DNA of 7,350 bases from a virus. Its lineage: Duplodnaviria > Heunggongvirae > Uroviricota > Caudoviricetes. Where the stretch lies: the IMG/VR virus record IMGVR_UViG_2534681766_000002; one strand, 5' to 3'. A model generated the notes under the pieces. It was not told the DNA's origin, searched no databases, and worked only from the letters and a program-made list of their open reading frames with translations. The translations under genes and the position numbers were made by a program. Below, piece after piece: positions 1-7,350 of this stretch (positions are counted from its first letter, which is position 1; every line of letters starts with the position of its first letter).

Positions 1-297
1 AAAGCTTTTATTGTATGTAAAAAAGCAGCTTAATATAGCCACTTAGTGGTAAAGATCTACCTTAAGACTTTGATATGTTCAAGAGGCATATAACGTAAGT
101 GTTCGTTGAGCCAAATGTGTTTACGCTATGACGAGTTGGTCGTTTTTTGACAATCCTGTAGGAGCTATAGATAGGCGTATATTAAGTGCGTGTTTTTGCA
201 TGTGTCAGATACTATTCTTTTTGTCAGTTTCGGTCAGTGCTGATGTGATTTCAGTTTCATCATGCAACTGCATTAAAACCGCCCCATGAAGCGGGCG

Positions 298-316
298 GGC
301 GAGGCGGGGAAAGCAC
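298..316. other. cos: cos site: 19-nt cohesive-end sequence GGCGAGGCGGGGAAAGCAC of P2/P4-type phages (terminase cleavage site)
   Basis: Exact string ggcgaggcggggaaagcac at 298..316, which I recall as the P2 5' cohesive end. It lies ~170 bp from the stop of portal gene Q, the expected left-end position. Flanked by a G/T-rich stretch (317..458) typical of a packaging region. Confidence 0.75.
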
Positions 317-458
317 TGCGCGCTGGCGGTGGTGCTGATTTTATTTTTTCAGCGTCTGAGCGCGTCGTGATGGCGTTTAGATTGTGCGCCGGGGCGTTGG
401 TGTGTATGCGGGCTGTTTTGTGCGGTGGTGAGCGTGTGAGGGCGTGATGACGGGGTGT

Positions 459-480
459 AAAAAAGCCGCCCGCAGGCGGC
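459..480 (-). terminator. Rho-independent terminator downstream of Q (end of the P-Q late transcript)
   Basis: On the minus strand: stem GCCGCC (revcomp of 475..480), 4-nt loop, stem GGCGGC (revcomp of 465..470), followed by a T6 run (revcomp of a459..a464). Begins 6 nt after the Q stop codon (486..488). Confidence 0.6.
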
Positions 481-485
481 GATGT

Positions 486-1520
486 TCAGCCGTTGTCAGT
501 GTCCAGTGAGTAGTTTTTAAAGCGGATGACCTCCTGACCGAGCCAGCCGTTTATCTCGCGGATCCTGTCCTGTAACGGGATAAGCTCATTGCGGACAAAG
601 ACCTTTGCCACTTTCTCAATATCACCCAGCGACCCGACGTTCTCCGGCTTGCCGCCCATCAACTGAAAGGGGATGCGGTGCGCGTCCAGCAGGTCTGCGG
701 CGCTGGCTTTTTTGATATTAAAAAAATCGTCCTTCGTTGCCACTTCACTGAGCGGGATAATTTTAATACCGTCGGCTTTTCCCTGTGGGGCGTAGAGAAA
801 CAGGTTTTTAAAGTTGTTGCGGCCTTTCGACTTCACCATGTTTTCGCGAAGCATTTCGATATCGTTGCGATCCTGCACGGCATCGGTGACGTACATGATG
901 TATCCGGCATGTGCGCCGTTTTCGTAATACTTGCGGCGGAACAGCGTGGCCGATTCATTCAGCCAGGCAGAGTTAAGGGCGCTGAGATATTCCGGCAGGC
1001 CGTACAGCTCCTGATTGATATCCGGCTCCAGCAGGTGAAACACGGAGCCGGGCGCGAAAGGTGTCGGCTCGTTGAAGGATGGCACCCACCAGTAAACATC
1101 CTCCTCCACGCCACGGCGGGTATATTTTGCCGGTGAGGTTTCCAGTCTGATGACCTTACCGGTAGTGCTGTAGCGCTTTTCCAGAAACGCATTACCGAAC
1201 ACCAGAAAATCCAGCACAAAGCGGCTGAAATCCTGCTGGGAAAGCCACGGGTGCGGGATAAACGTTGAAGCCAGAATATTACGTTTGACGTAAATCGGTG
1301 AGCTGTGATGCACGGCAGCACGCAGACTTTTTGCCAGACCGGTAAAGCTGACCGGTGGCTCATACCATCTGCCGTTACTGATGCACTCGACGTAATCCAG
1401 AATATCACGGCGGTCGAGTACCGGCACCGGCTCACCAAAGGTGAATGCCTCCATTTTCGGGGCGCTGGCAGTCATTGTTTTCACCGCTGGCTGCGGTGTT
1501 TTCCCTTTTTTCTTACTCAT
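486..1520 (-). CDS. Q: Portal (capsid portal vertex) protein, P2 gpQ-type, 344 aa
   Basis: Full-length ORF from the six-frame track (MSKKKGKTPQ...). Length and sequence match my recollection of P2 gpQ. Position directly inside cos and upstream partner of the terminase gene. Start ATG (1518..1520) overlaps the P stop codon by 1 nt. Confidence 0.93.
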   Translation of the reverse strand: MSKKKGKTPQPAVKTMTASAPKMEAFTFGEPVPVLDRRDILDYVECISNGRWYEPPVSFTGLAKSLRAAVHHSSPIYVKRNILASTFIPHPWLSQQDFSRFVLDFLVFGNAFLEKRYSTTGKVIRLETSPAKYTRRGVEEDVYWWVPSFNEPTPFAPGSVFHLLEPDINQELYGLPEYLSALNSAWLNESATLFRRKYYENGAHAGYIMYVTDAVQDRNDIEMLRENMVKSKGRNNFKNLFLYAPQGKADGIKIIPLSEVATKDDFFNIKKASAADLLDAHRIPFQLMGGKPENVGSLGDIEKVAKVFVRNELIPLQDRIREINGWLGQEVIRFKNYSLDTDNG

Positions 1521-3292
1521 CAGTAAAACTCCAGAATGGTGGATGTCAGCGGAGTGCTGATACCGGCGGTGAGTGGCTCATTTAACAGGGCGTGCATGGT
1601 CGCCCAGGCGAGGTCGGCGTGGCTGGCTTCCTCGCTGCGGCTGGCCTCATAGGTGGCGCTGCGTCCGCTGCTGGTCATGGTCTTGCGGATAGCCATGAAC
1701 GAGCTGGTGATGTCGGTGGCGCTGACGTCATATTCCAGACAGCCACGGCGGATAACGTCTTTTGCCTTGAGCACCATTGCAGTTTTCATTTCCGGCGTGT
1801 AGCGGATATCGCGCGCGGCGGGATAGAACGAGCGCACGAGCTGGAACACGCCGACACCGAGGCCGGTGGCATCAATACCGATGTATTCGACGTTATATTT
1901 TTCGGTGAGTTTGCGGATGGATTCAGCCTGGGTGGCAAAGTCCATGCCTTTCCACTGGTGACGCTCAAGTATTCTGAATTTGCCACCGGCCACCACCGGC
2001 GGTGCCAGCACCACGCATCCGGCGCTGTCGCCACGGTGTGACGGGTCGTAACCAATCCATACCGGACGTGAGCCGAACGGATTGGCGGCAAACGGAGCAT
2101 AGTCTTCCCATTCTTCCAGCGTGTCGACCATGCAGCGTTGCAGCTCCTCGAACGGGAACACCGACGCCTTGTCGTCAACAAATTCACACATGAACAGGTT
2201 TTTAAAATCGTCGGCGCTGTTTTCACGTTTGAGCTGCTCAATGTCGAACAGCGTGCAGCCGCCTTTCAGGGCGTCCTCAATGGTGACAATCTGCCGCCAC
2301 TGGCCGTCCGCACAGAGAAGCCCACCGGCAAGGGCGTTATGACTGACGTCGATTTCCACGCGTTCGGCGGCGCTGGCGCGTCCCCGGTTAAACAGTTCAC
2401 CCGACCAGAACGGGTAGGCGTCGTGCGCCAGTGTGGACGGGGTGGAGAAATAGGTCGAGCGCAGGTGACTCTGTGAGGCCATACCTGATGCCACCTTACG
2501 CAGTACCTGAAAATTCGGGATCCAGAAAATCTCGTCGACGTACAGGTCGCCGTTATGGCTCTGCGCGGGGTTGGAGTTGGTGCCGAGAAAAATCAGTTTT
2601 GCGCCGTTATTGCCCAGGACAATTGGGTCACCGGTCAGGTCAACGTCAACCAGCCGGGCAAAGGCGATGATGTATTCGCGGAACACATACGCCTGCGTTT
2701 TACTGGCCGACAGAAAAATCTGGTTATGACCGGTTTTCAGGGCGCGCAGCAGCGCCTCGCGGGAAAAATAAAACGTCGCGCCAATCTGGCGGGATTTCAG
2801 GATATCGCGGATGCGGTGCTCAAGCCCTGCGCGATACCAGTGCAACTGATATTCGAAAGACTGCTCAAAGAAAATCTGCTCCAGCTTTTCGATGGCCTCG
2901 TCACTGAAAAAATTCTTTTTCGGTTTGCGACGCCCGCCTTTGTTGCGGTTAGCGACGTTCGGATTAAGGTCTGCCTCGTTGCCGGTCTGACTGTAACGGT
3001 TGACCCGTGCCAGTCGTTCAATCTGGCGTCCGAGCAGGTCAATTTCCTTGAAGTCACCGCCGGTTTTCTGCGGTTTGATGATGAGCTGGGTCAGCCGCGC
3101 TTCCAGACTCATTTCGACACGGCTGATGGGGGCAACGCTGTCCCAGCCGTCGCGCTGTTTCCAGCTCTGCACCGTCGGGCGTTTCATCTGCAACATGGCG
3201 GCAATCCGCGGCACGGAAAATCCCTGCCAGTACAGCAGCGCCGCCTGACGACGCGGGTCGTGTAAAAGAGTGGTGTCTGTGGTGATGGTCAT
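1520..3292 (-). CDS. P: Terminase large (ATPase) subunit, P2 gpP-type, 590 aa
   Basis: The track ORF is 1520..3322 (600 aa). I place the start at the internal ATG 3290..3292 (MTITTDTTLL...) because it has a GAGG Shine-Dalgarno about 6 nt upstream on the minus strand, and it gives 590 aa, the length I recall for P2 gpP. The upstream ATG at 3322 has no comparable RBS. Confidence 0.88.
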   Translation of the reverse strand: MTITTDTTLLHDPRRQAALLYWQGFSVPRIAAMLQMKRPTVQSWKQRDGWDSVAPISRVEMSLEARLTQLIIKPQKTGGDFKEIDLLGRQIERLARVNRYSQTGNEADLNPNVANRNKGGRRKPKKNFFSDEAIEKLEQIFFEQSFEYQLHWYRAGLEHRIRDILKSRQIGATFYFSREALLRALKTGHNQIFLSASKTQAYVFREYIIAFARLVDVDLTGDPIVLGNNGAKLIFLGTNSNPAQSHNGDLYVDEIFWIPNFQVLRKVASGMASQSHLRSTYFSTPSTLAHDAYPFWSGELFNRGRASAAERVEIDVSHNALAGGLLCADGQWRQIVTIEDALKGGCTLFDIEQLKRENSADDFKNLFMCEFVDDKASVFPFEELQRCMVDTLEEWEDYAPFAANPFGSRPVWIGYDPSHRGDSAGCVVLAPPVVAGGKFRILERHQWKGMDFATQAESIRKLTEKYNVEYIGIDATGLGVGVFQLVRSFYPAARDIRYTPEMKTAMVLKAKDVIRRGCLEYDVSATDITSSFMAIRKTMTSSGRSATYEASRSEEASHADLAWATMHALLNEPLTAGISTPLTSTILEFY

Positions 3293-3465
3293 GAATACCT
3301 CGCCGTGATGAATACACGGCAAGGCTACTGAGTCGCGCCCCGCGATTCGCTAAGGTGCTGTTGTGTCAGTGATAAGCCATCCGGGACTGATGGCGGAGGA
3401 TGCGCATCGTCGGGAAACTGATGCCGACATGTGACTCCTCTAATCACTATTCAGGACTCCTGACA
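3293..3465. promoter_or_regulatory. Divergent late-promoter region between P (leftward) and O (rightward); expected site of Ogr/Delta-activated promoters
   Basis: 173-bp noncoding gap between divergently transcribed operons. P2-type late promoters are activator-dependent with a TGT-N12-ACA-like dyad near -55. The only near match I found is TGT(3430..3432)-N12-CAC(3445..3447). Exact promoter elements are not resolved from sequence alone. Confidence 0.45.
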
Positions 3466-3543
3466 ATGGCAAAAAAAGTCTCAAAATTCTTTCGTATCGG
3501 CGTTGAGGGTGACACCTGTGACGGGCGTGTCATCAGTGCGTAG
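3466..3543 (+). other. O: N-terminal 25 codons of scaffold/protease gene O, ended by an in-frame amber TAG at codon 26 (3541..3543)
   Basis: ATG at 3466 with AGGA 9 nt upstream. Reads MAKKVSKFFRIGVEGDTCDGRVISA then TAG, in the same frame as the downstream 254-aa ORF. 3466..4320 without the stop would be 284 codons, the length I recall for P2 gpO. Asp at codon 19, His at 48 and Ser at 107 in this numbering match the gpO protease catalytic triad as I recall it. Confidence 0.65.
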
Positions 3544-3555
3544 GATATTCAGGAA

Positions 3556-4320
3556 ATGGCCGAAACCTTTGACCCGCGAGTCTATGGTTGCCGCATTAAC
3601 CTGGAACATCTGCGCGGCATCCTGCCTGACGGTATTTTTAAGCGTTATGGCGATGTGGCCGAACTGAAGGCCGAAAAGATTGACGATGATTCGGCGCTGA
3701 AAGGCAAATGGGCGCTGTTTGCGAAAATCACCCCGACCGATGACCTTATCGCGATGAACAAGGCCGCGCAGAAGGTCTATACCTCAATGGAAATTCAGCC
3801 GAACTTTGCCAATACCGGCAAATGTTATCTGGTGGGTCTGGCCGTCACCGATGACCCGGCAAGCCTCGGCACGGAATACCTGGAATTCTGCCGCACGGCA
3901 AAACACAACCCCCTGAACCGCTTCAAATTAAACCCTGAAAACCTGATTTCAGTGGCAACGCCCGTTGAGCTGGAATTTGAAGACCTGCCTGAAACCGTGT
4001 TCACCGCCCTGACCGAAAAGGTGAAGTCCATTTTTGGCCGCAAACAGGCCAGCGATGACGCCCGTCTGAATGACGTGCATGAAGCGGTGACCGCTGTTGC
4101 TGAACATGTGCAGGAAAAACTGAGCGCCACTGAGCAGCGCCTCGCTGAGATGGAAACCGCTTTTTCCGCACTTAAGCAGGAGGTGACTGACAGGGCGGAT
4201 GAAACCAGCCAGGCATTCACCCGCCTGAAAAACAGTCTCGACCACACCGAAAGTCTGACCCAGCAGCGCCGCAGCAAGGCCACCGGTGGTGGCGGTGACG
4301 CCCTGATGACGAACTGCTGA
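3556..4320 (+). CDS. O: Capsid scaffolding protein/prohead protease gpO, as an N-terminally truncated ORF (254 aa) downstream of the amber codon
   Basis: Track ORF 3556..4320 (MAETFDPRVYGCRINLEHLRG...). Contains His and Ser of the presumed triad but not Asp19. Coiled-coil-like C-terminal half (EQRLAEMETAFSALKQEV...) typical of scaffold proteins. The internal ATG has only a close-spaced AGGAA (3 nt spacing), so independent initiation is doubtful. Confidence 0.8.
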   Translation: MAETFDPRVYGCRINLEHLRGILPDGIFKRYGDVAELKAEKIDDDSALKGKWALFAKITPTDDLIAMNKAAQKVYTSMEIQPNFANTGKCYLVGLAVTDDPASLGTEYLEFCRTAKHNPLNRFKLNPENLISVATPVELEFEDLPETVFTALTEKVKSIFGRKQASDDARLNDVHEAVTAVAEHVQEKLSATEQRLAEMETAFSALKQEVTDRADETSQAFTRLKNSLDHTESLTQQRRSKATGGGGDALMTNC

Positions 4321-4378
4321 CCGGCGTCAGTCAGTCCGGGAAAACCTTCACGATTAACCCTTAATTTCAGGAAAAACT

Positions 4379-5452
4379 ATGCGCCAGGAAACCCGCTTTA
4401 AATTTAATGCCTACCTGTCCCGTGTTGCCGAACTGAACGGCATCGACGCCGGTGATGTGTCGAAAAAATTCACCGTTGAACCGTCGGTCACCCAGACCCT
4501 GATGAACACCATGCAGGAGTCCTCTGACTTTCTGACCCGCATCAACATTGTGCCGGTCAGCGAAATGAAAGGGGAAAAAATTGGCATCGGTGTCACCGGC
4601 TCCATCGCCAGCACCACCGACACCGCCGGTGGCACCGAGCGTCAGCCGAAGGACTTCTCGAAGCTGGCGTCAAACAAGTACGAATGCGACCAGATTAACT
4701 TCGATTTTTATATCCGCTACAAAACGCTGGACCTGTGGGCGCGTTATCAGGATTTCCAGCTCCGTGTCCGTAACGCCATTATCAAACGCCAGTCCCTTGA
4801 TTTCATCATGGCCGGTTTTAACGGCGTGAGGCGTGCCGAAACCTCTGACCGCAGCAGCAATCCGATGCTGCAGGATGTGGCGGTCGGCTGGCTGCAGAAA
4901 TACCGCAATGAAGCCCCGGCGCGCGTGATGAGCAAGGTCACTGACGAGGAAGGGCACACCACCTCTGAGGTTATCCGCGTGGGTAAGGGCGGTGATTATG
5001 CCAGCCTTGACGCACTGGTGATGGATGCGACCAACAACCTGATTGAGCCGTGGTATCAGGAAGACCCTGACCTTGTGGTGATTGTGGGACGTCAGCTACT
5101 GGCGGACAAGTATTTTCCCATCGTCAACAAGGAGCAGGACAACAGCGAAATGCTGGCCGCTGACGTCATCATCAGCCAGAAACGCATCGGTAACCTGCCG
5201 GCGGTACGCGTCCCGTACTTCCCGGCGGATGCGATGCTCATCACAAAGCTGGAAAACCTGTCCATCTACTACATGGATGACAGCCATCGCCGCGTGATTG
5301 AGGAAAACCCGAAACTCGACCGCGTGGAGAACTACGAATCAATGAACATTGATTACGTGGTGGAAGACTACGCCGCCGGTTGTCTGGTGGAAAAAATTAA
5401 GGTCGGTGATTTCTCCACACTGGCTAAAGCGACCGCAGAGCCGGGAGCGTAA
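4379..5452 (+). CDS. N: Major capsid protein, P2 gpN-type, 357 aa
   Basis: Full-length ORF (MRQETRFKFNAYLSRVAELNG...). Length and sequence match my recollection of P2 gpN. AGGA 9 nt upstream of the ATG. Sits between scaffold and small terminase genes as in P2. Confidence 0.93.
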   Translation: MRQETRFKFNAYLSRVAELNGIDAGDVSKKFTVEPSVTQTLMNTMQESSDFLTRINIVPVSEMKGEKIGIGVTGSIASTTDTAGGTERQPKDFSKLASNKYECDQINFDFYIRYKTLDLWARYQDFQLRVRNAIIKRQSLDFIMAGFNGVRRAETSDRSSNPMLQDVAVGWLQKYRNEAPARVMSKVTDEEGHTTSEVIRVGKGGDYASLDALVMDATNNLIEPWYQEDPDLVVIVGRQLLADKYFPIVNKEQDNSEMLAADVIISQKRIGNLPAVRVPYFPADAMLITKLENLSIYYMDDSHRRVIEENPKLDRVENYESMNIDYVVEDYAAGCLVEKIKVGDFSTLAKATAEPGA

Positions 5453-5455
5453 CCG

Positions 5456-6199
5456 ATGACGAGTCCCGCACAGCGCCACATGATGCGGGTCTCGGCAGCG
5501 ATGACCGCGCAGCGGGAAGCCGCCCCGCTGCGACATGCAACTGTCTATGAGCAGATGCTGGTTAAGCTCGCCGCAGACCAGCGCACACTGAAAGCGATTT
5601 ATTCAAAAGAGCTGAAGGCCGCAAAAAAACGCGAACTGCTGCCGTTCTGGTTGCCGTGGGTGAACGGCGTGCTGGAGCAGGGCAAAGGTGCACAGGATGA
5701 CATTCTGATGACGGTCATGCTGTGGCGTCTGGATACCGGCGATATTGCCGGTGCGCTGGAGATTGCCCGTTATGCCCTGAAGTACGGTCTGACCATGCCG
5801 GGTAAACACCGCCGCACCCCGCCGTACATGTTCACCGAGGAGGTGGCGCTCGCGGCCATGCGCGCCCACGCTGCCGGTGAGTCTGTGGATACCCGCCTGC
5901 TGACGGAGACCCTTGCACTGACCGCCACGGCAGACATGCCTGATGAAGTGCGCGCAAAGCTGCACAAAATCACCGGTCTGTTTCTGCGTGACGCTGGTGA
6001 TGCCGCCGGTGCGCTGGCTCACCTGCAACGTGCGACACAGCTCGACTGTCAGGCAGGCGTCAAAAAAGAGATTGAACGACTGGAGCGGGAGCTGAAACCG
6101 AAGCCGGAGCCGCAGCCCAAAGCGGCCACCCGCGCCCCGCGTAAGACCCGGAGCGTGACACCGGCAAAACGTGGACGCCCGAAAAAGAAAGCCAGTTAA
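5456..6199 (+). CDS. M: Terminase small (endonuclease/DNA-recognition) subunit, P2 gpM-type, 247 aa
   Basis: Full-length ORF starting 4 nt after the N stop, with GGGAG RBS at 5441..5445. Basic Lys/Arg/Pro-rich C-terminal tail. Length matches recalled P2 gpM. Confidence 0.88.
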   Translation: MTSPAQRHMMRVSAAMTAQREAAPLRHATVYEQMLVKLAADQRTLKAIYSKELKAAKKRELLPFWLPWVNGVLEQGKGAQDDILMTVMLWRLDTGDIAGALEIARYALKYGLTMPGKHRRTPPYMFTEEVALAAMRAHAAGESVDTRLLTETLALTATADMPDEVRAKLHKITGLFLRDAGDAAGALAHLQRATQLDCQAGVKKEIERLERELKPKPEPQPKAATRAPRKTRSVTPAKRGRPKKKAS

Positions 6200-6298
6200 C
6201 AACCGAATGCGCCCCGCGCCAGGGCGGCACGCCGGTCAGTGAGGGTGAATCACCTGACACTGCACCGGCGTCCACCGCCCGACTTTTCAGAGGTAGTC

Positions 6299-6808
6299 AT
6301 GATGACGCTGATTATTCCGCGAAAGGAGGCTCCCGTGTCCGGTGAGGGTACGGTGGTCATCCCGCAACCGGCAGGCGACGAGCCGGTGATTAAAAACACG
6401 TTCTTTTTTCCCGATATCGACCCGAAGCGCGTCCGGGAACGTATGCGCCTTGAGCAGACTGTCGCCCCCGCCCGTCTGCGTGAGGCCATCAAGTCAGGCA
6501 TGGCGGAGACGAATGCGGAGCTGTACGAGTACCGCGAACAGAAAATTGCTGCCGGTTTTTCGCGTCTGGCTGACGTCCCGGCGGACGACATCGACGGTGA
6601 AAGCATCAAAGTTTTTTACTACGAGCGCGCCGTGTGTGCGATGGCGACCGCGTCGCTTTATGAGCGTTATCGCGGCGTGGATGCCAGTGCGAAAGGCGAC
6701 AAGAAGGCCGACAGCATTGACAGCACCATTGATGAACTGTGGCGGGATATGCGCTGGGCAGTGGCGCGCATCCAGGACAAGCCGCGCTGCATCGTGAGTC
6801 AAATCTGA
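6299..6808 (+). CDS. L: Head completion/stabilisation protein, P2 gpL-type, 169 aa
   Basis: Track ORF begins at 6239, but I place the start at ATG 6299 (MMTLIIPRKEAP...), which has AGAGG 5 nt upstream and gives 169 aa as recalled for gpL. Stop TGA 6806..6808 overlaps the X start. Confidence 0.88.
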   Translation: MMTLIIPRKEAPVSGEGTVVIPQPAGDEPVIKNTFFFPDIDPKRVRERMRLEQTVAPARLREAIKSGMAETNAELYEYREQKIAAGFSRLADVPADDIDGESIKVFYYERAVCAMATASLYERYRGVDASAKGDKKADSIDSTIDELWRDMRWAVARIQDKPRCIVSQI

Positions 6809-7011
6809 TGAAGACCTTTGCGCTACAGGGCGACACGCTCGACGCCATTTGTGTCCGGTATTACGGGCGCACTGAGGGCGTGGTTGAGACCGTGCTCGCC
6901 GCAAATCCGGGACTGGCTGAACTGGGTGCGGTGCTGCCACACGGCACCGCCGTCGAACTGCCCGACGTTCAGACCGCGCCCGTGGCTGAAACTGTCAATC
7001 TGTGGGAGTAA
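6808..7011 (+). CDS. X: Tail protein X (LysM-like domain), P2 gpX-type, 67 aa
   Basis: ATG 6808..6810 overlaps the L stop (TGATG). Product MKTFALQGDTLDAICVRYYGRTEGVV... has a LysM-like motif. The track shows it as the second half of a 90-aa ORF from 6739; the upstream part overlaps L and is rejected. Confidence 0.82.
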   Translation: MKTFALQGDTLDAICVRYYGRTEGVVETVLAANPGLAELGAVLPHGTAVELPDVQTAPVAETVNLWE

Positions 7012-7014
7012 CGC

Positions 7015-7239
7015 ATGACAGCAGAAGAAAAAAGCGTCCTGTCGCTTTTCATGATTGGGGTGCTGATTGTTGTCGGCAAGGTGCTTGCCGGTGGTGAACC
7101 CATCACCCCGCGTCTGTTTATCGGGCGCATGTTGCTCGGTGGTTTTGTCTCGATGGTTGACCGGCCAGCACAACGACACCGGCCAGCCACTTTCGTTAAC
7201 CATCCCTGTGAGTTGAAACCATGCCGATTATCGACCTGA
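7015..7239 (+). CDS. Y: Holin Y-like ORF (74 aa as read); hydrophobic N-terminal 48 aa, atypical Arg/Pro/Cys-rich C-terminus, possibly disrupted
   Basis: ATG 7015 with GGGAG at 7004..7008. Residues 8-26 and 34-48 are hydrophobic and transmembrane-like. After codon 48 (from 7159) the frame encodes DRPAQRHRPATFVNHPCELKPCRLST. I recall P2 Y as 93 aa, which does not fit the stop at 7237..7239. Confidence 0.55.
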   Translation: MTAEEKSVLSLFMIGVLIVVGKVLAGGEPITPRLFIGRMLLGGFVSMVDRPAQRHRPATFVNHPCELKPCRLST

Positions 7240-7243
7240 ACCA

Positions 7244-7350
7244 GCTATCGGGGCGATTAGCTGGCCGGTAGTGGCCGTGGTGGCCGCCATTGTCGCCGGG
7301 GCGTTACTTATCCGTAAATACTGGGAGCCTGTCAGCGCATTTTTTGGCGG
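7244..7350 (+). other. Hydrophobic reading frame with no start codon, running off the window end; likely displaced 3' part of holin gene Y (partial)
   Basis: The frame shifted +1 relative to Y encodes AIGAISWPVVAVVAAIVAGALLIRKYWEPVSAFFG with no stop to the window end and no ATG/GTG with an RBS. Joining it to Y codon 48 gives a continuous hydrophobic span followed by a charged stretch, as expected of a holin. Confidence 0.4.

What the first reader, a model, noticed from the sequence alone, without database searches (positions are those of the whole stretch)
1..316. Internal cos junction with an AT-rich right-end flank: edge of the P2-type variable cargo hotspot
The cos sequence at 298..316 is internal, so the molecule is a prophage or circular form. 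Positions 1..297 are sharply AT-rich (about 30% G+C in the first 60 nt by my count) against the GC-rich late genes. They contain no ORF in the track. In P2-type phages the segment between replication gene A and cos (the tin/old region) is a known variable locus that often carries anti-phage cargo. The window only captures its last ~300 bp, so the interesting content, if any, is immediately upstream.
Basis: partly seen in the sequence, partly recalled or inferred. Interest (0 to 1): 0.5.

Follow-up and report, generated by a model that had tools for sequence, protein, structure and literature searches.

The report
P2 prophage cos junction, hotspot edge
This is the ordinary joined-ends (cos) site of a P2-type prophage, and the AT-rich DNA beside it is the control region of a swapped-in, already catalogued RloC-like defence gene that starts just outside the window.

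Summary
298..316 is an exact copy of the P2 cohesive-end 19-mer (0 chance matches expected). It lies about 170 bp beyond the stop of portal gene Q. 1..250 is 31-41% G+C against 55-61% further right.

The interpretation also holds. In every relative that shares 1..297 (44 complete E. coli genomes and one IMG/VR contig), a 738-aa minus-strand gene starts 19 nt left of window position 1, between replication gene A and cos. It is 29.5% G+C. It matches PADLOC PDC-S06 and Pfam AAA_13, and it carries every sequence hallmark of the anticodon nuclease RloC.

Eight prophages whose portal protein is identical to the window's carry seven other cargos. That shows the hotspot directly.

All of this is published. 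Rousset 2022 lists "AAA_13, RloC-like" as P2-hotspot system #5, with the same protein accession.

Two refinements:
- 1..173 belongs to the cargo. It holds a promoter-like footprint, TTGAAC-N17-TAGATC, at 82..54 (minus strand).
- 174..297 is the right arm of cos. It carries TGCAT-type repeats at fixed offsets (-124, -111, -101, -29), shared with satellite P4.

I did not find the window's exact source contig, so the upstream gene is inferred by linkage.

The parts
1..173 (-). Cargo-specific upstream region (promoter plus 5' leader) of an RloC-like ATPase/anticodon-nuclease gene. Its start codon lies 19 nt beyond the left edge of the window.
   Evidence: Identical in L001-L003 and L087, where the 738-aa gene starts 19 nt left of window position 1 with a GAGG Shine-Dalgarno. 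44 genomes carry the flank and 44 carry gene plus flank. G+C is 35.3%, against 29.5% for the gene. There is no conservation with P2-type loci that carry other cargo.
54..82 (-). Promoter-like footprint TTGAAC (82..77) - N17 - TAGATC (59..54); contains a GATC.
   Evidence: cTTGAAn-N17-TAGATCT recurs 68-82 nt before the ATG in 5 of 6 diverged RloC-like genes (three E. coli variants, Kosakonia, Klebsiella). Their upstream DNA is otherwise unalignable. In Kosakonia the gene is not adjacent to cos. Function is inferred.
23..44 (-). Weak hairpin plus U-run in the predicted leader.
   Evidence: Terminator-like site in the scan. The leader fold is not significant: z = -1.31. Low confidence.
174..201 (.). 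Distal cos right-arm repeats at -124, -111 and -101. In this window they read GGCGT (174), TGCGT (187) and TGCAT (197).
   Evidence: TGCAT occupies these offsets in 74 P2-type loci from many genera: 273 copies against 23.7 +/- 4.8 in shuffles. P2 has it at -123, -111 and -101. P4 has it at -124, -111 and -101. 48-49 of 50 distinct P4-like arms have it.
234..243 (.). Palindrome TCAGTGCTGA in the variable spacer of the cos right arm (about -64..-55).
   Evidence: The anchored consensus is cgcCAG..CTGGcg. P4-like arms keep an inverted repeat through changes on both sides, for example CGCGCC..GGCGCG and CACCAG..CCGGTG.
262..297 (.). Proximal conserved cos right arm, ATGCAACTGCATTAAAACCGCCCCATGAAGCGGGCG. 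It forms the right part of the published 55-bp P2/P4 core.
   Evidence: Homology to prophages with other cargo starts at window 251-263. Information content is 0.9-1.75 bits per position. TGCAT sits at -29 in 72 of 74 loci. The 55-bp core is cited in PMC3931495 and PMC5694545.
298..316 (+). 19-nt cohesive-end sequence (the cos cleavage interval).
317..345 (.). Conserved cos left-arm block, TGCGCGCTGGCGGTGGTGCTGATTTTATT.
   Evidence: The anchored consensus is conserved to about +35, followed by a T-rich run. The scan reports a hairpin plus T-run at 320..335 on the + strand.
465..480 (-). Intrinsic-terminator-like hairpin directly after the stop of Q.
   Evidence: GCCGCCTGCGGGCGGC followed by TTTTTT. 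The Q stop is at 486.
486..1520 (-). Portal gene Q, the conserved right border gene of the hotspot.
   Evidence: Pfam Phage_portal. An identical protein occurs in prophages with seven other cargos.

Best explanation
Window 1..316 is the joined right-end/left-end junction of a P2-type (Peduovirus) prophage. It has three functional layers.

1. 298..316 is the 19-nt interval that P2 terminase (gpM/gpP) cuts with staggered nicks to make the cohesive ends. It is intact here because the genome is integrated.

2. 174..297 is the right arm of cos. It contains a proximal conserved block (262..297, part of the published 55-bp P2/P4 core), a palindrome (234..243), and a distal set of TGCAT-type repeats at -124, -111 and -101. 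I infer that these are recognition sites for the terminase, analogous to lambda cosB. They set the inner physical limit of the variable locus.

3. 1..173 is not phage backbone. It is the AT-rich control region of a horizontally acquired cargo gene that is transcribed leftward, away from cos. The likely promoter is TTGAAC-N17-TAGATC at 82..54. The start codon lies 19 nt outside the window.

By linkage, that cargo is a 738-aa RloC-type protein. It has a Rad50-like ABC ATPase with a zinc-hook insert, fused to an anticodon nuclease. On published RloC biochemistry it would sense DNA damage or DNA ends during infection, excise the tRNA wobble nucleotide and stop translation (abortive infection).

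Shown: the sequence identities, positions, linkage, cargo diversity and motif conservation.

Inferred: terminase binding to the repeats, promoter activity, and anti-phage function.
For: cos:
- The 19-mer is an exact, unique match; 0 matches are expected by chance.
- Virion records start at window 298.
- P2 annotates the same 19-mer as cosR.

Gene order: the late genes are identified by Pfam.

Prophage state.

Cargo linkage:
- 44 genomes carry 1..297, and 44 carry gene plus flank.
- L001-L003 and L087 are identical to the window through 357-449 and carry the gene.

Cargo identity:
- PADLOC PDC-S06, E = 1e-254.
- Pfam AAA_13, E = 2e-111.
- Homologues are named wobble nucleotide-excising tRNase.
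- Invariant residues: Walker A, C254/C257, the LSEGE signature, DD, H571, and R646-x3-E650-x39-S689-H690. This fits the published Arg-X3-Glu-X36-52-His definition (PMC2610378).
- The AF2 model has long helices flanking the CxxC loop and an all-helical C-terminal domain.
- The best fold hits are Rad50.

Hotspot:
- Seven cargos occur behind identical portal proteins.
- It is published as the gpA-gpQ hotspot, with 'AAA_13 / RloC-like' as system #5 and WP_000423308 listed.

cos arm:
- Fixed-offset TGCAT repeats are enriched more than 10-fold.
- The anchored conservation profile shows discrete blocks.
- The same offsets occur in P2, in P4 and in 50 distinct P4-like arms.
- Longer cos flanks raised cosmid transduction more than 1000-fold (PMC9594776).

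Promoter:
- The footprint is conserved in 5 of 6 variants.
- The layout is analogous to P2, where old-tin mRNA starts map 149-151 nt from cosR.

Composition: cargo 29.5% G+C, against 53-57% for A, Q and P.
Against: - I did not find the window's own contig. The best complete genome is 98.3% identical. L087 diverges after position 449. The eight loci with an identical portal protein all differ from the window at 200 or more positions. The upstream gene therefore rests on linkage.
- The -10 candidate TAGATC lacks the usual final T. The generic promoter scan did not report this pair; it picked CTGACA-N18-TAATAT at 208..179 instead.
- In this window two of the three distal repeats are degenerate (GGCGT and TGCGT).
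- No experiment available to me shows that gpM binds the TGCAT repeats.
- The primary cos paper (Ziermann & Calendar 1990) is not held.
- The papers I read propose an anti-phage role for RloC but do not demonstrate it. I found no test of the P2-borne variant.
Confidence: 0.8

Rival explanations
1. The distal TGCAT repeats (window 174..201) are transcription-control elements for the leftward cargo operon, such as a -35/UP region or regulator sites. On this reading they are not part of the packaging site.
For: In P2 the mapped old-tin starts fit the promoter TTGAAT-N17-TAAAAA, whose -35 overlaps the outermost TGCAT copy. In the window, the only promoter the generic scan found (CTGACA 208..203 / TAATAT 184..179, minus strand) overlaps the array.
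Against: The repeats keep fixed offsets from cos, not from the cargo start codons. Those start codons lie 243, 287 and 316 nt from cos in three RloC-like variants. The repeats are present whatever the cargo and its orientation. P4 and P4-like satellites carry them at the same offsets, downstream of the convergent psu gene, and there the hotspot lies on the other side of cos. The 208..179 promoter candidate is not conserved in the other RloC-like variants.
Confidence: 0.15
2. Window 1..173 is inert recombination debris. The cargo gene would be expressed from elsewhere, for example by read-through from the late operon across cos.
For: Most of 83..173 has no recognisable feature. The leader fold is not significant.
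Against: Terminator-like hairpins on the minus strand at 480..465 and 298..279 lie between Q and the cargo. The TTGAA-N17-TAGATC footprint is kept in five diverged variants, including one that is not next to cos. P2's own cargo has mapped promoter-proximal starts in the equivalent flank.
Confidence: 0.08
3. This particular molecule carries some other cargo, or none, upstream. On this reading it keeps only the last ~300 bp of an RloC-type module as a relic.
For: I did not recover the exact source contig. P2-type genomes are mosaic. In the E. coli type strain the gene is split by ISEc12.
Against: All loci examined that share the flank carry the gene, intact or IS-split. The genome counts match, 44 and 44.
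Confidence: 0.05
4. The 19-mer is a coincidental GC-rich string and not a cos site.
For: None found.
Against: 0 of 200 shuffles gave a match at up to 3 mismatches. The string is identical to P2 cosR. It lies at the canonical distance from Q in 74-82 loci. Virion genome records start there.
Confidence: 0.01

Closest known systems
Bacteriophage P2 right end: tin-old region, old-tin promoter and cosR (NC_001895)
   Same: The 19-nt cohesive end is identical. The order is the same: gene A, then minus-strand accessory genes, then an AT-rich promoter flank, then cos, then Q. The TGCAT offsets are the same (-123, -111, -101, -29).
   Different: The cargo is a single RloC-like gene instead of old plus tin. 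The flank left of about -125 is unrelated. The candidate promoter lies about 250 nt from cos, whereas P2's mapped starts are about 150 nt from cos.
P2 gpA-gpQ defence hotspot, system #5 'AAA_13 / RloC-like' (Rousset et al. 2022, PMC9122126, Table S5)
   Same: Same locus. The relatives that share the window's flank encode WP_000423308, the protein accession listed in that table. The domain call is the same.
   Different: Nothing substantive. The sequence printed for system #5 in the table is a diverged variant of the same family. I found no phage-challenge result for this system in the parts I read.
RloC anticodon nuclease (Geobacillus kaustophilus and Acinetobacter baylyi; PMC2610378, PMC3458546, PMC3874168)
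   Same: ABC ATPase motifs, a CxxC zinc-hook in a helical insert, and an Arg-x3-Glu-x39-Ser-His triad. It is a stand-alone gene with no linked type I R-M system.
   Different: Sequence identity to JGI-named RloC homologues is only about 26-33%. It is carried by a prophage next to cos. Its activity has not been tested. The gene itself lies outside the window.
Lambda cos (cosN plus cosB with R sites and an IHF site)
   Same: A nicking interval is flanked on one side by an array of short repeated recognition elements separated by spacers of free sequence.
   Different: There is no sequence relationship, and the terminase small subunit family differs. For P2, binding to the repeats is inferred here, not shown.

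Membership tests
P2-type cos site | 19-nt cohesive-end sequence GGCGAGGCGGGGAAAGCAC | tested here: met
   Exact match at 298..316; unique; 0 expected by chance. Identical to the annotated cosR of NC_001895.
P2-type cos site | 55-bp core shared by P2 and P4 (about -36..+19) | tested here: met
   Window 262..316 aligns without gaps to P2 and P4 with a few substitutions. The core is cited in PMC3931495 and PMC5694545.
P2-type cos site | Position between the stop of portal gene Q and the gene A-side accessory region | tested here: met
   The Q stop is at 486 and cos at 298. The same layout occurs in 74-82 loci.
P2-type cos site | Cleavage by P2 terminase to give 5' cohesive ends | not testable with these tools
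   Indirect only: linear virion records (fiAA91-ss, S164, HQ103) begin at the base equivalent to window 298.
P2 gpA-gpQ defence hotspot (Rousset 2022) | Locus lies between replication gene A and portal gene Q, adjacent to cos | tested here: met
   Seen in relatives sharing the flank. The window itself holds only the Q-side edge.
P2 gpA-gpQ defence hotspot (Rousset 2022) | Gene content varies among otherwise near-identical prophages | tested here: met
   Seven cargos occur behind identical portal proteins: GmrSD; SIR2_2; RVT_1 plus an AAA ATPase; CdtABC; DUF4238; Lactamase_B; DUF3850/ASCH plus unknowns.
P2 gpA-gpQ defence hotspot (Rousset 2022) | Cargo confers anti-phage defence | not testable with these tools
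   Only a candidate: PADLOC PDC-S06 and RloC-like motifs.
RloC anticodon nuclease (the linked cargo, outside the window) | ABC ATPase motifs: Walker A, signature, Walker B/D-loop, switch His | tested here: met
   G30/G35/K36, S500/G502/E503, D535/D536 and H571 are invariant in 16 sequences down to about 20% identity.
RloC anticodon nuclease (the linked cargo, outside the window) | Coiled-coil insert with a CxxC zinc hook splitting the ATPase head | tested here: met
   C254 and C257 are invariant. The AF2 model shows long helices at 90-141 and 403-447, with CxxC in a loop. Rad50 and SMC are the best fold matches. Zinc binding was not tested.
RloC anticodon nuclease (the linked cargo, outside the window) | C-terminal triad Arg-X3-Glu-X36-52-His, often with Ser before His (PMC2610378) | tested here: met
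   R646 is invariant. E650, S689 and H690 are at least 90% conserved. The spacing is x3 and x39.
RloC anticodon nuclease (the linked cargo, outside the window) | Excises the tRNA wobble nucleotide; activated by DNA ends | not testable with these tools

The most novel reading that the evidence does not exclude
The functional P2/P4 cos site may be about 160 bp rather than the usually quoted 55-bp core. On this reading its right arm carries a phased array of TGCAT repeats at -124, -111 and -101, plus a symmetric element at about -60. These would act as the terminase small-subunit recognition site (a cosB analogue) shared by helper and satellite. The array would also fix the inner border against which defence cassettes and their promoters are exchanged.
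Probability: 0.25. Interest if true: 0.4.

Novelty: already known. Interest (0 to 1): 0.2.

Why it matters
As a discovery it matters little. The P2 cos site, the A-to-cos hotspot and the RloC-like cargo are all published, down to the same protein accession.

It has some practical value:
- It shows that a 300-bp edge is enough to predict the neighbouring cargo by linkage.
- It separates cargo-owned DNA (1..173) from packaging-site DNA (174..316). This matters for anyone delimiting hotspot cassettes or cloning them 'with native promoter'.
- The extended cos arm could explain why longer cos fragments package far better in P2/P4 cosmid systems.
- P2-borne RloC would be a convenient E. coli system for finally testing whether RloC defends against phage.

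Tried and rejected
Finding the source contig failed by three routes:
- megablast against E. coli complete genomes gave at best 98.3% identity;
- an exact 64-mer scan of IMG/VR found only a mosaic relative that diverges after position 449;
- an exact look-up of the portal protein returned eight loci, none identical and none with RloC.

Other negative results:
- Rfam on 1..520 gave only a chance-level snoRNA hit (E = 0.29, 20 bits against a gathering score of 70).
- A sequence search of the cargo protein against the PDB gave no hits. NCBIfam gave nothing useful.
- The small ORFs at 128..289 and 286..447 are rejected as genes.
- The leader RNA structure is not significant.
- The hairpin at 298..279 is not a conserved terminator. 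By eye, the stem is not kept in the majority consensus from other genera.
- The promoter at 208..179 is not conserved in the other RloC-like variants.
- None of the 80 loci from other species carries an RloC-like gene at this locus. The Yersinia variant lacks the promoter footprint.
- Ziermann & Calendar 1990 and the Christie & Calendar P2 review could not be read.
- Supplements of the 2026 NAR paper are not held.

Full report
**Observation**

The string GGCGAGGCGGGGAAAGCAC occupies 298..316. It is the only match in the window at up to three mismatches, and none of 200 dinucleotide-preserving shuffles produced one. It is identical to the 19 nt annotated as cosR at the right end of phage P2, NC_001895. 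Several linear phage records (fiAA91-ss with an annotated cosL, S164, HQ103) begin at exactly the base equivalent to window 298.

To the right lie the P2 late genes, identified by Pfam:
- portal Q, 486..1520(-);
- large terminase P, 1520..3322(-);
- scaffold O, capsid N and small terminase M.

G+C is 31-41% over 1..250 and 55-61% over 251..500. Both mechanical ORFs in the region (128..289 and 286..447) lack family matches. The second is not conserved in relatives.

**What lies upstream**

The window ends at the interesting place, so I used relatives.

- The 297-nt flank is present at full length in 44 complete E. coli genomes, mostly at 100% identity.
- In three of them (ATCC 11775, APEC O1, E200139) a minus-strand 'AAA family ATPase' of 738 aa starts 19 nt left of window position 1, preceded by a GAGG Shine-Dalgarno. 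It fills the space down to replication gene A.
- A query of gene plus flank is also found at full length in 44 genomes. Most other P2-type prophages share only the last ~38 bases before cos.
- An IMG/VR contig that is identical to the window through position 449 carries the same gene.

I did not find the window's own contig. The best complete genome is 98.3% identical. The window is a mosaic: identical to the RloC-carrying prophages up to 357-449, then 2-3% divergent. The upstream gene is therefore inferred by linkage, with high but not complete confidence.

**The cargo**

- The protein matches PADLOC candidate PDC-S06 end to end (E = 1e-254) and Pfam AAA_13 (E = 2e-111). It has a weak hit to the C-terminal part of PrrC.
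- Homologues at about 26-33% identity over the full length are named 'wobble nucleotide-excising tRNase' by JGI.
- In a 16-sequence alignment reaching about 20% identity, these residues are invariant: Walker A (G30, G35, K36), a CxxC (C254, C257), the ABC signature (S500, G502, E503), Walker B (D535, D536), the switch histidine (H571) and R646. E650, S689 and H690 are at least 90% conserved.
- The spacing R-x3-E-x39-S-H fits the published RloC definition, Arg-X3-Glu-X36-52-His with Ser often before His (PMC2610378).
- An AlphaFold model (mean pLDDT 81) shows an ABC head split by long helices, the CxxC in a loop, and an all-helical C-terminal domain. Its best PDB matches are Rad50 chains.

All sequence-level RloC features are met; activity cannot be tested here. 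The gene is 29.5% G+C, against 53-57% for A, Q and P. This explains the AT-rich flank: it belongs to a foreign cassette.

**The hotspot**

A look-up of the window's exact portal protein returned eight prophages. Between Q and A they carry seven different gene sets:
- GmrSD;
- SIR2_2;
- a reverse transcriptase plus an AAA ATPase;
- cytolethal distending toxin ABC;
- DUF4238;
- a metallo-beta-lactamase-fold protein plus an unknown;
- DUF3850/ASCH plus unknowns.

RloC-like genes in Kosakonia and Yersinia also sit between Q and A. A Klebsiella copy sits in a decayed P2 remnant.

This reproduces what is published. Rousset et al. 2022 describe the gpA-gpQ, cos-adjacent hotspot with 1,650 arrangements in 18,150 loci. 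Their Table S5 lists 'AAA_13', noted 'RloC-like', as system #5 with 420 occurrences. It lists WP_000423308, the APEC O1 protein, by accession. A 1996 paper by Dodd and Egan on retrons replacing DNA next to cos in a 186-related prophage, and a 2026 NAR paper, cover the same ground.

**Anatomy of 1..316**

Homology to prophages with other cargo begins at window 251-263. A cos-anchored, ungapped profile of 77 non-redundant flanks from many genera shows more structure:
- no conservation left of about -125;
- a block at -124..-96;
- a variable spacer;
- a partly conserved symmetric element at about -66..-50;
- the strongly conserved -36..+35 region.

The distal block is a set of TGCAT repeats at fixed offsets. 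Across 74 loci the counts are:

| Offset from cos | Loci with TGCAT (of 74) |
|---|---|
| -29 | 72 |
| -101 | 49 |
| -111 | 49 |
| -120 or -124 | 50 |

In total there are 273 copies, against 23.7 +/- 4.8 in shuffled flanks. P2 has the repeats at -123, -111, -101 and -29. Satellite P4 shares only cos with P2 and is packaged by P2 terminase. It has them at -124, -111, -101 and -29. So do 48-49 of 50 distinct P4-like right arms, including those with Psu only 62-64% identical. In those arms the -60 element stays an inverted repeat through changes on both sides.

In the window the corresponding positions read:
- GGCGT at 174;
- TGCGT at 187;
- TGCAT at 197;
- TCAGTGCTGA at 234..243;
- ATGCAACTGCAT from 262.

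I infer that 174..297 is the terminase-recognition arm of cos. The fixed register to cos, the independence from cargo, and the presence in P4 downstream of a convergent gene all argue against a purely transcriptional role. In P2, however, the -35 of the mapped old-tin promoter touches the outermost repeat.

The accessible literature mentions only a 55-bp core. One paper reports over 1000-fold better transduction with longer cos flanks. The primary 1990 paper was not available, so I cannot say whether the distal repeats are new.

**The cargo-owned part, 1..173**

I compared the upstream regions of six diverged RloC-like genes. Five share cTTGAAn-N17-TAGATCT, ending 68-82 nt before the ATG, in otherwise unalignable DNA. 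One of the five is the Kosakonia gene, which is not adjacent to cos. In the window this element is TTGAAC (82..77) and TAGATC (59..54) on the minus strand.

It is the best candidate for the cassette's own promoter, which would make the leader about 66 nt. The -10 is imperfect, and the generic scan preferred a non-conserved site at 208..179, so I give this about 55% confidence. The leader hairpin is not significant.

**Mechanism, as far as supported**

In the prophage, cos is silent DNA. After induction, terminase would bind the right arm, nick at 297/298 and 316/317, and package leftward through Q. This follows from established P2 biology together with the conservation shown here.

The cassette is transcribed away from cos from its own promoter. 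On published RloC biochemistry, the ATPase/zinc-hook module responds to DNA ends, and the C-domain excises the wobble nucleotide of tRNA. Translation is thereby shut down. The papers I read propose a defensive role for RloC but do not demonstrate it.

**Verdict**

The only possibly under-described element is the extended, repeat-bearing cos right arm. Interest is low (0.2).

Noticed in passing
window 174..297; also L005 (P2), L096 (P4), L007-L095, L103-L182: TGCAT repeats sit at fixed offsets (-124, -111, -101, -29) from the cohesive end, with a symmetric element at about -60. They are conserved across P2-type phages of many genera and in P4-like satellites. This extends well beyond the '55-bp cos core' quoted in the accessible literature.
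   Followed up: yes
window 286..447 (+): RefSeq annotates a 53-aa 'hypothetical protein' (WP_000816492) that reads straight across the cos cleavage site. Its start codon is kept in only 17 of 82 related loci, so it is probably a spurious call.
   Followed up: yes
L001 7179..11982 (E. coli type strain ATCC 11775): In the E. coli type strain the RloC-like gene is split by an IS21-family ISEc12 insertion. The toxic cargo is inactivated there, while the flank and cos stay intact.
   Followed up: partly
L088 907..1650 and L094 695..1774: Two prophages with the same portal protein carry an extra plus-strand gene between baseplate gene V and tail gene S. One is a RelA_SpoT-domain protein; the other is a 247-aa unknown. 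This suggests a second small variable slot in the late region.
   Followed up: no
L007, L011, L063 (record titles): Contigs labelled 'Bacillota bacterium' MAG, Vagococcus sp. and Chryseobacterium sp. carry enterobacterial P2-type prophage DNA. Their portal proteins are 73-99% identical to the window's. This most likely reflects contamination or mis-binning in those assemblies.
   Followed up: no
window 317..345 (+): A conserved block lies just inside the left end (TGCGCGCTGGCGGTGGTGC, then a T-rich run). The scan calls it terminator-like on the + strand. It is conserved across genera, so it is probably part of the cos left arm.
   Followed up: partly
window 1..449 versus 450..7350: The window is a recombinant mosaic. 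The cos-plus-cargo-flank segment is identical to RloC-carrying prophages. The late genes differ from those same prophages by 2-3%, and they match prophages with other cargos about as well.
   Followed up: partly
L100 6666..8165 and L099 2190..3226: In Yersinia the RloC-like gene shares the hotspot with a reverse-transcriptase gene. In Kosakonia two unknown genes (84 and 236 aa) lie between it and cos. The same cassette therefore occurs both alone and in combinations.
   Followed up: no

What the first reader, a model, noticed from the sequence alone, without database searches (positions are those of the whole stretch)
3466..3560. In-frame amber (TAG) at codon 26 of scaffold/protease gene O, between catalytic Asp19 and His48
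Reading from ATG 3466, codon 26 (3541..3543) is TAG; the frame reopens with Met at codon 31 (3556). The full frame is exactly 284 codons, and Asp19 (3520..3522), His48 (3607..3609) and Ser107 (3784..3786) sit where I recall the gpO serine-protease triad. The upstream segment is therefore real coding sequence cut by a nonsense codon, most simply a single C-to-T change from CAG. Any product restarting at Met31 would lack Asp19. gpO is essential for P2 head assembly, so this phage should be unable to form capsids unless the host carries an amber suppressor. That fits a classical lab amber mutant, a decaying prophage, or a sequencing error.
Basis: partly seen in the sequence, partly recalled or inferred. 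Interest (0 to 1): 0.65.

Follow-up and report, generated by a model that had tools for sequence, protein, structure and literature searches.

The report
Amber-killed scaffold gene, decaying P2-like prophage
The stop codon is real: one C-to-T change has broken the head scaffold/protease gene of a P2-like prophage in a natural E. coli isolate, and because the same prophage copy also appears to have lost its lysis and tail genes, this is ordinary prophage decay and not a special mechanism.

Summary
From ATG 3466 the frame has 284 codons, and codon 26 (3541-3543) is TAG. P2 and all 29 other comparator prophages that retain O have CAG there. The TAG 33-mer occurs in 0 of 5,426 complete E. coli genomes, while the CAG version occurs at 1,713 places. 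Asp19, His48 and Ser107 are invariant across 12 gpO homologues, so the upstream 25 codons are real coding sequence.

The window is a whole draft contig of E. coli 2730350 (APXD01000037.1). An independent Logan assembly of SRR446753 also carries the TAG, so an assembly error is unlikely. The sequence is only 97.8% identical to P2, so it is not a laboratory P2 amber mutant.

The contig's right end shows two illegitimate joins: Y' to the end of W, then the start of J to inside T. In this copy they remove the lysis genes and most tail genes.

Best reading: a spontaneous nonsense mutation in a defective, decaying prophage. A restart at Met31 is possible but unproven. Its product would lack Asp19 and would be at best a protease-dead scaffold. 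Interest is low.

The parts
298..316 (.). cos site (19-nt cohesive-end sequence; P2 right-end homology at 269-316 joined to left-end homology at 298-330)
   Evidence: blastn against P2: window 269-316 matches P2 33546-33593 and window 298-330 matches P2 1-33
486..1520 (-). Q, portal protein, intact (344 aa)
   Evidence: ORF list; PF04860; collinear with P2 Q
1520..3292 (-). P, large terminase, full length (590 aa); site 2569 is G here (Thr242Pro) but T in the Logan contig and in 12 of 12 references
3293..3465 (.). divergent P/O late-promoter control region, 100% identical to P2 2994-3166 (holds the activator-binding site and both transcription starts annotated in P2)
   Evidence: 0 mismatches in 173 nt; P2 annotation
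3466..4320 (+). O, head scaffold / maturation protease gene; 284 codons, interrupted by an amber at codon 26 (pseudogene)
3541..3543 (+). the amber codon TAG (Gln26 CAG in P2 and all other comparators; C-to-T at 3541)
3556..4320 (+). residual ORF from Met31 (254 aa; GenBank ENA86549.1); keeps His48, Ser107 and the C-terminal scaffold domain but lacks Asp19
4379..5452 (+). N, major capsid protein, intact (357 aa)
5456..6199 (+). M, small terminase, intact (247 aa)
6299..6808 (+). L, head completion protein, intact (169 aa)
6808..7011 (+). X, tail protein X, intact (67 aa)
7015..7159 (+). Y', the 5' half of the holin gene, cut by deletion junction 1 (the called 74-aa ORF 7015-7239 is a Y'-fusion unique to this assembly)
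7157..7160 (.). junction 1: Y (P2 about 6860) joined to the end of W (P2 about 11230); the only shared bases are TTG. In this copy it removes the 3' part of Y, then K, lysA, lysB, lysC, R, S, the orf30 region, V and most of W
   Evidence: all 12 references break here; the Logan contig reads 22 nt past it
7160..7247 (+). 88-nt island: the end of W and the first codons of J
   Evidence: matches P2 11227-11318
7247..7248 (.). junction 2: start of J (P2 11318) joined to the inside of tape-measure gene T (P2 about 21620); 1-nt overlap. It would remove J, I, H, G, the fun(Z) region, FI, FII, E and the 5' part of T. Supported only by the NCBI contig
7248..7350 (+). T', an internal fragment of the tape-measure gene, running to the end of the contig
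   Evidence: 92.5% identical to P2 21617-21723; annotated as tape measure in E. coli genomes

Best explanation
A spontaneous C-to-T transition turned Gln26 (CAG) of the gpO scaffold/protease gene into an amber stop in a P2-like prophage of the natural isolate E. coli 2730350. This prophage copy is already defective. On the same contig, holin gene Y is joined by illegitimate recombination to the end of W, and the start of J is joined to the middle of T, so the endolysin, tail-completion, baseplate, fibre, sheath and tube genes are missing from this copy. The amber is therefore one lesion among several in a decaying, cryptic prophage, and nothing suggests it is used for anything.

Shown: the late promoter region is intact. 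Inferred: if the late operon were switched on, ribosomes would stop after 25 residues; some might restart at Met31, 12 nt downstream; that product would keep His48, Ser107 and the C-terminal scaffold domain but lack the invariant Asp19. It could at best build procapsids that cannot mature.
For: - The TAG is real and derived. P2 has CAG, as do 12 of 12 aligned references and all 29 of 30 further prophages that retain O.
- The TAG 33-mer has 0 hits in 5,426 complete E. coli genomes, against 1,713 places for the CAG 33-mer. It also has 0 hits in genome, viral and metagenome contig collections.
- An independent Logan assembly of SRR446753 reproduces the TAG and junction 1.
- The upstream codons are genuine coding sequence. 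Annotated homologues start at the upstream ATG, Pfam PF05929 starts at residue 6, and Asp19, His48 and Ser107 are invariant in 12 homologues down to about 32% identity.
- The source is a draft WGS assembly named E. coli 2730350, 97.8% identical to P2.
- The deletion joins are mapped against P2 and 11 other prophages.
- The decay is recent. Q, P, N, M, L and X are full length, and 17 of 23 substitutions absent from the 12 references are synonymous.
- O lesions are not rare in such prophages. Of 30 comparators, 3 have 1-nt frameshifts in O and 1 has lost O. Other public contigs have slips in the A7 run at codons 3-5, or an independent amber at codon 29.
- PMC7552001 gives residues 1-141 as the protease domain, 195-284 as the scaffold domain, and S107A as protease-dead yet still assembling procapsids.
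Against: - I could not see reads, so the C/T ratio at 3541 is unknown.
- It is not shown that SRR446753 is the run behind the NCBI assembly. The two contigs differ at site 2569, so the NCBI contig either contains an error or comes from a slightly different isolate.
- Junction 2 rests on the NCBI contig alone and lies 103 nt from its end.
- The Logan contig stops at 7186, the last 31-mer specific to junction 1. This suggests the W/J sequence also exists in another context in that genome, so the missing genes could lie elsewhere (a second P2-like element or a rearrangement) instead of being lost.
- Whether the host carries a suppressor tRNA cannot be checked from one contig.
Confidence: 0.86

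Rival explanations
1. Sequencing or assembly error: the true base at 3541 is C and gene O is intact.
For: The allele is a singleton, found in no other genome. The NCBI contig has at least one base (2569) that disagrees with the Logan assembly and with 12 of 12 references, so the contig is not flawless. Its right end looks odd.
Against: Two assemblies made with different software, the NCBI contig and the Logan contig of SRR446753, both have T at 3541 and agree at 5,461 of 5,462 positions. A substitution error does not normally win a short-read consensus (established knowledge of the method, not tested here).
Confidence: 0.05
2. A conditional-lethal laboratory amber mutant of P2, or a phage kept viable by an amber-suppressor host.
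For: CAG to TAG is the classic mutagen-induced amber change (general knowledge). O is an essential gene in which amber mutants were historically isolated (general knowledge). The rest of the head module and the late promoter are intact.
Against: The DNA is not P2: 143 mismatches and 7 gaps over 6,870 nt. Its nearest relatives are natural prophages at about 98.4%. The source is a draft WGS assembly named E. coli 2730350. The same copy lacks lysis and tail genes, so suppression could not rescue it. The contig holds no tRNA gene.
Confidence: 0.01
3. The truncated product from Met31 is made and has a use, for example a protease-free scaffold or a dominant-negative protein that interferes with incoming P2-like phages or with P4-like satellites. 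On this view early ambers just upstream of Met31 are tolerated or even selected.
For: An AGGA lies 10 nt upstream of ATG 3556, and the stop is only 12 nt from that ATG, so termination-reinitiation is conceivable. The late promoter is 100% conserved. The C-terminal scaffold domain is untouched, and protease-dead gpO still assembles procapsids (PMC7552001). An independent amber at codon 29 exists in a Klebsiella-like relative whose late genes are otherwise complete.
Against: The Shine-Dalgarno match is no better than for about 30% of all ATGs on the + strand of the window. The allele is a singleton. The codon-29 lineage is a single clone, 100% identical over up to 16.5 kb, so it says nothing about tolerance. 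It was also found by looking specifically for products that start at Met31, which forces any lesion into codons 1-30. No deposited phage carries either amber. Nothing was measured.
Confidence: 0.04

Closest known systems
Bacteriophage P2 gene O (gpO; Pfam PF05929 Phage_GPO; from memory MEROPS family S73)
   Same: Same position in the late operon, between divergent P and downstream N. Same length of 284 codons. 98.8% nucleotide identity across the O region, and 11 base differences in the 855-nt gene, 9 of them synonymous. Same Asp19/His48/Ser107 and C-terminal Cys284.
   Different: Codon 26 is TAG instead of CAG, so the full-length protein cannot be made without suppression. There is also one missense difference, Ser156Asn.
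Natural P2-like (Peduovirus) prophages of E. coli, such as the one in strain ESC818 or Yersinia phage GMS190
   Same: 98.4-98.7% identical and collinear from cos through Q, P, O, N, M, L, X into Y.
   Different: In this copy Y is joined to the end of W and J to the inside of T. No complete E. coli genome shares that architecture. No other genome has the amber.
Other naturally disrupted O genes in P2-like prophages
   Same: A single small lesion early in O that makes gene callers start at Met31: A7-run slips in L047-L050 and a codon-29 amber in L051-L058. There are also 1-nt frameshifts in L021, L032 and L046.
   Different: A different lesion and a different lineage in each case. This one is a substitution at codon 26, seen only in this strain.
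Classical P2 O amber mutants used in P2/P4 genetics
   Same: An amber codon in the same essential gene.
   Different: Those were made in the P2 laboratory background. This sequence differs from P2 at about 2% of sites and sits in a deleted prophage of a natural isolate. I could not retrieve the sequenced positions of the laboratory alleles.

Membership tests
GPO capsid scaffold / serine peptidase (PF05929) | Significant match to the family profile | tested here: met
   The repaired 284-aa protein scores 367.9 bits (cut-off 33.6) over residues 6-284. The 254-aa ORF scores 322.3 bits starting at model position 26.
GPO capsid scaffold / serine peptidase (PF05929) | Codons for the catalytic residues Asp19, His48 and Ser107 | tested here: met
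   GAC 3520-3522, CAT 3607-3609 and TCA 3784-3786. All three columns are invariant in 12 homologues. S107A is reported protease-dead in PMC7552001. The roles of Asp19 and His48 are from my memory of Chang et al. 2009, which is not held.
GPO capsid scaffold / serine peptidase (PF05929) | One uninterrupted reading frame that joins all three catalytic residues to the scaffold domain | tested here: not met
   TAG at codon 26 separates Asp19 from His48 and Ser107. It is a gpO gene by descent, but a pseudogene.
GPO capsid scaffold / serine peptidase (PF05929) | First gene of the late operon, divergent from P-Q and followed by N, M, L | tested here: met
   Gene order and collinearity with P2.
Complete P2-like (Peduoviridae) prophage | Contiguous late genes: Q P / O N M L X Y K lysA lysB R S / V W J I H G / FI FII E T U D | tested here: not met
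   The contig runs Q through Y', then an 88-nt W'/J' island, then T'. Whether the missing genes lie on other contigs of the assembly could not be tested.
Laboratory P2 amber mutant | Sequence identical to P2 apart from the induced mutation | tested here: not met
   97.8% identity, 143 mismatches and 7 gaps in 6,870 nt.
Laboratory P2 amber mutant | Propagated on an amber-suppressor host | not testable with these tools
   Only this contig is available. It holds no tRNA gene.
Programmed stop-codon readthrough or recoding site | The stop codon is conserved among relatives | tested here: not met
   0 of 1,713 E. coli places, 0 of 29 comparators and 0 of 12 diverged homologues have a stop at this codon.

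The most novel reading that the evidence does not exclude
Early nonsense codons just upstream of Met31 of gpO (codon 26 here, codon 29 in an unrelated Klebsiella-like lineage) are tolerated or favoured because reinitiation at Met31 yields a protease-free scaffold. That product would be harmless to the host, or would act as a dominant-negative decoy that poisons head assembly of superinfecting P2-like phages or P4-like satellites.
Probability: 0.03. Interest if true: 0.5.

Novelty: already known. Interest (0 to 1): 0.1.

Why it matters
It matters little beyond correct annotation. This locus should be labelled as a gpO pseudogene in a defective P2-like prophage, not as a 254-aa 'serine peptidase family protein', and the prophage should not be counted as inducible. 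It adds one dated example to the common pattern of prophage decay, in which point lesions and illegitimate deletions accumulate while most genes still look intact. The only wider interest would come if products restarting at Met31 turned out to be made and active, for which there is no evidence here.

Tried and rejected
- **Exact-pattern scans.** The TAG 33-mer found nothing in genome contigs, viral contigs or metagenome contigs. The junction-1 pattern found nothing in genome contigs.
- **Junction architecture.** No complete E. coli genome contains it.
- **Accession searches.** Paper searches for APXD01, GCA_000356325 and SRR446753 returned only unrelated papers.
- **Primary literature.** Chang et al. 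2009 and 2008 are not held. Searches for the triad residues and for P2 Oam alleles returned noise.
- **Exact look-ups.** The 47-aa N-terminal ORF, the 74-aa Y' fusion ORF and gpP returned only this contig. gpQ, gpM and gpL are widespread and did not single out sister isolates.
- **P0002.** It could not be looked up until a homology search had returned it.
- **Dcm hotspot.** The mutated C sits in GCAGG, not in CCAGG, so 5-methylcytosine deamination at a Dcm site does not explain it (read directly from the sequence).
- **Suppressor tRNA.** There is no tRNA gene in the window.
- **Restart signal.** The Shine-Dalgarno energy for Met31 does not discriminate it from other ATGs.

Full report
**1. The observation**

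Read from ATG 3466, the + strand frame runs for 284 codons to TGA at 4318-4320, with a single internal stop, TAG, at 3541-3543 (codon 26).
- Asp19: GAC at 3520-3522
- Met31: ATG at 3556-3558
- His48: CAT at 3607-3609
- Ser107: TCA at 3784-3786
- Cys284: TGC at 4315-4317

Aligned to P2 gene O (NC_001895, 3167-4021), the window differs at 11 of 855 bases. Nine differences are synonymous, one is Ser156Asn, and one is C-to-T at 3541, which turns CAG (Gln26) into TAG. The mechanical ORF list shows the consequence: a 47-aa ORF ending at 3543 and a 254-aa ORF starting at 3556.

**2. The upstream 25 codons are real coding sequence**

- The repaired protein matches Pfam PF05929 (Phage_GPO) from residue 6 to 284 at 368 bits. 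The 254-aa ORF only enters the model at position 26.
- In P2, 186, and phages of Yersinia, Klebsiella, Burkholderia, Mannheimia, Microcystis, Vibrio and Pseudoalteromonas, the annotated gene starts at the upstream ATG.
- In an alignment of 12 such proteins, down to about 32% identity, Asp19 (inside an invariant DGR motif), His48 and Ser107 are invariant. Position 26 is variable (Q, S, N, A, D, E, V, K) but is never a stop.
- PMC7552001 states that residues 1-141 of gpO form the protease domain and residues 195-284 the scaffold domain. It also reports that O(S107A) is protease-deficient yet still gives procapsids with gpN.
- The roles of Asp19 and His48 in the triad are from my memory of Chang et al. 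2009 (Virology 384:144), which the library does not hold. The invariance is consistent with that.

**3. The TAG is derived and private to this strain**

- A 33-mer centred on the T has no match in 5,426 complete E. coli genomes. The same 33-mer with C matches 1,713 places in 1,497 genomes.
- The TAG 33-mer is also absent from the species-representative genomes, the viral contigs and the metagenome contigs.
- All 12 aligned references have C at this site. All 29 of 30 further P2-like prophages that retain O have CAG.

**4. Where the window comes from**

An exact look-up of the 254-aa product shows that the window is the whole of contig APXD01000037.1 (7,350 bp) of NCBI assembly GCA_000356325.2. 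The sources name the protein ENA86549.1, 'phage capsid scaffolding (GPO) serine peptidase family protein [Escherichia coli 2730350]'.

The same protein is encoded on contig 33 of the Logan assembly of run SRR446753. That contig equals window 1725-7186 with one mismatch and carries the TAG. Two assemblers therefore reach the same base. I could not confirm that this run belongs to the same isolate, and I could not see reads.

The one mismatch is at window 2569. The NCBI contig has G, giving Thr242Pro in gpP. The Logan contig and 12 of 12 references have T. The NCBI contig is therefore not error-free, or the two sources are sister isolates.

**5. It is not a laboratory P2 mutant**

The window is 97.8% identical to P2 over 6,870 nt, with 143 mismatches and 7 gaps. 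It is closer (98.4-98.7%) to natural prophages such as that of E. coli ESC818 and to Yersinia phage GMS190.

**6. The surroundings change the picture**

Window 298-7164 is collinear with P2 1-6864. It holds the cos site (298-316), Q, P, the P/O control region, O, N, M, L, X and the first half of holin gene Y. Then:
- Window 7156-7247 matches P2 11227-11318, the end of W and the start of J.
- Window 7244-7350 matches P2 21617-21723, inside tape-measure gene T.

At base level the joins are as follows:
- Junction 1: Y ...GATGGTTG | ACCGGCCAGC... W. The two sides share only TTG.
- Junction 2: J ...AACCAGCTA | TCGGGGCG... T. The two sides share one base.

All 12 references break at the same point. 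No complete E. coli genome has this architecture. The 74-aa Y' fusion ORF is unique to this assembly.

The Logan contig reads 22 nt beyond junction 1 without branching at 7159/7160. Reads therefore support the join, and there is no normal continuation of Y at comparable abundance (the inference rests on how de Bruijn assemblers break contigs). Junction 2 is supported by the NCBI contig alone.

If both joins are real, this prophage copy lacks the following genes:
- K (endolysin), lysA, lysB and lysC
- R, S and V, and most of W
- J, I, H, G, FI, FII and E
- the 5' part of T

It could then not lyse cells or build tails, whatever the state of O.

One caveat applies. The Logan contig ends at 7186, the last 31-mer that still contains a junction-specific base. 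This is what one expects if the W/J sequence also occurs in another context in that genome. The missing genes may therefore lie elsewhere, in a second P2-like element or a rearrangement. This could not be resolved.

**7. The decay is recent**

- Q (344 aa), P (590), N (357), M (247), L (169) and X (67) are all full length.
- The 173-nt P/O control region is identical to P2.
- Of 23 substitutions in the window that none of the 12 references share, 17 are synonymous, 5 are missense (one being the doubtful 2569) and 1 is the amber. Most of this lineage's divergence therefore accumulated under purifying selection. The amber and the deletions are late events whose order is unknown.

**8. Base rate of O lesions**

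Lesions in O are not rare in public P2-like prophages:
- Of 30 comparators, three have a 1-nt deletion in O (L021, L032, L046) and one has lost O altogether (L036). Some of these may be sequencing errors.
- Another 254-aa 'Met31-start' product, P0002, comes from +1 or -1 slips in the A7 run at codons 3-5, with codon 26 still CAG.
- A third, P0103, comes from an independent CAG-to-TAG amber at codon 29 in a Klebsiella-like relative whose late genes are otherwise complete.

The P0103 lineage appears on 11 contigs from ENA, JGI and Logan samples. The five fetched copies are 100% identical over up to 16.5 kb, so it is one clone sampled repeatedly and not evidence that the amber is tolerated. No deposited phage genome carries it; the best match is 93.7%. 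It was also found by looking for products that start at Met31, which forces any lesion into codons 1-30.

**9. Mechanism**

Shown: there is a stop at codon 26; the late promoter region is intact; Asp19 lies upstream of the stop, while His48, Ser107 and the scaffold domain lie downstream.

Inferred:
- On late-operon expression, translation ends after 25 residues.
- A fraction of ribosomes may restart at ATG 3556, 12 nt downstream of the stop. An AGGA lies 10 nt upstream and another 1 nt upstream.
- The computed anti-Shine-Dalgarno pairing (-4.3 kcal/mol) equals that of the native O and N starts. However, about 30% of all ATGs on the + strand of the window do as well, so it proves nothing.
- Such a product would lack the invariant Asp19. 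By analogy with O(S107A), it could at best build procapsids that are not cleaved.
- Because the untranslated gap would be so short, strong polarity on N, M and L is not expected.
- Natural readthrough of UAG is low in wild-type E. coli (general knowledge). The contig has no tRNA gene, and the rest of the host genome could not be examined.

**10. Comparison and verdict**

By descent this is a gpO gene of a P2-like (Peduovirus) prophage. By function it is a pseudogene. It fails the one membership feature that matters for activity, an uninterrupted frame. It also fails the test for programmed readthrough, because the stop is not conserved anywhere.

Of the three origins it proposed, 'decaying prophage' is the one the evidence supports. 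This is an ordinary case of prophage decay, and interest is low. The practical outcome is an annotation correction: O is a pseudogene and the prophage is defective.

Noticed in passing
window 7157-7160 and 7247-7248: There are two illegitimate-recombination joins (Y' to the end of W, and the start of J to inside T) that leave an 88-nt W'/J' island. In this copy they remove about 4.4 kb and about 10.3 kb relative to P2.
   Followed up: yes
window 2569: The NCBI contig has G (gpP Thr242Pro). The Logan assembly of SRR446753 and 12 of 12 reference prophages have T. This is either an error in the deposited contig or a difference between isolates.
   Followed up: partly
window 1725 and 7186 (ends of Logan contig L005): The Logan contig ends at 7186, the last 31-mer specific to junction 1. 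This suggests that the W/J sequence occurs in a second context in the same read set (a second P2-like element or a rearrangement). The reason for its start at 1725 was not examined.
   Followed up: no
L051-L058 (e.g. L054 5733-6587): An independent CAG-to-TAG amber sits at codon 29 of gpO, two codons before Met31, in a Klebsiella-like P2 relative whose late genes are otherwise complete. It is on 11 contigs from ENA, JGI and Logan samples. The five fetched copies are 100% identical, so this is one widely sampled clone.
   Followed up: partly
L046-L050 (O codons 3-5), L032 (O nt 27), L021 (O nt 444): These contigs have 1-nt insertions or deletions in O, several of them in the A7 run GCAAAAAAAGTC at the start of the gene. 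They may be real slippage mutations or homopolymer sequencing errors, and they make gene callers start O at Met31 or drop the gene.
   Followed up: partly
protein P0065: A 281-aa E. coli protein carries both PF04965 (GPW_gp25) and PF05929 (GPO) and is 99% identical to the window's O over 83% of its length. It appears to be a W-O fusion, which implies another rearranged P2-like prophage.
   Followed up: no
L036: This P2-like remnant keeps Q, the replication genes and int but has lost P, O, N, M and L. It is a more advanced stage of the same kind of decay.
   Followed up: no
window 1-268: This sequence is not from P2. It holds small ORFs at 128-289 and 286-447 (the latter runs on past 268). It lies at the variable cargo position next to cos, is shared with the prophage of E. 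coli ESC818 (where an AAA-family ATPase gene lies beyond it), and is absent from most other relatives.
   Followed up: no

Follow-up and report, generated by a model that had tools for sequence, protein, structure and literature searches.

A truncated holin gene Y, an 88-bp W/J fragment and a piece of gene T in a P2-like prophage of Escherichia coli 2730350: a probable deletion scar

The stretch of DNA analysed here (the window, 7350 bp) is the entire draft contig APXD01000037.1 of E. coli 2730350, assembly GCA_000356325.2. The whole window was compared with phage P2 (NC_001895) by BLAST, and translations were compared by tblastn. Four significant alignments were obtained, every one on the plus strand: window 269-316 with P2 33546-33593, window 298-7164 with P2 1-6864 (97.8% identity in an alignment of 6867 nt), window 7156-7247 with P2 11227-11318 (97.8%), and window 7244-7350 with P2 21617-21723 (92.5%). 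Together with the base-level alignment of the joins, these comparisons give the following features, in which the slash marks a junction:

269-316, plus strand: cosR (P2 33546-33593), joined to P2 position 1 in the manner of a prophage
298-316, plus strand: joined cos site, where P2 cosR 33575-33593 abuts P2 position 1
298-7159: first part (P2 1-6860), with cos, intact Q, P, O, N, M, L and X, and codons 1-48 of Y
486-7011: packaging, head and X genes (minus strand: Q, P; plus strand: O, N, M, L, X)
7015-7159, plus strand: Y', the first 48 codons of the holin gene Y and 1 nt (P2 6716-6860)
7015-7239, plus strand: chimeric open reading frame of 74 aa (ENA86555.1 / WP_001391286.1), stop TGA at 7237-7239
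7159/7160: junction 1, P2 6860 joined to P2 11231; 4370 bp missing (P2 6861-11230)
7160-7247, plus strand: W/J island, 88 bp (P2 11231-11318)
7160-7216: end of gene W in the island, last 19 codons, stop TGA at 7214-7216
7221-7247: start of gene J in the island, first 9 codons of gpJ
7247/7248: junction 2, P2 11318 joined to P2 21621; 10302 bp missing (P2 11319-21620)
7248-7350, plus strand: T', an internal piece of the tape-measure gene T (P2 21621-21723)

The gene order of the window is the same as in P2 (cos, Q, P, O, N, M, L, X, Y'), with 97.8% nucleotide identity. The genes Q, P, O, N, M, L and X are full length, gap-free and stop-free, and their products share 98.8-100% amino-acid identity with those of P2. 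The gene calls of this block also match the expected Pfam families. The colinear cos-Q-P-O-N-M-L-X-Y block identifies the element as a P2-like (Peduovirus) prophage, and the join at cos shows a prophage or circular arrangement. The complete lysis and tail modules (K through D) of a functional phage are not present in the window; the contig ends at T codon 624, and any prophage sequence beyond this codon lies outside it. The Rfam scan found no RNA families in the window, and a literature search with the accession and the strain number yielded no relevant paper.

Two further observations were made on the left and central parts of the contig. The stored gene calls for the scaffold gene O (window 3400-4320) comprise an ORF of 47 aa at 3400-3543 and a product of 254 aa starting from 3556. 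By tblastn, gpO is full length and uninterrupted (284 aa, 3466-4317); the short call thus reflects the choice of start site and is no lesion. The sequence upstream of cos (window 1-268) is AT-rich and matches some relatives only, e.g. ESC818, where the counterpart lies directly upstream of a 2.2-kb gene for an AAA-family ATPase in the variable old/tin locus of P2. The alignment with other relatives begins only at about window 248-264, so the left end of the contig breaks at the edge of this variable locus. The genes at the locus differ across ten relatives.

At the right end of the contig, the gene order of P2 is interrupted. The preliminary description of this DNA proposed that the holin gene Y loses its transmembrane character after codon 48 and stops at 7237-7239, and both points agree with the comparison. 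Residues 1-48 of the 74-aa ORF are 100% identical to the P2 holin Y and the sequence is divergent thereafter; the remaining 26 residues (49-74) are read out of frame from the W/J DNA. The Pfam profile of Phage holin family 2 (PF04550, P2 gpY) is matched at positions 1-86 by P2 Y; whereas the 74-aa product matches only positions 1-49 of 86, and the part of the profile with the later transmembrane segments and the charged C-terminus is not covered. No Y sequence past P2 6860 (codon 48 and 1 nt) was found in the window. Of the transmembrane segments, the product retains one in full and a second in part, and it is most likely non-functional; with about half of the holin profile kept, the fusion is probably inert. 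An exact-protein look-up among about 15 billion proteins returned the 74-aa product from the source contig only, i.e. as a singleton.

The 88 bp that follow Y' are the junction of the genes W and J. The island is 97.8% identical to P2, and 91 of 91 bases are identical to the relative L026. The TGA at 7214-7216 is the true stop codon of W, and the ATG at 7221, after a spacer of 4 nt, is the true start codon of J. The C-terminal residues of gpW in the island are LTGQHNDTGQPLSLTIPVS, followed by the stop, and the Leu codon spans junction 1. From the ATG at 7221 the frame reads MPIIDLNQLSGRLAGR and then meets a stop; the N-terminus of gpJ in P2 is MPIIDLNQLPAPDV. The preliminary description had assigned this N-terminus to gpJ and derived the segment from a gene junction of the tail cluster, and it was right in both. 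Its limits for the segment (7159-7271) were too wide, since the exact W/J-derived sequence is 7160-7247.

The sequence after the island belongs to gene T. The reading frame 7244-7348 encodes gpT residues 590-624 with 100% amino-acid identity, and the nucleotide identity of T' is 92.5% to P2 and 96.3% to a prophage of enterotoxigenic E. coli (ETEC) described below. T' is without its own start codon and extends off the end of the contig. The frame that had been noticed at about 7244 is indeed open, hydrophobic and +1 relative to Y, but it is gpT and not the continuation of Y.

This result bears directly on the first interpretation of the locus, in which a foreign or duplicated W/J segment of about 85-100 bp had been inserted into an otherwise complete Y that resumes in the +1 frame. 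In favour of this model, the segment is W/J DNA, its 88 bp are of the form 3n+1, and an open frame follows that is shifted by +1 from that of Y. However, Y does not resume: the downstream translation is gpT 590-624 instead of Y 49-93 (AGVVLVQFPDLSLPAVCG), the rest of Y is missing from the window, and the check proposed in the preliminary description fails, since removal of the segment cannot restore a holin of about 93 aa when the DNA behind it is gene T. The segment is also no ectopic copy; it stands in its native order and orientation (Y, then W/J, then T), and the DNA missing beside it amounts to about 4.4 kb on the left and about 10.3 kb on the right. Target-site duplication was not found. 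An insertion is refuted by the BLAST comparison with P2, the base-level junctions and the translations, and we consider it highly improbable.

The repeats that had been taken as possible boundaries of the segment are present where they were placed, but they do not bound it. The 10-bp direct repeat ACCGGCCAGC (window 7160 and 7178) occurs twice in the intact W of P2 (P2 11231 and 11249). The inverted 8-mers are CCGGCCAG at 7161 and CTGGCCGG at 7261; the former is part of the direct repeat and native to W (P2 11232 and 11250), and the latter is native to T (P2 21634). The two arms do not coincide with the junctions but are set inwards from them by 1 and 14 nt, and they give the segment no terminal repeats of its own. 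When the 151-bp segment 7140-7290 was shuffled, at least one inverted pair of 8-mers arose in about 12% of cases. The repeats were therefore rejected as element boundaries, as native W and T sequence with an inverted repeat that is not significant. As a separate observation, CTGGCCGG has 8 plus-strand copies in P2 (18215, 19394, 19658, 20396, 21526, 21634, 22465 and 23232), all in the tail-gene block from FI to D; whereas its complement has only 2 copies, both in W. This clustering may be an effect of codon usage (Leu-Ala-Gly or Trp-Pro).

The three late-region pieces follow one another in ascending P2 order on one strand, and zero bases are left unexplained by BLAST and the base-level alignment. 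At junction 1, the Y sequence GGTTG/CCGG and the W sequence CGTTA/ACCGG gave the product GGTTG/ACCGG, with 0 nt of perfect microhomology and similarity limited to the flanking GTT and CCGG. At junction 2, the J sequence CAGCTA/CCCG and the T sequence CGCCA/TCGG gave the product CAGCTA/TCGG, with 1 nt of microhomology (A). There are no filler bases at either join. At the sequence level, the locus thus has the features of a deletion scar: the flanks are colinear with an intact relative and lie on one strand, and the joins have no untemplated bases.

The lost genes were listed from the P2 annotation in P2 coordinates. The left block, from Y codon 49 to W codon 96, comprises K, lysA, lysB, lysC, R, S, the orf30 locus, V and most of W. 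The right block, from J codon 10 to T codon 589, comprises I, H, G, the Z/fun locus, FI, FII, E/E' and most of T. The promoters pV (P2 about 10.24-10.31 kb) and pF (17.56-17.63 kb) are inside the deleted blocks. Compared with P2, the prophage in the window is therefore without the C-terminus of the holin and the endolysin, among the other products of P2 6861-11230 and 11319-21620; whereas its W/J and T pieces match their P2 counterparts.

The closest complete-genome relative is ESC818 (98.4% identity), which has the same local sequence at both junction contexts, so P2 is a fair proxy for the parent. A near-identical intact ancestor was sought through exact matches to gpM; this protein is widespread, and the ten loci read in this way are only about 98% identical in DNA. 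All ten are intact through Y to J. Their Y products have 93-97 aa and are followed by K, lysA, lysB, lysC, R, S, V, W and J, with a few gene calls absent in single loci. In all of them the homology to the window ends at the same base; it begins again after 3.5-5 kb, at the W/J junction of the locus. In the relative E. coli CP038383.1 (L025, 14913-16878), no gene is called between V and J over about 1.96 kb, where W should occupy 348 bp; the end of W was placed at 16813-16904, and there may be an insertion in W or at the V/W boundary.

Other instances of the scar were searched for in several collections. Megablast against 5,426 complete E. coli genomes found neither junction at a single place. 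The exact patterns of junctions 1 and 2 had 0 matches in the species-representative genomes and 0 in the viral contigs. The 19-mer across junction 1 matched 12 metagenome contigs, all by chance and without P2 context.

The complete genomes contain a comparable structure. In seven complete ETEC genomes from pigs, a P2-like prophage carries a deletion from Y (P2 6932) to T (P2 20951). The scar is at L002 9364-9432 in ETEC1748 (NZ_CP122719.1), where the prophage lies between fieF and replication genes, and it is also present in six sister genomes. RefSeq annotates it as a partial holin followed by a partial tape measure. The ETEC deletion occurred at an imperfect similarity of 16 bp (GGCTCCATGCTGGGTA and GGCTCAATGGCGGGGA). 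Like the prophage in the window, the ETEC prophage keeps its head genes intact and has a deletion that starts within Y and ends within T; however, it has a single deletion with other endpoints and no W/J island. The different endpoints indicate an independent event. Moreover, the ETEC scars are in complete genomes, which shows that Y-to-T deletion scars exist in finished assemblies. The Y-to-T stretch has thus been lost in two unrelated lineages, with endpoints in the same two genes. This shared loss could be due to selection against lysis, or to the similarity of the hydrophobic-coding stretches in both genes.

Defective prophages that arose by deletion are known in E. coli, and so are homology-independent illegitimate recombination and alternative end joining. 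The nearly blunt joins of the window, with 0-1 nt of microhomology, resemble the products of these processes. As in other defective prophages derived by deletion, the lethal lysis functions were lost and other modules were kept. The window differs from simple deletion scars in the 88-bp island, retained or captured, which makes it a compound scar. These comparisons suggest that the window is the left part of a P2-like prophage that has probably lost about 14.7 kb in vivo by homology-independent (illegitimate) deletion, to which we assign a probability of about 0.72. The pieces are colinear, on the same strand and in P2 order, which implies either two deletions (about 4.4 kb and 10.3 kb) or one complex deletion. 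We regard the event as ordinary prophage decay, and an artefact at the contig end as less likely. Among the causes listed in the preliminary description, a recombination scar in a degraded prophage is thus the best explanation and an assembly chimera the second-best.

In the case of an assembly artefact, the terminal 191 bp would be a chimeric tip derived from the same or a second P2-like prophage, and the true locus would be an intact Y-K series. The junctions are only 191 and 103 bp from the end of the draft contig, which has 7350 bp in all, and the pieces of 88 and 103 bp each correspond to about one Illumina read. No second instance of the structure was found in any of the collections searched, and junctions that lie near a contig end and are unsupported elsewhere are what an artefact would leave. 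All other genes of the contig are pristine. E. coli often carries more than one P2-like prophage (matching places per genome: median 2, up to 8), which tangles the assembly graph. However, a graph or overlap mis-join needs a shared repeat of k-mer length, and the joins share 0 and 1 nt. A random ligation chimera would have to draw three pieces from one 15-kb stretch in their native order and strand, for which a rough estimate is about 1e-6 in a 5-Mb genome. Polymerase jumps in vitro after shearing cannot cross 4-10 kb within one fragment, and two joins 88 bp apart would require separate chimeric read sets. Scaffold gaps would show as Ns and would be split at submission. Comparable deletions are also real in the finished ETEC genomes. 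On balance, an artefact of this kind is unlikely.

A deliberate disruption of the lysis genes in an engineered strain had also been listed, and the holin with the entire lysis cassette is indeed gone. But the junctions contain no marker, no FRT or lox scar, and no linker or restriction-site sequence; all their bases are derived from P2. Moreover, the name of the record is of the kind given to ordinary draft genomes of isolates, and keeping an 88-bp W/J scrap would make no design sense. An engineered origin was therefore rejected on the absence of foreign bases at the junctions, and it is the least probable of the explanations considered.

If the deletion took place in vivo, as we prefer, two blocks would have been removed and the 88-bp W/J scrap left between them, in place. 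Two routes might produce this structure. In the first, serial template switching would include a short tract of synthesis; in the second, repair of a break by end joining would have captured a piece of the intervening DNA during its degradation. The odds are slightly in favour of one complex event over two independent deletions (about three to two). Three features favour the compound event: the small size of the island (88 bp), the restriction of the structure to a single isolate, and the pristine state of the neighbouring genes. Decay is not seen elsewhere in the prophage, which implies that the event is very recent or not real. A more specific proposal is that the locus is a one-step compound scar in wild E. 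coli, formed either by a replication fork or repair polymerase that switched template from Y to W/J to T and copied 88 nt on the way (MMBIR/FoSTeS-type) or by the capture of an 88-bp fragment in end joining, with Y and T as possibly preferred deletion endpoints; this proposal is less likely than not. The idea of a preferred pair of endpoints draws on the two independent lineages with Y-to-T loss, and on the Gly/Ala/Val-rich hydrophobic segments with similar codons that both genes encode.

The observed features given in the preliminary description are thus confirmed, and its interpretation is partly supported. A P2-like prophage made defective by deletion scars is a well-known kind of object, and the importance of this one is slight beyond correct annotation. 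WP_001391286.1 carries the annotation 'phage holin 2 family protein', but it is a truncated fusion and no variant of a holin. With neither lysis nor tail genes, the prophage is to be classed as defective. It would be unable to lyse its host or to build tails, a typical form of prophage disarmament, and would thus be locked in as a defective element that keeps its head genes. The genes U, D and ogr are presumably downstream of T'; for any T'-U-D-ogr remainder, the only source of transcripts would be read-through from pO, the late promoter upstream. If the junctions are real, the locus would represent a clean, natural, compound and nearly homology-free deletion that disarmed a prophage and left the head genes intact. 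Together with the ETEC case, it gives a hint of recurrent Y-to-T loss in P2-like prophages.
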